A stretch of 64,000 nt of DNA from assembly GCA_051382295.1 (NCBI GenBank), contig JBBCAW010000022.1, positions 11,120-75,119 on the forward strand, read 5' to 3'. How positions within the stretch are numbered: the stretch's first letter is position 1; each line of letters starts with the position of its first letter. Under the pieces are notes generated by a model. It was not told where the DNA came from and did no database searches. It worked only from the letters and a program-made list of their open reading frames with translations. Positions 1 to 64,000 of this stretch are shown here, piece by piece. This DNA is from Bdellovibrionota bacterium FG-1. Its GTDB lineage: Bacteria; Bdellovibrionota; UBA1018. The position numbers and the translations under genes were made by a program.

Positions 1-845
1 GTACATCCATCGTTACAGGCGGCAAATATCCCAGTTTTAAAGGTCGTTTGAAGCGTAGTAAAGGTATCCGAAAGCTTCGTGCCCGCAGTAGCGGTGGCCA
101 ACCCGCCCAACGAATCCACCAAATTAACCATCGCCGAGGCATAAGCACAACCATCCGACTGCTGCTGACTACCATCGACGGCGTTAAAATCAGCCGGCGC
201 TGCCATATGGGCCACCGTATCGCTGATCCAGGCTAAATCGCCGCCTTTTTTGCCATTCGGATAAGGATTTCCATACCGATTTTCAAGCCCGCCGATAGAC
301 GCTAACACCACGAAAAACAAATACGAGTTCGCGTCATCCACCCGATCGCGCGGACTCAAGGTGCCCGGATTATCGGTGGTCGCATTGAAAATATTGACGG
401 GCAAAATGACCGCGCTCGGCGAAATAATCGACTGTACGGCGTCCTGCGCAAGCTGGGCCCCTTCAACGACGCGGTCCTTGGTCGTGGAGGGAAACTCGGT
501 CGCCAAAAACTCCCAAAAACCGGAGCCGACGAACTTGCTCAGGTTGCTGGACAAATCTCCCACGACGTTAAAAAGATTAATATGGGCGTTGCAACCGTAG
601 GCGGCGGCCATCAACATCCGAATACGATTATCGGTATATTTTGAGGCATAAACGGGCTTAAGAAGCGCAACCGCCTGATCGCAATCCATCCGGCTCAGCG
701 CGATGCTCGCCTGATCGACGATAGCCTGCTTACCCAGCCCGGTAGACGGGTCCATCGCAGGACCACAGGCCGCAATACCCGCCGCCCCGACCCAAAACCC
801 CGCGAATTGAATCATCCATCTTGATCTTTTAAAAGCGTCGAACAT
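1..845 (-). CDS. Putative lipoprotein, runs off the left edge (not in ORF track)
   Basis: Manual translation from ATG 845: MFDAFKRSRWMIQFAGFWVGAAGIAAC-GPAMDP...; lipobox IAAC; frame open to position 1; starts just after the aminotransferase stop. Confidence 0.75.
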   Translation of the reverse strand, partial: MFDAFKRSRWMIQFAGFWVGAAGIAACGPAMDPSTGLGKQAIVDQASIALSRMDCDQAVALLKPVYASKYTDNRIRMLMAAAYGCNAHINLFNVVGDLSSNLSKFVGSGFWEFLATEFPSTTKDRVVEGAQLAQDAVQSIISPSAVILPVNIFNATTDNPGTLSPRDRVDDANSYLFFVVLASIGGLENRYGNPYPNGKKGGDLAWISDTVAHMAAPADFNAVDGSQQQSDGCAYASAMVNLVDSLGGLATATAGTKLSDTFTTLQTTFKTGIFAACNDGC

Positions 846-853
846 CCTGTTCT

Positions 854-2089
854 TTAGCCCTCAAGAAATTTTACGATCCGCTCACAACCTTCTTGAATCG
901 TTCGCTCGTCGGTGGCAAAACTCAGTCGAATAAAATCAGGTTCTCCAAAAGGGGTCCCTGGCACCGCGGCCACTTTAGCCCCCTCTAATAATCGCTCACA
1001 AAACCCCATCGAATCTTCAACTCCTTGAGACCCCGTCTTGAAGTATTGCTTCACCCCGACGAACACGTAAAACGCGCCCTGCGGGATGGATAACTCTAGT
1101 TTGGCCGCTTTTTGCAAAATTTCCAAGACCAGATCGCGACGTTTACGAAAGCTTTCCACCTGCCATCTAAACTCGGATTCGGGCAAATTCAACGCGGCAA
1201 CGCTTGCCCACTGAGCTAACGCATTGATTCCGGAAGTACTTTGCCCCTGCAAGGTATTCATTCCCTGGGTCACCAGGCTTGGAGCCACGCTCCAACCCAC
1301 GCGCCAGCCGGTCATCGCCGCGCTTTTCGACATTCCATTGACGGTAATCACGCGATCTCGCAGCGCCGGACAAGCCTCCAAAAAAGAAGTGAACGGCAAA
1401 TCGCCTCGATCGTTAAAGCTGATTCGATCATAGATTTCGTCGCTGATCACCCATACGCCTTCGGCCCCCGGCATGGTCAACAACACCTCGCCTAAAGCCG
1501 CGAGTTCAGCGCGAGAATACATCGCTCCGGTCGGATTCGAGGGCGAGTTGATCATTAAGATTTTGGTTTTATCCGAAAGCGCCGCGCGAAGCTGCGTGGG
1601 ATTGATTTTAAACCCTTGGGCAAAAGAGGCCTGAATCAAGCGCGGCACGCCATTCGCCAACTTGGTCATCTCCGGATAACTCAGCCAAAATGGGGCGGGA
1701 ATCAAGACCTCATCCCCTGGATCCAGCAACGCCAGGAACGCATTAAACAGCGCTTGTTTTCCGCCATTGGTGACGATCACGTCACTCGCTTTCCAGGGTT
1801 GTGTGGCCGCAACCGATGGTTGTTGTGCATTGGTTTTTAGGGCAATCGCCTCGCGCAGTTCTGGAATCCCCGCTGAAGGCGTATACTTGGACTTGTTGGC
1901 ATCAACGGCGGCCTTGACCGCGTCCTTGGCAGCCTGAGGCACTGAAAAATCAGGCTCCCCGGCCGAAAAATTAATGACGTCAACCCCTTGGGCCTTCATT
2001 TGATTGACCAAGGCATTGAGTTTGAGCGTGGCACTTTCCGAAACACCATCGAGCCTTCGAGCTAATTTGAACGAACGGGACATGGTCAT
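854..2089 (-). CDS. aspC: PLP-dependent aminotransferase class I/II (aspartate aminotransferase-like)
   Basis: GEPDF, NSPSNPTG, SDEIY and SKSAAMTGWRVG (PLP lysine) motifs. Confidence 0.9.
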   Translation of the reverse strand: MTMSRSFKLARRLDGVSESATLKLNALVNQMKAQGVDVINFSAGEPDFSVPQAAKDAVKAAVDANKSKYTPSAGIPELREAIALKTNAQQPSVAATQPWKASDVIVTNGGKQALFNAFLALLDPGDEVLIPAPFWLSYPEMTKLANGVPRLIQASFAQGFKINPTQLRAALSDKTKILMINSPSNPTGAMYSRAELAALGEVLLTMPGAEGVWVISDEIYDRISFNDRGDLPFTSFLEACPALRDRVITVNGMSKSAAMTGWRVGWSVAPSLVTQGMNTLQGQSTSGINALAQWASVAALNLPESEFRWQVESFRKRRDLVLEILQKAAKLELSIPQGAFYVFVGVKQYFKTGSQGVEDSMGFCERLLEGAKVAAVPGTPFGEPDFIRLSFATDERTIQEGCERIVKFLEG

Positions 2090-2598
2090 CAGCCTTTCTT
2101 AAGAGGAATCTTCTGTTTCAAATGCTCTTGAACCGCGAGCGGGACATAAGGCGAAACATCCCCGCCATAATGAAACAGTTCTTTAATCATGGTCGAACTC
2201 ACAAAATAAAGGTGCTGAGCCGTCATCATAAACATCGTTTCAACCGCAGAGTTGATTTGCTTGTTCATGCTGGCCATCATGAATTCATATTCAAAATCGC
2301 TCGCAGCGCGCAGGCCACGAATCACGGCATGAAATCCATTGTTTCCCGCATAATCCATGATCAGGCCTGGCCAGCGATCGACCAGAACATTTTTTCGATC
2401 TTTCACCACCTCCCGAATGAGCTCCACCCGTTCTTGGGGCGAGAAGAGCGGGCTTTTCGCGCCCGTCCCGGCGACCACGATCGTGACCTCGGAAAAAATA
2501 TTCAAGGCGCGATCCAAAATATCCAAATGTCCATTGGTAATAGGATCGAAAGACCCCGGATAAATAGCCCGTCGGTTTTTTGAGGGATTCGTCATCAA
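2089..2598 (-). CDS. coaD: Pantetheine-phosphate adenylyltransferase
   Basis: YPGSFDPITNGHLD, RGLRAASDFEYE, VSSTMIKE motifs. Confidence 0.97.
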   Translation of the reverse strand: MMTNPSKNRRAIYPGSFDPITNGHLDILDRALNIFSEVTIVVAGTGAKSPLFSPQERVELIREVVKDRKNVLVDRWPGLIMDYAGNNGFHAVIRGLRAASDFEYEFMMASMNKQINSAVETMFMMTAQHLYFVSSTMIKELFHYGGDVSPYVPLAVQEHLKQKIPLKKG

Positions 2599-3188
2599 TG
2601 GCTGTCCTCTGGAGAAGTCCTCTGATAGGTCGTCAAAATGCTGTCGCTATATTTTTTTTCACGAACCTTGGTCAAAAAATCGGTTTTCTCGGGAAGCTCT
2701 TGAACCTGGGATTTTTGGGCGCCCCATTCCAGGCAAAAATACCCTTCAGGGACCAAAAGCTGCTCCCAACTCAACTGCTCGAGCAACTTCATCTCCCAAC
2801 CTGCCGCATAGGGAGGATCCGCCAAAATCAAATCAAAGGGCTTGCGACCAGCCATATGCTTGTTGGTCCGTTCGACGGAGTCGTCAATCACCTGAACCCG
2901 ATCCAGCACGCCGAGCGAGACGGCATTTTTTTGGATGAGTTGAATCGCCGGCTTTGCATTTTCGATAAACACCGCAAAAGACGCCCCTCGCGAAAGAGCC
3001 TCAAAACCGAGCGCCCCCGACCCGCCAAAGAGATCCAAGACCCGCGCCTCAGGAATCACGAATTGAAGCGAATTAAAAAGGGCCTGTCTCAGCCTCGCTT
3101 GGGTCGGACGAAGAAATGCGTGGCCCGCCCTCTCCGGAGGCGTTTGTATAGAGCGGCCGCGGAACTCACCACCGGTCAGGCGAATCAT
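2595..3188 (-). CDS. rsmD: 16S rRNA m2G966 methyltransferase
   Basis: RPT..RLRQALFN, LDLFGGSGALGFEALSRGA, DPPY; usual synteny with coaD. Confidence 0.95.
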   Translation of the reverse strand: MIRLTGGEFRGRSIQTPPERAGHAFLRPTQARLRQALFNSLQFVIPEARVLDLFGGSGALGFEALSRGASFAVFIENAKPAIQLIQKNAVSLGVLDRVQVIDDSVERTNKHMAGRKPFDLILADPPYAAGWEMKLLEQLSWEQLLVPEGYFCLEWGAQKSQVQELPEKTDFLTKVREKKYSDSILTTYQRTSPEDSH

Positions 3189-3206
3189 GACCGAAAGAGT
3201 ATAATT

Positions 3207-3950
3207 TTATGCGGTTTTTCTCAAGGAATTGCGGCGAACGGGTATCTTAAATTCAGTCCCGTCTGAAAGCTCAACCCTGAGAGCGCCATCATTGAAGCTC
3301 ACCGTCACTTCTTGACCCTCAAATTCATAACTGAGCTTGAGAGTCATCGTTCCACTCAATTTGACTGAAATGGACGCATCAGAACTCGTGTTTTCTTTCA
3401 TAGGAGTGGTCTCCTGAATGGGTGCCGACCTTGGCAAATGATGAACCGTCGCCTGCGGTTGGGCTGCGACCGGTTCTACCGGTTCGATGACCGCCTCAAT
3501 GGCCTCATCAAAGACCTCGGGAGAAAACGAGCTCACCGGCTGGGCCTGAATGGCTTCAACCTGATCTTGCACAGCCTGGGCTTCAACCTCTGGCTGAGCT
3601 TCATCTGGCTGAGCTTCGATGGCTTGATCAATCAGGTTGGGTCCTGCGGACGGCTCTTCGTCCTTTAAACTACCCAAGGTTTCTTCAATCGAGGTCTCAG
3701 TTCGACCCTCTTGAATTTCAGCCATGGCTTCATCGGCAACTACCTCGGCAACTGCCTCCGTAGGAGCATGGGCTGCCATAATCGCGTCGATATCGTCAAT
3801 GGCCGCTGGGGCCGTCGCCGGTACTGGCGGAGAGACTACTGCCGCTGGAGGCGCACTTGGGGCTCCAGGAGGGTTCATGCTTTTTTGCAGTTCCTCGATT
3901 TCATTCATGATTTTATCGATCTCATCTAAAACTGGGGTGGCGGTCGTCAT
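3207..3950 (-). CDS. Hypothetical acidic, Pro/Ala/Glu-rich protein with small C-terminal beta domain
   Basis: Long ORF; likely start ATG 3950 preceded by GGAG; low-complexity middle. Confidence 0.7.
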   Translation of the reverse strand: MTTATPVLDEIDKIMNEIEELQKSMNPPGAPSAPPAAVVSPPVPATAPAAIDDIDAIMAAHAPTEAVAEVVADEAMAEIQEGRTETSIEETLGSLKDEEPSAGPNLIDQAIEAQPDEAQPEVEAQAVQDQVEAIQAQPVSSFSPEVFDEAIEAVIEPVEPVAAQPQATVHHLPRSAPIQETTPMKENTSSDASISVKLSGTMTLKLSYEFEGQEVTVSFNDGALRVELSDGTEFKIPVRRNSLRKTA

Positions 3951-4124
3951 TCGTGGCTCCCTCATTTTCACATCGCAACTTCGCAACGCGCAATAAACTC
4001 GTCTAAGTAAAAAATCGGCAAAACGGTGGATTAAGTTAAGGAGTTTTTTGACCACCCCAGCTAAATAAAAAATTCAATCTTTTTTCCTCGCCAAAAAATT
4101 TCCTTCACTGGTATCAATGGTCCC

Positions 4125-6947
4125 TTGCCAAAAATGGATCAAAACACACTGAGATCGCTATTGCTCACTGCGGAGCTGCCGGACAAGTGCGTCCAGCGCT
4201 CCAATCGTGACGCACTACCCCACGCACCCCCTCCGCCAGATTTGGGCGAACTTCTGGGTTTCGAACCTCAGTCTCAGAGTGTGGGATTGTCAACGAACTT
4301 AAGCCTTCCCCCCTTACCCCCGCCTCATCCCAATACGGGGCTCGGCGGGGTTCCGGCCCATTTGGCCTCATTGATTCCAGCCTTGATGCGCATCAAAGGG
4401 CTCATTCTTCAAGAACTCGCAGCCAATCCCCTGAAACTTCGAACGCTCAATGTCAGCCGACGCGAGGCGCTCTCTCAGCATCTTGAAAAAATGGCGGGCC
4501 AAAGCGCGGCTCCAGCCACAAACTCATCCCACAAATCAAATCCGGATGGTTCACATCATTTGCGATGTTGGATCGAAGGCCCCCGTGGCCCTGCCCAAAA
4601 TACGGCCCTTCAGGCGTATTTTGAAGAAATTGCCCTTTTGGTCCTCGGCCAGGCCATTTTACTCAAAGCCTGGTCTGATCGAGGACTTCGAACCTGGAGC
4701 AAGTTAGATCTGGGCCAACTCAATTGGGCGTTATCCAGCGCCTTGCGTCCCCAAGTCCCTCTGGATCGCGAAGGTTGGGCGATCACTCGGCAAAATATTT
4801 ATTCTTGGTATAATCCAGGCCCGTCCCTTCAACAGGAACTCTGGACTGCACTCGAAGAATACCGAATCAAGGATGAAGGTCCCGGTATTCTGAGCTTTTT
4901 GATGGGCCCTTCTCGACAGGTGCGGCTTCCTGACGGATGCGCGACCACGGCGGGTTATGATGCACGTTTTTTCAAAGCAGTTTGGGATCACTCACCTCTC
5001 TTTGGCTTTCATCCTCAAGCCTCCACGGGACCGCTGAAGCGCACGAAAGTCGTTTTTTCGCCCACGCTTCGCGAAGGCTCGATGGTCCGGGTGGGGCCCG
5101 TAGCCTTGAGCTGGATTGGCCTAGAAGCATCGGCATTTTCTTTGATCAACGCCGAGCTGGTTCAACTCTGGTGGGGACCCGCGCCCCCTCCCCTTTGGGT
5201 GGTTGGCAATGGACTCGAAGTCCATGCGCGCGACCAGCTGTCGCTGGCGCTCGGTGCTCCCAAGCCGTCTCTGATGTCACGGATTACCGAAATGGAAGCC
5301 TGCGACGCGGCTTTTGTCTTAGAGGAGCGCGCGGTTCGCCCTCAAGGTCGAACCCTTGAAGCCCAGCGACTGAAAGAACAATTGGATGCGCTACCGTATT
5401 TCAAAAAGCTTCGCTCTCCGACGACCTGCTTGGGCGCCCTCCAAGCCTGCGTCGCCCTTTCGAAGCTTCGACCCGGTGGTCTACTTTGGTGGGCCCGCGA
5501 AGAGCCTCTGACCACGACGGAAGGGACCGACGTCCTGCATTTTTTGATGGAACGAGGCAAAATCGTTTGTGAATGGAATTTTTCAGACCTCGAACACACC
5601 CTGCCGGTTCAAATTCCACTTTTCCCAAAACATCTCTACTTGATCGCGCGTGAATCGCGAGTAGAAGAACGCCTCAACCACCGCCCGGTACGAGTTTCGC
5701 TTCAAGGGCAGATTCGAAGCCACGTCGAAATTCCGCTGGTACTCGAAGATGCATTGGGATCGCTCCATCGCCCCGTCACGCCTCATGGTCACTGGAAAGT
5801 TCATGTCCAGCCCAGCCCGACGACTCAGCGAGACTGGATGGACCACTGGCCTGACCCGACTTCGCAAACTCAAATTCGCCTGCTCGAAAATCTGCGGAGC
5901 CAATCCCTCCCGCTCGCGAGCGTCACCAATATCAAAGTCACGCCAGACGGTGACCCTGCCCACGAAGGCGCGTGGTCGGTTCACGCCTCGATGAAAGGCC
6001 TTTGGATTCGCGCCGAAAACGGAGGCGAAGGGCGCCATTTGGTGGCCGAACCCCTGCCGAAGGCTAACGCAGAAGCTAAAGGCTCGGGCTTTATGATTCT
6101 CGTACCTGATGAAAACTGGATCGCCCCGCTGCTCTGTTACTTTCGATCGCCCGAAATTCGCGCATGGCTGGAGCACAACTCGGAGCGCCGAGCAGATCGT
6201 TGGGCCCTCAAAGAACAAACCGTTCGCTTTATTCCGGTGCCAAAACTCCTGCTTCGTGCCCTCGGCGTTTCGGCAGCCATCGACGGAACCCCGACGATCG
6301 AGCGTGAGGCGGCCTCGTTTGCGCTGCCGCTTCCCGGCGAATGGGAAAAACTGGCGGCGGAAATTCCACGTCACCCTCGCGTAGTTTTGGAAGCTCTCGA
6401 GAAACTGCAAAACCAAATCAAAGAAGGTTCAGTTCACGAAGACGCGGCCAACTCGATTCGCGCTAACCTCTTTGTGCGCGCAGCCCGGGCACAAGAATCG
6501 CTCGCCACCGGCCAAAGTCGCCTTTTATCAGTCGTCACGTCTGATGGAAGAATTCGCTGGCGTGAACTTCTAGAAGTTCTCCCCAAAGCGGAGCTCACTC
6601 CCGTTACTTTCCATTCGCAAATTCGAATTGTGGGTCAAATTCCGCCGCATATTCCGATTGGACGATTTGATCGAATCAAGATGCCCGAAGCGGGGATTCT
6701 CCTTTCGACTGAGCTGGGGATGAATACGCAACTCTTTTCGGAGAGCGCGCTCCTGCTCGACATGCTTTGGGAACAACTCGATGGACTGATTCACCCAACC
6801 TGGAGTGAACTGGTCCAATACCTGAGACTCCCCCGTCGTCTCGAGATCGCCGAAACGACGGCCTCGGATGTACTTCGTTCGCATGGCGAGCAAACCCGGC
6901 ATCTTCGTGAGCTCGGCGAAATCATCAAAGCATGTCGCTTATTTTAG
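4125..6947 (+). CDS. Degenerate type IIG/Eco57I-like adenine methyltransferase plus TRD fold protein, catalytic motifs lost
   Basis: 940-aa ORF with collinear echoes of IIG MTase segments (LLKAWSDRGL, VFSPTLREG, WIGLEASAFS, VGNGL, CDAAFVLEE, LSKLRPGGLL, LLCYFRS...FIPVPK) but no DPACGSG or NPPY. Confidence 0.6.
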   Translation: MPKMDQNTLRSLLLTAELPDKCVQRSNRDALPHAPPPPDLGELLGFEPQSQSVGLSTNLSLPPLPPPHPNTGLGGVPAHLASLIPALMRIKGLILQELAANPLKLRTLNVSRREALSQHLEKMAGQSAAPATNSSHKSNPDGSHHLRCWIEGPRGPAQNTALQAYFEEIALLVLGQAILLKAWSDRGLRTWSKLDLGQLNWALSSALRPQVPLDREGWAITRQNIYSWYNPGPSLQQELWTALEEYRIKDEGPGILSFLMGPSRQVRLPDGCATTAGYDARFFKAVWDHSPLFGFHPQASTGPLKRTKVVFSPTLREGSMVRVGPVALSWIGLEASAFSLINAELVQLWWGPAPPPLWVVGNGLEVHARDQLSLALGAPKPSLMSRITEMEACDAAFVLEERAVRPQGRTLEAQRLKEQLDALPYFKKLRSPTTCLGALQACVALSKLRPGGLLWWAREEPLTTTEGTDVLHFLMERGKIVCEWNFSDLEHTLPVQIPLFPKHLYLIARESRVEERLNHRPVRVSLQGQIRSHVEIPLVLEDALGSLHRPVTPHGHWKVHVQPSPTTQRDWMDHWPDPTSQTQIRLLENLRSQSLPLASVTNIKVTPDGDPAHEGAWSVHASMKGLWIRAENGGEGRHLVAEPLPKANAEAKGSGFMILVPDENWIAPLLCYFRSPEIRAWLEHNSERRADRWALKEQTVRFIPVPKLLLRALGVSAAIDGTPTIEREAASFALPLPGEWEKLAAEIPRHPRVVLEALEKLQNQIKEGSVHEDAANSIRANLFVRAARAQESLATGQSRLLSVVTSDGRIRWRELLEVLPKAELTPVTFHSQIRIVGQIPPHIPIGRFDRIKMPEAGILLSTELGMNTQLFSESALLLDMLWEQLDGLIHPTWSELVQYLRLPRRLEIAETTASDVLRSHGEQTRHLRELGEIIKACRLF

Positions 6948-7614
6948 CGCGCAGCTCCTCTTGTAAATCCGGTTGTAATTCTGGTTTTGCTTTGAAGACA
7001 TACTTGGCCATGAGTCTACGCGTGGCGGGATTAGCCTGATTTTGGATCGCTGCCACGATGCCCAATACGGCACCCGGATCGTCTCGCTTGCGGGTCAAAT
7101 AGATTTCGACGGCGCCCATGGGAAATTGATACTTTTCAAAAACACTGGCGGACTCCGACCGATCCATGGAATGCAAAGTCCCATCGAGAAGTTGCAGGGC
7201 TATATTGGCGACTTGATCGTCCTGCCCCAAAAGTCCGGCGGCCAGTTCCAGAAGCTGAAGTTTTTCTTCCGCCTGGCCATCCTTGGGCATTTGTTCCAGC
7301 AGATGAGTAATCTCCCGCACGACGTCTTCGGGAGTCAAAAAAAGACGCCCTAAATAAGCCGCGCGAATGGGAAGCGCGAGGCTCGGGTCCTTGCCTTTGA
7401 CATCCGCCAAATAGTTTTTCAGCGTCGTAGGGAGGGATTCGGGTAATTCAGAAATAATCGGCGTGATCACGAGCGGGGCGGGAACTTTCGTAGCGTGAAG
7501 GACGACGGGGCCAATCGATGCAGGAGCACGAGCGATGGGTTCTCGATCTGCCACAGGATTGTGAATCATCCAATAAAACAGGGCTCCCATGAACAAGACC
7601 AAAGCGACGCGCAT
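6925..7614 (-). CDS. Hypothetical membrane-anchored/secreted helical protein
   Basis: N-terminal hydrophobic segment followed by RAPAS; 229 aa. Confidence 0.65.
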   Translation of the reverse strand: MRVALVLFMGALFYWMIHNPVADREPIARAPASIGPVVLHATKVPAPLVITPIISELPESLPTTLKNYLADVKGKDPSLALPIRAAYLGRLFLTPEDVVREITHLLEQMPKDGQAEEKLQLLELAAGLLGQDDQVANIALQLLDGTLHSMDRSESASVFEKYQFPMGAVEIYLTRKRDDPGAVLGIVAAIQNQANPATRRLMAKYVFKAKPELQPDLQEELRAKISDML

Positions 7615-7624
7615 TCTGGGGGAC

Positions 7625-7652
7625 TCATCGGAAGAATGAAGTGGGGACTTGA
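7625..7652 (-). promoter_or_regulatory. Putative sigma-28 (FliA)-type promoter
   Basis: TCAAG-N16-CCGATGA on the minus strand just upstream of ATG 7614; same spacing as the site at 49958-49985. Confidence 0.45.
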
Positions 7653-7711
7653 GCTGTCAAAATACGAACAGTCCTCTTAATAATTCTGCGTCCAAAGACG
7701 ATGAGAGAAGG

Positions 7712-9370
7712 GTGAAACCTGGTTGTTTTCTATTCATGACCCTTTGCCTCTTTCGGAGCATGACCGCATGCGATGCCGCATGGGCTGGTGAGGGCACACC
7801 CCGCTGTCTTGCGGAACTTCTCGACATGCTCGAGAGGGTCGACAGAGACTTTAGTGTAAGAAAAACTGAAGTCGCGCGAACGGCTACCGACAGTCTCCTT
7901 TTGCCTGGAGCTGCTGAAAATTTAGCCCCCGGGCGAGTCCAGTGGGGCTTCAAGTTTCGGTATGGTTTCTCCCCAAGTTGTTCAAACTCTTGCGCGCCGA
8001 AGTGGCAAATTCAAAAAATCGAGATAACAGAGCATCAAATCTCCATTCAAGTCACGGATGCGACAGGTGCAGCAAAGACCTTAGCGATAGTAGCAAATCC
8101 AATCACTCTGAGTCGGTTAAAAAGGTTCACCACCCCTGGTCCCTCTCTTTCCTTTCTTTCCCTGCGTGGGGCACAAAAGAGACAGGCGGCGGATGCCGTG
8201 GCGCTTGAATTGCATCGACTCGAATCAAAGGGTTTTAGTTCTGCCCTCATCGACTACTTCATCGAGCATCCGGACGAAACCAAGAACAATTCTGACCAAA
8301 CGCTGCAAATGCTCAGGGATCTCATTACGCTCAAACAAACGGGAGATTATCTGGATGGCGCCGCCGCAACCGTGCCTCTTCAGGCCTTTATGGATAGCCC
8401 CATTAGCTACCGCTGGCCCGGCTATAAAGATTCAGTTCGGGGTGAAATTCGTCCCATTCATCAACAGGATTATTTTGGCCTCTCAACGCTGGTTGTGAAT
8501 CAAGGTTATCTCCGTGCGGAGGACCTGATATCTCGAGACGGCGCATTTGAGCTGTTTCTGCGCAGGGTTGATTCTGAAATGCACGGTGGAAAACCAGAAA
8601 GCGAGAAAAGCTATGGACTTTCGGCCTCGTTCATCAATGGGCCTTCATCTAGCAATCTTCACTACGTCAGCGGCAAATTGTTGCGAGACCGTCTCAAAAA
8701 GATGGGGGATACCGGCGGATTGAAACAGACCGGGGATGCCAATGTCGACCAGGCACTCCGCGCTTTTGGTTTCGTTCCGCCTCAATACGCAAACCTCCCT
8801 AGTCAGGTGCGACGGTATATTAGAGATGCTTATCGAGAACGCCTGAATATTTCCGAAGGAGACCTCGATCAATTGGTAAAAATCAGTGAATCGCTAGAAG
8901 AACGAACGAACTATATCATTGGGACCAAGCAACCCTTTGCTGACCTTGAAATCGGCAGCGAAAACGATACGATCCGTTTAAAACCGCTCAAGAAGTTCGA
9001 TATTCTTGGCGCGATCAGTATTGTCGAGTCCTCCTCTGCCCAGGAAAAGCTTCCTCTTGAACTATTTACAGACGTGGTGATCGAACGTCCAAAAAATGGC
9101 ATGGTCATCGAAATTGGGCGGTTTTCGGTTGATCCCGAATACCGAAACTTTTTATCGCGTCATCTCATGTCCGCAGCCTTTCTCACGGCAGCCCGTCGAA
9201 ACGTTGCTAAGATCGTCGTGGAAGTAGAAAAATCCTACGGCGAAGAGCTTCGGGCAAAATTCGGTTTTCAGCTCGTTCGAGAGAGGCGGAACTTTGAAGG
9301 AAAAACGGAATATATTATGGAAGTGTCCCCCGAAGTTCTTTTTCGTCAGGCTTTTTTAGCGGCGCCATGA
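7712..9370 (+). CDS. Secreted hypothetical protein with C-terminal GNAT/acyltransferase-like domain
   Basis: Probable GTG start 7712; signal peptide ending AAWA; C-terminal VIEIGRFSVDPEYRN...KFGFQ GNAT motif. Confidence 0.6.
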   Translation: MKPGCFLFMTLCLFRSMTACDAAWAGEGTPRCLAELLDMLERVDRDFSVRKTEVARTATDSLLLPGAAENLAPGRVQWGFKFRYGFSPSCSNSCAPKWQIQKIEITEHQISIQVTDATGAAKTLAIVANPITLSRLKRFTTPGPSLSFLSLRGAQKRQAADAVALELHRLESKGFSSALIDYFIEHPDETKNNSDQTLQMLRDLITLKQTGDYLDGAAATVPLQAFMDSPISYRWPGYKDSVRGEIRPIHQQDYFGLSTLVVNQGYLRAEDLISRDGAFELFLRRVDSEMHGGKPESEKSYGLSASFINGPSSSNLHYVSGKLLRDRLKKMGDTGGLKQTGDANVDQALRAFGFVPPQYANLPSQVRRYIRDAYRERLNISEGDLDQLVKISESLEERTNYIIGTKQPFADLEIGSENDTIRLKPLKKFDILGAISIVESSSAQEKLPLELFTDVVIERPKNGMVIEIGRFSVDPEYRNFLSRHLMSAAFLTAARRNVAKIVVEVEKSYGEELRAKFGFQLVRERRNFEGKTEYIMEVSPEVLFRQAFLAAP

Positions 9371-10002
9371 TGGAGTTTAGGTAGCGCCTTGCGATCAATC
9401 GTATGTCCCGTGAGAAGCTGGATGAGGAGGAGCCATTTCGTTTCCAACTCCTGCACCTGGTTTGGTTTTGCCTTGCAAGCGAGGATATTAATGATCGATC
9501 CGATGATATTTTCGTGGAGAATTTCGGCGATCAACTTGCTGTCGTGCTCGATTTTGAAAAGGCCCTCTCGCTGTCCCTGTAGAACGTAGCCGTAGTATTT
9601 TTGCCGCACTTGTTCCAGGAGGTGTTCATAAATCTTTTGAAAACGTGGATCATGGGTGGAGGTGTAGTAAAGGAAAATAATCAGGGCGGCTTCACTCTTG
9701 AATTGGGTAGCCCAGTGGTAATTGGCATAAAAATTTTTAACCAACACGTTCAGGGCGCTATCGGTCACGGTCAGGTCCGCCCGTACGATTTGCATCATAT
9801 GATCCAAGATGTGCTCGACGCATGCATGAAGGAGTGCATACTTATCTTCAAAATGATGAAAAATCGCCGTTTGGCCAATGCGGCAAGAGGTGGCGATCTT
9901 TTGAAACGAGGTCTGGGCGAAGCCAAATCGATAAAATAGCCCGATACTGGCTACCACGATTTTTTCGCGAGTTCGGTCCCCTTTGGATGCCTTACGAATC
10001 AT
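9346..10002 (-). CDS. TetR/AcrR family transcriptional regulator
   Basis: N-terminal HTH: REKIVVASIGLFYRFGFAQTSFQKIA...AIFHHFEDKYAL. Confidence 0.9.
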   Translation of the reverse strand: MIRKASKGDRTREKIVVASIGLFYRFGFAQTSFQKIATSCRIGQTAIFHHFEDKYALLHACVEHILDHMMQIVRADLTVTDSALNVLVKNFYANYHWATQFKSEAALIIFLYYTSTHDPRFQKIYEHLLEQVRQKYYGYVLQGQREGLFKIEHDSKLIAEILHENIIGSIINILACKAKPNQVQELETKWLLLIQLLTGHTIDRKALPKLHHGAAKKA

Positions 10003-10130
10003 TCAATATTTTCCATTAACTTAGTATTACTCATTTTGATTTGACAGTAACTAAGTTTTATTTTACACTGCGCGTCATTCAGATCGTTCAAGGGCAATAC
10101 CGCCCACGGCCCTGAGTGTTTGGAGTTCAA

Positions 10131-10481
10131 ATGTTTAAGAAAATCGCCTCGATGATGGTTCTCGCCTCTTTCATCAACCTGTCTGCTGCACTTGCGCAGG
10201 AATGCTCTTTCGATACTGCCCAAGCGGTGGCTATTCAGAAAATTCAAAATCCGGTAGGGCCGCAAATGGACCCGGACCACCTGGTCAAGTCCGTCACTCA
10301 GATCGAAGGCTCCATCAGTGCGACCCCGGTAAACACCGGAGGTGGCTGGGATGATTTCAAGGGCCCTAGGATCTATAACGTCCCCTTCTCGGCCATTCTG
10401 GATCCAGCAATGGTCACAAAAATCGAGTGGTCGGCAAAGTCACGGTTTCTTCAGACTGCAAAAGCGCGACAATTGAAATGA
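10131..10481 (+). CDS. Small secreted hypothetical protein (possibly truncated)
   Basis: GGAG then ATG 10131; signal peptide MFKKIAS...SAALA. Confidence 0.55.
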   Translation: MFKKIASMMVLASFINLSAALAQECSFDTAQAVAIQKIQNPVGPQMDPDHLVKSVTQIEGSISATPVNTGGGWDDFKGPRIYNVPFSAILDPAMVTKIEWSAKSRFLQTAKARQLK

Positions 10482-10521
10482 GCGCGGTGATGCGTTGGAC
10501 GGAATAAAAAGGAGACTGACC

Positions 10522-11022
10522 ATGCGATTGCACCATGTATTTCTGTTCTCTTCTCTCCTGGTCTCATCCGTGGGCTGGTCGAATGATGTTCAGCCCGCTA
10601 CGACGTACGCTCAACTCGCTCAGCTTTTTCAGCTAAGTGGGGCCCCCGTCACGGAAGAAATGAGGCCTTTGCTCTCCGGGCGCTGCTACTGGAGCAATGA
10701 CCCGGCCCACGCAGTTGCTGGTCTGATCGCTTATCGCAGGTGGCCGGAGGGAGTGGGCGTCAAGATGATCCCACTCCTGAGCGACTTCGATGAACCCGGC
10801 TTTTTTGACCGACTGAACTCGGGCCAAAGGGAAGTTCTCGAAAAAATACTGAAAGACCACGAAGTAGACATGACTCCCGTCAGAAAATTGGAGACCTCGT
10901 GGAACTTCAAGAATGCAAAAAACCTCGTCTCGTACGAAATCAGACGCAGTCCAGAAGGGCTTTTGCTGATCAAGGCAAAAACACTCCTGTGTTACTACTT
11001 TCGGGAACCAGGCACGCACTGA
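10522..11022 (+). CDS. Secreted hypothetical protein
   Basis: AGGAG RBS, ATG 10522, signal peptide, followed by a terminator. Confidence 0.7.
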   Translation: MRLHHVFLFSSLLVSSVGWSNDVQPATTYAQLAQLFQLSGAPVTEEMRPLLSGRCYWSNDPAHAVAGLIAYRRWPEGVGVKMIPLLSDFDEPGFFDRLNSGQREVLEKILKDHEVDMTPVRKLETSWNFKNAKNLVSYEIRRSPEGLLLIKAKTLLCYYFREPGTH

Positions 11023-11042
11023 GAGCATTGACCGGCAATTCG

Positions 11043-11074
11043 AGCCTCCGGCGTTCAAACGCTGGGGGCTTTTT
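11043..11074 (+). terminator. Rho-independent terminator
   Basis: AGCCTCCGGCG-TTCAAA-CGCTGGGGGCT-TTTT hairpin with U tract. Confidence 0.7.
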
Positions 11075-11125
11075 GCTGGTGCTTGCCAGACTGGGCCCTG
11101 TTTCGGAACCAAATACTGGAGAATT

Positions 11126-11467
11126 TCAAATAGCCTTTTTGAGTCTCGACTCGATCAACTTATTCAGACTCACTCCCTCAATGTTCGCTCTTGATGCCAG
11201 ATCCCGATGCAACGTGGGTTCGATTCGAAGAGGAATCTTGCCAGAGAACTTGCTTTCAGCAAGAGGCTTGGGGACTGGAAGGCCGCGGCGCTTCAGGCTT
11301 TCGATGAATCCCTCAATAATTTCGTGAGCCATTTGCAATGCGTGCTCAGGTGTTTCTCCATGCGTGACACAGCCAGGAAGCTCTGGCACACGAACAAGAT
11401 AGGCTTCGTCCTCCGGACTCCAATTAATCTCTATCTTGTATTTAAAATTAATCCTCATTTTTTTCAT
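11126..11467 (-). CDS. hicB: HicB family antitoxin
   Basis: WSPEDEAYLVRVPELPGCVTHGETPEHAL plus C-terminal RHH FSGKIPLRI...SLN. Confidence 0.93.
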   Translation of the reverse strand: MKKMRINFKYKIEINWSPEDEAYLVRVPELPGCVTHGETPEHALQMAHEIIEGFIESLKRRGLPVPKPLAESKFSGKIPLRIEPTLHRDLASRANIEGVSLNKLIESRLKKAI

Positions 11468-11696
11468 CTAATTCCTCTTTCAGTAAAAGTACCGAGCATG
11501 CTTGTTTCACCTGATAAGGTTTCAAATCTTTGGAATGAGTAGCAAAAACGAAGGTGAGCAGTCCTTTCTCCCAAAACTCGTGACTGCCTTTTACACGGTC
11601 TAGCACCCACCCCTCGTGTTTGAGCAAAGTGCGAAGCTCTCGCCCATCGATACTTCCTGCCTCTAGTTTAGCTTTGAGTTTGGTAGCTTTGGTCAC
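11448..11696 (-). CDS. hicA: HicA family toxin (mRNA interferase)
   Basis: LKHEGWVLDRVKGSHEFW with catalytic GSH; overlaps hicB; probable GTG start 11696. Confidence 0.9.
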   Translation of the reverse strand: MTKATKLKAKLEAGSIDGRELRTLLKHEGWVLDRVKGSHEFWEKGLLTFVFATHSKDLKPYQVKQACSVLLLKEELDEKNED

Positions 11697-11708
11697 ATTT
11701 TTTAACCC

Positions 11709-11739
11709 AAGATAGATGATATCAACTATGATATCAACT
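11709..11739 (-). promoter_or_regulatory. hicAB promoter with two TGATATCA palindromes (probable HicB operator)
   Basis: Minus strand TTGATA-N17-TATCTT overlapping two copies of TGATATCAACT (11717-11727, 11729-11739). Confidence 0.6.
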
Positions 11740-11814
11740 TGCAAGAACGTTTTTTTCGGCGCAACGACAAAGAGGTGAGGGTTTTATAACGCAAGAAAGT
11801 AAACGATGCGGAAC

Positions 11815-11832
11815 AACACCGACGTCGGTGTT
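11815..11832. repeat. Dispersed 18-bp palindrome, copy 1
   Basis: AACACCGACGTCGGTGTT, perfect palindrome. Confidence 0.9.
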
Positions 11833-11981
11833 CATTCCCTGAGCCGCAACGAGTATGGCCCGTAATGGCATCAGCAACAGCGGTTTTACAGGGGCTCTCG
11901 GTAAAAGAGTCAACGCCTTGACACGTTCCTGTTGCAAACCCTCAAGTACGACAACTCCATAGACGATAAGTCCAGAGGACC

Positions 11982-13346
11982 ATGAGGATCGCACACCCCG
12001 GGCTAGCCCTTCTGAGGATATTTGCCATCACCAGTCTTTTGACTGGGGCGTTTGGGGGGCTAAGCTTTGCCGATCCACCGCCGCTGACCTATATTCCGTA
12101 TCGTGAAGCCGCCAACGGCCTCTCCCAGAAAGAAGCCGAAGGCCTCAAAAGCGTCTACGATTCCTATCGCGTGATCGACCTCGATCACAGCAACTTCACC
12201 CAGGTCGAATCGTGGTTTGACAAGCTCAACGAGCGCCTCACTGCGGCAGTAGAGAAGCAAGGCACCGCGTTTCCGCGTTACAAGATTTCACTCATGGCAT
12301 CCGCTGAACCCACGGGCTTTATCTACAAAAGTCAGGTACCGGGACAGAAGGTTTTTCGGGGTCACGTATTTGTAAGTGTCGGACTGATCGGGCAGATGCT
12401 CGACACGATGGGCGCGGACCCAAAGCATTTGAAGCCGGAGGAAGTGGATCAACTCCTCAATGGTCTTGAAGGCGTCATCTCGCATGAGTTCAGCCATCCC
12501 AAGCAGGACGAGCTTGTCAAATGGAGCTGGCGCGCCGAGCAGGGAGGTTCGCGACAAAACCATGGACAAGTCGACGAAATGTCGACCGATATCATGAGCC
12601 TTCGCGTAGCCAAAGATGCCAAGATTGATCCTAAAAACGTGCTCAACGGCCTCGAATTGGTGATGGGTCAGCGGCCCGACAACCGCACATTGGGACAAAA
12701 GGCCGCTTCGGCGGCGGTGTCAACCCACCCTCAAGCCAACCTTCGACTCAACCTGGTGCGGGCCGGTTTGACCAAGATGCGGATGGATGAGGGCAGGGCG
12801 ACGGTTGAACCTATTCCGTATAATCCAAGCGCGATGACTCATGAGCTTGAACAGGTTCTGGTGCTGAAACAAACAGACGCACGTCTGGAAATGGAACCTC
12901 GGAGAAAACCGGGAAGTCTTTTTTCGAATACACTGCATGCGCTGCAGGAGGAGCTTGCAAAACCAAGGGGATATTCCGAATCGTTTGATCCTATCGCAAC
13001 TCTTCGAGAATATTATCGAGTGTTACAAAAGGCCGAGCGGGAGGCCGGTCGACTTTCAGACTCCGAGATCCATGATTTTGTCCAACACATCGAATTCATG
13101 TTACGTCGGGGACGTTTCGGGCTTGTTTCTAATTACAATGCTTGGCAGACCTCATCAGGAGGTCAAAGCGGAAACGGTATACGTCCCTCTTTAGCCAATA
13201 TTCGCAGTGTCCTAAGAGAAACGGGGCGAATCGAGGCGTTTAAAGATCCTCGATTTCAGGCCTGGTTTGAAAGCATAAGACGATCAGGAGAGCTGCAGAA
13301 GCTCATTCTTTTAAAAACGGATCATCAGGCCGATGAAAAGTTTTAA
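11982..13346 (+). CDS. Secreted M48-like zinc metallopeptidase domain protein
   Basis: Signal peptide; VFVSVGLI, GVISHEFSH (HExxH), downstream DE and STHP..LR motifs typical of M48. Confidence 0.7.
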   Translation: MRIAHPGLALLRIFAITSLLTGAFGGLSFADPPPLTYIPYREAANGLSQKEAEGLKSVYDSYRVIDLDHSNFTQVESWFDKLNERLTAAVEKQGTAFPRYKISLMASAEPTGFIYKSQVPGQKVFRGHVFVSVGLIGQMLDTMGADPKHLKPEEVDQLLNGLEGVISHEFSHPKQDELVKWSWRAEQGGSRQNHGQVDEMSTDIMSLRVAKDAKIDPKNVLNGLELVMGQRPDNRTLGQKAASAAVSTHPQANLRLNLVRAGLTKMRMDEGRATVEPIPYNPSAMTHELEQVLVLKQTDARLEMEPRRKPGSLFSNTLHALQEELAKPRGYSESFDPIATLREYYRVLQKAEREAGRLSDSEIHDFVQHIEFMLRRGRFGLVSNYNAWQTSSGGQSGNGIRPSLANIRSVLRETGRIEAFKDPRFQAWFESIRRSGELQKLILLKTDHQADEKF

Positions 13347-15060
13347 CTTCAAGGCAATCGATACTCATACCATCAATCTACTTTCAATGACGAGCGTGTT
13401 GGTTGAGCACCTTCCGAATCGGGACAAGTTGCGGCTCTTACAATACATCATGGAACCTAAAGGTGAACTGACCCAAGAAATCCCCTCCTTATCCAAGGCG
13501 AAGGATGCCATTCAGAAGGCCTATAATGAGGCTACCGGACAAAGAATGCTTGAGTCCGACTACCGGGACATGCTGGAGAAACTTGAGGGCTTCATACGCG
13601 ACTCCAGCGAAAGTGAGAGACTCATTTTGAACGAGATGATTGTCGGCACTCGAGGGCGGGGTCTTTGGTATCAGGGCGACGAAATGGTTAAGGCGTTATA
13701 TGGACTGGCGGGGATTGATGCAAAAAAACTTCCGCTTTTTAAGGCCTATATCGCGGCGTTACCGGTTCACGAACGCACAATGGCCATGTCGTATCTGCTT
13801 TCGACCCAAACCGGCGAACAGGCTAATGAACCAGGTGCGCAGCTGCTGCGGATGATGGAACTTCACAAAACCCCAGGGATCAAATTCGCGCAGATGGCGT
13901 CCATTCTCGGGATCTTCGGTCCTGAAGAATCTCACACGCTCGCAAAAGCAAAGGACCGCTCCTCACCCATTTCATTGGCCGAGACCTACGAACAGCTCCG
14001 CGAAGTCTATACGCCCGAGCAATTCGCCAGGGTTAAAAGAGTCAAAAAGCTCGCAGGATCAGGGGGCATTAAGCACGTGGTTTTTGTCGAATTTAACGAC
14101 GGCACCACCGAAGCGGTCTACCTCAAGCGCAAGTTCCTCGAAGAGACCATTGACGACACGCTGGGGATCGTCACCGAGTTCACAAAGCAGCTCCAAGCTT
14201 ATCCTGAATACGCCACGGCCTACGAATACGATTACTACCTCGAAACCCTTCGCAAACAACTCACTGAAGAAGTGAAATTCAAGCGCGAGCTAAACCTCTC
14301 TCAAGAAATGCAGGCGCTTTACAAAAAAGTGCCAGCGGTCAACGGTTGGAAGTTTGAACCGGTACCAGCTTCGACCCTTCGTCCGCAAACGGAACAGGTT
14401 CTGCACTTCAAAGCGATCGATGGCGTTGTGCCTTTTGAGCAGCTTTCCGCCGCAGATCAACGGGCAGTCTCGGAACTACTCGTTCAGACAGAACTTGACC
14501 TCTTACTCAAAGAGGGGCGGTTCGATGCGGATAGGCATCTGGGAAATTATCTTTTTGATCCAAAAACCAAGCGTGTTTACGCGATCGATTTTTCACAGGT
14601 CTATGGACTCAAGCGCGGAAATCTGCTGGAGCCCGGGGACCGGGTCTATCTGGCTAGGATTTTGCGTGCCCTGAGTTCCGAGAACAAAGAGGCTGCCGCC
14701 CGCGAACTCAGTGAGGTATTTATTGCGGTGGCTGAAAATCGAAAACAACTCCCTGCTGAGGCTCAAGCTCAGCTGCAAGCCAAGTTACTGAAGATCCTCC
14801 AGGGGCCGAGTGAAATCCGAGGAAAGATTCTTGCTCTTTTGGGCGAGCTCACCCAACAAAAGGTACACCTGCCGCTGCGCTATAGCCTCGGCATATTCAA
14901 GGGCGTTCTGATTGTGACCAACGAAGAATACGCCAAGCTTGTGCCGGCCGGCATGATCGAAGACCGGCTCAAGGCCTTCGCCAAGAAAGCGCTCGTCCTC
15001 GATGCCCTGAGTAACCCCGGGCGTTGTTTGAGGAATGTTTTGGGGTGGCTGGAAAGATAG
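13333..15060 (+). CDS. ABC1/UbiB-family atypical kinase domain protein
   Basis: IKFAQM, AGSGGIKHV, EAVYLKR, EEVKFKRE, FDADRHLGNYL, AIDFSQV match ABC1 motif order. Confidence 0.75.
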   Translation: MKSFNFKAIDTHTINLLSMTSVLVEHLPNRDKLRLLQYIMEPKGELTQEIPSLSKAKDAIQKAYNEATGQRMLESDYRDMLEKLEGFIRDSSESERLILNEMIVGTRGRGLWYQGDEMVKALYGLAGIDAKKLPLFKAYIAALPVHERTMAMSYLLSTQTGEQANEPGAQLLRMMELHKTPGIKFAQMASILGIFGPEESHTLAKAKDRSSPISLAETYEQLREVYTPEQFARVKRVKKLAGSGGIKHVVFVEFNDGTTEAVYLKRKFLEETIDDTLGIVTEFTKQLQAYPEYATAYEYDYYLETLRKQLTEEVKFKRELNLSQEMQALYKKVPAVNGWKFEPVPASTLRPQTEQVLHFKAIDGVVPFEQLSAADQRAVSELLVQTELDLLLKEGRFDADRHLGNYLFDPKTKRVYAIDFSQVYGLKRGNLLEPGDRVYLARILRALSSENKEAAARELSEVFIAVAENRKQLPAEAQAQLQAKLLKILQGPSEIRGKILALLGELTQQKVHLPLRYSLGIFKGVLIVTNEEYAKLVPAGMIEDRLKAFAKKALVLDALSNPGRCLRNVLGWLER

Positions 15061-15080
15061 ACATCACGTGTTAGTTAAAG

Positions 15081-15335
15081 ATGAAAAAGGTCACCGCAAT
15101 TGAGGTTGTTTCCGGCTTCTGTCTCAAACTAACTTACGCAGATGGAAGATCGATCCAAGTAGACTTTACGAGCAAAATTCAAAAAGGCACTGTCACGGCA
15201 CCTCTTGCAGAGCCAGGGGTTTTCAAGCGGGTGAAAATCGCCTGCGAAGGCAGAGCACTTGAGTGGCCGGGTGAGGTAGATTTTTGTGCAGATGCCCTGT
15301 GGTTCGAGGGATCTGGGGAAGTGAATACAAAATGA
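15081..15335 (+). CDS. DUF2442-type small protein (antitoxin-like, orphan)
   Basis: LKLTYADG...VDF...PL...FKRV...ALEWPGEVDFCADALW pattern. Confidence 0.8.
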   Translation: MKKVTAIEVVSGFCLKLTYADGRSIQVDFTSKIQKGTVTAPLAEPGVFKRVKIACEGRALEWPGEVDFCADALWFEGSGEVNTK

Positions 15336-15375
15336 CCGTGAATGTGCTTCGTGTCGCAACCTGCTCGCGCACCGC

Positions 15376-15393
15376 AACACCGACGTCGGCGCT
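15376..15393. repeat. Dispersed palindrome, copy 2
   Basis: AACACCGACGTCGGCGCT followed by a tail shared with copy 5 (CATTCTT...AGCCAG.GG.ATTTACTGC). Confidence 0.85.
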
Positions 15394-15413
15394 CATTCTT
15401 CGAGCCAGCGGGA

Positions 15414-15588
15414 TTTACTGCCGCGAAACGGCAGCTCAGGCCTTTAGCCTCCTACCCAACTCCGTTTACTGCCTCAGGTCGGCAGTAGAAGTCTTTGTCC
15501 CCCCACTGAAACCAATCTACTGCCGCTAGACGGCAGAAAATCCTGTTCACTACCCCCTCAAACCGATTTACTGCCTCGCTCCGGCAGT
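15414..15588. repeat. Four-copy array of TACTGCC-N7-GGCAG palindromes with exact 51-bp period
   Basis: CTGCC starts at 15418, 15469, 15520, 15571; loops and spacers differ. Confidence 0.85.
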
Positions 15589-15756
15589 TGAGGCAACTCA
15601 TCGCCGGGAACCCCAGGAGTCTTCGCACCGGGAACCTTTTTTTCGTCTACCCTTTTGACACCCGCCCACTCTTCGATACAAATTCCAAACCCCCGCTACT
15701 CGGGCTCGATCAATTTACTTCATCCATTTCATACACTTAGTTTGGGTATGTCACGC

Positions 15757-15772
15757 TGGCACCACCCCTGCA
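15757..15772 (+). promoter_or_regulatory. Sigma-54 promoter (-24/-12)
   Basis: TGGCAC-CACCC-CTGCA upstream of lipoprotein 15817; candidate activator site GTCTACCCTTTTGACA at 15645-15660. Confidence 0.65.
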
Positions 15773-15816
15773 ATGTTCGGCATTAAGAACAAGTTACTTT
15801 TAAGTGGAGTACCCTT

Positions 15817-16476
15817 ATGAGTCGTATTAGAAAAATGAACTTTGTCGGATTTACCGCGACCGGCGTGGCGATTTTGGCCTCGACCCTTTTTCTGGTCGGA
15901 TGCGGCCAACCTCCCCAGGCCTCCGTCACTGTCGCTGCTCCGGCGCCAAAAGCCGTGGTCAGTACCGATACCACCACCCCTGCTCCGGCACCGGCCCCCG
16001 TGGTACCCATTGCCCCCCCAAAAAATCCGGGCGACATCAACGACCTTTCGTTTTTTCCCCAGGAGGAGCTTGCCGCGATCATGGGAAATTACGGCGGCAC
16101 CCTAAAATTTACCGATGCCAATGGGCAAGATTTCGAACAACCCTACACCGTTTCGATCTCCCAAGTGACCTTGGCCGATCAGCCTGGAAAGAAATTTGCC
16201 CAAATTTCATTTTCCTCCGGAAATTTACGCTTCCAATCCGTTTCAATGGTTCGATACTTTCCGGGGTATTTTAATGGCATAGGGTCAACCTATAGCGTTG
16301 AGTCCTTTTCGCAAAAATCGCAAGGACTGGACTCCAACGGCGCCGTGAATCTCATTTTCCAGGTCTCCTTAGGATATAATAAAGTGTTTGATCCGAATGG
16401 GTCCACGATAGACATTGTGGATGCATGGTCTCTCCAATCCGTCGTGGACTTCTACGACGATTTGGAGAAACGCTAA
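15817..16476 (+). CDS. Lipoprotein with Pro/Ala/Thr linker
   Basis: GGAG RBS; lipobox LVGC. Confidence 0.8.
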   Translation: MSRIRKMNFVGFTATGVAILASTLFLVGCGQPPQASVTVAAPAPKAVVSTDTTTPAPAPAPVVPIAPPKNPGDINDLSFFPQEELAAIMGNYGGTLKFTDANGQDFEQPYTVSISQVTLADQPGKKFAQISFSSGNLRFQSVSMVRYFPGYFNGIGSTYSVESFSQKSQGLDSNGAVNLIFQVSLGYNKVFDPNGSTIDIVDAWSLQSVVDFYDDLEKR

Positions 16477-16603
16477 ACCTCCCCCCCTCAAACTCCCTCC
16501 GGGGCCCGCCCAGCGCTCGAAAGGTGTTGGAACTCGGATCAGCGGGCCCCGCCCCCCCCTTTCACCCTTTCCAGACCCCCTCATTCCGGGGTAAACTGCT
16601 CCT

Positions 16604-17239
16604 ATGCGCGAGCACCCGTGGAATCAGCGTCGAGTCACCCACCGACATTTGCACGATGAGCAAAATCTCCGCGATCTTCATGCCCTGACGGAGTCCTGGA
16701 TCAATGCGATACCCCAGGGCGCTGCCTCGAACTCCCCTCACCCTTTCGATCAAAATCCTTCTCTCGAAGATGATACCACGCCCGAGGATGTGCTCGTTCG
16801 GTTGGAATTAGCCGTTCACTCCGCCCAGGCGGAGATCCTTCGTGTCCGCCTACCGGACCGAGAACTTTTGAAAGACCTGTCCTGGAATGCCGGCAAATTT
16901 TGCGCCTCCCACCGCTGGGCGGATACCCTCACCCGACGAAATTCCTCATTAGCACCGGCCGACAAACGAGCGCTTCTACTCGCATTATGCCATAGTCCGC
17001 TCAGCTATCGCCTCGGGGCCGATGCCTTTTTAGTTCGCCGCGCTTTAACTTCAGAAGTTTGCATCGAACTCCTTCAATGCCCCCATAGGTGGTCTGAAAC
17101 AGTTCAAATGGATCAAGCTACCCGCGATGAACTTTGCCAACAACAATTTCATTGGCTGTGCGGTTACTTCACCCCTCTCGCTCCGTCGGTAACGCCCCAA
17201 ATCTCTCGATCAGGGAGCAGGTGTATCCTCCAGTGGTAA
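16604..17239 (+). CDS. Hypothetical protein
   Basis: 211-aa ORF coupled to the next gene. Confidence 0.55.
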   Translation: MREHPWNQRRVTHRHLHDEQNLRDLHALTESWINAIPQGAASNSPHPFDQNPSLEDDTTPEDVLVRLELAVHSAQAEILRVRLPDRELLKDLSWNAGKFCASHRWADTLTRRNSSLAPADKRALLLALCHSPLSYRLGADAFLVRRALTSEVCIELLQCPHRWSETVQMDQATRDELCQQQFHWLCGYFTPLAPSVTPQISRSGSRCILQW

Positions 17240-18981
17240 CCTCGGCCCATGCCCGGTTGGTTCAACTTCAACATCGCATTTATCGGGCACTTCAGCGCGA
17301 AGCGATGTTGGTTTTTGGACGAACCCCCTCGGCCATTCGCCGGTATGAGGTCGAATGCCATCCCGATTTCAGCGGCCGATCCCCCCGCGTTTCAACCAAA
17401 GCCGAGCTCGTCTCCGTCATTCGAAATGCGGACGTCAGCTTTATCGCGGACTACCATCCCTACGCCCAGGCTCAAAGAACCGCTCTGAGGCTTTTGCGGG
17501 AGGCGGTTTTACCCGGCGAAAAATGGCTCCTCGGTCTTGAACTGATCCCCAGTCAATATCAACCTATTTTGGATAACTATCAGGCCGGAAAAATCAGCGT
17601 CGAAAAATTTCACGCCTTGATCCGCTATCACGAAGACTGGGGGTTTCCATGGCAACACTACGAACCCTTGTTCTCCTGGGCTCGAAAGAATGGCGTTCGC
17701 CTCATTGCGCTCAACCGCCCCAAAGAGCTGATTTATCGCAGCTACGGTCAACCCTCTGAGCGGAGCATCAAAGACTTGCACGCCCGTGATCAGTGGGCGG
17801 CCGGCATTATTGCGGATTGCTTTCATGAAAACCAGGAAAACCCTAAAAGTCATACCCCCATGCGCATGCTAGTGCTTTATGGCGGTTATCATGTGGGCCG
17901 AGTCCATCTTCCTGAAAAATTAACCAAAATTTCTCGGGCTTTTCTCGGTAAAGCCCTTCGCTCGGTATCGGTTTACCAAAACGTCGATGCCATTTACTGG
18001 CGACTCGCCCTTCAAGAGCGTGAACTTCATGCCCAAGTCCTTAAATTCACCAAAGATGTTTTTTGCGTGTTTTCAGGTACCCCTTGGGCCCAGTTGCAAT
18101 CCTTAATGGGCATGACCGAAGGCGAATCACTGACCACGCCCGATGAAGATGACGATGATGACTCGGATCGTGAATGGGACAGTTCTAGCCGTCTCAAGGA
18201 AGAATACCTTTCGCTGATGAATCGATTTTCAAATGTGCTGGCCGAATTTTTTGGCCTCGAAAGCCCCTCTTTTGAGACTCTCTCCCTTCATACGATCGAG
18301 GAGGCCGATTTTGTGGATTCGCTTGCGGATGTCTTCATGCCAGGCGAACTTCGACTCATTCGGGCGCTCGTCAGTGAAAATCATCGCCTCTATTTATCGC
18401 GTGCGCAAGTCGCTTACCTCGCCTCGCCCTCCCATAATGTCGCCGCTGAATACGCGGCCATTCATCTTTTGAGATCTTGTACCAGCTCCTCCGTGTTTTT
18501 TGAGGGAGGGACGGAGTGCTTTTTTAGATTGGCAATCGAGGCCACTTTTGGATTTTTGGGGAGCCTCATTCTCAACCCCAGGCGCAAATGCGACCTACCG
18601 CCAGATCATCGCCGAAGACTCAAAGCACTCAAGCAAGGTAAACGAGCGGCGTTCGCCAATGAACGAAAAGCTCGCACCCTCGCGCTCGCCGCACTCACTC
18701 CCGGACGAGGTCGGAAGTTAGAACTCGCCAAGGTCCCGGCGCACGCTTCCTCGGCCGCCCTGTATGTCGTCATTGCGGCCAGATATGCAGGGCAAATGCT
18801 CGCCAAAGCGATTTATCCGGTCATTCTGGATGCCGAACACGGCAGCGCGCAATTTACCCAAGTGGTTCAGCTCTTCACACGACGAAGAGGCTTCAAAGTT
18901 TTTGAAGAAACCTTCGTGGAACTCTACGCCCTTGCGCTTCGTTCGGAGCGAGTGCTCGCGAGCAAGACCGAAGAGATTTAA
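17221..18981 (+). CDS. ChaN-like (heme-uptake/EreA-like fold) domain protein
   Basis: DVSFIADYH, LGLELI, WGFPWQHYEPLF, RDQWAA, LYGGYHV; probable GTG start 17221 after GGAG. Confidence 0.65.
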   Translation: MYPPVVTSAHARLVQLQHRIYRALQREAMLVFGRTPSAIRRYEVECHPDFSGRSPRVSTKAELVSVIRNADVSFIADYHPYAQAQRTALRLLREAVLPGEKWLLGLELIPSQYQPILDNYQAGKISVEKFHALIRYHEDWGFPWQHYEPLFSWARKNGVRLIALNRPKELIYRSYGQPSERSIKDLHARDQWAAGIIADCFHENQENPKSHTPMRMLVLYGGYHVGRVHLPEKLTKISRAFLGKALRSVSVYQNVDAIYWRLALQERELHAQVLKFTKDVFCVFSGTPWAQLQSLMGMTEGESLTTPDEDDDDDSDREWDSSSRLKEEYLSLMNRFSNVLAEFFGLESPSFETLSLHTIEEADFVDSLADVFMPGELRLIRALVSENHRLYLSRAQVAYLASPSHNVAAEYAAIHLLRSCTSSSVFFEGGTECFFRLAIEATFGFLGSLILNPRRKCDLPPDHRRRLKALKQGKRAAFANERKARTLALAALTPGRGRKLELAKVPAHASSAALYVVIAARYAGQMLAKAIYPVILDAEHGSAQFTQVVQLFTRRRGFKVFEETFVELYALALRSERVLASKTEEI

Positions 18982-20399
18982 TCGGTAGTTTCTTCTTCTC
19001 GCATATCGATCAATTTTCGATAAATCGTACGCGAATTAATGCCAAGAAGCTTGGCGGTCATGTTTTTGTCGCCCTCCGTGGCTTCGAGAGTCTTGCGAAT
19101 CAAGAGCTCTTCGACGTCTTTGAGCGAAGTCCCGAGAGGCACCGAAATGGAGACGGCGGAGGTGGCCGCATGAACTTTGGTCATTTTGCTCGGGTCAAGA
19201 CTGGAAATATGAGGGGGAAGATCCTCGGGGAGCACCTCCGGTCCTCGTACAAAAACCACGGCCCGTTCGATCACATTGGAGAGTTCACGCACATTTCCCG
19301 GCCACGGATGGGCCAAAAGTCGCTCCATCGCCGCACTCGAAATCACCGCTAACGACTTATCATGCCGCGCAGAGGCGCTCTTCAAAAAGAACCGAGCCAA
19401 ATCCGGAATATCCTCGATGCGTTGCCGGAGCGGAGGAACCTCCACACCGATCACCTCTAAACGATAAAGTAAATCCTGTCGGAACGTCCCAATCCTCACT
19501 GATTCTTTGAGGTCCCGATGGGTCGCGGCGATGACCCGGACGTCAATCTTACGCGACTGGGTCGCCCCCAGGCGTCTCACTTCGCTTTCTTGAAGCGTCC
19601 GCAACAGTTTAGCCTGCAGGGAAAAAGGCATGTCGCCAATTTCATCCAGCAAAAGAGTGCCCCCGTTTGCGGCCTCAAACAAGCCTTCTTTGATACCCGT
19701 CGCACCCGTAAAAGCGCCCTTTTCGAAGCCAAAAAGCTCGCTCTCAATCAACTGTTCCGGTACGGCAGCACAGTTCAAGGCCACAAAGCGTCCACCGGCC
19801 CGCGCACTCGTTTCATGAATCGCGCGTGCCACCATCTCCTTGCCAGTTCCACTTTCGCCGGTCAAAAGCACCGTCGCCGAAGTCGACGAAATTTGAAGAA
19901 TGGTGGTCCTCAGATGCTCCATCACTTTCGAGCGACCCACCAAACGCGCAGTCCCGGTCGCTTCGGCGCCCGCAGGCCCAACGGAGGCACTGGAGTTTCG
20001 AGCTCGTGACCGTTTGAGCGCCACCTCAACCGACGAAAGCAACACCTGACGTTTGAAGGGCTTGGTCAAAAAATCCACCGCCCCGAGCTTCATCGCCCAA
20101 ACCGCGTCTTCGACTCGGCCAAAAGCCGTCATCAAGATCACGGGCACATCTGCCCCACACAAAGAGAGCGCGCGCAAGAACTCAAGCCCGCCGAGCCTCG
20201 GCATGCGAACATCGGTCACAACCAGGTCAAAAGGCACGGTATTTTTGGCTGAAACTTCGATCGGTGTGCGAATGTGATCTAAGGCCGCTTGGCCGTCCAC
20301 CGCCGTCGCAACATCGTACCCCGCAAGTTCTAAAATTTTTCGGGTGGACTCGAGCGCCTGCGGATCATCGTCCACTAAAAGAACTCGATGATGGTTCAT
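18978..20399 (-). CDS. Sigma-54-dependent response regulator (NtrC/AtoC type)
   Basis: Receiver domain, [28 protein letters not shown], Fis HTH. Confidence 0.95.
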
Positions 20400-22441
20400 A
20401 GGACCGCCCCCTCCAGCTGGACACGCCCCGAATGAGCATGATGAGCTTGGATCTCCAGATACGGTGGAAAGGTCATTTCAAAACAGGCACCTTGCCCCGG
20501 TTCACGCTCTTGCGCCAAAATTTCGCCGCCATGATCTTCAACCACCTGTTTAATAAATGACAGGCCGAGCCCCGTTCCTTGCGCCCGGGTCGTCATAAAC
20601 GGCGTAAAAAGCCGATTTCGAATGTCATTTGGAATGCCAGGACCGTTGTCCTCCACCTTCACCCAAAGACGTCCGCTCTCCGCACTCCCCATCGCAAAAA
20701 CAATGCAGGGCCGGCTTCCGTCTTGAGGTCCTCGCCCCTCGAGCGCCTGAAGCGAGTTTCGGAGCAAATTGCCAAACACCTGTTCCAGCAAATCCCGATC
20801 CCCATAAACGGCCAACGAATGCCCCCCCTCACGCCGCCAGTCCACGGACACCCCTTGCGACTCGCAGGTATTAGCATAGGTGGCGAGCACGCTTTCGAGG
20901 ACTTCGCTCAGATCGACCCTGACTTTCTTTCCGGCTGAAAGCTTCGACAGCTTCAAATAGTTTTCGGTAATTTTATCCAGACGATCAACCGCCCCCAAAA
21001 TCGACTGAAGCGACTGTTTGAGCGGCAAATGCCCGATTTTTGAGGCAAGCTCCGCAGCCATTTCAGCCTCAAGGCCGATCGAATGCAGGGGATTTCGGAC
21101 CTCATGGGCCACCTGCGCCGACATTCTGCCGACGGCTGCCAGATTTTCGGCCCGCCGGAGTCGCTCTTGAAGATCGATGTCCGCCGTCAGATCTTGAAGC
21201 ACAATAATCGCGCCCCCCACCCCTTCCCGTTTGTGAAGAGGTACGTGATAGCCTCCAAAAATTTTTCCACCCGAGTCCTCAATCAAGCGCGGATCGAGCT
21301 TCCCGCTTTCCAGCAGCTTGGTTCCGTCATGCCCCCCCGGAAAAAAGCCTTTGAGACGTTCCCATCCCAAAAAGTCAGTACCGATCACCTGCTCCGCCTG
21401 ATCTGGGAGCCCCTTTAACCATTGCGAAGCCTGCGGATTGCATTGCGTGATTCGCCCTTGCAGGTCCGTGACGATCACCACGGACTCAATGCTTTCTAAA
21501 ATATTTTCGTTCAGCTCGCCCATTTCCTTGAGTAAACGATTATTTTCGACGAGGCGATTTTTTTGCGCTTCCACAGTCTTTTCACGTTCCAAAAGCGCCG
21601 TGGCCATTCGATGAAATTCCCGCGCCAGCTGACTGACTTCGTCGTCACGGCTGATCGGAATTTCCGGAAGCAACGACTTGTCCTCTTTTCGCAAACCGCG
21701 CCGGGTGATGTCGCGAGCCAAGTGCGTTAACTCAGCCAAAGGCCGCAAAGCCCGTTCGCCCAACCACAACAGCAGAAGCGAAAAAAGGATGACCACCACC
21801 AAAACAATTTCCAACCCCATCCGAAGGTCAGCCACGCGTGTTTCCGCGAGCGAGAAGCTCTGGCGCAAGGCACGCTCATATTCAGCCGAGCCGAACTTCA
21901 CCTGGCGCCGCCATTCTTCCATTTCGGCGGTCCATTTGGGGTAGAGTTCTCCGGCCCGTGTCAAATCATGTTTTTCAAGCGCCGCAAAAAGCAAAGTAGC
22001 ATCGCCACGCAGGTTACGTAAGCCCGCGCCGACCGACATCGCCCACGCAGCCCAATGGGCACGCGCTTCGGGAGTGGCCCAGTTCGATTCACGTCGAATC
22101 ATTTCGCTGAGCCGCGTAACTTCATCCTCAAGAACATCTTCGATCCAGCGCGGCGTGGCGCGCGGACGCCAATGAGGATCAGTCCAATGCGCAAAACCGA
22201 GTCCGCGATCCAACTCCCGCGCAAACACCTCGGCATCCGATTGCATTTGGGTAAAAAGACGACCTAAGGGCACCGAAATCCGATTAATCGTATCGAGCAA
22301 CTGATTCACCTCAGTAATTCGATAGAGACTGCTCGTGGAACCCAAAATAGAAAGCAGCACCAGCCCCACGACAAACGTAAGGATCCGTGCCCGAAGGGTC
22401 ACTTTTTTGCGTGTCTGAAGACCAATCTCTGAAGCTGACAT
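20396..22441 (-). CDS. HAMP-PAS sensor histidine kinase
   Basis: Two TM segments, HAMP, AHEVRNPL H-box, NLLRN, DNGPG, GTGLGL. Confidence 0.95.
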   Translation of the reverse strand: MSASEIGLQTRKKVTLRARILTFVVGLVLLSILGSTSSLYRITEVNQLLDTINRISVPLGRLFTQMQSDAEVFARELDRGLGFAHWTDPHWRPRATPRWIEDVLEDEVTRLSEMIRRESNWATPEARAHWAAWAMSVGAGLRNLRGDATLLFAALEKHDLTRAGELYPKWTAEMEEWRRQVKFGSAEYERALRQSFSLAETRVADLRMGLEIVLVVVILFSLLLLWLGERALRPLAELTHLARDITRRGLRKEDKSLLPEIPISRDDEVSQLAREFHRMATALLEREKTVEAQKNRLVENNRLLKEMGELNENILESIESVVIVTDLQGRITQCNPQASQWLKGLPDQAEQVIGTDFLGWERLKGFFPGGHDGTKLLESGKLDPRLIEDSGGKIFGGYHVPLHKREGVGGAIIVLQDLTADIDLQERLRRAENLAAVGRMSAQVAHEVRNPLHSIGLEAEMAAELASKIGHLPLKQSLQSILGAVDRLDKITENYLKLSKLSAGKKVRVDLSEVLESVLATYANTCESQGVSVDWRREGGHSLAVYGDRDLLEQVFGNLLRNSLQALEGRGPQDGSRPCIVFAMGSAESGRLWVKVEDNGPGIPNDIRNRLFTPFMTTRAQGTGLGLSFIKQVVEDHGGEILAQEREPGQGACFEMTFPPYLEIQAHHAHSGRVQLEGAVL

Positions 22442-22485
22442 TCCCTATTCAGCATAACTCAGTTCCTAAACCAACTCAATCACCG

Positions 22486-24078
22486 TCATGAAACCGGTAA
22501 TTCCAAGCGTGGATAAAGCGGCTTAGGTTCGCCCGGACGATACTGCATTTGCCCCCACTTAAGCGAGGCAAGGGCGCCCTTTTCAGGGGGTTGGGGAATT
22601 TCTAGCTGCTCAAAAACCTTGGGCATCCCAAAGGGCAAAACTGGCATGAGACCCGTCGCAATCCAACGAATTCCCTCAAGTAAAGTGTAAAGCACCTCTT
22701 GAAGCTGCACCAGGGCTTCACGCGACGTCTCAGTAGGAGTCGCGCCCGCTTGCGTAATCACCTTCGCCAGGCCCCAAGGTTTCATTCGATCGATGTAAAG
22801 ATTCAACACACGTGAGCGATCGGTACATGCTTTGGAGTAAGCCGAAGGATCGACCGCTGCGATCGCCGCGTCCAGCTCAGCCGGGAGTTTCTCGAAGGAT
22901 TCACGCACCTCTTTTGAACTCGTGAACGCGGCCGGAACCGAAAGCACTTCGTTCGGAAAATACTTACGAGTCATACTGATGGAACGATTGACAAGATTTC
23001 CCCAGTCATTGGAGAGATCGGCATTGTTTTTAAGAATCAGCAATTCGGGCGCAAAATTACCGTCTTGCGAAAACTGATTTTCCGCGAGCAAATAGTAACG
23101 GAAAGCATCGGGCCCGCTCCAAGCCATGACTTCGTCGGGTGTGACGACGTTCCCCGAGCTCTTGGACATCCGACTGCCGCGAATGGTAATATAGCCGTGC
23201 GCAAATACTTTTTTAGGAAGCGGCAAATCGAGCGCCATGAGCATCGCTGGCCAATACACACAATGAAAACGTGAAATATCCTTGCCAATCACGTGCAGCA
23301 TGGCTGGCCAGCGTGCATCAAATTCCCGAGCTTTTTCTGAGGTCGGCTCTTTGAGTTTGAACTCCATGCCCGCTGCGGTGAGATAATTAATCAAGGCGTC
23401 AAACCACACATACACGACATGCTGAGGATCCCAAGGGAGCGAAATCCCCCAAGTAAAAGTGGAGCGAGAAATCGAGAAATCCTTTAAGCCGGATTGAATA
23501 AAGTTAACGACTTCGGCGCGACGGTATTCAGGCTGCAAAAAATCCGGCCGCTCTTGGAAAAGCTTCAGCAGTGCGTCTTGATACTTGGAAAGTTTGAAAA
23601 AATAATTCTCTTCCGAGATCCATTTGGGCTTGGTTTTATGGGTCGGACAAAGGCCATCGACCAAATCTTTTTCAGTATAAAAAGCCTCGCACCCTTCGCA
23701 ATAATGCCCTTCGTACTTAGCCTTATAAATATCGCCTTGATCAAAAGCCTTTTTGACGAGTTGTTGAACGACCCACTCATGATCGGGGTCAGAGGTCCGA
23801 ATAAAGCGATCATAGCTCATGCCCATTTGACGCAAAACTTTTTCGATGTCGGCGGCCATCTGATCGCAATACGCCTTGGGCGAAAGCTCTTTGCTCTCGG
23901 CCGCGCGCTGCACATTGATGGAGTGCTCATCCATACCGGTGGCAAAAAAGGTTTCTTTGCCTTGCAGTCTCATTGCGCGAACCAACCAGTCCGCACCGAG
24001 GCACTCCCAGGCCCAGCCGACATGAATGCGCGAATTGGGATATACGATAGCCGTAGTGACGTATTGGACTTGTGACAT
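22486..24078 (-). CDS. metG: Methionyl-tRNA synthetase (short form)
   Basis: TGMDEH, YCEGCE, YVWFDALINY, GKDI, RMSKS; HIGH motif reads HVGW. Confidence 0.95.
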   Translation of the reverse strand: MSQVQYVTTAIVYPNSRIHVGWAWECLGADWLVRAMRLQGKETFFATGMDEHSINVQRAAESKELSPKAYCDQMAADIEKVLRQMGMSYDRFIRTSDPDHEWVVQQLVKKAFDQGDIYKAKYEGHYCEGCEAFYTEKDLVDGLCPTHKTKPKWISEENYFFKLSKYQDALLKLFQERPDFLQPEYRRAEVVNFIQSGLKDFSISRSTFTWGISLPWDPQHVVYVWFDALINYLTAAGMEFKLKEPTSEKAREFDARWPAMLHVIGKDISRFHCVYWPAMLMALDLPLPKKVFAHGYITIRGSRMSKSSGNVVTPDEVMAWSGPDAFRYYLLAENQFSQDGNFAPELLILKNNADLSNDWGNLVNRSISMTRKYFPNEVLSVPAAFTSSKEVRESFEKLPAELDAAIAAVDPSAYSKACTDRSRVLNLYIDRMKPWGLAKVITQAGATPTETSREALVQLQEVLYTLLEGIRWIATGLMPVLPFGMPKVFEQLEIPQPPEKGALASLKWGQMQYRPGEPKPLYPRLELPVS

Positions 24079-24083
24079 GTAAA

Positions 24084-24443
24084 TTACTCTGATTTTTGAG
24101 GAGAAGACCCGACTTCGGATCGTTCGGACTGAATTTCGGATCCTTCTTTCGGCTCGGGTTTATGCTTGCCGTTCTTGGATTTTCCGAAACGAAGCCGAAC
24201 CCCCGCGCCCATAGAGGATTGACCGCCAGGCCCCATTTGGGCTGAAGAAGCTCCTGGCACCGCCTCTGGTGCGGCTTGTCCCACCGGTGCGGGTTCGACT
24301 TCGGGAGCCTCCGGCTCGATCTCAGTGGTCACGCTCTTGCCACCAGTCGGCTTGCCGCTGGGCTCGGCCCAACTCGACTGGGTCAGCGTCACGAGTGAAA
24401 TCGATAATAAAATCGGCAATGAGATTCGAAATAGACTCAACAT
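24084..24443 (-). CDS. Small secreted low-complexity hypothetical protein
   Basis: Signal peptide ending SSWA; Pro/Glu/Gly/Ser-rich. Confidence 0.55.
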   Translation of the reverse strand: MLSLFRISLPILLSISLVTLTQSSWAEPSGKPTGGKSVTTEIEPEAPEVEPAPVGQAAPEAVPGASSAQMGPGGQSSMGAGVRLRFGKSKNGKHKPEPKEGSEIQSERSEVGSSPQKSE

Positions 24444-24519
24444 GGCCGCATCTTAGCTTGAAAACGGGTTTTCTGCGATACTTGAATTGAGATTTAAATC
24501 TCGCCAAATAGCGCACAGC

Positions 24520-24537
24520 AACACCGACGTCGGTGTT
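24520..24537. repeat. Dispersed palindrome, copy 3
   Basis: AACACCGACGTCGGTGTT, 20 bp from the ATPase stop. Confidence 0.9.
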
Positions 24538-24557
24538 TCAGCGACGCATCGGTCCCC

Positions 24558-25739
24558 CTAACTCCACACCGTCCATGGAAGAATGGAGATGCCCGTTTCT
24601 TGAACGTGAGCCCGGTCCACTGGCGCGAGTAAGATGCCTCGTTTGGACTTCAATTTCTTCATCGCGCCTAAAACCGATTTCTCGTGCCAACCCCAAGGAC
24701 CACGGCCAACATCAGCAAGAGGAACCACCCGAATTGGGGTATTATCCAAAATCATATCAACGGGAGTGCCCTTGGCACTTTTAAAGTACCGGACAAAAAA
24801 CCGGGCTCCAGAATTTTCGTGATGTGAGAAAAGCTCATTCAACAGGGTCAGCCTTGAGAGTGAAAGCGTCGCCCCCTCGCTCTGAACCTCTTTCATTAAA
24901 TAACTGGCCAGGCCAGAGTCTGTAGGCAGCCAAATTTCCTTTCCCGTCCCAAGTTCATGGCAGGAAATTCTTCGAATTATAAAAATACTCTCTAAACCCA
25001 GGAGATAGCGATTGAGTCTTCGTGATGATGAAGCCTGAAAGTGTGCCGTCGTCGGAAGCTCTCCTTCTCGCAAAGCCTTTCCCATTTGCTCCAAAAGGGA
25101 GAAGGCAAAATCGGCTTCAAAGCCTTTTCCCATCAGTCGGGCAAGGTCCCGTAAAATACTGGTATTCAACCAACCATTCCAAAAAAGCTCAATCTGAGAG
25201 GGATCTCGGAGAAACATCGGTATGGGCACCCCTCCTCGGACCATCGCCTTAGAGAAATCCTGCAACGAAATACGAGGAACCCATCCATCTTTGATTTTTA
25301 AGGTAGGCAATTCAGGAGGTTCCATTTCTAAGGCTTCGGAAATATTTAAAGGAAATAGATGAAGAACGCCCATTCTTCCTGTGAGCGATTCTCTGATCCC
25401 ACTTCCTTCTGAGAAAGAAGCTGACCCGGTTACAAAGAATTGCCCGGGCTTTCGGTTCTTGTGCACGAGAAGCTTCAAGGCATCAAAAAGTTTGGGCACC
25501 TTTTGAATTTCATCGACTAACGCCGGAGTCTCGAGCTTGGAAAGAAAAGATACCGCCGAGTTTTCGGCGTCACCTCGAGTGGAATCATGGTCCAAGGATG
25601 CGCTCGAATGAAAACGCACCTGCTTTTCCAAAAACGTCGTTTTTCCCACCTGTCGCAAGCCCACCACACCGATAGCAGGCCAAAAAGAGGCAAGTTTTTT
25701 GAGACGACTTGCGGCTTGTCTGGGTCTAAAATGGGGCAT
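24558..25739 (-). CDS. AAA_14/DUF4143-type ATP-binding protein
   Basis: GLRQVGKTT, LVDEIQKVP, FFVTGSA, ESLTGR, RGGVP, DSGL. Confidence 0.88.
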   Translation of the reverse strand: MPHFRPRQAASRLKKLASFWPAIGVVGLRQVGKTTFLEKQVRFHSSASLDHDSTRGDAENSAVSFLSKLETPALVDEIQKVPKLFDALKLLVHKNRKPGQFFVTGSASFSEGSGIRESLTGRMGVLHLFPLNISEALEMEPPELPTLKIKDGWVPRISLQDFSKAMVRGGVPIPMFLRDPSQIELFWNGWLNTSILRDLARLMGKGFEADFAFSLLEQMGKALREGELPTTAHFQASSSRRLNRYLLGLESIFIIRRISCHELGTGKEIWLPTDSGLASYLMKEVQSEGATLSLSRLTLLNELFSHHENSGARFFVRYFKSAKGTPVDMILDNTPIRVVPLADVGRGPWGWHEKSVLGAMKKLKSKRGILLAPVDRAHVQETGISILPWTVWS

Positions 25740-25746
25740 TTTATAA

Positions 25747-25794
25747 AAATACTACCAATAATATGCTATCACAAGTAGTAAAATGGTAGTATTT
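25747..25794. promoter_or_regulatory. Inverted repeat in the AT-rich promoter of the ATPase (possible operator)
   Basis: AAATACTACCA (25747-25757) and TGGTAGTATTT (25784-25794). Confidence 0.5.
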
Positions 25795-25964
25795 ACATTT
25801 ATTGAGAGCGCTTGCTCGTTTAGCTCTACCTGTGCCAGAAAAGGAAACCACCCAAAAGATACCCGTCACCCAGGAAACCGAGAGCTTCGTGCAACGCATC
25901 TGGCAGTAATAGAGTGAACCTTACCCAACTAAATCAGTTGCCTGCGGCGCAATAAGCGCAACAT

Positions 25965-26663
25965 TTAAGTCGGGTTTAGCCCAACCTCAAACGCATGTTG
26001 CAAGACTTTGGCGCCGGCAAGCGGCCCGGTAAACTCCGCCGAAACATCACAAGCCTCCAGATGCTTCACCTGAAAGGGAGCCCCATAAAGTCGAGCCACC
26101 TCTTCTGGAGTCACCGAAAACGGAGGCCCCGCAAAACGATCTTGAGGATATTCGAGCGTGCTCAGGAGCATTTTAAAATTCAAAAACACGGGCTTCGACT
26201 GACTCAAACTCGCCACCAACGCTTTCAAATGCGCGGCGTATTTCTGGCGAAGCTCCGGAGGAAGTGCAATCAGCGCTGCTCGATCGTAAATGCCTGTCAC
26301 GTCCTCTAAATCGCTTGGGGTGAGGTTAAAAAAATCTCCCTCATCAAGAGTGAAAGGCCCACCCTGATAAATTCGAAAGGGACCGTGAGGGCGTTTTTGA
26401 ATGATCTCGCTGGGAAAATTTTCCGCAAAAAAAGCCTCACAAGCGACGGGACTCAACTCAACGCCCAACACCGGGGTCGTTGAAGAACCCTCGACCGCAT
26501 TTTGAGAAAGCCACAAAAGGTCTCGACTCTTCCCGGAAAACGGCACAAAAACCCGTCCTCCGCTCCGCTTCGGCCAATGCTTCAAAAGCATGGGCTCGAA
26601 TTCATCCTGATGAAATCCAATTTTACCCACTGCCCATCTTTCCAACCAAAACTGAGGCTCCAT
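25965..26663 (-). CDS. tpm: Thiopurine S-methyltransferase family protein
   Basis: MEPQFWLERW..GKIGFHQ, RVFVPFSGKSRDL, YDRAALIALP, GPPFSV; start ATG 26663. Confidence 0.9.
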   Translation of the reverse strand: MEPQFWLERWAVGKIGFHQDEFEPMLLKHWPKRSGGRVFVPFSGKSRDLLWLSQNAVEGSSTTPVLGVELSPVACEAFFAENFPSEIIQKRPHGPFRIYQGGPFTLDEGDFFNLTPSDLEDVTGIYDRAALIALPPELRQKYAAHLKALVASLSQSKPVFLNFKMLLSTLEYPQDRFAGPPFSVTPEEVARLYGAPFQVKHLEACDVSAEFTGPLAGAKVLQHAFEVGLNPT

Positions 26664-26730
26664 AAGGAAATTCCTAGCAGAATTAGGTGAGGGAGTCCGT
26701 ACCTTTTGGTAGAGAGCTGCGTCAAGTGGG

Positions 26731-27261
26731 CTAATTGGACCGCCGAGATTCAGGGGCGAGATAATCGACGTAAGAAAGATCCAGGAGGTCGTCACCCCGA
26801 ATCCCAAAAGCTTGCATCAATTCATTAACCTTCGCGGTTTGGATTGAGTGCTCCTCGACTGAGTCATTCTTGCAAACAGCTTCAAATTCAACAAAAGTTC
26901 CTAGCCCCTTCACCTCATCCAGGTGAACGCGCACGTTCTCAATCAAAAAGACCTCTCTTCGTTTATCGACGACAAACTCGATACCTAAGAGATGCCCTAG
27001 AAGAGCCTTCAAATGATTCGGATCCTCAACCGGGAGAAGTGCGTAATCGCTTCGCATTGGACCGGTTTGATAGTCCTTTAAATACGGAATCAACTGCGCG
27101 GTCGTGCCATTTATTTCCCGTAATTTGAGTCGACCCGCTTGAGTGATAAAATACGTATCTACCTGGTGCAATACGCCCAGATTGTCCGTTTTGAATTTGA
27201 GAGCCACGCTTCGCGCTTTTTTTAGATCAGAACACCGGGCCTTGATTTCGATGTTGGGCAT
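26731..27261 (-). CDS. CYTH domain protein (class IV adenylate cyclase-like)
   Basis: NIEIKAR, QVDTYF, RLKLRE, HLDEVKGLGTFVEFE. Confidence 0.9.
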   Translation of the reverse strand: MPNIEIKARCSDLKKARSVALKFKTDNLGVLHQVDTYFITQAGRLKLREINGTTAQLIPYLKDYQTGPMRSDYALLPVEDPNHLKALLGHLLGIEFVVDKRREVFLIENVRVHLDEVKGLGTFVEFEAVCKNDSVEEHSIQTAKVNELMQAFGIRGDDLLDLSYVDYLAPESRRSN

Positions 27262-27301
27262 GAAGAATCGTTAACCCAAAAAGCAGACCTTTCCAAGAAT
27301 T

Positions 27302-28291
27302 TTAGAGACCTTCGCCCCGGCCCGACTTTACGGCACTCCTTACTTTTTTCAGCTCTCCCTGGAGCAACTCCGCCTCACTCCCTCGTCCACTCTCGGTGAG
27401 AACCTCGATCAGTCTTTCCAAAAGACTGTCTCGATCCTCCACTTCTGGAATGAGCAGCGCCCGGCGCAAAATGGACTCAGACCGATCCAATTGAGGGGTG
27501 ATGGAACGTCCGCCCTCCTGATAACAATCGGACCAGTGAATCCAACCCCATCCCCATTTTGGGTGAGTCGAAACGACCCGCTCGAAAAGTTCGTCGGCCT
27601 TCTCTTTTTTTCCTAATTTGAAATAGGATTCTGCCATGGCCGCAGTAAAGCGCTCACTAAAATAGGGGTCATTAAACTGTTTGAGAAAATTTTCAGTAAA
27701 ATGAATTCGCTCCTCAAAAAACCGAGGGTCATCGATCGCCGCGTTCAATAGCTCAAGTTCAAAATCCTGTGACCAATTAAACAAACTTTGAGTTCCGCAA
27801 AACAAATCATCCCATTGAGAGACCGTGGAAATCATTTTCCCCCGTGCAATCTTTAAAACTTGATTCCAAGTTTTGAGCCAAGCTTCGCAGGCACGAACCG
27901 AATCATTCTGCTCGAGCAACTCATAGCCCTGTTGCATGTGGTCGTCGATGGATTCAAAACTCGGCTGTTCAGGAAGCCACCGCTCCCAAAGGATGGTCAG
28001 GGCAATCCAGACCCAATCGACCTCCCGGGCTTCGGATTCGATTGAATATTGTTCCCAAAGCGATTCGGCCCAATCTTGGGCCGAAATAAACTCAGATGCC
28101 GCTTGAATGAAGGTTTCGCGGTTAAAGGAAATGCCCCAGTCTTTCAATTTTTCAAGAAGCTGCTCATCACTCAGTGCCCTTCCTTTCGAACGGGTCGGGC
28201 GGGTGCCTTGCCCAAGCTTCCCTTTTGGGTGTTTCTTGGATTCCTCTTCTATCATCCGATCTATGGCCACAAATGAGAGATTCATCTTCAT
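27302..28291 (-). CDS. Hypothetical TPR-like helical protein
   Basis: 329 aa; MAESYFKLGKKEKADELFE...HPKWGWGWIHWSD helical repeats. Confidence 0.7.
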   Translation of the reverse strand: MKMNLSFVAIDRMIEEESKKHPKGKLGQGTRPTRSKGRALSDEQLLEKLKDWGISFNRETFIQAASEFISAQDWAESLWEQYSIESEAREVDWVWIALTILWERWLPEQPSFESIDDHMQQGYELLEQNDSVRACEAWLKTWNQVLKIARGKMISTVSQWDDLFCGTQSLFNWSQDFELELLNAAIDDPRFFEERIHFTENFLKQFNDPYFSERFTAAMAESYFKLGKKEKADELFERVVSTHPKWGWGWIHWSDCYQEGGRSITPQLDRSESILRRALLIPEVEDRDSLLERLIEVLTESGRGSEAELLQGELKKVRSAVKSGRGEGL

Positions 28292-28399
28292 CTCCTAGAA
28301 AAAGCAAGGTTACCATCTGGATCTCACTCCTTCAACAAGCGCATGGACTGAATCCGACGAACGGCACTCAGAGTAACCCAGGCCCTTCACCGCAAATTC

Positions 28400-28417
28400 A
28401 ACACCGACGTCGGTGTC
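28400..28417. repeat. Dispersed palindrome, copy 4
   Basis: AACACCGACGTCGGTGTC. Confidence 0.88.
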
Positions 28418-28527
28418 CTCAAGCGCCGCTCTGGGGCCCCAATTCATTGTCAAAAACATGACACCCCAACACCCCCTCAAATCCTCACGCCACCTACCGA
28501 TAAGGTACTGGAAGGAGTTTATTCGTT

Positions 28528-29946
28528 TTGCAAAAACTCGGCAAAATCGCATTTGTGATCGACGAACGGCTCTCGCGCGACCGTCGTGGAATCCTCACGC
28601 GCCTCATCGCCTCCGTGCGCCACTTTGCCACAATTCAAATCCTCCATGGCGAGGTCGACGAAACTACCCTCTTACAAAAAATTCAGGCCGAACCCTTTCA
28701 GCTCGTACTGGCCCCCTGGTACCACTATCTGAGCTGGAGCAAAACCGAAGCCCATTATGGCCGTACGCGCACCAGCGGGCCCACGTTTGCTGGCTATTTT
28801 TGCGAACCCATCCCCCCCCTGCAACTCGGGTCGCAAGCCGATCATCTTCGGGCCATTCTTTTAGACTTTACCCATCTTCAGCCGTCCGAGTCCTGCAAAC
28901 TGATTCGAAGCTTGCTCCATGATTCTCTTCGCACCGGAATCACGCCACTACTGGATTCCAACGCCTCCGTCTATTGCGAAAACTGGATGAACCATCAAGG
29001 GCAAGGTCTACGTGTCGACCAAATACTGAAACTTCCCGAGATCAGCCAATTCGAATGGACGGCCCGCGCTCCGGCGATTCGCGTGGTTTTAAGCGCGCTT
29101 TGGGGGCTCATTTACGAAGAAGGCCCCGGAAAAAGCGAATTCGCCCAAGCCATTTCGGGAGGTACTCGCCCACGGGCTTATTTTGAAATCGGATGCGATG
29201 CCCACACTCTGGTTTTTCGACTTTGGTATAGCATGCCGGGCTGGGGCCCAAAAAACGCGCTGACTCAGTTTTGGCCTAACCCCGAAAAACCCACGGCCGC
29301 CCCTCAGTTTTTGCTCAAATTTGCCGACTTTTTACGGGTCCACACGATTGAGGGTACCGGGGATGTTGAAGTCGTTGTCGGTCTTTTCGCATCCCGCCCC
29401 TCCGAAAAAGCGCACTCGCAAATTCACAGTTTATGGATCGAGCCGATTGCCAGCCATCTGATTTCTGAAATCCCCTTTGAAGGTCCCAATCCCCGACAAC
29501 CGTGGCTTAAAGCCCTGCCAGGAATCCCAGCAGGAGCCCAACAAGCAGGAAGCAAAAAGGAACAGGGGCAAGACCTTCTCCAGGCTAAAGACCGATTTAT
29601 TGCGGAGGCCACTCAAAAAATTCGCAAGCTGCAACGCGAAATTGAGCAGCGTGACGAACTCATTCGTGACCTCAAAACTGGAGGCGTAGGAACCGCAAAG
29701 GTGCTCCCCATACCGGATCCCGAGAGTCTTTTAGAAGCCTTTCAAGAAAGGTATTTTGAGGCCGAAATGCAGCTCAAACAGTTTGAAATGCGGATTGCCG
29801 AAATCGAACAAAAAGGAGCGAGTGCCACTGAGATTCAAGCGCTGCAAGAAAAAATGGCAACGCTTAGCGCGCGTCAGCAAGGTTGGATCAGACAACTCGC
29901 CAGCACGCTCCACATCCCGCGTAAAATTCGAAAGACGGGTGGGTGA
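28528..29946 (+). CDS. Hypothetical protein with C-terminal coiled coil
   Basis: TTG start after GGAG; 472 aa; heptad-rich tail; coupled to the HD-GYP gene. Confidence 0.7.
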   Translation: MQKLGKIAFVIDERLSRDRRGILTRLIASVRHFATIQILHGEVDETTLLQKIQAEPFQLVLAPWYHYLSWSKTEAHYGRTRTSGPTFAGYFCEPIPPLQLGSQADHLRAILLDFTHLQPSESCKLIRSLLHDSLRTGITPLLDSNASVYCENWMNHQGQGLRVDQILKLPEISQFEWTARAPAIRVVLSALWGLIYEEGPGKSEFAQAISGGTRPRAYFEIGCDAHTLVFRLWYSMPGWGPKNALTQFWPNPEKPTAAPQFLLKFADFLRVHTIEGTGDVEVVVGLFASRPSEKAHSQIHSLWIEPIASHLISEIPFEGPNPRQPWLKALPGIPAGAQQAGSKKEQGQDLLQAKDRFIAEATQKIRKLQREIEQRDELIRDLKTGGVGTAKVLPIPDPESLLEAFQERYFEAEMQLKQFEMRIAEIEQKGASATEIQALQEKMATLSARQQGWIRQLASTLHIPRKIRKTGG

Positions 29947-29949
29947 CCC

Positions 29950-31074
29950 ATGCTTCGCTCCAAGCGCATTGAAGATTACATCGAGGCCCCCTTGGACACC
30001 TTCAAGCCGGACCAAAGCATTCCCGTGGATATTCACCTTTTTTTTGCGAGAAATCGCTCAATTTTAATTTGGTGTAAAACTGGCGAAACCATTTCGTCGG
30101 ACCAACTCGCTCAACAACATACGCGAGGAATTCATCGCGCCTGGATCCATCGCGACGATATCATTGCCTGGCACCGGTATTTAGGGGCCGAATCCCATCC
30201 AGCGCGAGTACCCCCTACCCTCCGCACCGAGGAGGCAATCGCTCTTCAGGAGGTCTTGAGTCACCCCACACTCGAGGACCGCACCAAAAACGCACTGACT
30301 GCCTCTGCAGCCCGAGACGTACTGAACAGCTCCGCGACAGCAGAAACCGATCAGGGGGTCCTTTATGCGCGACTTTTCGTGCGCGACATTCTCGACATCG
30401 TACTCGACTCCGCCACCGAGCAAACTCGAAGTTTAACCAATGAGCTTTGGACTCTGGGGACAGCCCACCCCAAAATGGACCACGCGCTCAATGTCGCGAC
30501 CTTTGCCGTCCTCTTTGCGATGGCCTCCGGCCGGAGCGACGAGCCCCTGCTCGTCGATGTCGCCCTCGCCTCGCTTCTGCATGACATTGGCTTGACTCAA
30601 CTTTCGACCCAAATCACCACTCAACCTCAAACTCATCATCTTTACCAACATCGACAAAAATACGCACTCCACGTCGATGAAGGGATCAGGCTCATCAACA
30701 CCCATGTTCGAGGAATGCCGCCTCGAGTTAAATCTCTCATTTCTCAGCATCACGAAAAAGTGGATGGAACCGGCTACCCCCGATCCCTGGTCGATCGCCA
30801 GATCGATGAGACCGCACAATACTTAATCTTAGCGGATCTGCTCGAATCCGTGGCTTCAGGCCGATGGGATGGCACCATTCGCTCGCTGAAAGAAGCCCTG
30901 ACCGCGATTGAGACGCTTCAAAGTGAACGCGCCGCACCCGAATATGTTCGCCCGGGATTGCTTTATGCCGTGACTCGCTGGATTCGTGATGGCCTCGGCG
31001 CAAAAAGCCCCCATGAAACCGCCCAACGACTCCGGAACCAGGCGGATGCTCTTTTGGCCAGACACGCTTCTTAA
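29950..31074 (+). CDS. HD-GYP domain protein (c-di-GMP phosphodiesterase-like)
   Basis: DHALNV, LLHDIG, HHEKVDGTGYP. Confidence 0.88.
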   Translation: MLRSKRIEDYIEAPLDTFKPDQSIPVDIHLFFARNRSILIWCKTGETISSDQLAQQHTRGIHRAWIHRDDIIAWHRYLGAESHPARVPPTLRTEEAIALQEVLSHPTLEDRTKNALTASAARDVLNSSATAETDQGVLYARLFVRDILDIVLDSATEQTRSLTNELWTLGTAHPKMDHALNVATFAVLFAMASGRSDEPLLVDVALASLLHDIGLTQLSTQITTQPQTHHLYQHRQKYALHVDEGIRLINTHVRGMPPRVKSLISQHHEKVDGTGYPRSLVDRQIDETAQYLILADLLESVASGRWDGTIRSLKEALTAIETLQSERAAPEYVRPGLLYAVTRWIRDGLGAKSPHETAQRLRNQADALLARHAS

Positions 31075-31137
31075 CAAATTTGGATAAAGCGGGGTAAGTG
31101 TGGCGCTGGCCGCAAACTCGGGTTATGAACTCAATAT

Positions 31138-32745
31138 ATGAGCCAAATCAAAGGGCCTTTGTTGGGTGATGAAGCCGTTGCTCAAGCCGCCATTGACGCG
31201 GGGATTACCGCCGCGTACGCGTATCCGGGCACGCCTTCGACTGAAATTCTAGAAACCTTGATTCATCACTTCGAAAAAACGGGCGCGCCCCGTGCCACTT
31301 GGTGTGCGAATGAGAAAACCGCCTACGAACAGGCGTTAGGAGTTTCGTTAGTCGGACGACGGGCCCTCGTTGCCATGAAACATGTTGGCTTGAATGTCGC
31401 GGCCGATGCGTTTGTGAACTCCGCTTTGGTCGATATCAATGGCGGCCTGGTCTTGGTGGTCGCCGACGATCCGGGGATGCACAGTTCGCAAAATGAACAG
31501 GACAGCCGCTATTTGGCGGATTTTGCCCATACTCTTTGTTTAGAACCGGCCGATCAGCAACAAGCTTACGACATGACCCGCGAGGCCTTTGAGCTTTCCG
31601 AAAAATATCAAATCCCCGTGATGATTCGCCTCGTGACTCGCTTGGCGCACAGTCGCACGGACATTACGACTCAAGCTGAAAAGCCTCAAAATCCGCTCAA
31701 AAAGGTGCAAAATCCGGCTTCTTGGATTTTGGTACCCGCCAATGCCAAAAAACAATGGCATAAGCTCGTCGAACTTCAACCCGAACTGCAAAACTACTCA
31801 GAGCAATGTCCTTATCAGCAGCTTAAACTGAGCGAGCAAGCCGGCGGCTTAGGCGTCATCACCACCGGAATGGCGCGAGGTTACTTTCTGGAAAATGCCC
31901 CTGAATTGGGAAGTTCTGTTTCCCATCTGCATATTGGCGCCTATCCCATGCCCGTGGGGCTGATTCGCAAGCTCGTACAGCATGTTTCCCGGGTCATTGT
32001 CTTAGAGGATGGCTTTCCTTATGTCGAAAGGCTCCTGCGAGGGATCATTCCACCCGCCATCGAAATTCACGGAAAGCTCTCGGGCCATGTGCCACTCGAG
32101 GGCGAACTCTCGCCCGATTCCATTCGTCCCGCCTTGGGCCTGAGACCTAGAACAGGACTCTCGCTCGAAGGTTTCAAGCTTTCCTCGCGCCCCCCGCAAC
32201 TATGCGCTGGCTGTCCTCACGCAGACAGCTTTAATGGCCTCACGGAAGCCCTTCGGGAGTTCGGTGCCCATCGTTTAATCACTTCAGATATCGGCTGTTA
32301 TGCCTTGGGTTCGACCCCGCCCCATTATACCGGCGAAACCTGTGTTTGCATGGGGGCCTCAGTGGGATTGGCCAAGGGAGCTGCGGATGCTGGGTTTTAT
32401 CCGGTCGTTTCGTTGATTGGCGATAGCACATTTTTGCATTCGGGAATGACGCCGCTACTGGATGCAGTCGCGGCCAACAGCGACATGACCTTGATCATTT
32501 TAGACAATATGGCAATCGCCATGACCGGAGGACAGCCAGAGCTGGTTCCCTCTTCGCGCCTCAGAGAAATCGTGCTGGGCATTGGGGTGCCACCCGACCA
32601 TGTTCACGTCGTCGATGCTAGCCGAAAAAACACGGCAGCCAATGCGGCCCTCGTCAAAAAGGAAGTCGCCCACCGAGGTCTATCCGTGATCATCGCCGTT
32701 CGAGAATGCATCGAAACGGCAAAACGCCATAAGGGAATATCATGA
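31138..32745 (+). CDS. iorA: Indolepyruvate:ferredoxin oxidoreductase alpha subunit (no C-terminal ferredoxin domain)
   Basis: YPGTPSTEI, MKHVGLNVAAD, SSQNEQDSR, LCAGCPH, SDIGCY, GDSTFLHSG. Confidence 0.93.
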   Translation: MSQIKGPLLGDEAVAQAAIDAGITAAYAYPGTPSTEILETLIHHFEKTGAPRATWCANEKTAYEQALGVSLVGRRALVAMKHVGLNVAADAFVNSALVDINGGLVLVVADDPGMHSSQNEQDSRYLADFAHTLCLEPADQQQAYDMTREAFELSEKYQIPVMIRLVTRLAHSRTDITTQAEKPQNPLKKVQNPASWILVPANAKKQWHKLVELQPELQNYSEQCPYQQLKLSEQAGGLGVITTGMARGYFLENAPELGSSVSHLHIGAYPMPVGLIRKLVQHVSRVIVLEDGFPYVERLLRGIIPPAIEIHGKLSGHVPLEGELSPDSIRPALGLRPRTGLSLEGFKLSSRPPQLCAGCPHADSFNGLTEALREFGAHRLITSDIGCYALGSTPPHYTGETCVCMGASVGLAKGAADAGFYPVVSLIGDSTFLHSGMTPLLDAVAANSDMTLIILDNMAIAMTGGQPELVPSSRLREIVLGIGVPPDHVHVVDASRKNTAANAALVKKEVAHRGLSVIIAVRECIETAKRHKGIS

Positions 32746-33323
32746 AACTCGACATGATCTTTGCAGGAGTGGGGGGCCAAGGCGGCTTGTCCGCGTCGGC
32801 GATTATTGCGAATGCGGCCAAAGCAGAAGGATTTTTTGTCAAACAAACCGAAGTCCACGGAATGTCTCAAAGAGGAGGCGCGGTTCAGGCCAGTCTCCGA
32901 ATTTCTGATCGTCCGGTCGAGAGCCCCATTATTCCACGAGGGACCGCCTCTTTGCTCATGAGCATGGAGCCCCTCGAAAGTCTGAGATACCTCGAATTTT
33001 TAGCCCCTAACGCCCGGATCTTTACCGCCACTTCGCCTGTCCGCAACATTTCAGACTATCCCGATCTCGACCTACTTTTGGGCAAAATTCGCGAGATTCC
33101 AGGGTCAGTATTAATTGATGCGGACGGCCTGGCACGTGAAGCGGGTTCACTCCGCTCGGCCAATATCGCCGTTCTGGGCGCCCTCTCAACCGCGTTGCCT
33201 TTTCAGGCAAAGACCCTTGAACACGCCATCGAAACCCTGTTTACGCGAAAAGGGAAAGCGGTCGTCGAAACGAACCTCAAGGCTTTTCAGTTGGGCCGCT
33301 CTCTCGGAAGCGACCCGCAATGA
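32742..33323 (+). CDS. iorB: Indolepyruvate oxidoreductase beta subunit
   Basis: GVGGQG, EVHGMSQRGGAV, NLKAFQLG. Confidence 0.93.
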   Translation: MKLDMIFAGVGGQGGLSASAIIANAAKAEGFFVKQTEVHGMSQRGGAVQASLRISDRPVESPIIPRGTASLLMSMEPLESLRYLEFLAPNARIFTATSPVRNISDYPDLDLLLGKIREIPGSVLIDADGLAREAGSLRSANIAVLGALSTALPFQAKTLEHAIETLFTRKGKAVVETNLKAFQLGRSLGSDPQ

Positions 33324-35536
33324 AGCCACACGAAGAAATCCTGCAAATCATTCAGAAGGCCCGAAACAGCGGGAGACAGGTCCTGCTCGAATCCGAAGGA
33401 TTAAAACTTCTGGAGCTCATGGGGATTTCCATACCACCCCATCTTTTCGTTCAAAACAGCGCCGAATTTTCCAAAAAATCACGGCGTTTATCTAGCAACC
33501 GCGTCGTCCTCAAGGTCGTCGCTGAAAAAATTCTGCATAAGAGCGATGTGGGGGGCGTGGTCATTGTCGACAACGACGATGAGAACATCCTTGCAGCCCT
33601 CAGAGAAATGGAAAAAAAGTTTTCGGGCCAAGCCATCACCGGCTATTCGCTTCACGAATTTGTCTCGCATGACGCCGAAATCGGGCATGAGCTCTTGGTC
33701 GGAATGCGCTGGACCCCAGATTTTGGCGCTCTGATCACCCTGAGCGCTGGGGGCATTTACGCTGAATTTTTAGCAAAAAATTTTAGAGCCGGAAGCGAGG
33801 TCGCTGTTTTTACAGCGGACGGCAACGCGTCCGTGAACTCCAGCGCCGTTGCTCAGGCCCTATCGCCGTTAGCCATTACGCCGCTGCTTTTTGAAGGCTT
33901 TCGCGGGAAGAAAGCCATCACTACGCCAGCGGCGCTCAGCGAAATCATCGAAAAACTTCAAAAACAGGCGAGCTTGCTTTTTCCTGACCATTTGGATGAG
34001 TTCGAGATCAATCCCTTAGTGATCAGCAAAACGGGGCAATGGACCGCCCTGGATATTTTGGTCAAACTTGCCGCCCAACCCCCGCGCCCGCTCAATGCCC
34101 CCCGCCCCATTCACAAGCTCAAAAACCTGCTTGAACCCCAATCCATCGCACTGATCGGGGTCTCTGAAAAATCCATGAATCCGGGGCGCATCATTCTGAA
34201 AAATATTTTGCGAGCTGGTTTTGATCCAGCTCACATTCATCTCGTCAAACCCGGACCCACGAGCCAAATTGAAAATTGCAGAACAGTGGCAAACCTCGAC
34301 GCCCTACCTGGGCGGGTAGACCTTCTGGTCCTCGCTATTTCTGCCGAACAGGCCCCGCAACTGATTGCCGAAGCCGTCGAGAAACGAAAGGCCGAGAGCA
34401 TCATTTTAATTCCAGGTGGCCTGGAAGAAAAAACGGGATCAGAAGTATTGGTGGCCCGCATGCGTGAATCCATTCAAATCGCTCGCAACAGCGACTGGCA
34501 GGGGCCTGTGATCAATGGCGGAAACTGTCTCGGGGTTCGATCGGCCCCCGGGCGTTTCAACACCCTTTTTATTCCTGAAGCAAAACTCCCCACGCCTACT
34601 TCGGCCGTGGCCCCGGTCGCCATTCTTTCGCAAAGCGGCGCCTTTGCGATCTCTCGCCTCAACTCACTAGCGACACTCAACCCCAAATACCTCATCACCG
34701 TCGGCAACCAAACAGACCTGACGCTCGGTGATTATTTAGAGTACCTTGAAAAGGATTCTGAAATTCGAGTGTTTAGTGTCTACGCCGAAGGGTTTCAGCC
34801 TCTGGATGGAGCCCGCTTTTTAAACGCGGCTCGAAAGATCGTCCAAAGTGGTCGCACTGTTATTTTATACCGCGCCGGCCGCACACCGGCGGGAGCATCA
34901 GCCTCGGCCAGTCACACCGCTGCGATCGCAAGCGATTATGCCTTGACTCGAAGTTTATGCCATTCCACGGGCGTGATTTTGGCGGATACCTTAGCGGACT
35001 TTGAAGACCTCACGCGACTTCACTACCTCCTAGGCCAAAAACGTTTTTTAACAAAAAAAATCGCGGTCCTTTCAAACGCGGGTTTTGAATGCGTGGCCGC
35101 CGCTGATCGTCTCGGCCATTTTGAGCTTTCGCCCTTTGCGGCTCAAACTACGGAAAAACTACAAGGCCTTTTAAAAAAAGCGGGAATTAATCGAATCGTC
35201 GATGTTCACAACCCCCTCGACCTCACACCCATGTGCGCCGATGAGGCGTTTGAACAGGCAATCCACATAGTGCTAGACGATCCGGGCGTGGCCGCCGCCG
35301 TCATCGGCTGTGTGCCGCTGACCCCCGCCCTAAAAACGCTTTTCCCCGAGGTTCAAGAGCTGGATTCTTTCGCCCAGCGTTTAGTCGGATTAGCCACCAG
35401 ATCCCCTAAACCCTTCATCGCTGTCGTTGAAGGCGGCCACCTTTATGAGCCCATGATCAAGATCTTGGATCAGGGAGGGGTTCTGGTCACGCGAACCATG
35501 GACCGCGCTCTTTTTCTCCTCAATCAACTCGTCTGA
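33320..35536 (+). CDS. ADP-forming acyl-CoA synthetase (ATP-grasp then CoA-binding/ligase domains)
   Basis: HKSDVGGV, EINPL, PQSIALIGVS, GGNCLG, SQSGA, SHTAA (phospho-His), NPLDLT. Confidence 0.88.
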   Translation: MKPHEEILQIIQKARNSGRQVLLESEGLKLLELMGISIPPHLFVQNSAEFSKKSRRLSSNRVVLKVVAEKILHKSDVGGVVIVDNDDENILAALREMEKKFSGQAITGYSLHEFVSHDAEIGHELLVGMRWTPDFGALITLSAGGIYAEFLAKNFRAGSEVAVFTADGNASVNSSAVAQALSPLAITPLLFEGFRGKKAITTPAALSEIIEKLQKQASLLFPDHLDEFEINPLVISKTGQWTALDILVKLAAQPPRPLNAPRPIHKLKNLLEPQSIALIGVSEKSMNPGRIILKNILRAGFDPAHIHLVKPGPTSQIENCRTVANLDALPGRVDLLVLAISAEQAPQLIAEAVEKRKAESIILIPGGLEEKTGSEVLVARMRESIQIARNSDWQGPVINGGNCLGVRSAPGRFNTLFIPEAKLPTPTSAVAPVAILSQSGAFAISRLNSLATLNPKYLITVGNQTDLTLGDYLEYLEKDSEIRVFSVYAEGFQPLDGARFLNAARKIVQSGRTVILYRAGRTPAGASASASHTAAIASDYALTRSLCHSTGVILADTLADFEDLTRLHYLLGQKRFLTKKIAVLSNAGFECVAAADRLGHFELSPFAAQTTEKLQGLLKKAGINRIVDVHNPLDLTPMCADEAFEQAIHIVLDDPGVAAAVIGCVPLTPALKTLFPEVQELDSFAQRLVGLATRSPKPFIAVVEGGHLYEPMIKILDQGGVLVTRTMDRALFLLNQLV

Positions 35537-35558
35537 GTATTATTAGGAAATAGGATCT

Positions 35559-36692
35559 ATGACCCAAACCAAAAATCCCCGTCCCTGGATGCCCCAAGTT
35601 GCACCCCATATTGCGTCGCTCACCCCCTATTCTCCAGGCAAACCCATTGAGGAAACGGAGCGAGAATATGGAATCTCTGGTGTGGTTAAACTCGCCAGCA
35701 ACGAAAACCCGCTCGGCCCCTCTCCCAAAGCGGTGGCGGCCCTTCGCGCATTGGAGCCTTCCCTTCATCTTTATCCGGACGGCAGTCACTTCCATCTCAA
35801 AAAAGTCCTTTCAGAACGCCTCGATTGCTTGCCTTCTGAGCTCGCGATAGGGTGCGGCTCGAACGAATTGATTGATTTACTGACTCGCGTTTTTGTTCCA
35901 ATCGGAAAACAACTCGTTACCCACAAAACTGCTTTTGTGGTCTACCGGCTTTGTGGCCACCTCAATGGTGCTGAAGTGATCGAGGTGCCCATCGATTCAA
36001 ATCTCAACGTCAGTGTGCAAAGTCTTTTGGATGCCGTCACGCCCAACACCCAAGTCGTCATGATTGCCAACCCAAACAATCCCACCGGTACCTTTTTAAA
36101 TGCGGAGCAAATCGACCATTTAGCCCGCGAGCTCAACCGCAAAGAAGTATTATTAGTCTTGGATTATGCCTACTGGGAATATGTAACCGATCGCTCGATT
36201 CCCGACCCCATGACCGTTTTCAAGAGACATCGGAATGTTTTAATTTTACGCACTTTCTCCAAGGTCTACGGAATCGCAGGCGTTCGAGTCGGTTATCTCG
36301 TAGGGGATGCCCCTCTCATTGAACTGATCGAGCGCGCCCGCCAGCCGTTTAATGTCACCGCGAGTGGGCTGGTGGCAGCTCAGGCGGCCCTCGATGATGA
36401 CGAATTCGTACATCGCTCGATCGCTCTCAACGAAGCGAGCAAAACGCAGCTCACGACCGAACTCGCTCATTATGACGTCCGTGTCTACCCCAGTCAGGGT
36501 AATTTTTTGCTGGTCGACTTTAAGCGCTCCAGCCAGCAGCTCTATCCTGAGTTTCTTAAACGTGGTGTGATCATCCGACCCGTAGCCATCTATGGACTTC
36601 CCACTCATTTGCGAATTACCGCGGGACTTCCCGCAGAAAATGCGAAGCTCTTCCAAGCCTTGAGCGAAATTCTAACTCGCCACCCCGGCTAA
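35559..36692 (+). CDS. hisC: Histidinol-phosphate/aromatic aminotransferase
   Basis: KLASNENP, GSNELI, NPNNPTG, RTFSKVYGIAGVRVG. Confidence 0.9.
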   Translation: MTQTKNPRPWMPQVAPHIASLTPYSPGKPIEETEREYGISGVVKLASNENPLGPSPKAVAALRALEPSLHLYPDGSHFHLKKVLSERLDCLPSELAIGCGSNELIDLLTRVFVPIGKQLVTHKTAFVVYRLCGHLNGAEVIEVPIDSNLNVSVQSLLDAVTPNTQVVMIANPNNPTGTFLNAEQIDHLARELNRKEVLLVLDYAYWEYVTDRSIPDPMTVFKRHRNVLILRTFSKVYGIAGVRVGYLVGDAPLIELIERARQPFNVTASGLVAAQAALDDDEFVHRSIALNEASKTQLTTELAHYDVRVYPSQGNFLLVDFKRSSQQLYPEFLKRGVIIRPVAIYGLPTHLRITAGLPAENAKLFQALSEILTRHPG

Positions 36693-38546
36693 AATTCCCA
36701 CGGCCATCTGTGCGGCGGCCTCGGTATAGGAGGTATTCATAGTATCAGCCCCCGCTCCCGCCAACACTAAAACCCCGAGTGAATCCGCTCGTTCGGTTTT
36801 CACAGGAATGGTCCGAGCCGGCAACCCCTTAAAGCAGCCCAATCCCGACTCCAAGCGCGCCAAATCACCCAACACACCGGGACCCCGGTCCCAGCTTCCG
36901 GCACAACGCCATTCAGCGCCCTTTTGACTACAAAACCACAATTCAGCACGCAAGCCCGCACAGGCCTCACTCACAAAACTACAATATTTTGCCGCAATTT
37001 CACCCAAATCCATTCCCGCGCGCCCCATGACTTCAGACACCAACAACGCCAATCCCAAGGGACTGATGGAGGGCTCAAGAGGCCGTTTTGCATCCACTGC
37101 ATCCACTGAACTCGCTTCATTCGTCGCGTCGTCGATTGGGGCCGAGGGCGGCGCAACCGGGGCCGAAACAGATGCCTGAGCTGCCGCCCCAAAATGTCGT
37201 AAAGCATTTTTCAACATCGCTGCTTTAGCTCGCACCGAATCACGAGCCAACACCAACGCCCCATCCTCACGGAGCTCTACCTTGGTCCCCAAAGTATCGC
37301 CCTGATTTTCAAACACGAGCAATGGCGCTTGACCAGCAAAACACCAAACACCTTCCAAAAAGGCAGGCCTAAGTCCAAAATAGGCCCAACGCCCCGATTC
37401 TTTGACAAATGTCTTTTCGTGCCCCGGCAACGGCTGCCAAACCCATACTCGTTCGGCCCCCCGCGATTCATTCGGCCCCAAAGAATCGCGAGACACCCAA
37501 TGCCCAAACACAGGGCGGGGGCCTTCCATTCTCACTAACCATCGCCCCGAAATTCGCTGAGGTTTATTTTTCTGGATTGCCCAACAGTCACTCTCTAAGT
37601 CGAGCGGGGCCACCCAAACCACCCGAACCTGGGAGAGAGAGGTCGCATTGTCTGCGAGGTCTTTGGGCAAAACCGGCAATTCTTCGATCACCTTGACGGT
37701 TTTTTCGCCATCTGCCGCGACGACCAGACAGCCTCTTTCGGTTAGTCCGAGTTTCATCGCCAGGATTTGATCTGAATCCATAAAGCTCAGCGCTGGCCTT
37801 TCAGAGACAAAATTCCACAACCCCGCTCGATATTCGGGCTTGGAGCCCGAAAAAATCCACTCCCCTTGCCCTAAATTCACTTCAGTTTTCCACGCCCATC
37901 GATCAGGACTTTGCTGAATCTGACTCCAGCGCCCATTTTCTGGCGCCGGCCCTCGTAACCGAATACGCCAAACCTTGGACCGCCTGACGGCGCCGCCCCC
38001 TGCCAAGGCAAAACAATCCTGCGCGGGCTCCAGCGCATTCAAACGAGGCCCCAGTCGAATACCCGCCTCGCTATCCCCAAAATCCCCACGCGGCCGCGCA
38101 GGCGCCGCCTGCGAGGTAGGCTTGGGCGCTTGCGGCAGCGCCAGAATATGTCGTTCCACTTTCAGCAGCAAAGCCTTAAACCCGATAGACTCAGCAAGGA
38201 CCTCAGTCATGCCGGCTCCCGCCAAACGATTCGCTGCTTTTTGAACCTCGGGCGCAAGGGTCAAAATAAGGCGCGCTTCTTTGCTTTTTATTTTGGTTCC
38301 TAATGTCTTTAATAACGTCAAATGTTGTGAAACATCCGCCATATTTCGGGCATAAAGCACCACGACGCAACCGCGCAACTGGCGCGCAATCGCAAGCGCG
38401 TCCATCGCCGAAACGCACTCAATCACCTGATTAAGCGGATTCTCCCGCAATTTTATACAAAGCGCCGGAAAGCTTCCGGCGAACGGTTCGACCACCAGGA
38501 TCGCATTCAAGGCAGGATTAAGGATAATGTCTGCTGACTTCGGCAT
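36672..38546 (-). CDS. Hypothetical protein: receiver-like N-terminus, two copies of a Trp-rich domain, GAF-like C-terminus
   Basis: 624 aa; visible internal duplication (DCFA...RGPAPENGRW / DCWA...EGPRPVFGHW). Confidence 0.65.
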   Translation of the reverse strand: MPKSADIILNPALNAILVVEPFAGSFPALCIKLRENPLNQVIECVSAMDALAIARQLRGCVVVLYARNMADVSQHLTLLKTLGTKIKSKEARLILTLAPEVQKAANRLAGAGMTEVLAESIGFKALLLKVERHILALPQAPKPTSQAAPARPRGDFGDSEAGIRLGPRLNALEPAQDCFALAGGGAVRRSKVWRIRLRGPAPENGRWSQIQQSPDRWAWKTEVNLGQGEWIFSGSKPEYRAGLWNFVSERPALSFMDSDQILAMKLGLTERGCLVVAADGEKTVKVIEELPVLPKDLADNATSLSQVRVVWVAPLDLESDCWAIQKNKPQRISGRWLVRMEGPRPVFGHWVSRDSLGPNESRGAERVWVWQPLPGHEKTFVKESGRWAYFGLRPAFLEGVWCFAGQAPLLVFENQGDTLGTKVELREDGALVLARDSVRAKAAMLKNALRHFGAAAQASVSAPVAPPSAPIDDATNEASSVDAVDAKRPLEPSISPLGLALLVSEVMGRAGMDLGEIAAKYCSFVSEACAGLRAELWFCSQKGAEWRCAGSWDRGPGVLGDLARLESGLGCFKGLPARTIPVKTERADSLGVLVLAGAGADTMNTSYTEAAAQMAVGILAGVAS

Positions 38547-38588
38547 ATGTCAGCTTACTTTTCGGAGGTTTTGCAGGATGCCTTTAAG

Positions 38589-40055
38589 TTAATTCAGATC
38601 CCTTTTCCAAACATTCTGAAAGGCTTCGATCAGTTTTTCGCCATTCAGACCGAAATCAGCGTAACTTTTGAAGTTTTCGTATTCATAGCCAATCCGTCCG
38701 CCAATTCCAGAGGTTTGCACCTCTTGAGTAATATCGCCGGCGTTCATTTTAGCGCGAACAAAAGCCACGCCTCCCGCTTTCTTATCCTCAAAACCAAGCC
38801 GTTGAGGAGGAGAGAGCTCAAGGGATTGAAAAATTGTATTCGAATTAAAATAGGCATTTCCGACGCCCAGCTCTTGAGGAATCGCGGACATTTCATGAAG
38901 CTCTAAACTGGTTTTTCCGTTTCGCGCCACGAGAAAAGGACTGCCCCCTTTGTATCCCGGTTTTTCTGGCACGACAATCACACTGACAGGAGTTTTGGCC
39001 TGAGTATGCGCGCCCATCCCGATCGCTAAATCCGTATTGACCTCAATGTTCTCAAAAACCCAGGTTTTTTTGCCCATCTGCTGGAGTTGCGCCGTACGGC
39101 CCGAACGATCCAAATAAGCCTTCGCCATTCCCGCGCCCTCGCCAATCAGCGGGGTCTTGAGTAAAGGTTGGCCGGTAACCGGATCAAAAGCATGAAAACC
39201 GGCTTGATAACCAAACAGGTGAGTCTCGCCTTTGGCTTCAGATTGCTCGAAATAGGCGCGAATAGCGGCCTTGATCTTTTGATCCACCCCAGGATCGGGA
39301 GCAAATTTCTTTTTCTGATAACCCGCCTTGAATTCGGCCAAATACTCGCGAATGGGCCCATGGGTTTGCTCGCTGGTCCAAATATCAAAAGGAATGTAGG
39401 TATGGGCCTTTTGCGATTGGGTGGCGACCGTCGCGAACTTGAGATCAAGTGGATTTAAGGCCCGAGGATCGGCCATTGCTTTCTTGAGCAAGACTCGCAA
39501 ATTTTCACGACTTGCCGCTAAATCAGCCGCCACCGTGGATGTATTGAGTAAATCCACACTCCGACTGACGAGATCGAACTCTGCGGACGAAAGCAGCGCC
39601 TTGAGGTTGTAAGGAATTAACGCTTTAACTTGGCCCCCACCCCGCGTCCAAAGCCCGGCCCCACTCGTAAAATAGGCAAGCTCCGACAAATGTTTTTGCC
39701 CCAGCGCCACTAACCGCCCCAGCTCAGCTTCACTCAGGGTGTTCATGTCCACCGCGAGGTCTTTGAAAGTGACTCTAGAAATTTTACCTTGAATGGCCTT
39801 CACTTGCCCGTGAGTGCGATAAGCTTCAACAATCGCCTTGAATTGCTCTGGCTCAGCCTCGACAAAATGACCCGTCTGACCATAGGCGACTGAAGGCTGG
39901 TGGAGGCTTGTGACCAACTCAGCCAAGCAGGGCTTGTTTTGCGCGTAACTATTGACGGTCTGACACAGCCCCGCCAGAATCGATAACGCAACAATCTGCG
40001 ACCGAAACCGAAGATAAAAGAGCATCGCTTGACCTATCGTCGCGGGGACGGCCAA
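38589..40055 (-). CDS. Signal-peptide-bearing UDPGP-family (UDP-sugar pyrophosphorylase-like) protein
   Basis: SGAGLWTRGGGQVK, PLIGEGAG, VFENIE, KGGSPF, YFNSNTI, ENFKSYAD parallel UGPase/UAP motifs; signal peptide ending NSYA. Confidence 0.6.
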   Translation of the reverse strand: MAVPATIGQAMLFYLRFRSQIVALSILAGLCQTVNSYAQNKPCLAELVTSLHQPSVAYGQTGHFVEAEPEQFKAIVEAYRTHGQVKAIQGKISRVTFKDLAVDMNTLSEAELGRLVALGQKHLSELAYFTSGAGLWTRGGGQVKALIPYNLKALLSSAEFDLVSRSVDLLNTSTVAADLAASRENLRVLLKKAMADPRALNPLDLKFATVATQSQKAHTYIPFDIWTSEQTHGPIREYLAEFKAGYQKKKFAPDPGVDQKIKAAIRAYFEQSEAKGETHLFGYQAGFHAFDPVTGQPLLKTPLIGEGAGMAKAYLDRSGRTAQLQQMGKKTWVFENIEVNTDLAIGMGAHTQAKTPVSVIVVPEKPGYKGGSPFLVARNGKTSLELHEMSAIPQELGVGNAYFNSNTIFQSLELSPPQRLGFEDKKAGGVAFVRAKMNAGDITQEVQTSGIGGRIGYEYENFKSYADFGLNGEKLIEAFQNVWKRDLN

Positions 40056-40155
40056 GCTTGAGGCCTCATGTCACAGCCGTTCTTCACGGCCGTCTTAGAT
40101 TCCCCCACCCAAACCTATTGTTTTTCCCCCCTCCGACGACTAATCTCATTTTCTT

Positions 40156-41100
40156 ATGATGGGATCCCTCCCGGTATTGCCGGTGGAGCTGCCAACAGAA
40201 ATAACCACTCCCCGTTGGCGTCATTGGATTGCCGCCGCCATTTTGGCGCTGCTCTTCCACGTCGCGCTATTGGGGTGGCACCTTCCGGATTTTCTGATCC
40301 CCCCCGCAACCCATCCCCGCGTTGACATTAAAACAGTCGATCCCCGCAAGCTGGAGGCGATTCGCCGCCAGTGGAAAGAGCGTGAAAAACAGCTTCTGAT
40401 CAATAAAAACCCCGCCACCCCTTCGGCCGCCGAACCCCCAGCCGACGCGCGATACATGTCAGATCGAAATATTCGCGTCGAAAAAGAACAGCGGGCCCGC
40501 CAGACCACTATCATTCCAAAGTCAGGAATCCCGGGCGAATCCTCACCCCCTCAACCCGCGCCGCAACCCAAAACCGCGAATCACCCTCTCCCCGCACTGG
40601 GCAATCTGGGCATCCCACTCCCTCGCGCCATGAGACAAGCGCCACCCACCCAGCCCCCAACCCACTCAGGTCAAGAGGGCGGCGACCAGGCCATCAGTGA
40701 TCGCGATCTTCCAGAGGGCAGTGAAAATCTCCTCAATGCGCAGGAGTCGGTTTATTACTCATTTTACTCCCGTCTTTACGAGGCAATCGGACCCATTTGG
40801 CAAAGAGCGGTGAGACAAGCCTCAAGAACACGAAGACTCCAGCAGGGCGAATACAGCACCCAACTCGATGTGGTTTTTGATCGAGAGGGCAATCTGGTCG
40901 CCATTCACCAGCTTCGAAGCTCGGGGGTCGCGGACTTTGATAAATCGGCATCGACGTCATGGCATGCCGTGGGAAGGTTTCCGAATCCCCCGACTGGCCT
41001 GCTCAACGAAAACGGTGAAGTCCACACCGGCTGGACCTTCACGGTACAAGTCAATCAGGGCCTCAACCTGGATTACCTACCGCCCGAACGAGTGTACTAG
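40156..41100 (+). CDS. TonB/TolA-like energy transducer
   Basis: TM with conserved His (LLFHVALL), Pro-rich linker, RSSGVADFDKSA...FPNPP. Confidence 0.85.
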   Translation: MMGSLPVLPVELPTEITTPRWRHWIAAAILALLFHVALLGWHLPDFLIPPATHPRVDIKTVDPRKLEAIRRQWKEREKQLLINKNPATPSAAEPPADARYMSDRNIRVEKEQRARQTTIIPKSGIPGESSPPQPAPQPKTANHPLPALGNLGIPLPRAMRQAPPTQPPTHSGQEGGDQAISDRDLPEGSENLLNAQESVYYSFYSRLYEAIGPIWQRAVRQASRTRRLQQGEYSTQLDVVFDREGNLVAIHQLRSSGVADFDKSASTSWHAVGRFPNPPTGLLNENGEVHTGWTFTVQVNQGLNLDYLPPERVY

Positions 41101-41862
41101 CGCCCCGATCACCATGAGAGCCAGCAAGAACATGGCCCAGCGGATATTTCTTCTTTGACCAAAGACCGCCAGGGATTCTGAAAAACTGCGCTCCGCCGGA
41201 GTCTTGAGCCAAACACCATTTTGGCAAATTTTTTCAAGCTGCGTCAACACCGCATCCCCATCCGTCGACGAACTCAGATGAGGCAACTTACTTTCAATCG
41301 CGTAATAAACTTCCCGACATCGCCCCAAGGCCTGACGACAGGAGTCACAAGCCATGAGATGGTTCTGCAAAAACACTCGCTCACGGCCGGATTCCATCTC
41401 TTCGTCTAAAAAACGTTGAGTCCAGGGATGCCGAGTTTCGTATTCAGGACATCGCGTTCCACGCGCGGGAGCCCCTGATGGATAACTCAGACTCGAATCC
41501 GAGGTCACCCAATTCATCCGGGCCTTCCAAGCCATTTCTTCAATTTGCTCACGGCTCCTATTGAAAATACGACCCAGGCGCGCATACGACCAACACCCCA
41601 GATGAAGCGCAACGAGCAAAAAACGATCCTCCGCACCGAGTCGAAAAAAAGATTGCCCCACCCCGGCAAATGACGCCGAATTTCCCTGCTGAGCGACGCG
41701 GATCAATAGCGCCGAGGCGGCGCGCTCCAGCGCCCGATCTGGAGTTAAATCCAGTAATGACACGGCACTCAAGGTTTCAATAGCGGCCACTTGAGATTCA
41801 TGAGGATCAGCCCAAAGAGCCTGACTCACTTCAGCAAAAATTTTGAGATCATGAAGGTTCAT
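41077..41862 (-). CDS. Sigma region-4-like plus ZAS zinc-finger anti-sigma fusion with C-terminal TM
   Basis: LGAEDRFLL...WSYARLGRIF...MAWKAR (region 4-like); HLMACDSC (HxxxCxxC); TM at end. Confidence 0.6.
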   Translation of the reverse strand: MNLHDLKIFAEVSQALWADPHESQVAAIETLSAVSLLDLTPDRALERAASALLIRVAQQGNSASFAGVGQSFFRLGAEDRFLLVALHLGCWSYARLGRIFNRSREQIEEMAWKARMNWVTSDSSLSYPSGAPARGTRCPEYETRHPWTQRFLDEEMESGRERVFLQNHLMACDSCRQALGRCREVYYAIESKLPHLSSSTDGDAVLTQLEKICQNGVWLKTPAERSFSESLAVFGQRRNIRWAMFLLALMVIGALVHSFGR

Positions 41863-41959
41863 ACTGACAGATCCTTGACAGGTTCCTAAAAATCCGAGAG
41901 CTTAACGTCTCGGATGTAGTTCAGTTTAACATACGAACTGCTTTTGGGGGGAATTCATC

Positions 41960-43282
41960 ATGATCGGACTACGGGCTCGCCGCGAGCTGCGGCTCGGCTG
42001 TGCTATTGTCGTCAATTTTTTAACTCTTTTGTTTATTTCTTTCCCGTTTGACCCCGCCCAGGCTCAAACCCCTTTTGCCAATCCGAACCAATGGGCCGCA
42101 GAGATGCGCTCGAAGGCTAGTCTCATTCTGGAACCCACTCGCGAAAGCGCCAAAACGCAGGACGGCTTAGAGCTTGCCTTCAAGCATTTTCCAAGGCCCG
42201 GTGCGCAACCGGTTTTACTGATTCATGGCCTCGCTCAAAACGATCGTTGCTGGGACTCAACTCTCCGACAATACAGCTTTGCTCGCTTTCTCCACGCTCA
42301 AGGATTTGATGTTTGGCTAGGTAACCTTCGCGGAGCGGGCACCCCTGGGTTTCGAAGTCAGACCCCGGATGGCCCCCATCATTGGACCATCGACGACTAC
42401 GCCATTTACGATCTTCCCGCGCTCGTCGATACGGTTCGCGCTAAAACTGGCCAAGCCCCGTTTGTGATTGGCCATAGCCTTGCGGCCTGGGCCATCGAAG
42501 GCTACTTGGCGGGAATCACCTACGACCGCACCGACGATGGCGCGAGAAGAGTCATTCCGCATCCCCAAGCAGGGCTGGATCGTCAACACTCGCTACGAGG
42601 CGTGGCAACGATCGCAGGTGTCTACAACATGAGGTGGGAGCATTCGATCGCTCAAGCAACGACAGACCCCATCCGCAATGCTTTGGATTATTACCATTCA
42701 GATTATGAGCTTGAGCTATTAGCCAAAATTAAACCCTTGTTTCGGATTATCCCCAGCCTTTGGGCCCTCCCGCTGAACTGGGTTAATACGGCAATCAATT
42801 TGCCACTGGGTCAAATCCCCTGGATTGGTTCGCGATTGACCGAGCTTTATCTCGGCCTTCAAATGGAACTCATTCAAACTCCGATTTTAAACCTGTTTTA
42901 TTTTTCGCCTGAGGTTGATCCTGAGCTCGTTCGACTTCACGCCAAAGATGGTCTCGAAGACTTAGGACCTCACGTCATCGAACAATTGGCTAACGCCATT
43001 AAAGATCAAAAGATCTTGAGTTATTACCATCTTCAACCCACCGAAGAGACCTACGACTATAACCAAATTCAAAAGCATATCGATTTGCCCATGCTTTTTG
43101 TCGGGGGTGGCCGAGATCGACTGGCCAGCGCTCTTGAAGTTTACGAGGATGGTTACCTCAAGACTAACGCTCGCGATAAACAATATATCTACGCCGACAC
43201 TTTCGGGCACATGGACATCCTGAGCGGAATTCACGCCCCGCAAGAAGTGATGATGCCGGTGGCGGAGTGGCTGAAAAAGTAG
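41960..43282 (+). CDS. Secreted alpha/beta hydrolase (lipase-like)
   Basis: PVLLIHGL, GFDVWLGNLRG, GHSLA nucleophile elbow, DRL, FGHMD. Confidence 0.88.
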   Translation: MIGLRARRELRLGCAIVVNFLTLLFISFPFDPAQAQTPFANPNQWAAEMRSKASLILEPTRESAKTQDGLELAFKHFPRPGAQPVLLIHGLAQNDRCWDSTLRQYSFARFLHAQGFDVWLGNLRGAGTPGFRSQTPDGPHHWTIDDYAIYDLPALVDTVRAKTGQAPFVIGHSLAAWAIEGYLAGITYDRTDDGARRVIPHPQAGLDRQHSLRGVATIAGVYNMRWEHSIAQATTDPIRNALDYYHSDYELELLAKIKPLFRIIPSLWALPLNWVNTAINLPLGQIPWIGSRLTELYLGLQMELIQTPILNLFYFSPEVDPELVRLHAKDGLEDLGPHVIEQLANAIKDQKILSYYHLQPTEETYDYNQIQKHIDLPMLFVGGGRDRLASALEVYEDGYLKTNARDKQYIYADTFGHMDILSGIHAPQEVMMPVAEWLKK

Positions 43283-43308
43283 TCCGTACCTTTTGGTTCA
43301 GACCTGCG

Positions 43309-43680
43309 TCATTCACCCTTCTGAAAGGTTCTGATTCCAGCGATCAGATGAACGAGTAAAAAGAGTTGCTGGTTAAACGAAGAATCCAGTCCTTCCATCA
43401 TATTGATCGAAGTCCCCCACCCCTGGAGTAAGGATGCACGAGGATGCAGCGTCAAAAGATCCAAATTAAGAGAAGACCCATGGGCATCGCGCACCACAAT
43501 TTCGGCATCAGGCTCGGCCTCCAAAATCCCCTCGATGACGGCATTTGTATCGTGAGTCATATAGGTCTGGCCCAGAGAATAACTCTTCGCCCCGCGTGAG
43601 GCATGGCTATCGCAACTCACGCCGGTAATTCCTTCAATATCCACTGAGATAAAATACCGATTTTTGCCTGAATTTTTCAT
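43309..43680 (-). pseudogene. dppA: Truncated M55 D-aminopeptidase (DppA) fragment
   Basis: ISVDIEGITGV, VRDAHG, MMEGLDSSF, then unrelated tail; only about 100 homologous aa remain. Confidence 0.75.
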
Positions 43681-43837
43681 AGTCCGAGCACGATCCCACA
43701 TTGGAGACGCTTGTTCAACTTCTTGACTCAGAAGCCCCCCCATGATTCATCATTTTCATGCAAAAAATGACACTCCTCTGGATTTGCCTGGCTACCTGGG
43801 CCATCTCGACCGCCGCACCTGCTGCCACCGGCTCAAC

Positions 43838-44584
43838 ATGAAGAGCGTCATCATTACTGGCGCAAGCGATGGAATTGGCCGAGGCATGGCACTGGCATTC
43901 GCCAAACGCGGCTACAAACTGGGGCTCATCGCGCGAAGAGAATCGCGGCTCAAGGAAGTTGCTGAACTCTGCCTAAAAGCGGGCGCCCCACAGGCTGAAT
44001 ACTCGGCGGTGGACATTACGCAATCTGATCCCTTTCGTGCCGCACTTGAAGCACTGGATAAACGGCTCAGCGGCACGGACATCTTTATCGCCAATGCTGG
44101 ATTTGGAGATTCCGCAGCACCCTCCGAAGACGGCGGCCCCCTCGCGCGCCGAATGGTAGACCTCAACGTCGCCGCGGCTTTTGATGGCATCGAATGGATG
44201 AAGGCAAAAATGGTTACCCAAAAGCATGGCCAAATCGTGGGCATTTCAAGCGTTGCCGGAATCCGGGGTCTTCCAGGTTCAGCGATTTACAGCGCAACCA
44301 AAGCGGCGTTGCGAATTTACCTCGAAGCCCTGCGAATCGAGACCGCCAGCTCTGGCCTCCTGATCACCACGATCGAACCCGGGTTTATTGCAACTGCGGC
44401 AAATCTCAAAAGCGGCCAAACCATGCCGTTTTTAATGAGCGTGGATCGGGCTTCGGAGATCTTCGTGCGAGGGATTCTGGCCTCCAAAAGAAGAATCATC
44501 GCCCCCTGGCCCTACAAAGGAGTGGTCTGGCTCTTGAGCTATCTTCCTTCGAGGGTTTACGCGCTGGCCCGGTTTTTTATCTGA
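43838..44584 (+). CDS. SDR family oxidoreductase
   Basis: TGASDGIG, NAG, YSATK; start ATG 43838. Confidence 0.93.
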   Translation: MKSVIITGASDGIGRGMALAFAKRGYKLGLIARRESRLKEVAELCLKAGAPQAEYSAVDITQSDPFRAALEALDKRLSGTDIFIANAGFGDSAAPSEDGGPLARRMVDLNVAAAFDGIEWMKAKMVTQKHGQIVGISSVAGIRGLPGSAIYSATKAALRIYLEALRIETASSGLLITTIEPGFIATAANLKSGQTMPFLMSVDRASEIFVRGILASKRRIIAPWPYKGVVWLLSYLPSRVYALARFFI

Positions 44585-44766
44585 GCCTTTGAAGCAAAGA
44601 TCCTCCCCCTACACCTGAAACCCTTCCCGCTGAACTGTCTACCCATTAGACACCTGCCTCCCCTCTCACCATCCTCGACACCGACAAACCCACAAGTCCA
44701 CCTCAAACTACCGCAATAACCCGATGTTTTCAAACACATATCACGACTTAACTCATAGTGTCATTA

Positions 44767-44782
44767 TGGCCCCATCCTTGCA
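44767..44782 (+). promoter_or_regulatory. Sigma-54 promoter
   Basis: TGGCCC-CATCC-TTGCA; candidate activator palindrome TGTCTA-N5-TAGACA at 44636-44652. Confidence 0.6.
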
Positions 44783-44794
44783 TTATCTCTCCGT

Positions 44795-45445
44795 ATGCGC
44801 CCCTACATTCGGCACCTAAAACCCGCCCTCTTCTTAGCCCTCTGTTGGGCGACCCTAGGCTGTGGCACTTATTCCAACACCAAGGCCGCCTCAGCGATCA
44901 CCTCATCAGGAGGTGCAGGAGTCGCCACCGGTACCGACACCACGACCTCGTCCCCAACTACAACCGGTGCGACCACCACGGCAGTCCGAAATACCGGTGT
45001 TCCCCCTTATTCATTTCCGATCTCCGGCACGGGCTACGATTCGCACACCATTAGCGTCAGCGCTGGCAAAATTTTGAAAGTCACGTTTAGCCCTGGCACG
45101 CAAGATCGCAACCAATCGGGCACGGGCTACACCTGGAATTACACCGTTTTGGGCGTTTTTATCAGCGTTGGCAGCTCCACCAAGCCCACGCCCCCACTGG
45201 CCAATGGTTATACGGCAGGCCAAGCGCAACGGTCTGACCCGATGGATTTTTCAGGCTCCATTCACTCCACTTGCACCAACTCCGACACCAAATGCCGCCA
45301 GCAAGTGACGATCACTATTCAAAAGCCCAATAACGACGACCAATGCTTCAACTTTGGTGTGGGCTGCCCCTATAACCATGTACCCGATGGACATCCCTGG
45401 AACGGCACCCTCTTAGTGGAAACCGATGACACCAATTCTCTATGA
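44795..45445 (+). CDS. Lipoprotein (paralog of next gene)
   Basis: Lipobox TLGC; Thr-rich linker; Cys-containing beta domain. Confidence 0.8.
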   Translation: MRPYIRHLKPALFLALCWATLGCGTYSNTKAASAITSSGGAGVATGTDTTTSSPTTTGATTTAVRNTGVPPYSFPISGTGYDSHTISVSAGKILKVTFSPGTQDRNQSGTGYTWNYTVLGVFISVGSSTKPTPPLANGYTAGQAQRSDPMDFSGSIHSTCTNSDTKCRQQVTITIQKPNNDDQCFNFGVGCPYNHVPDGHPWNGTLLVETDDTNSL

Positions 45446-45532
45446 ATAAACTTTAGACAGTTGACTAGCTCAATGGACCCGATCCAAGCCGATGAAACGA
45501 AGAATACACTGAAATTATTGAAGAAAGCAAAA

Positions 45533-45548
45533 TGGCCCCAGCGTTGCA
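45533..45548 (+). promoter_or_regulatory. Sigma-54 promoter
   Basis: TGGCCC-CAGCG-TTGCA upstream of the lipoprotein. Confidence 0.6.
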
Positions 45549-45574
45549 AAGATAAAGAATAAGAGAAAGAGGAA

Positions 45575-46279
45575 GTGAGAAATTTTATGACTAACCGACA
45601 AGTTCAAAGAAAACAAAAAATCGCCACCCTACTGACCCTCCTGGGTCTGGCCACCCTTCTTTCGGCTTGCGGCTCCTCGGCCTACCCAGAAGGTTCGGGC
45701 ACCGGCAGCGCCCCTGGAAACCAAACCACCAGCCCCACGCCCGATACTCCAGTATACACGAGCGCAACTCCGACCCCCACGCCTGCAGCAACTTCGGCCG
45801 TGCAAGTCGGAACCTCCGATCAAACCTTTAGCTTCGTGATCGATGGCACCACCCCCTATACCTCGCCCAAAGTATCCACCGACTCTGTTCTTAAGGTCGT
45901 CGTCACCGCCGGAGACGAGCAAACCTTGGCAGGCACAGGTTATACGGTTGGATTTAATTGTGAAAAATTCACCATCACCGTTCTTGGACAATCGACCACC
46001 GCCTTTGTAAAACGTCCTAATTATACTGACGCCTGGCTCAACTATTGGGGCAGCGATCCGTGCGCGTCGGCCCAAGAGTCAGTGACTTTGGATTTTTCTG
46101 GCCGCTTAGCTCAAGGGCACAATCAAGTCACGATTCAGGTCTCCAACCCTATGTATGATAATTGCCGCACCTCATACGATGTTTCACGAGGAGGCTGCCC
46201 TTTATCGAGTCTTTACACCTCTGGAATTCACCACACCGTAGGCGGCAACATCGACGTACAAGTCAATTCGCTCAACTAA
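45575..46279 (+). CDS. Lipoprotein (paralog of previous gene)
   Basis: Lipobox LSAC; shares LKV, GTGYT, DFSG, QVTI, GCP with 44795-45445. Confidence 0.8.
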   Translation: MRNFMTNRQVQRKQKIATLLTLLGLATLLSACGSSAYPEGSGTGSAPGNQTTSPTPDTPVYTSATPTPTPAATSAVQVGTSDQTFSFVIDGTTPYTSPKVSTDSVLKVVVTAGDEQTLAGTGYTVGFNCEKFTITVLGQSTTAFVKRPNYTDAWLNYWGSDPCASAQESVTLDFSGRLAQGHNQVTIQVSNPMYDNCRTSYDVSRGGCPLSSLYTSGIHHTVGGNIDVQVNSLN

Positions 46280-47292
46280 ATCGCCCGGCAACCACTCTGA
46301 ACCAGCGGCGTGAGCACCGACTCCAGATTTTCTTGCTGGGGCTTTTGAAAACTCTTATCGGTGAGAGTCGCAATGGCCTTCATAAAGCGTTGACTATCGT
46401 CGCCGCACGCCTTCCACAGGGCCTCAAACTCCACGCCCCCCGTGCTGTAGGTCTTGAACTGAATTAAAGTCGCATTATTGATGTCGCGCCTAAAACCGAG
46501 TTCCTCTTTCGCTGCCGCCAGGATCCGTCCCTTTTCTTCGGTCTTATCAGACACCGACTTGGACGAAGCATACAACGTCGCCAAGCTTTCATAAATTTCA
46601 TGCAACCGCTTCTCGCGACGATGCCCTTCTTCAAGGCCCTTCAAGTAAGGTTCACGTTCTTGCACGAGGCGCTGCCCCAGAAACTCAGCCGTCAACCGAT
46701 CCGCCACGAAGCTTGCCACACTTTCATTAAAATAAGCCTGCCCATTCAGATACACCGTCGCATGAACCGACTCGTGCAAAACCACGTTGACGAGATCTCC
46801 CAAAGCTTGTGCACCGTCCGGAATCATCGACGACAAAATCGCGTCCCGAAACCAACCCAAAGTGGAATAAGCCCCGGCGCCGCGCAGATCCACATCCCAG
46901 TCCTCGGCCTTCAGTTCCGTAGCAAACCGCTTGGCGTCCTCCAAGTCAAACCAGCCCAAATACGGAAAGCGCCCCACAATCGGGAACGCCCACTCTTTGG
47001 ATTTGAAATTCAATTTTTCGCAGGCACCCACCACCCACACCGCCGCCGGCCGATCAAGCTGAACATACTCAGTGTAATTACTGGTGGGCTTTAGGCCCTT
47101 TTGCTCCCCAAAAGCTTTGATCGGAGCGACTTCCGCTAAAAGTTTCCGAATTCGAGGGGAAATTCGCTCGTTTTTGAGCACCTTTTCAATCGGCGTGGCG
47201 TGATTCAAAAGAGATAGCTGCCCCCGCGTCGCTTGCGTGAGATACCGTGCGGTCGTACAGCCGCTGAGGGAGACCAAAAAAAACAGGGCCAA
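46276..47292 (-). CDS. Putative zinc aminopeptidase lipoprotein (start uncertain)
   Basis: LSGC lipobox, YLTQATRGQL, WAFPIVGRFPYLGWF, AYSTLGWFRD, HESVH, FNESVA. Confidence 0.8.
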   Translation of the reverse strand: MALFFLVSLSGCTTARYLTQATRGQLSLLNHATPIEKVLKNERISPRIRKLLAEVAPIKAFGEQKGLKPTSNYTEYVQLDRPAAVWVVGACEKLNFKSKEWAFPIVGRFPYLGWFDLEDAKRFATELKAEDWDVDLRGAGAYSTLGWFRDAILSSMIPDGAQALGDLVNVVLHESVHATVYLNGQAYFNESVASFVADRLTAEFLGQRLVQEREPYLKGLEEGHRREKRLHEIYESLATLYASSKSVSDKTEEKGRILAAAKEELGFRRDINNATLIQFKTYSTGGVEFEALWKACGDDSQRFMKAIATLTDKSFQKPQQENLESVLTPLVQSGCRAI

Positions 47293-47308
47293 ACTAAAAG
47301 AAGCCCAA

Positions 47309-47893
47309 CTAGAAGAAGAAAGAAAAGCCCGCGTTGAACCCGATATTATCTTTCCAAGTCGAAATATTTCCGCCCGTAAGATCGGCGTCCAACTCCCCTC
47401 GGAGGGCAAAACTTCGCGAAAGATTGATCCTAAGACCCGCCCCCAAAATAACCGTAATGGCATCCACTTCTGAAGCCGGGGCACCCGCACTTCCGTAATT
47501 GCCGCTCGCCTCTCGATTAAGCTGACCTGCACCAATCTTGAAATACGGATCCACAGTGTAGGCTTTTCCCAAAAGCGATTGGACCCAATTGACCGAGTAA
47601 ACTTGATCATGAAACGTTGTATCCTCATAACTCGTAATCGCGGTCCGTTGTACCACGTCTTGAAAGGAGAATTCAAACTCGGATCTCTCACTAAAATGAT
47701 AACCGAATGAGGCACCCCACCGTCGGGTCCAACTGAAATTGCCGCTACCATAATCGGTACGACTGTACGAAAATCCGTTCGAGAGCTCGAATTTCCCGGC
47801 TAAGGCCTCCTGAGGTGCCGCGATCATCGCTAACCCCAATAAGATTCCAAATAGAGCCACGGTTACCACACTTAAAGATCTTTGATTTTCCAT
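47309..47893 (-). CDS. Outer-membrane beta-barrel protein
   Basis: ATG 47893 after GGAG; signal peptide; alternating beta strands; C-terminal Phe (GFSFFF). Confidence 0.8.
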   Translation of the reverse strand: MENQRSLSVVTVALFGILLGLAMIAAPQEALAGKFELSNGFSYSRTDYGSGNFSWTRRWGASFGYHFSERSEFEFSFQDVVQRTAITSYEDTTFHDQVYSVNWVQSLLGKAYTVDPYFKIGAGQLNREASGNYGSAGAPASEVDAITVILGAGLRINLSRSFALRGELDADLTGGNISTWKDNIGFNAGFSFFF

Positions 47894-47921
47894 ACCCTCT
47901 CCTTGGGCGCTATTGTCACGC

Positions 47922-49094
47922 TTAGTCCTCCCGGATTCGCGAAAGCTCATCGATGAGCCTGTGCTTTTCGCGATCTGGCGAATTTCTATCCATATCTTTG
48001 ACATCGACTCCAAACCTTTTGCCTTTGCCAAATTTCTTCTTGGGAAACAGAATTTTTTCTCCGGCCGGCGCTCCCGCCACCATGCGATTAACCCAATGAT
48101 CCCGCAGCGTCGTGCCGGCGCTCTTGGTCTCGGTACGATCGACTTCCTCCGCCGGATCCGTCCAGCCCGCATCATCACGGGAGTATTCCTTGGCCTTCAC
48201 TTTGCGCGCTTTGGCCTGAATTTCCTCGCGGATCGTCGGGGCCATCGAGGCCGGATTGCGTCCTCCCGGCTTGGAAGCGCCAGGCAGTTTACGATTAGCC
48301 GCAAGCCGGGCGGCGACTTCTTCTTCGGTTTCATCGATCACAAGTTCAGCGGCAAAGGTGCGCTCTTGCCGATCCGTGACATTTTGTTTGGCCGTCTCTC
48401 GTTCGTAGGTAGGCACCCGAAGTTCGGCTAATTTAGGCCGAAGCGCCGCTACTCCCAATGCATGCGGAATACTCGGCACCACTCGTTGAAGCTTAAGATT
48501 CAGGGAAGTCGACTCCCCCGCATGAACCACGACTTCACGAGAGGTCTCAAAACGGTTCTGAAATTTCGAGGTCCCCCTGAGGGTGATGACCTGGGTTTCG
48601 TCATCCTCGCGGCTATAAACCACGATCATCGATCCGCCATCGCCCACCGAGGCACGAGCGTTGGTCGTAATGATCCGAAATTCTGGCGTACCTTTGGGAG
48701 CATGGACATACGCCTCGCCCCGATACAAAACAACGTGGTCCCCTGACGCCTGGCCATCCGGATTGTTCTCAGTAAACTGGGCAAACGCGCCCTGCCCCAA
48801 ATGAATACGCTGGCCATCGCGATGATGGAGTTCAATGGCGCCGCTCTTCAGGGACACCCACCCCCCGCAAGGAACGGGCGCCTGTTTCGCCGTCGGCAGC
48901 AAATGGGTTCTCGACGAATCCAAGATATCCGCCTCTCCCGTAATGTTTTGAATGATGGCGCAAGGCACGGCCACGGATTGCTGGGTATCTACTTCACGGG
49001 CATGCAAGACCGGCCCCCCTTGGGTCAACCAAAGGCTGCAGACCGCAACCATCAACAGTGGAGGTGATATTTTATTTTTCTGACGCCACTCCAC
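47922..49094 (-). CDS. FecR-domain protein
   Basis: Probable GTG 49094 after GGAGG; LYRGEAYV, FRIITTNA, TQVITLRG pattern. Confidence 0.65.
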   Translation of the reverse strand: MEWRQKNKISPPLLMVAVCSLWLTQGGPVLHAREVDTQQSVAVPCAIIQNITGEADILDSSRTHLLPTAKQAPVPCGGWVSLKSGAIELHHRDGQRIHLGQGAFAQFTENNPDGQASGDHVVLYRGEAYVHAPKGTPEFRIITTNARASVGDGGSMIVVYSREDDETQVITLRGTSKFQNRFETSREVVVHAGESTSLNLKLQRVVPSIPHALGVAALRPKLAELRVPTYERETAKQNVTDRQERTFAAELVIDETEEEVAARLAANRKLPGASKPGGRNPASMAPTIREEIQAKARKVKAKEYSRDDAGWTDPAEEVDRTETKSAGTTLRDHWVNRMVAGAPAGEKILFPKKKFGKGKRFGVDVKDMDRNSPDREKHRLIDELSRIRED

Positions 49095-49947
49095 GATGAA
49101 CCTCCGTGCGCCTAGATTGAGCATTGACCCAGCCCGCCTCAGTGGAGCGAGGATGATGATCTATCAACTCTGTCAACCAAAACTGGGCTTTCGAATGTTT
49201 GCCGGTACGATTGGCCGCCAAGGCCTTCCACAACCGTGCATGAGCTTGAAACGGAACCGTTTCTTCAGACTCCGCGGCCTTGAGCACCTGGTCGAAATAC
49301 CGCTCCGCCATGGTATAATTGTCGAGGCGATACCAACTCACACCCGTCATCAGATAATTTTTGGGGGTTTTAAAAGCGTCATCATTATCCATCCCCGTTA
49401 AAAAAGTCAGGATAACGGCCGCTTTTTCGTCTTCGCGCGCCTTGAAGTAAGAAACCCCTAAAGTATAAAGCTGGCTAGGCATCAAATTAGTGGGAACTTG
49501 GTACTGAATACTGACCAAATCACGCCCAACCGCACTTCCGGTTTCGGCGTCCAATTTGTGCTCCAAAGCTCTGGTCCGGCTCGAAGCATCTTGGCCTCGG
49601 CAACTAAACTGCTTATTTTCAAGTTCCAACCTGAGATGAGCATTTTCGAGCTTCAGACGATCGTTTTCGACATCGATTTTACGAAAAGACTCGATTTTTT
49701 CCTGAGCACTTTCAAAGGCTTCTGAATAAGTACCCAAAACCCACTTCAGCACCCCGGGCGAGTTCGAGACTGGCTTGGCCTGAGTGTGCACGCCCGAAGT
49801 ATGCTTAGAAAGGCCGACCTTGCCACTCACGACAAGTAGCCCCCCCGTCACAGAAATGACAGCCAGGCCGGTCATTCCCACGACGAATGTGCGGCGCTTA
49901 GCGGTCCAAAAAGTCTTAATTTTCTCTACGAGTTCTTTACGGTCCAT
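49072..49947 (-). CDS. Membrane-anchored coiled-coil/TPR protein
   Basis: N-terminal TM, coiled coil, TPR helices ending LIDHHPRSTEA. Confidence 0.7.
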   Translation of the reverse strand: MDRKELVEKIKTFWTAKRRTFVVGMTGLAVISVTGGLLVVSGKVGLSKHTSGVHTQAKPVSNSPGVLKWVLGTYSEAFESAQEKIESFRKIDVENDRLKLENAHLRLELENKQFSCRGQDASSRTRALEHKLDAETGSAVGRDLVSIQYQVPTNLMPSQLYTLGVSYFKAREDEKAAVILTFLTGMDNDDAFKTPKNYLMTGVSWYRLDNYTMAERYFDQVLKAAESEETVPFQAHARLWKALAANRTGKHSKAQFWLTELIDHHPRSTEAGWVNAQSRRTEVHRGVASEK

Positions 49948-49957
49948 CTCAAGACCC

Positions 49958-49985
49958 TAATCGGATAACGAGAGGATGAACTTAA
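49958..49985 (-). promoter_or_regulatory. Putative sigma-28 (FliA)-type promoter
   Basis: TTAAG-N16-CCGATTA on the minus strand, 10 bp before ATG 49947. Confidence 0.45.
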
Positions 49986-50039
49986 GAGATTTGTGGACTT
50001 CCCCTCCAGTTATGCGAAATAGAGGGGGAGAAAAAAGCC

Positions 50040-51815
50040 ATGGAAAGATTTGCGAAACTAGCTGCCCAAGCCCTCAATCAGGTTCTAGAAAACCCAATCG
50101 GCCCAGCCGACCTGGAAATGCCCCCTGACCCAAAACTGGGAGACTTTGCCTTTCCCTGCTTTAAGCTGGCTAAACTCTTTCGAAAAAGCCCCCCTCAGGT
50201 CTCCGCCCAAATCGCAGCCGAGATCCAGACCCAAGCCTCCCTACCCGCGCACCTATCGGTGGCGGCGGTTGGACCCTATGTCAATTTTACAGTCACGCCC
50301 GACCAAGTTCTCAAATCTTTGCTCAACGATCTATTGCAAGGCCCGCAACAGGGATCCTATGGCTCCTTACCCGCCAAAAGCCGCGGAACCTGGGTTTTGG
50401 AGTATAGCTCCCCTAACGTGGCTAAACCCCTCAATATTTACCATCTACGGCCGACGGCCCTCGGAGCCGCGCTTGATCGAATTGGCCGATTTCGTGGCTA
50501 CCACGTGGTCTCAATCAATCACCTGGGTGATTGGGGCAAACAATACGGCATGCTCACCGTAGCCTTCCGACTTTTTGGCAAAACGCTCAAAGACGAGCTC
50601 GGAATGATGGAACTGGTCGATCTCTACGTCAAAATCAACCAGGCCGCTGAAAAAGACCCCTCCATTGAAGAAGAAGCCCGCAACGCTTTTCTGAAGCTCG
50701 AACAGGGAGACCCTGCAGTCACCGCGCTTTGGCAAAAATGCGTGGATATCTCCATCCTCGAATTTAATCGAATCTATGCGCGCTTGGGTGTGAACTTTGA
50801 TCACATCTGGGGCGAAAGCTTTTATAAAACCCAGCTTCAACCTTTGCTCAGCGACCTCAAAACCCGCGGTCTACTCATTGAAAGCGAAGGTGCCCAGGTC
50901 GTCCCTGTCACGGATGAAAGTGGCAAGGAACTTCCGCCCTGCATTCTGCAAAAAAGCGATGGCGCTACGATTTACGCCACGCGGGATGTGGCGGCCGCTA
51001 TTTATCGGTTTCAGCAATTCAACTTTGACCGGATGACCTACATTGTGGGTGGCGAGCAAAAGCTCCATTTCCAGCAAGTTTTTTCAGTCCTGCGGCAAAT
51101 GGGCCAAGAATGGGTCTCCCGCTGCGAACACGTCCCGACCGGCCTCTATCGCTTCAAAGACGCAAAAATGTCGACTCGAAAAGGCAATTTTGTAACGCTC
51201 GAAGAAGTTCTGGAACTCGCCAAACAACGAGTCGCGCAACTCATTCAGGAAAGAGCACAAGGCAACGACGCCGCCGCATCTCACGCCGCTCAGGCTCATG
51301 CCACCGCCGCACAGTCCGCAACAGATATCACCGAAGCGGTTGCGATCGGTGCCGTCGTATTTCACGACCTTTCGACCGATCCCGCCCGGGATGTGGAATT
51401 CGACGTCGAACGCGTGGTGGACTTCGAAGGCGAGACCGGCCCCTACCTCCAATATGCCCATACCCGTTGCCTCAGCATTTTGCGCAAGGCGCGTGAAACG
51501 GGGGTTTTTCCGACAACCTTGTTTTCAGAGCGGGCGGTTGAGCGCCTGCAAAAGCCTGAAGAAATCGCGCTCGTGAAAATCCTAGGACAATTCCCCCTTC
51601 ATTTAGAACGATCCCTCACGCTCGCCAAGGCCAGCCAGCTCGCGCACTACCTGATCGATGTCACCAAAGCCTTTGGCGCGTTTTATCGCGAATGCCATGT
51701 CCTCGGCGAAGAACTCGAACTCACGCAAGCCCGGCTCATGCTGGTCGAAGCCACGCGACGGATTTTGGCGCAAGGGCTGACGTTGATGCTGATTCCATTG
51801 CCGGAGCGCATGTAG
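50040..51815 (+). CDS. argS: Arginyl-tRNA synthetase
   Basis: EYSSPNVAKP, NHLGDWG, KSDG..YATRD, KMSTRKG, GPYLQYAHTR, PERM; HIGH motif reads NIYH. Confidence 0.96.
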   Translation: MERFAKLAAQALNQVLENPIGPADLEMPPDPKLGDFAFPCFKLAKLFRKSPPQVSAQIAAEIQTQASLPAHLSVAAVGPYVNFTVTPDQVLKSLLNDLLQGPQQGSYGSLPAKSRGTWVLEYSSPNVAKPLNIYHLRPTALGAALDRIGRFRGYHVVSINHLGDWGKQYGMLTVAFRLFGKTLKDELGMMELVDLYVKINQAAEKDPSIEEEARNAFLKLEQGDPAVTALWQKCVDISILEFNRIYARLGVNFDHIWGESFYKTQLQPLLSDLKTRGLLIESEGAQVVPVTDESGKELPPCILQKSDGATIYATRDVAAAIYRFQQFNFDRMTYIVGGEQKLHFQQVFSVLRQMGQEWVSRCEHVPTGLYRFKDAKMSTRKGNFVTLEEVLELAKQRVAQLIQERAQGNDAAASHAAQAHATAAQSATDITEAVAIGAVVFHDLSTDPARDVEFDVERVVDFEGETGPYLQYAHTRCLSILRKARETGVFPTTLFSERAVERLQKPEEIALVKILGQFPLHLERSLTLAKASQLAHYLIDVTKAFGAFYRECHVLGEELELTQARLMLVEATRRILAQGLTLMLIPLPERM

Positions 51816-51819
51816 GGGC

Positions 51820-51919
51820 GAAATTTTCGGTAAGGGGCTCGGGGTCGTCCTTCCTTGGACTCCGCGCGAAAACGCGCTTCCTGCGCGCGCGGATCCCCTC
51901 ACCCTTACCGAAAAATTTC
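51820..51919 (+). repeat. Structured ~105-nt repeat, copy A
   Basis: Outer stem GAAATTTTCGGTAAGGG / CCCTTACCGAAAAATTTC enclosing two hairpins with TCCT loops. Confidence 0.8.
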
Positions 51920-52065
51920 TAACGTGGGAACCGAGGGGCCGGGGGAGGACCGCCTCCGCCCGCAAGTCCGCCCTGGCCATAAAAATCGCCCAAAGCGGCC
52001 CGCCCCTTTAAATCGAAGGCGACGCACTATTGCCGCAAGGGCTCCTTCGCCGTAGGCGTCTACAG

Positions 52066-52164
52066 GGAATTCTCGGGGAGGGTGAGGGAATCTGCGCGCG
52101 CATGGATGCGCGCTTGCGCAGAGGTCAGGAAGACCGGCTCCCGACACCCCTCACCGAGAATTCC
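52066..52164 (-). repeat. Structured repeat, copy B (inverted)
   Basis: Reverse complement aligns with copy A; outer stem GGAATTCTCGG / CCGAGAATTCC. Confidence 0.75.
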
Positions 52165-52169
52165 TGACC

Positions 52170-54134
52170 TCACTCATACCTCAGCGCATCAATAGGATGC
52201 AGCGCCGAAGCTTTTTTCGCGGGATAACTCCCGAACACCACGCCAATCGTAGCCGAAAACCCAAAGGCCATCAGAACGGTCCAAGGCGAAACCGATGCCG
52301 GCCAACCTGCAAAAATCGTCAACAGCACGGTAATCAGCCAACCTAAAAATATTCCACAAACGCCGCCCACGGCGCTGACAACGACGGATTCCATCAAAAA
52401 CTGAGAGAGGATATCCCAACGTCGTGCGCCCACGGCTTTTCGAAGACCAATTTCACGAGTCCGCTCAGTGACCGAAACGAGCATGATGTTCATGATGCCG
52501 ATTCCGCCCACCAAAAGAGAAATCGCCGCGATACACGCGAGCAAAAGCGACATCGTCTTACTACTCTCGGACAGCGCAGCCTGAATGTCCGCCATATTCC
52601 GTATTTGAAAAGCGTCTTGGCGCTGCGAGACTGAAAGCTTATGCCGCGACGCCATGAGTTCCAAAATCGCCTTTTGGGCCGACTCGATATTCAGCGAACT
52701 CCCCACCTCGATGTCGATGTAATCCACATAATTTTTGCCAAACAGACGCTTCATCGCAGTATTGACCGGAATCAAAATAATATCATCCTGATCCCGAAAG
52801 CCATTAGCCCCCTTCTCAGGCAAAATCCCGATGACCTGAAAACCCACCCGATTGATCTTGATCGTCGCACCGACTGGATCCTCGGTGCCAAAGAGCTCTC
52901 GCACCACGGTCGCGCCAATCACGGCGACTCGGCTGCGCTTGAGATTCTCTTCAGGAAGAAAAAACCGACCCACCTCTGGCTCAGACGCATGCATCCGCGC
53001 ATAAGAGCCACTCGCTCCTAAAACCTGCGTGCTCCAGTTTTTATCCCGATAAGCCACTTGCCCTCGACCATTCACGTTAGACGAAACTTCGCGAATCGTC
53101 GAAATCTGATCCTTAATTGTCGCGGTGTCTTCCGCCGTCAAACGAGTGGTTGATCCCGCCTCCTGCGCGACCCCTCCCACTCGCACCGCCCCAGGACGCA
53201 ACACCAGAAGATTCGAACCCAAAGAAGCCAACTGATTTTCGATTGCGGTTTGCGCACCCTTGCCAATTGCGAGCATCGCCACCACGGCCGCGACGCCAAT
53301 TAAAATCCCCAACATCGAAAGCGCGGTGCGAACTTTATTAGCCGCCAACGTCTTAAATCCTTGCCGTAAATGCTCAAAGAACTCGGCCATCCAGCCGCCA
53401 CCGATTGCATTTACCGCTAAGAGCTGCCCTGACCCCGCATCATTTCCAGCAAAGTTCGCCATCGGAACCAACCGCTCATCCGACTGCACGACACCATCGC
53501 GCATTCGAATCCGCCGCTTGGCCTGCGCTCCGATTTCTTCTTCATGGGTCACAATCACAATGGTGATACCCTGCGAGTTCAGCGTTTTAAGAATTCCCAT
53601 GATTTCTTTTTCGCTGATCGAATCTAAATTTCCCGTCGGCTCGTCCGCCAAAATAATCTTAGGCTGGTTCACCAAAGACCGCGCGATCGCCACCCGCTGT
53701 TGTTGACCGCCCGAAAGTTCATTAGTTTTGTGAAAAAGGCGATCCCCCAGCCCTACCTTTCCCAATAAATCTTTCGCTTTATCGAGATCCGGACGTTTTT
53801 CTGAATAAAGTAGCGGTAACGCGACATTTTCGACCGCGGTCATCCGCGGCAATAAATTAAACTGCTGAAAGATAAACCCGATCTTCCCTCGCCTGAAAAT
53901 GGCCAACTCATCTTCCGTGAGTCGAGAAACCTCTTTGCCATCGATGCGATAAGAACCCGAACTCGGCACGTCCAATAAACCCAATACATGCATCAACGTG
54001 GACTTGCCAGAACCCGAGGGCCCCATGATCGCGACAAAATCCCCTTCTTCAATGGTTAAAGATACCCCTCGAAGCGCGAAGACGGTGTTTTCACCCATCT
54101 GATAAGTCTTATGAACGTCAACGAACTCCAGCAT
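52170..54134 (-). CDS. macB: MacB-type ABC transporter ATPase/permease
   Basis: GPSGSGKS, LSGGQQQR, LADEPTG, GGIGIMNIMLVSVTERTREIG, ALRYE. Confidence 0.95.
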   Translation of the reverse strand: MLEFVDVHKTYQMGENTVFALRGVSLTIEEGDFVAIMGPSGSGKSTLMHVLGLLDVPSSGSYRIDGKEVSRLTEDELAIFRRGKIGFIFQQFNLLPRMTAVENVALPLLYSEKRPDLDKAKDLLGKVGLGDRLFHKTNELSGGQQQRVAIARSLVNQPKIILADEPTGNLDSISEKEIMGILKTLNSQGITIVIVTHEEEIGAQAKRRIRMRDGVVQSDERLVPMANFAGNDAGSGQLLAVNAIGGGWMAEFFEHLRQGFKTLAANKVRTALSMLGILIGVAAVVAMLAIGKGAQTAIENQLASLGSNLLVLRPGAVRVGGVAQEAGSTTRLTAEDTATIKDQISTIREVSSNVNGRGQVAYRDKNWSTQVLGASGSYARMHASEPEVGRFFLPEENLKRSRVAVIGATVVRELFGTEDPVGATIKINRVGFQVIGILPEKGANGFRDQDDIILIPVNTAMKRLFGKNYVDYIDIEVGSSLNIESAQKAILELMASRHKLSVSQRQDAFQIRNMADIQAALSESSKTMSLLLACIAAISLLVGGIGIMNIMLVSVTERTREIGLRKAVGARRWDILSQFLMESVVVSAVGGVCGIFLGWLITVLLTIFAGWPASVSPWTVLMAFGFSATIGVVFGSYPAKKASALHPIDALRYE

Positions 54135-54141
54135 CAGTTTC

Positions 54142-55101
54142 TCAATGCCCCCTTCGCGTGCCCATCGGCGAGAAAGGCGAAGCGCCTCCTGTCTTGCTTC
54201 CTCCCGGCTTAAACTGCGCGGCTAAAACTATTTCGCCCTCCGAAAGGCCGGAAAGAATTTCAACCTGGCGACCATCACTCAAGCCCAGTTGAATTTCCCT
54301 TTTTTCCGGCTCCTTTTTCCCTTTGCCCGGCGCCATCAAAACATAGGGGCGACTATCCTGAGTGCGAATCGCATCCGCAGGCACAACTAAGACTCCCGTC
54401 TTAGCGGCCAATTGAAAGGTCACATTCGCCGTCATCCCACTCCTCATGAATTTTGGAACCGAACCCGGAATCACCGTCACGATATAGGTTGTGACATTGT
54501 TGACAGTCTTAGCGTCATAGGCGATTTTTTCAACCACCGCGTGTGTCGATACATTAGGATAGGCGTCCAAGACAATCTCCGCCCCTTGTTTGAGGTGAAT
54601 CTGCGCAATATCCGTCTCATCCACTTGCGCTTGGATCGTCAACCGATCGGACATGACCAAAATAGCATCAGTCGTCGCGAAGGTTTGCCCATGCTCAATG
54701 TTGCGTGAAATAATCGTTCCGGTAATAGGAGCCAAAATGGGAGTCGGCTTATACAAATCCTCCCACCGAGCCACCTCCGAAGGACCCCGCGCCCGTGCGG
54801 CGTCCAAAAGCGCCGCCCGCTCGGTTGAACTCATCCAAACCAAAATCTGCCCCCTCTTGATCGAATAACCTTCGTCGACCAATACCTGTTCGGCCCGACC
54901 CGGAATAGGCGGTTTGATTTCGACCCGATTTTCAGGCTGCACCACTCCCGTACTGATGATATTCATCGAAATATTGCCAAGCACAGCCTTGACCGGCGTA
55001 TAGCTCACGCTCGAAGCTGATTTTTTCTTGAAGAAAAACGCCGCCCCGATTGCTACCGCCAAAATCACCCCAATCACAATCCATTTCCATTTCCATTTCA
55101 T
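54142..55101 (-). CDS. macA: MacA-type periplasmic adaptor subunit
   Basis: TM, lipoyl-like APITGTI, VDETDI, RSGMTANV, GLSEGE; lacks a long helical hairpin. Confidence 0.85.
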   Translation of the reverse strand: MKWKWKWIVIGVILAVAIGAAFFFKKKSASSVSYTPVKAVLGNISMNIISTGVVQPENRVEIKPPIPGRAEQVLVDEGYSIKRGQILVWMSSTERAALLDAARARGPSEVARWEDLYKPTPILAPITGTIISRNIEHGQTFATTDAILVMSDRLTIQAQVDETDIAQIHLKQGAEIVLDAYPNVSTHAVVEKIAYDAKTVNNVTTYIVTVIPGSVPKFMRSGMTANVTFQLAAKTGVLVVPADAIRTQDSRPYVLMAPGKGKKEPEKREIQLGLSDGRQVEILSGLSEGEIVLAAQFKPGGSKTGGASPFSPMGTRRGH

Positions 55102-56384
55102 CGAATCACTCCTTTTCCGAGCGCCTGCTCCCAGCCTGCCTCAGCAATCACGCGATCACGCTCGCTCTGAAGAGCGGTCTTTTCTCGACTAATCAGATCC
55201 GTTTCGATCAAATCCCATTCTTCAAAAGAAAGGAGTCCATTATTGTACTTACCCCGACCAATATCCGCCCGAGTCTTTGCCGCTTCCAGAAAACTGACGT
55301 CGACCTTCAGCTTTTCGACCGCTTCCACATAAGAGGACCAGGCCTGTTTCAGTTTCGTCAGAACCACACGATCGGTATTGGCCAAGGTTTGACTGGCGGC
55401 CTGATGTGCCGCAATGGCACTTCGGGTGGAGTAAAAATCTTTTCCTCCCGAAAAAAAAGAATAAGAAAGCCCAACCCCCATCGACCAGCGGTTGTTTTGA
55501 GGAAACCATTCCGCGCCCTGTTTACCGACTGAACCCGTCAAACTCAGGCTCGGAAAGAGGGTGCCTTGCGCCAAAGTCACGGAGGCGAGTGCTCCCTGTT
55601 CTTGCGAAAACGCCTGTAAATGATCGGGAGTGCTCAGGGCTAAAATTTTCAAATCCAGTTTGCTTGCGGGATTTTGAATTGGAACCGTCCCTTGGACATT
55701 CGGCAGGTCATCTTGTTCACTATCAAACCCCAATACCCGCGCGAGCTGAACCTGGGCGATTTCAAGCGCATGCTGCGCCTGCAAGTGATCCCAATGAGCC
55801 TGATTGAGATAGGCTTGCGACAAAAGTAAGGAACCTTTGTTCTCGCGGCCATCCTCAAATCGCAATTCCACCAGTTCCAAATTTCGATGACGGCGTTCGA
55901 TGATCGAATCCGAGAGGACGATCGATTTTTGCGCAAAAAGCACGCCTTCAAAGCCCGTTTTTAAATCGGCGCTCACCTTGGCTTTGACGCTCTCCAGACT
56001 GGCCCGGACCGTTTGTTCATTAGCTTGGTTTTGCGCAATTTTTCCTTGATCCTGAAAACCATTAAAAAGATTCTCCGAGCCCGAAAGAGAGGTTGTGTAA
56101 TTCGAACTCGTACCCATATCGACCGCTGGGTTGTTGGAAAAATTATTTCCATAACTATAGCCCAAGTTCGCTGAAAGTTGCGGAAAGAACCCACTCCACG
56201 CCGCCTTCACCTGATACCCAGATGCTTTCAAACTCGATCGCGCAGCTTCGAGTTCAGGGTTAAACCGATTGGCCCGCTCGACGGCCTCAATCCATGAAAA
56301 CGTTGAGACGGTCGCGGCAAAAGCGGCCTCGCCTGGCATAACCAAGAACAACACGCCGGCCACGAGATGAAAATATTTAGACAC
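55098..56384 (-). CDS. tolC: TolC family outer-membrane channel
   Basis: Signal peptide (probable GTG 56384); two OEP repeats (FFPQLS, LFPSLS). Confidence 0.88.
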   Translation of the reverse strand: MSKYFHLVAGVLFLVMPGEAAFAATVSTFSWIEAVERANRFNPELEAARSSLKASGYQVKAAWSGFFPQLSANLGYSYGNNFSNNPAVDMGTSSNYTTSLSGSENLFNGFQDQGKIAQNQANEQTVRASLESVKAKVSADLKTGFEGVLFAQKSIVLSDSIIERRHRNLELVELRFEDGRENKGSLLLSQAYLNQAHWDHLQAQHALEIAQVQLARVLGFDSEQDDLPNVQGTVPIQNPASKLDLKILALSTPDHLQAFSQEQGALASVTLAQGTLFPSLSLTGSVGKQGAEWFPQNNRWSMGVGLSYSFFSGGKDFYSTRSAIAAHQAASQTLANTDRVVLTKLKQAWSSYVEAVEKLKVDVSFLEAAKTRADIGRGKYNNGLLSFEEWDLIETDLISREKTALQSERDRVIAEAGWEQALGKGVIR

Positions 56385-56976
56385 CTTTAACCCAGTCAAA
56401 AATAAAATACCCCCCCACCAGCGCAAACGCCGCGGCGGAAATCCGGCTCATGAGAACGGGATGAATGAATTTTCTTGCATGATGTCCCACTCCGATTGCA
56501 ATCGCCGTAACCGTCCATAATGCGAGCGTGGCCGCCACAAAAATAGTACCGACCTCCTGAAAGCGAGCCACCAACCCGACCGTCGCCAACTGCGTCAGGT
56601 CCCCCCATTCGGCCACAAAGATTACTAAAAAAGAGGACCAAACCACCGACCACCGACTGGTGCGATCTGAAATTTGATGCAAGGCATTTTCGGCGGCGAC
56701 ATCCTCAGCCGCTGAGCGCCACGCCAAAACCGCAAATACCAGAAACAGAATCCCCGCAGCCAGATGCACCCAATGTTGCGGCAAGAATACAAAAACTCGG
56801 CCCAGGATAACGGCCACTCCCGTCTGAATTAAAAAGGCCAAAGCCGAACCCGCGAAAACCATCCAAGGATTCCGACGAGTGGCCATCAGCAAGGCGGCAA
56901 AAGCAGTCTTGTCGGGAAGCTCCGCAAAAAAAACCAAGGAATAGGTTGTCAAAAACAGCTTCCAGTTCATTCTCAT
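56377..56976 (-). CDS. TMEM165/GDT1 (UPF0016) Mn/Ca transporter
   Basis: Two signature motifs AELPDKT and AEWGDLTQ. Confidence 0.92.
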   Translation of the reverse strand: MRMNWKLFLTTYSLVFFAELPDKTAFAALLMATRRNPWMVFAGSALAFLIQTGVAVILGRVFVFLPQHWVHLAAGILFLVFAVLAWRSAAEDVAAENALHQISDRTSRWSVVWSSFLVIFVAEWGDLTQLATVGLVARFQEVGTIFVAATLALWTVTAIAIGVGHHARKFIHPVLMSRISAAAFALVGGYFIFDWVKGV

Positions 56977-57031
56977 GACCCCTTTTGAATGAGGATGAGA
57001 CTAAGCCGCCAGCCTTAGAAACACAATAGAT

Positions 57032-57134
57032 TAGGGGCTCCCGGTAAAAGCTGTCGGGGTCGTCCATCCTTGGACTCCGTGCAAAAAGCGCCTCCTGCGC
57101 GCGCGGATCCCCTCACTTTTACCGAGAGCCCCTA
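57032..57134 (+). repeat. Structured repeat, copy C
   Basis: Core nearly identical to copy A; different but paired outer stem TAGGGGCTCCCGGTAAAAG / CTTTTACCGAGAGCCCCTA. Confidence 0.8.
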
Positions 57135-57429
57135 CGTGGGTGCGGGATCATGGAGCCTCAAAGTTGGAAAACGATATTCCTCAAACATCTGGTTCATTCG
57201 ATTCTGAAGTAAACCCAAATCGTATCTCATAGGGTCCAATCCCCTTTTCTTTACATTTCAAATTTAAAGTAATCTTCAAGCGGCAATATCTAAGCCACAG
57301 ACCAAGCACTTGAATTCACGACATAATCATGAACCAGCCTGTGCCTTTTGAAATGAATGAGGCCATTCACCCCAGCGGACGCTCAGTAACCCCTCAACTC
57401 ATCCACGAAATTTGACGATACATTTCCAT

Positions 57430-59088
57430 ATGGGCCACCTGATCGTCTTGATTGACGACTCCACAACCGCGACTAAACGTACCGCTTTGATGGTCCGAGG
57501 CATTTTAACCAATCAAGATATTCAGATTCAATCCTTCCAAGGGGTAGAAGAATTTCAGGCCTACTTTGAAAAAAATCCGATGCCCCCGTGGATCATCTTT
57601 ACTGATTACGTCATGCCTGGCCAAACCGGACTGGACCTGATCGACTGGCTCAAGCGACACCCCATTCTTCACTGGACCCCCGTGTGCATGATGACCGGTG
57701 AAATCGGTCCAGAAACGCGAGTCCAAGCCACCAAAGCTGGCGCTTGGGAATTTCTTGAAAAACCCATAGAACCGGAATCTCTCGAAAAAGTCTTTGCCAA
57801 ACGAAAAAATACCGAGATCGATTACGAAGAGTTAAAAAGCCTGGATCATGGTTTTTCAGAGGAAACCATGGATCTAGTGGGCAACCAGGATCAGCTCCTT
57901 TCGGACTTTGGGGAACCGAAGATACGCGAACTTTACCGGATTTTCCATACGATCAAGGGGACAGCCCGAAGTCTGCAACTCCCGGCGATCTCCAATCTCG
58001 CCCACGAGGCTGAATCCTTTTTGACCGCGGTCACCCATGGAAACATGTATAGTTTTCCCCAAACTCTTGAGATTCTTAAAAAAGTTCTCGGTTTTTTTGA
58101 AGACCAATGTGACTCCCTCAAATCCAACCGCCTCCTACTCAATGCCCCCAAAGAACTTTTGGATGAAATCCACCTCTTCAAGGCCAACGTAGCGGCAGGC
58201 TGGAAGATGGGGGGCGCTCCCGCAGGCTCCCCCGACACGACCTCACCCCAAAATAGCCCAGCTCAAACGGCTGCCAACCAAGGCGGGGTCGTTGGCCGGA
58301 CGGCCACGAGCGTCCGAATCAACAACGACCGTTTGGATATGTTGCAGGTTCGGCTCAAAAAGATTTTAGGAATCAAGTTCAGGTTGAGCCAATTTACGAA
58401 CCAACTTCAGCAAGAGTTTTTCGATGAGCCCTTCCCCAAAGAACTCCTTAAGATGGTGGGCGAACTCAATGACGAAGCCATGGCGATTTTTGAGTTTTTC
58501 ATTTCACTGCGGGTCATCCCCGCCACCCGCCTTAAAATATTTTGTGAACGCGTCCTCAATGAAGTAGTCGAACAGCTCGGCAAACCCGCAAAAATCGAGT
58601 TTACGATTGAACCAGGCGTCGAAGTGGATATGGCGGTGATCGAGTGCCTGGAAGGATCATTTGTGCACCTCATCCGTAATTCGATCGATCATGGCACCGA
58701 AGACATCGAGGCGCGCAGAAAAGCGGGTAAAAAAGAAGAAGCACTCCTCAAAATTGCAGTGACCCGCGATGGTACGGAAAAACTTTCCTGTATTCTCGTG
58801 GATGACGGCAAAGGAATTGACCGTAACGCCCTCAAAAATGCGGTTGCTAAAAAACAGCTTTTATCTCAGGACGCCCTCGACAAGCTCACCGATCAATCGA
58901 TCGACGAGCTGATTTTTATCGAAGGGCTTTCGACCCGCGCTGAAGTCACCGAAACTTCGGGAAGAGGCGTGGGAATGGACGCGGTCAAGAAACGGATCGA
59001 AGAAATGGGTGGATCGATTCAAGTCAAATCAACGCCTGGCAAAGGCGTCGGTTTTAAAATTTCACTACCGAGGATATTTAAATTATGA
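57430..59088 (+). CDS. CheA-like kinase: REC-Hpt-dimerisation-HATPase, no CheW (P5) domain
   Basis: Receiver (TDYVMPG), FHTIKG, HLIRNSIDHG, DDGKG, SGRGVGMD; ends at KISLPRIFKL. Confidence 0.88.
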   Translation: MGHLIVLIDDSTTATKRTALMVRGILTNQDIQIQSFQGVEEFQAYFEKNPMPPWIIFTDYVMPGQTGLDLIDWLKRHPILHWTPVCMMTGEIGPETRVQATKAGAWEFLEKPIEPESLEKVFAKRKNTEIDYEELKSLDHGFSEETMDLVGNQDQLLSDFGEPKIRELYRIFHTIKGTARSLQLPAISNLAHEAESFLTAVTHGNMYSFPQTLEILKKVLGFFEDQCDSLKSNRLLLNAPKELLDEIHLFKANVAAGWKMGGAPAGSPDTTSPQNSPAQTAANQGGVVGRTATSVRINNDRLDMLQVRLKKILGIKFRLSQFTNQLQQEFFDEPFPKELLKMVGELNDEAMAIFEFFISLRVIPATRLKIFCERVLNEVVEQLGKPAKIEFTIEPGVEVDMAVIECLEGSFVHLIRNSIDHGTEDIEARRKAGKKEEALLKIAVTRDGTEKLSCILVDDGKGIDRNALKNAVAKKQLLSQDALDKLTDQSIDELIFIEGLSTRAEVTETSGRGVGMDAVKKRIEEMGGSIQVKSTPGKGVGFKISLPRIFKL

Positions 59089-59495
59089 AAACGAACGTAT
59101 TGATTGTCGACGATTCGGCCAGTATCAGAGAGATTATCAAACACTACCTTCAAGAAATCCCCAACTTGAACTTCATGATGGCAGGCGATGGTCTGGAAGC
59201 TGAGAAAATCCTTCAGGAATCGCTCCTGGTCGAAAACCTCGTCGATATTATGTTTCTGGACTGGATGATGCCCAATCAAACGGGATTCGATCTGTTGCGC
59301 CGAATGCGCGAAACCGAAGGGTTTGCTCATCGCCCCAAAGTGATCATGCTCACGGCGGAAACCTATCCAGCTCAAATCGAAGCCTGCATTAAATTTAAGG
59401 TGAGCGCGTACGTGACCAAACCCTTTACCCAGGATGATCTGATTCAGGCTTTCCACAAAGCGATCGGAGATCGGAGCGAACATGACGCAGCTTGA
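59085..59495 (+). CDS. CheY-like single-domain response regulator
   Basis: VLIVDDS, LDWMMP, MLTAE, KPFT. Confidence 0.9.
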   Translation: MKTNVLIVDDSASIREIIKHYLQEIPNLNFMMAGDGLEAEKILQESLLVENLVDIMFLDWMMPNQTGFDLLRRMRETEGFAHRPKVIMLTAETYPAQIEACIKFKVSAYVTKPFTQDDLIQAFHKAIGDRSEHDAA

Positions 59496-60342
59496 ATTTC
59501 ACCCTCAGACCGACTATTTGATTGTGACGATCCGCGGGCCCGCGCTTGAACCTCCGCGTCCATCCCTTGCCGACCAGATTGGTGAAAAGCTCACCAACAT
59601 GGCCAAGAAGTTCGTGATCTTTCAATGCGCGGAATGCAATGACATCGGCCCCGCTTTTATGCGCGAATTAGCCATGACCTATAAGCTCCTGGCCTCCATT
59701 AATGGAAAAATGGTTTTAGTCGCACCGAATAAAAAAATTCAAGAAGCGATTAAAAAACAAGCCCTCGACCGCTTGTTGGTCGCCAAACTCAGCTTGCGCG
59801 GCGCACTGGTTGAATTCGGGCTCGTGAAGGAAAAAGATTTTGACGTCAATTTTATCAATCCCTTTCTTGCGGCCACGCAACGCGTGCTTAAGGTTCAGTG
59901 TTTTCTGGACTCCAAGCCAGCCAAACCCTATCTCAAGAAGCCCACGGATCCGATGTTGATCGGAGATCTAAGCGGGATTATCGGGATCACGTCCGAGGCC
60001 TTTTCCGGCACTTTGGCGATCAGTTTTAAAGAAGAAATCTTTTGCAAGATCGCCTCGAGCATTCTAGGCACCCCGTACCCGAATATTATTCCGGAAATTG
60101 TCGATCTTGCCGGCGAGCTTTCAAACATGATTCTTGGACAGGCCAAAATCGAACTCAATACTCTTGGCTACCAAATTCAGCAGGCGCTGCCTTCTTGCGT
60201 TTGGGGAAAAGACCACCAGATCAAAACCTTTGGTGGAGGCGCGTGTATTGTGTTGCCACTGGTGACAGCAATGGGAGAAATCCATGTCGAAGTGAGCACG
60301 AATCAGACATTGCTGAAATCGATACCCCCTAAAGCTGCGTAA
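59482..60342 (+). CDS. cheX: STAS-like plus CheX phosphatase fusion
   Basis: FINPFL, DLSGIIG, GELSNMILG; N-terminal STAS-like region. Confidence 0.85.
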   Translation: MTQLEFHPQTDYLIVTIRGPALEPPRPSLADQIGEKLTNMAKKFVIFQCAECNDIGPAFMRELAMTYKLLASINGKMVLVAPNKKIQEAIKKQALDRLLVAKLSLRGALVEFGLVKEKDFDVNFINPFLAATQRVLKVQCFLDSKPAKPYLKKPTDPMLIGDLSGIIGITSEAFSGTLAISFKEEIFCKIASSILGTPYPNIIPEIVDLAGELSNMILGQAKIELNTLGYQIQQALPSCVWGKDHQIKTFGGGACIVLPLVTAMGEIHVEVSTNQTLLKSIPPKAA

Positions 60343-60344
60343 AA

Positions 60345-60906
60345 AAGATTTCTTGTTTTTGGGCCTTTCGAACGGATGTATGATAGGCCGGCAAAATAAA
60401 CCCCAGCAGGGTGTCCTCGAGGATTTCGAAATAGCGAGCTACGGTGACGCTATCCACTCCGATCTCTCGGGCGACTCTTCAAATGTAGATGCCAGAACGG
60501 CCTCGGGCAAGCTCCCCCATTGGAGAACTTAATCGAGGTTAAACTGGTCTCCCAGCTCCGTGCTGGTGAAGGGATAAAGATTGTACACCCACGCACGCCC
60601 CGCGAGAAGGTTGGCCCCTTCTTGCTTGAGTTTACGGCTACTGGAGCCGGTGAGAATGAACTGCCTTTTGGTTTTTTGAATTTGGGAATGCACAACATCC
60701 AAAAGCCGTGGAAATTTTTGAACCTCATCGACCACAACGCGCTTCTTTTGATTTTCTGGAGTCGGGATAAAGGCTTCGAATCGAGTGGGATCGAGCAGCA
60801 GTTGATCCATGAACTAAAGGTCCAGAAGGGTGGTTTTGCCTGAACCGCGTGGCCCAAATATAAAAAAATTGTTAGTTTTAGATAACTTACATGACCTCTG
60901 AATCAT
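60345..60906 (-). pseudogene. Decayed AAA_14/DUF4143 ATPase
   Basis: MIQRS...FGPRGSGKTT then stop; VVDEVQK, LTGSSSRKL, LLAGRA, WGSLP; then frame change to REIGVDSVTVARYFEILEDTLLG; internal deletions, no C-terminus. Confidence 0.8.
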
Positions 60907-61009
60907 ATTCAGAATTTTAACGCTAAATTTAACTCGTTATCAATGATCAGGGACCGGCGCCGGGGGAATGAGATGGTTTTGTGGCGCAAGGTGGTAAACA
61001 CTATTGAAC

Positions 61010-61027
61010 AACACCGACGTCGGTGCT
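61010..61027. repeat. Dispersed palindrome, copy 5
   Basis: AACACCGACGTCGGTGCT plus the tail shared with copy 2. Confidence 0.88.
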
Positions 61028-61088
61028 CATTCTTTATAGCCAGTGGAATTTACTGCGATTGGGTGCCTATTTTTCAGTTCTACCAACG

Positions 61089-61104
61089 TGGCACTGATGT
61101 TGCT
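61089..61104 (+). promoter_or_regulatory. Sigma-54 promoter in array unit 1 (also 61538-61553 and 61987-62002)
   Basis: TGGCAC-TGATG-TTGC, exact TGGCAC-N5-TTGC consensus in all three units. Confidence 0.75.
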
Positions 61105-61175
61105 TTATTGCTGCCAGCCAAATCGGGCAGCGTAGATGGAATTACCTCCTTTTCTCAAGAAAGGAGGTAACCCCG

Positions 61176-61325
61176 ATGAAGAATAAAAAAAAGGCTCCAA
61201 AGGCCAGACATTATTCTTTTCGTCGATGGCTCAAAAAACTTAAAAAAAACTGGTCCAAAAAATATCTATTCCAGTTTTTGTGGTTTTTAGCCAAGTTGGT
61301 TCTGTTCTATCTCGATCATCAGTGA
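61176..61325 (+). CDS. 49-aa cationic/hydrophobic peptide 1 (type I toxin-like)
   Basis: AAGGAGGT RBS; MKNKKKAPKARHYSFRRWLKKLKKNWSKKYLFQFLWFLAKLVLFYLDHQ. Confidence 0.8.
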   Translation: MKNKKKAPKARHYSFRRWLKKLKKNWSKKYLFQFLWFLAKLVLFYLDHQ

Positions 61326-61624
61326 GGAGGCCCGGGGGTACAGCTCAACCCGGAGCTCCCATGGAAGGGAGCTGCCCGATTTGGTTTTATCAGTTGGGGC
61401 TCCGAACGATCTTGCGATTGGCAAGCCCTTCCTCATTGAGTCCGAACATCAGACACTCTGATTGAAATCTAAACTCACGCTCGATTCGAAGATGCCAAAA
61501 ATGCTGGAAAACAGCCTATTTTTCAGTTCTACCAACGTGGCACTGATGTTGCTTTATTGCTGCCAGCCAAATCGGGCAGCGTAGATGGAATTACCTCCTT
61601 TTCGCAAGAAAGGAGGTAACCCCG

Positions 61625-61774
61625 ATGAAGAATAAGAAAAAGGCCGTCAAGGTCTACTATTGTTCCTATCGGTTTTGGCTCAAAAAACTTGAAAAAAACT
61701 GGACCCAAAAAAATGTAATCCAGTTTTTGTGGTTTTTGGCCAAGTTGGCTCTGTTCTATCTCGATCATCAGTGA
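61625..61774 (+). CDS. 49-aa cationic/hydrophobic peptide 2
   Basis: Same RBS; MKNKKKAVKVYYCSYRFWLKKLEKNWTQKNVIQFLWFLAKLALFYLDHQ. Confidence 0.8.
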   Translation: MKNKKKAVKVYYCSYRFWLKKLEKNWTQKNVIQFLWFLAKLALFYLDHQ

Positions 61775-62073
61775 GGAGGCCCGGGGGTACAGCTCAACCC
61801 GGAGCTCCTATGGAAGGGAGCTGCCCGATTTGGTTTTATCAGTTGGGGCTCCGAACGATCTTGCGATCGCGAAACCCTTCCTCATTGAGTCCGAAGTTCA
61901 GACACTCTGAATGAAACCTAAGCCCACGCTCGATTCGAAGGTGCAAAAACTGCAGGAAAACAGCCTGTTTTTTGGCTCTACCAACGTGGCACTGATGTTG
62001 CGTTAATGCCGCCTGCCAAATCGGGCAGCGTAGATGGAATTACCTCCTTTTCGTAAGAAAGGAGGTAACCCCG

Positions 62074-62223
62074 ATGAAGAATAAGAAAACGGCTCAGAAG
62101 GCCAATTATTATTCCTTTCGGTTTTGGCTCAAAAAACTTAAGAAAAACTGGACCCAAAAAAATATGTTCCAGTTTTTTTGGTTTTTAGCCAAGTTGGTTC
62201 TGTTCTATCTCGATCATCAGTGA
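62074..62223 (+). CDS. 49-aa cationic/hydrophobic peptide 3
   Basis: Same RBS; MKNKKTAQKANYYSFRFWLKKLKKNWTQKNMFQFFWFLAKLVLFYLDHQ. Confidence 0.8.
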   Translation: MKNKKTAQKANYYSFRFWLKKLKKNWTQKNMFQFFWFLAKLVLFYLDHQ

Positions 62224-62376
62224 GGAGGCCCGGGGGTACAGCTCAACCCGGAGCTCCCATGGAGGGGAGCTGTCCGATTTGGTTTTAACGAATGCTTACG
62301 CGGCATGCAACACCGATCATTCTCTAGATCTGGCGCCACATGCCGCGCAATCAGGGCAAGAGTTAGGACGAGGACG

Positions 62377-64000
62377 TTATTTGGAGGTGAAGGCGAGGCC
62401 GGAGGGGATGGTAGCCAGGCCTGTAACGGGAGTGCCATCGGAACTTGGCGTTAGCGTTTTTGGTGCTAACCCTCCGTCATTAGGCAGAGCGCCGGCAGAT
62501 ATCTTAAAGACTGGTATGCTTTTCAGAAGACTGTTGGTCGTCAGGAAGAAACCACCCGTAGGATCTACTACCGAGGCGGTCGGCGTAGGGTAGGTACCAA
62601 AAACCGAAGCAAGCGTGTAATCCACCTTGCCACTGAGCCCGCCCCCCGCCGCCATCGCAAAAGTCGTGATCAACGACTGATTGTTATAAAGATTTCCCGC
62701 ATCAGCAGAAGGCGGACTGGTCACAAAAAGATTAGATCCCGATGGATCAATCGCCATAGTTGTCGGGGCAATATTGACCAAATTACCTTGATCTCCAGCC
62801 CCCAAAGAGCCATCAGATGGATTAATACTAAATCGTTGGACGTATTTGGCCGCGGCGGCATTGTATGCGACATAAAGATTAGCAGAGTTTGGACTTACCA
62901 TAACGACATTAGGATTCGCTCCACAAGAAGGAGTAGTGCCTGTGGTTATCGCGCTTCCAATTTCAGTGAGAGCACCAGAGTTTTGATCAATCGTAAAAGA
63001 TTGAATTGAACTAGAACCATTATTGACCACGTATAGCCATTTTCCATTTGGTGAAATCGAAAGGCTCATAGGATTAGATCCGACCGTTACGGCCACACTA
63101 CCCGCAGTCGCATAGCCAGTAGTAGCATTCAGAGGAAAAAGATAAATTTTTCCAGTGCCTCCGAGGTTAGTCGCATAAAGAAACTTTCCACTAGGATCAA
63201 CCGCCGCCCCACTCCCTGCTCCGCCGCCGCCACCTACCGTTGAAACATTGGTTAAGTCACCGTTATTCGGAGCAAAAGTGAAATTATCCACAGTTCCAAC
63301 ATTAACAGTATAAACGACTGATTTAGAAGGATGAACCGCAACCGCAGCAGGGCCACTGCTAGCCACCGCTGTCGTTCCCGCAACGAGAGATCCATTTCCC
63401 GCTGTATTCAATAAATAAGATAGCACCGTCGTATTACCCTCAATTGCAAACAAACTCGACTGATAAGTATAAGCACCCGCTCCTGTTACTGTCTGCGTGT
63501 CCGAATTGGTAACCACTATATCGGCAGCCACTGCCCCATTACCCTGTGCAGCATGAGCAGGCGTGGTGCAAGTAAAAGTAAAGCTGCCCAAAGAAGCCGC
63601 GGGCGCTGTCGGATTTGTGCAGGCAGAGCCACCCACAGTTGCCGTAATGCCCGTTCTAAAATTGGCACCCCTAATGGTAATCGTGGCACCACCGTAGGTT
63701 GAACCCTTTGCAGTCGCCACACCATCCACATTAATGAAAGTCGGCGCAGCTTGATAAGTAAATCCAGCGGCGGCAGCCGATGCACTACCACCAGCCCCAT
63801 TGTCAACAACAGCCCCCGCAGCTCCGGCCCCAGGCCCCCCCGATGTACAGGTCAATTGAGTTTGCGTCGCATTGACCACAACCCCTGTACACGGAATTCC
63901 ACCCAGAGTGACCGTCGCAAGCGGCGAACTCGAAAAACCAAAACCTGTAAGAGTCATCGCGGTACCTCCGGCTAAGGCCCCCCCATCAGGTGAAATCGAA
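62377..64000 (-). CDS. Surface protein with IPT/TIG repeats and lactonase-like beta-propeller (5' end beyond window)
   Basis: GG..ITIRGANF...TVGG..C, AYTY IPT motifs; blades VDPSGKFLY, ISPNGKWLY, IDPSGSNLF; frame continues to the right edge. Confidence 0.85.
   Translation of the reverse strand, partial: SISPDGGALAGGTAMTLTGFGFSSSPLATVTLGGIPCTGVVVNATQTQLTCTSGGPGAGAAGAVVDNGAGGSASAAAAGFTYQAAPTFINVDGVATAKGSTYGGATITIRGANFRTGITATVGGSACTNPTAPAASLGSFTFTCTTPAHAAQGNGAVAADIVVTNSDTQTVTGAGAYTYQSSLFAIEGNTTVLSYLLNTAGNGSLVAGTTAVASSGPAAVAVHPSKSVVYTVNVGTVDNFTFAPNNGDLTNVSTVGGGGGAGSGAAVDPSGKFLYATNLGGTGKIYLFPLNATTGYATAGSVAVTVGSNPMSLSISPNGKWLYVVNNGSSSIQSFTIDQNSGALTEIGSAITTGTTPSCGANPNVVMVSPNSANLYVAYNAAAAKYVQRFSINPSDGSLGAGDQGNLVNIAPTTMAIDPSGSNLFVTSPPSADAGNLYNNQSLITTFAMAAGGGLSGKVDYTLASVFGTYPTPTASVVDPTGGFFLTTNSLLKSIPVFKISAGALPNDGGLAPKTLTPSSDGTPVTGLATIPSGLAFTSK

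Follow-up and report, generated by a model that had tools for sequence, protein, structure and literature searches.

Three similar units lie in tandem in the window, by which we mean the whole 64,000-nt stretch of DNA from Bdellovibrionota bacterium FG-1 that was analyzed, and the question they raise is what kind of gene is repeated here and what its short product would do. The earlier note described three units with an exact 449-bp period, each carrying a TGGCAC-N5-TTGC site and a 49-codon ORF, and suggested either a new type I toxin-antitoxin (TA) family or a battery of lytic peptides. The array is as described, with 90-91% identity between copies and the TGGCAC-N5-TTGC sites at 61089, 61538 and 61987, i.e., 87 nt upstream of each ATG. 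TRF gives a copy count of 2.7 because the third unit lacks the spacer. What that description missed was the wider dispersed family to which the array belongs and a predicted antisense promoter within the ORF. The features of the array are as follows.

61065..61513 (+): repeat unit 1, 449 bp
61514..61962 (+): repeat unit 2, 449 bp
61963..62287 (+): repeat unit 3, the whole gene without the spacer
61089-61103, 61538-61552, 61987-62001 (+): sigma-54-type -24/-12 sites
~61115 (+): predicted sense start, unit 1
61118-61131, 61567-61580, 62016-62029 (+): closing stem, 5' arm
61138-61173, 61587-61622, 62036-62071 (both strands fold, antisense better): Shine-Dalgarno (SD) hairpin
61176..61325 (+): peptide ORF 1, 49 aa
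61625..61774 (+): peptide ORF 2, 49 aa
62074..62223 (+): peptide ORF 3, 49 aa
61217..61243 (-): predicted sigma-28 (FliA) promoter in ORF 1, with -35 at 61236-61243 and -10 at 61217-61224
61666..61692 (-): predicted sigma-28 promoter in ORF 2
62115..62141 (-): predicted sigma-28 promoter in ORF 3
61130..61209 (-): predicted antisense RNA 1, start ~61209, 3' end uncertain, ~80 nt if ending after the hairpin
~61658 and ~62107 (-): predicted starts of antisense RNAs 2 and 3, 3' ends uncertain
61336-61344, 61785-61793, 62234-62242 (+): conserved 3' UTR loop GGGTACAGC, also in a flagellin leader
61371-61384, 61820-61833, 62269-62282 (+): closing stem, 3' arm

The antisense start positions use an offset taken from mapped FliA promoters. 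The spacers (61395-61513 and 61844-61962) have no homologue elsewhere in the genome, and each has at its end a hairpin between A and T runs, which could terminate transcription arriving from either direction. Directly upstream of the array is an AAA_14-type ATPase gene (60350-60900, minus strand), which is broken and has in-frame stops. A perfect 14-bp palindrome at 61012-61025, with 13 exact copies in the genome, sits inside a dispersed intergenic repeat, and the cluster further upstream (57412-60342) contains a Receiver-Hpt-HATPase kinase, a response regulator and a STAS-CheX fusion.

The array is a small part of a larger family. An iterated profile search found 27 matches on 16 contigs of the same genome, 25 intact and two broken, some of them in clusters of three; the window holds three of the 25 intact copies, and one further truncated copy lies beyond the profile matches. 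Outside this genome, carriers make up 9 of 40 near genomes and 24 of 126 genomes of the class, every one in the same order. We infer this order to be UBA1018, as one carrier, FG-2, is placed in the family, order and class UBA1018 (PMC13200544). A search of 1.84 billion proteins gave 58 representatives; relatives that were looked up are unnamed or “hypothetical”, and their named records are mostly Bdellovibrionota MAGs, with one titled Lysobacteraceae and one Deltaproteobacteria. Weak matches of a sequence-only RNA model in other classes led to a shorter branch with peptides of 32-43 aa, which is found in 28 of 400 genomes of the phylum and in 29 of the 44 genomes of one genus whose neighboring proteins are labelled Bdellovibrio. 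The peptide profiles of the long and short branches align (probability 91%, E 1e-6; 62% and E 7e-5 with smaller sets), and the two branches have their nucleotide anatomy in common. Copy number per carrier is patchy, from 1 to 27, with both tandem and dispersed copies, and the family occurs in many independent assemblies, including single-contig genomes. Most counts below refer to 60 units, three of 63 (L024, L032, L076) having been dropped for mis-assigned ends, and to 24 short-branch loci, six of 30 being unparsed; all are counts among kin, so their independence is overstated. L146 is a decayed family copy. The weak RNA-model match L149 was rejected as a member, and so was the Bd0931-0933 locus of B. 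bacteriovorus, in which Bd0932 is a long gene.

The family also appears to be new, as the earlier note had supposed. Neither the peptide nor the RNA gave a credible match in Pfam, NCBIfam, PHROGs, PDB sequences, Foldseek or Rfam; Pfam gave no credible one even at E <= 1, the ESM Atlas none at 0.9, and Rfam nothing at gathering score on the array, flagellin leaders and short-branch loci except a tRNA. No members were found in viral contigs, phages or plasmids, and exact look-up of ten short-branch peptides gave no match in the collection. None of the eight attack-phase sRNAs in supplement 1 of the B. bacteriovorus study resembles a family member by eye (PMC3627812). A literature search, with subscription papers outside its reach, found no prior description.

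Is the ORF a gene? The family has a pN/pS of 0.58 over 1770 pairs and a dN/dS of 0.60 in 67 close pairs, the alternative frames carry stops in 60/60 and 57/60 units, and the second codon position is the least variable. Judged by sequence comparison, the ORF is a real coding sequence, in line with the earlier reading, and a dN/dS of 0.6 indicates only moderate constraint. Since the units had been found by their peptide, profiles made from the UTRs only were also searched, and their 41 and 29 matches (2 and 2 of them away from known ORFs) included no intact unit without an ORF.

The peptides are 33-53 aa long with a net charge of +5 to +14, a basic N-terminus and a C-terminal hydrophobic segment, and AlphaFold predicts a single helix over residues 9-48 (pLDDT 74). 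The hydrophobic tail that had been noted in the array is a trait of the family more than of the window: the maximum 19-residue hydropathy on the Kyte-Doolittle scale reaches at least 1.6 in 52 of 60 peptides (median 1.96; short-branch minimum 1.84), but the three window peptides are among the least hydrophobic, at 0.91-1.18. A small protein with a transmembrane-like segment is one of the marks of type I TA systems, and the family has it, with the window copies below 1.6. However, described type I toxins have polar C-termini (PMC2887945), while the family peptides carry their charge at the N-terminus. No leader peptide is evident in the family alignments, and no leader ORF was seen either.

The sense strand begins with a putative sigma-54 promoter. 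A GG-N10-GC motif within two mismatches of the sigma-54 consensus lies 80-100 nt 5' of the ATG in 26 of the 27 copies in this genome (0.004 expected), which supports the sigma-54 control proposed earlier, and GG-N10-GC is kept in 20 of 24 short-branch loci. The genome encodes rpoN and about 25 enhancer-binding ATPases; a shared upstream activator site at the family promoters is not evident. In the short-branch sites (L145-L179) the -12 region is rich in A (AAATGCA), which hints that the RpoN consensus may differ in Bdellovibrio. Outside the family, the genome also has many perfect sigma-54 sites ahead of genes that begin like signal peptides.

The predicted mRNA is about 275 nt, and its 5' end pairs with its 3' end in a closing stem of 13-16 bp. 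In the window, the predicted transcripts have fold z-scores of -6.2 to -7.1, with none of 200 shuffles equally stable. Inverted ends of this length in many dispersed copies could also indicate a miniature transposable element (MITE) or an assembly artefact. However, two-sided changes occur in 10 of 13 pairs of the closing stem, and on the sense strand G.U outnumbers A.C by 45 to 3 (18 of 20 sources in favor, two ties); the ends thus form a stem of the plus-strand RNA and are not transposon ends. Between subfamilies the ends covary, with G.U tolerated on just one of the strands, and a constant distance separates the repeat from the promoter outside it. The three tandem copies show patterned differences of 9%, and the family recurs across the independent assemblies mentioned above. 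A MITE or artefact is therefore largely refuted and scarcely credible.

Within this folded mRNA the ribosome site, AAGGAGGT in each window unit, sits in the SD hairpin. The cost of opening it has a median of 19.0 kcal/mol over 60 units, compared with 9.7 kcal/mol for 150 of 504 control genes, which upholds the earlier claim of a sequestered site. The cost does not ease on removal of the 3' arm (19.7), of all sequence downstream of the stop codon (19.1) or of the first 20 nt (19.3), so that in an equilibrium model 3' trimming or loss of the 5' arm has no effect as an activating step; only the nascent transcript is easier to open (12.7 kcal/mol). The match between the SD and the 16S tail extends over 16 nt in 18 of 60 units and over 11 nt in the window copies, whereas it is 10 nt or less in all 2750 genes compared, and the hybrid energies are -24.6 and -9.4 kcal/mol, respectively. 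A CsrA-like ANGGA word lies 5' of the hairpin in 58/60 units. As modelled, the family thus shows the structured mRNA, sequestered SD and 5'-3' pairing that count among the criteria for type I TA systems.

The long 16S match is also an argument for a reading in which the functional products are the RNAs, with the peptide secondary, either with the FliA-driven antisense RNA acting in trans as an anti-Shine-Dalgarno sRNA or with the sense RNA trapping 30S subunits. Among the three window copies the UTRs are better conserved than the ORF, and copies without the hydrophobic half persist, both as such a reading would have it. On the other hand, the reading frame is kept with the pN/pS and codon-position pattern given above, the hydrophobic segment is present in 52/60 peptides, no intact unit lacks the ORF, and an over-long SD has been reported for the type I toxin yonT (PMC5848175). 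We regard RNA as the main product as improbable.

The second promoter lies on the opposite strand. Read in this direction, the most conserved bases of the ORF form TT(A/C/T)AG-N15-(C/A)CGA, which matches the FliA consensus mapped in B. bacteriovorus as TTAAG-N16-CCGATA, where TTCAG, TTTAG and TTAAT variants and 15-nt gaps are also among the mapped promoters (PMC3627812). In its loose form the motif is found in 52 of 60 ORFs, with 0.009 expected per ORF. Of 34 flagellin genes in six carrier genomes, 23 have this motif upstream, with a gap of 15 nt in 16 cases and of 16 nt in seven; genome-wide, the strict motif is only slightly enriched upstream of genes (41.9 vs. 30.6 per Mb). A sigma-70 promoter was also considered for the antisense strand and rejected, with two sites against 2.4 expected and a -35 not kept across copies.

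Codon usage over the motif separates the promoter from the protein. The anchor Arg is CGG or CGT in 49/49 cases, while AGR serves 67 of 150 other Arg residues; the wobble base ahead of it is T in 48/49 vs. 41/150 elsewhere; and Leu over the motif is CTN in 48/48, with TTR used for 109 of 346 other Leu. In a folding test, replacing Arg by AGR gave an mRNA as stable or better in 35 of 58 cases and Leu by TTR in 26 of 54, yet neither codon ever occurs. For the wobble T, a synonymous alternative was as stable in only 11 of 57; mRNA structure may therefore explain this base, and the promoter bases also pair in mRNA stems. In the short branch the motif is kept in 23 of 24 loci despite different residues over the boxes, often with GCCGATAA, and the wobble T in 21/23 vs. 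6/51 (L171 was dropped, and two of the 23 loci are mis-anchored in the wobble-T and hairpin analyses). Codon choice appears to follow the promoter motif and not the protein. The KKLK/WLKKLKK motif, which the earlier note took as antimicrobial-like composition, is then the -35 box of the predicted antisense promoter; in the Bdellovibrio branch the DNA motif stays while the residues encoded over it differ. The most conserved residues of the peptide are explained by the same putative promoter.

An antitoxin gene, which the earlier note could not locate from the sequence, is thereby predicted: a sigma-28 promoter inside the ORF that would produce an antisense RNA of 80-95 nt covering the ribosome site. 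The strand preference of the hairpins is mostly consistent with this. In the SD hairpin, A.C outnumbers G.U on the sense strand by 89 to 15, i.e., G.U falls on the antisense strand, whereas four other stems are sense-biased and controls are close to 1:1 (79 vs. 96 in control genes, 41 vs. 42 in shuffles). Most of the bias comes from the FG-1 genome (60 vs. 2; 29 vs. 13 elsewhere), and by source, with L096 additionally dropped, nine are in favor, eight tie and three are against. In the short branch the SD hairpin favors the sense strand (17 vs. 5), and there is a second hairpin with a U run after it, which begins at the -12 box of the sigma-54 site, ahead of where the sense transcript is predicted to start. 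This second hairpin is antisense-biased (A.C 11 vs. G.U 2) and with its U run is a predicted terminator for an antisense RNA of about 90 nt. The U run after the SD hairpin is weak in the window copies.

Codons 4-12, where the 5' part of the antisense RNA would lie, are the fastest-diverging stretch between the tandem copies, with a per-site difference of 0.31 compared with 0.02-0.04 in the UTRs and last 17 codons. This is as expected if each toxin/antisense pair stays specific; relaxed loops would look alike. In several copies elsewhere the hydrophobic half is gone but both promoters, and in many cases the 3' end, remain. Disarmed toxins would look like this, although hairpin slippage or assembly could do the same. 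Truncated copies were rejected as integration sites, as no integrase was seen and most are internal deletions. L080, L082, L083, L019:1686-1862 and G000:C96 are truncated or internally deleted right after the antisense -35 box, and are possible orphan antitoxins.

Both predicted promoters point to the flagellar cascade. The genome encodes FliA, FlgM and CsrA, and a perfect sigma-54 site precedes a basal-body operon ending in fliA, whose genes were read by eye from translations and Pfam positions. The order of RpoN followed by FliA in the flagellar cascade has been reviewed (PMC3930126), and FliA, which marks the attack phase in B. bacteriovorus, has 92 of the 140 attack-phase promoters of that species under its control (PMC3627812). 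A further connection is the 3' UTR loop GG(T/C)ACAGC, which with its variants occurs in 60 of 63 units and is absent from the short branch. The loop GGTACAGC is common to the family 3' UTR and a flagellin leader, where it forms part of a covarying hairpin ahead of one flagellin paralogue in five of six genomes (5/34 genes). This leader hairpin has no Rfam match and is a candidate new cis-regulatory RNA motif; a preQ1-like identity of the 3' loop was not supported. The leader hairpin with loop GGTACAGCA is found at L053:1921-2087 (-), L117, L123, L118 and L110, and a second copy of it lies 3' of the gene in the FG-1 genome.

These flagellar ties count for the main rival, in which the same two-promoter switch makes a non-toxic membrane regulator, e.g., of the flagellar motor, an export gate or a protease, timed by the flagellar cycle. 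Both promoters belong to the flagellar cascade (PMC3930126), the flagellin-leader loop and the ANGGA word next to an encoded CsrA would suit such a role, and Arg and Leu positions are conserved across the family peptides. However, these most conserved residues are explained by the promoter, the family was not found in 102 of 126 class genomes or in 15 of 44 Bdellovibrio-genus genomes, and 25 copies, a tight RNA lock and truncated copies better fit a selfish or toxic module. We consider a regulator doubtful.

A toxin is also what the layout resembles. The AapA/IsoA systems of H. pylori are multi-copy, with an mRNA of about 250 nt closed from 5' to 3' and an IsoA1 promoter inside the ORF (PMC5416894, PMC8594479). 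The family likewise has several chromosomal copies, a 5'-3' closed mRNA for a short peptide and, in its predicted layout, an antisense promoter inside the ORF with an RNA over the 5' region and the ORF start. Differences are that the IsoA1 promoter is of the TATAAT type, while the family has predicted sigma-54 sense and sigma-28 antisense promoters; that AapA1 is unlocked by 3' processing, as described in these sources, while the ribosome site of the family stays shut in silico; and that there is no profile match between the families. Homology to AapA/IsoA, Hok, Ldr/Fst, Ibs, TisB or other named families was not found in Pfam, NCBIfam, PHROGs, PDB or Rfam. Hok/Sok, Ldr/Rdl and Ibs/Sib share with the family an antisense RNA within the mRNA span and tandem copies in one intergenic region (PMC8594479, PMC2887945), but as these sources describe them, the antisense lies 5' of the ORF in Hok and Ldr and spans it in Ibs, and the family is without a leader ORF. 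The yonT/SR6 locus of B. subtilis has a similarly over-long SD (11 bp; 11 in the window, up to 16 in relatives) but is a convergent 3' overlap in a Gram-positive prophage (PMC5848175). Control by an alternative sigma factor, sigma-B, is known from type I TAs of Clostridioides difficile, where both genes have sigma-A and sigma-B promoters, whereas in the family two sigma factors of a cascade are predicted on opposite strands (PMC5961336). FliA-driven small RNAs also exist in the lineage, as the attack-phase sRNAs of B. bacteriovorus show (PMC3627812). Of the earlier proposal of a new type I TA family, the newness and the type I-like build are supported; activation by 3' trimming was not found in silico.

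The other earlier proposal, a set of antimicrobial or lytic peptides that would be exported to kill prey or to exit from it, fares worse. The net charge of +5 to +14 and one long predicted helix would suit it, and the hosts are predicted or known predators (PMC13200544). However, the neighbors are varied housekeeping genes, some copies adjoining HipA, PIN or nucleotidyltransferase (type II TA) genes, and no shared transporter, protease or immunity gene was found among the 54 of 90 neighboring ORFs that were scanned at 17 loci of the FG-1 genome. The missing leader peptide, the KKLK motif as a -35 box, and cis-antisense with SD locking, which point to self-toxicity, argue against it as well, and we hold a lytic battery to be very improbable.

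Collectively, what sequence comparison establishes is a family, a coding signal, a 5'-3' stem on the sense strand, two promoter motifs in fixed places and antisense-biased hairpins. Each unit is probably a type I TA-like module of AapA/IsoA layout, with a toxin mRNA and an antisense RNA predicted to come from sigma-54 and sigma-28 (FliA) promoters, respectively. In this module, the mRNA of about 275 nt would be made from the sigma-54 promoter and fold shut after synthesis, so that translation would be brief or trigger-dependent, helped by an SD that pairs with as many as 16 nt of the 16S tail. The peptide of 33-53 aa would enter the inner membrane of the cell that makes it, keeping the basic N-terminus on the inner side, and would depolarise this cell or slow it down. 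In flagellated, swimming cells, where FliA is active, the antisense RNA of 80-95 nt would silence the mRNA by pairing across the ribosome site and the first codons; with FliA silent and sigma-54 firing, the peptide would be made. Fast divergence of the first codons would keep each tandem toxin/antisense pair specific. As FliA drives attack-phase promoters (PMC3627812), silencing of the peptide by the antisense RNA would last while the cells swim and then end. If the antitoxin depends on sigma-28, cells that do not swim would lack protection, an odd arrangement for a lethal toxin and a point against the toxin reading.

More tentatively, the module could be a toxin switch gated by the life cycle, in which FliA writes the antitoxin and sigma-54 the toxin on opposite strands of the same 300 bp. 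The peptide would then be released on leaving or failing the swimming programme and serve as a checkpoint in development, be it arrest, dormancy or shutdown of the motor on entering prey, with the flagellin-leader loop as a site for a flagellar RNA regulator. The peptide motif R-x4-KLK would be a promoter in disguise. If the toxin-antitoxin reading is true, no earlier type I TA-like family of Bdellovibrionota is among the results of the literature search and this one would be the first, with an unusual wiring in which two alternative sigma factors of one ordered cascade drive toxin and antitoxin. The short branch belongs to the genus Bdellovibrio, some members of which are in culture and open to genetics, and the module would allow a connection from the attack/growth switch to a membrane effector to be tested (PMC3627812).
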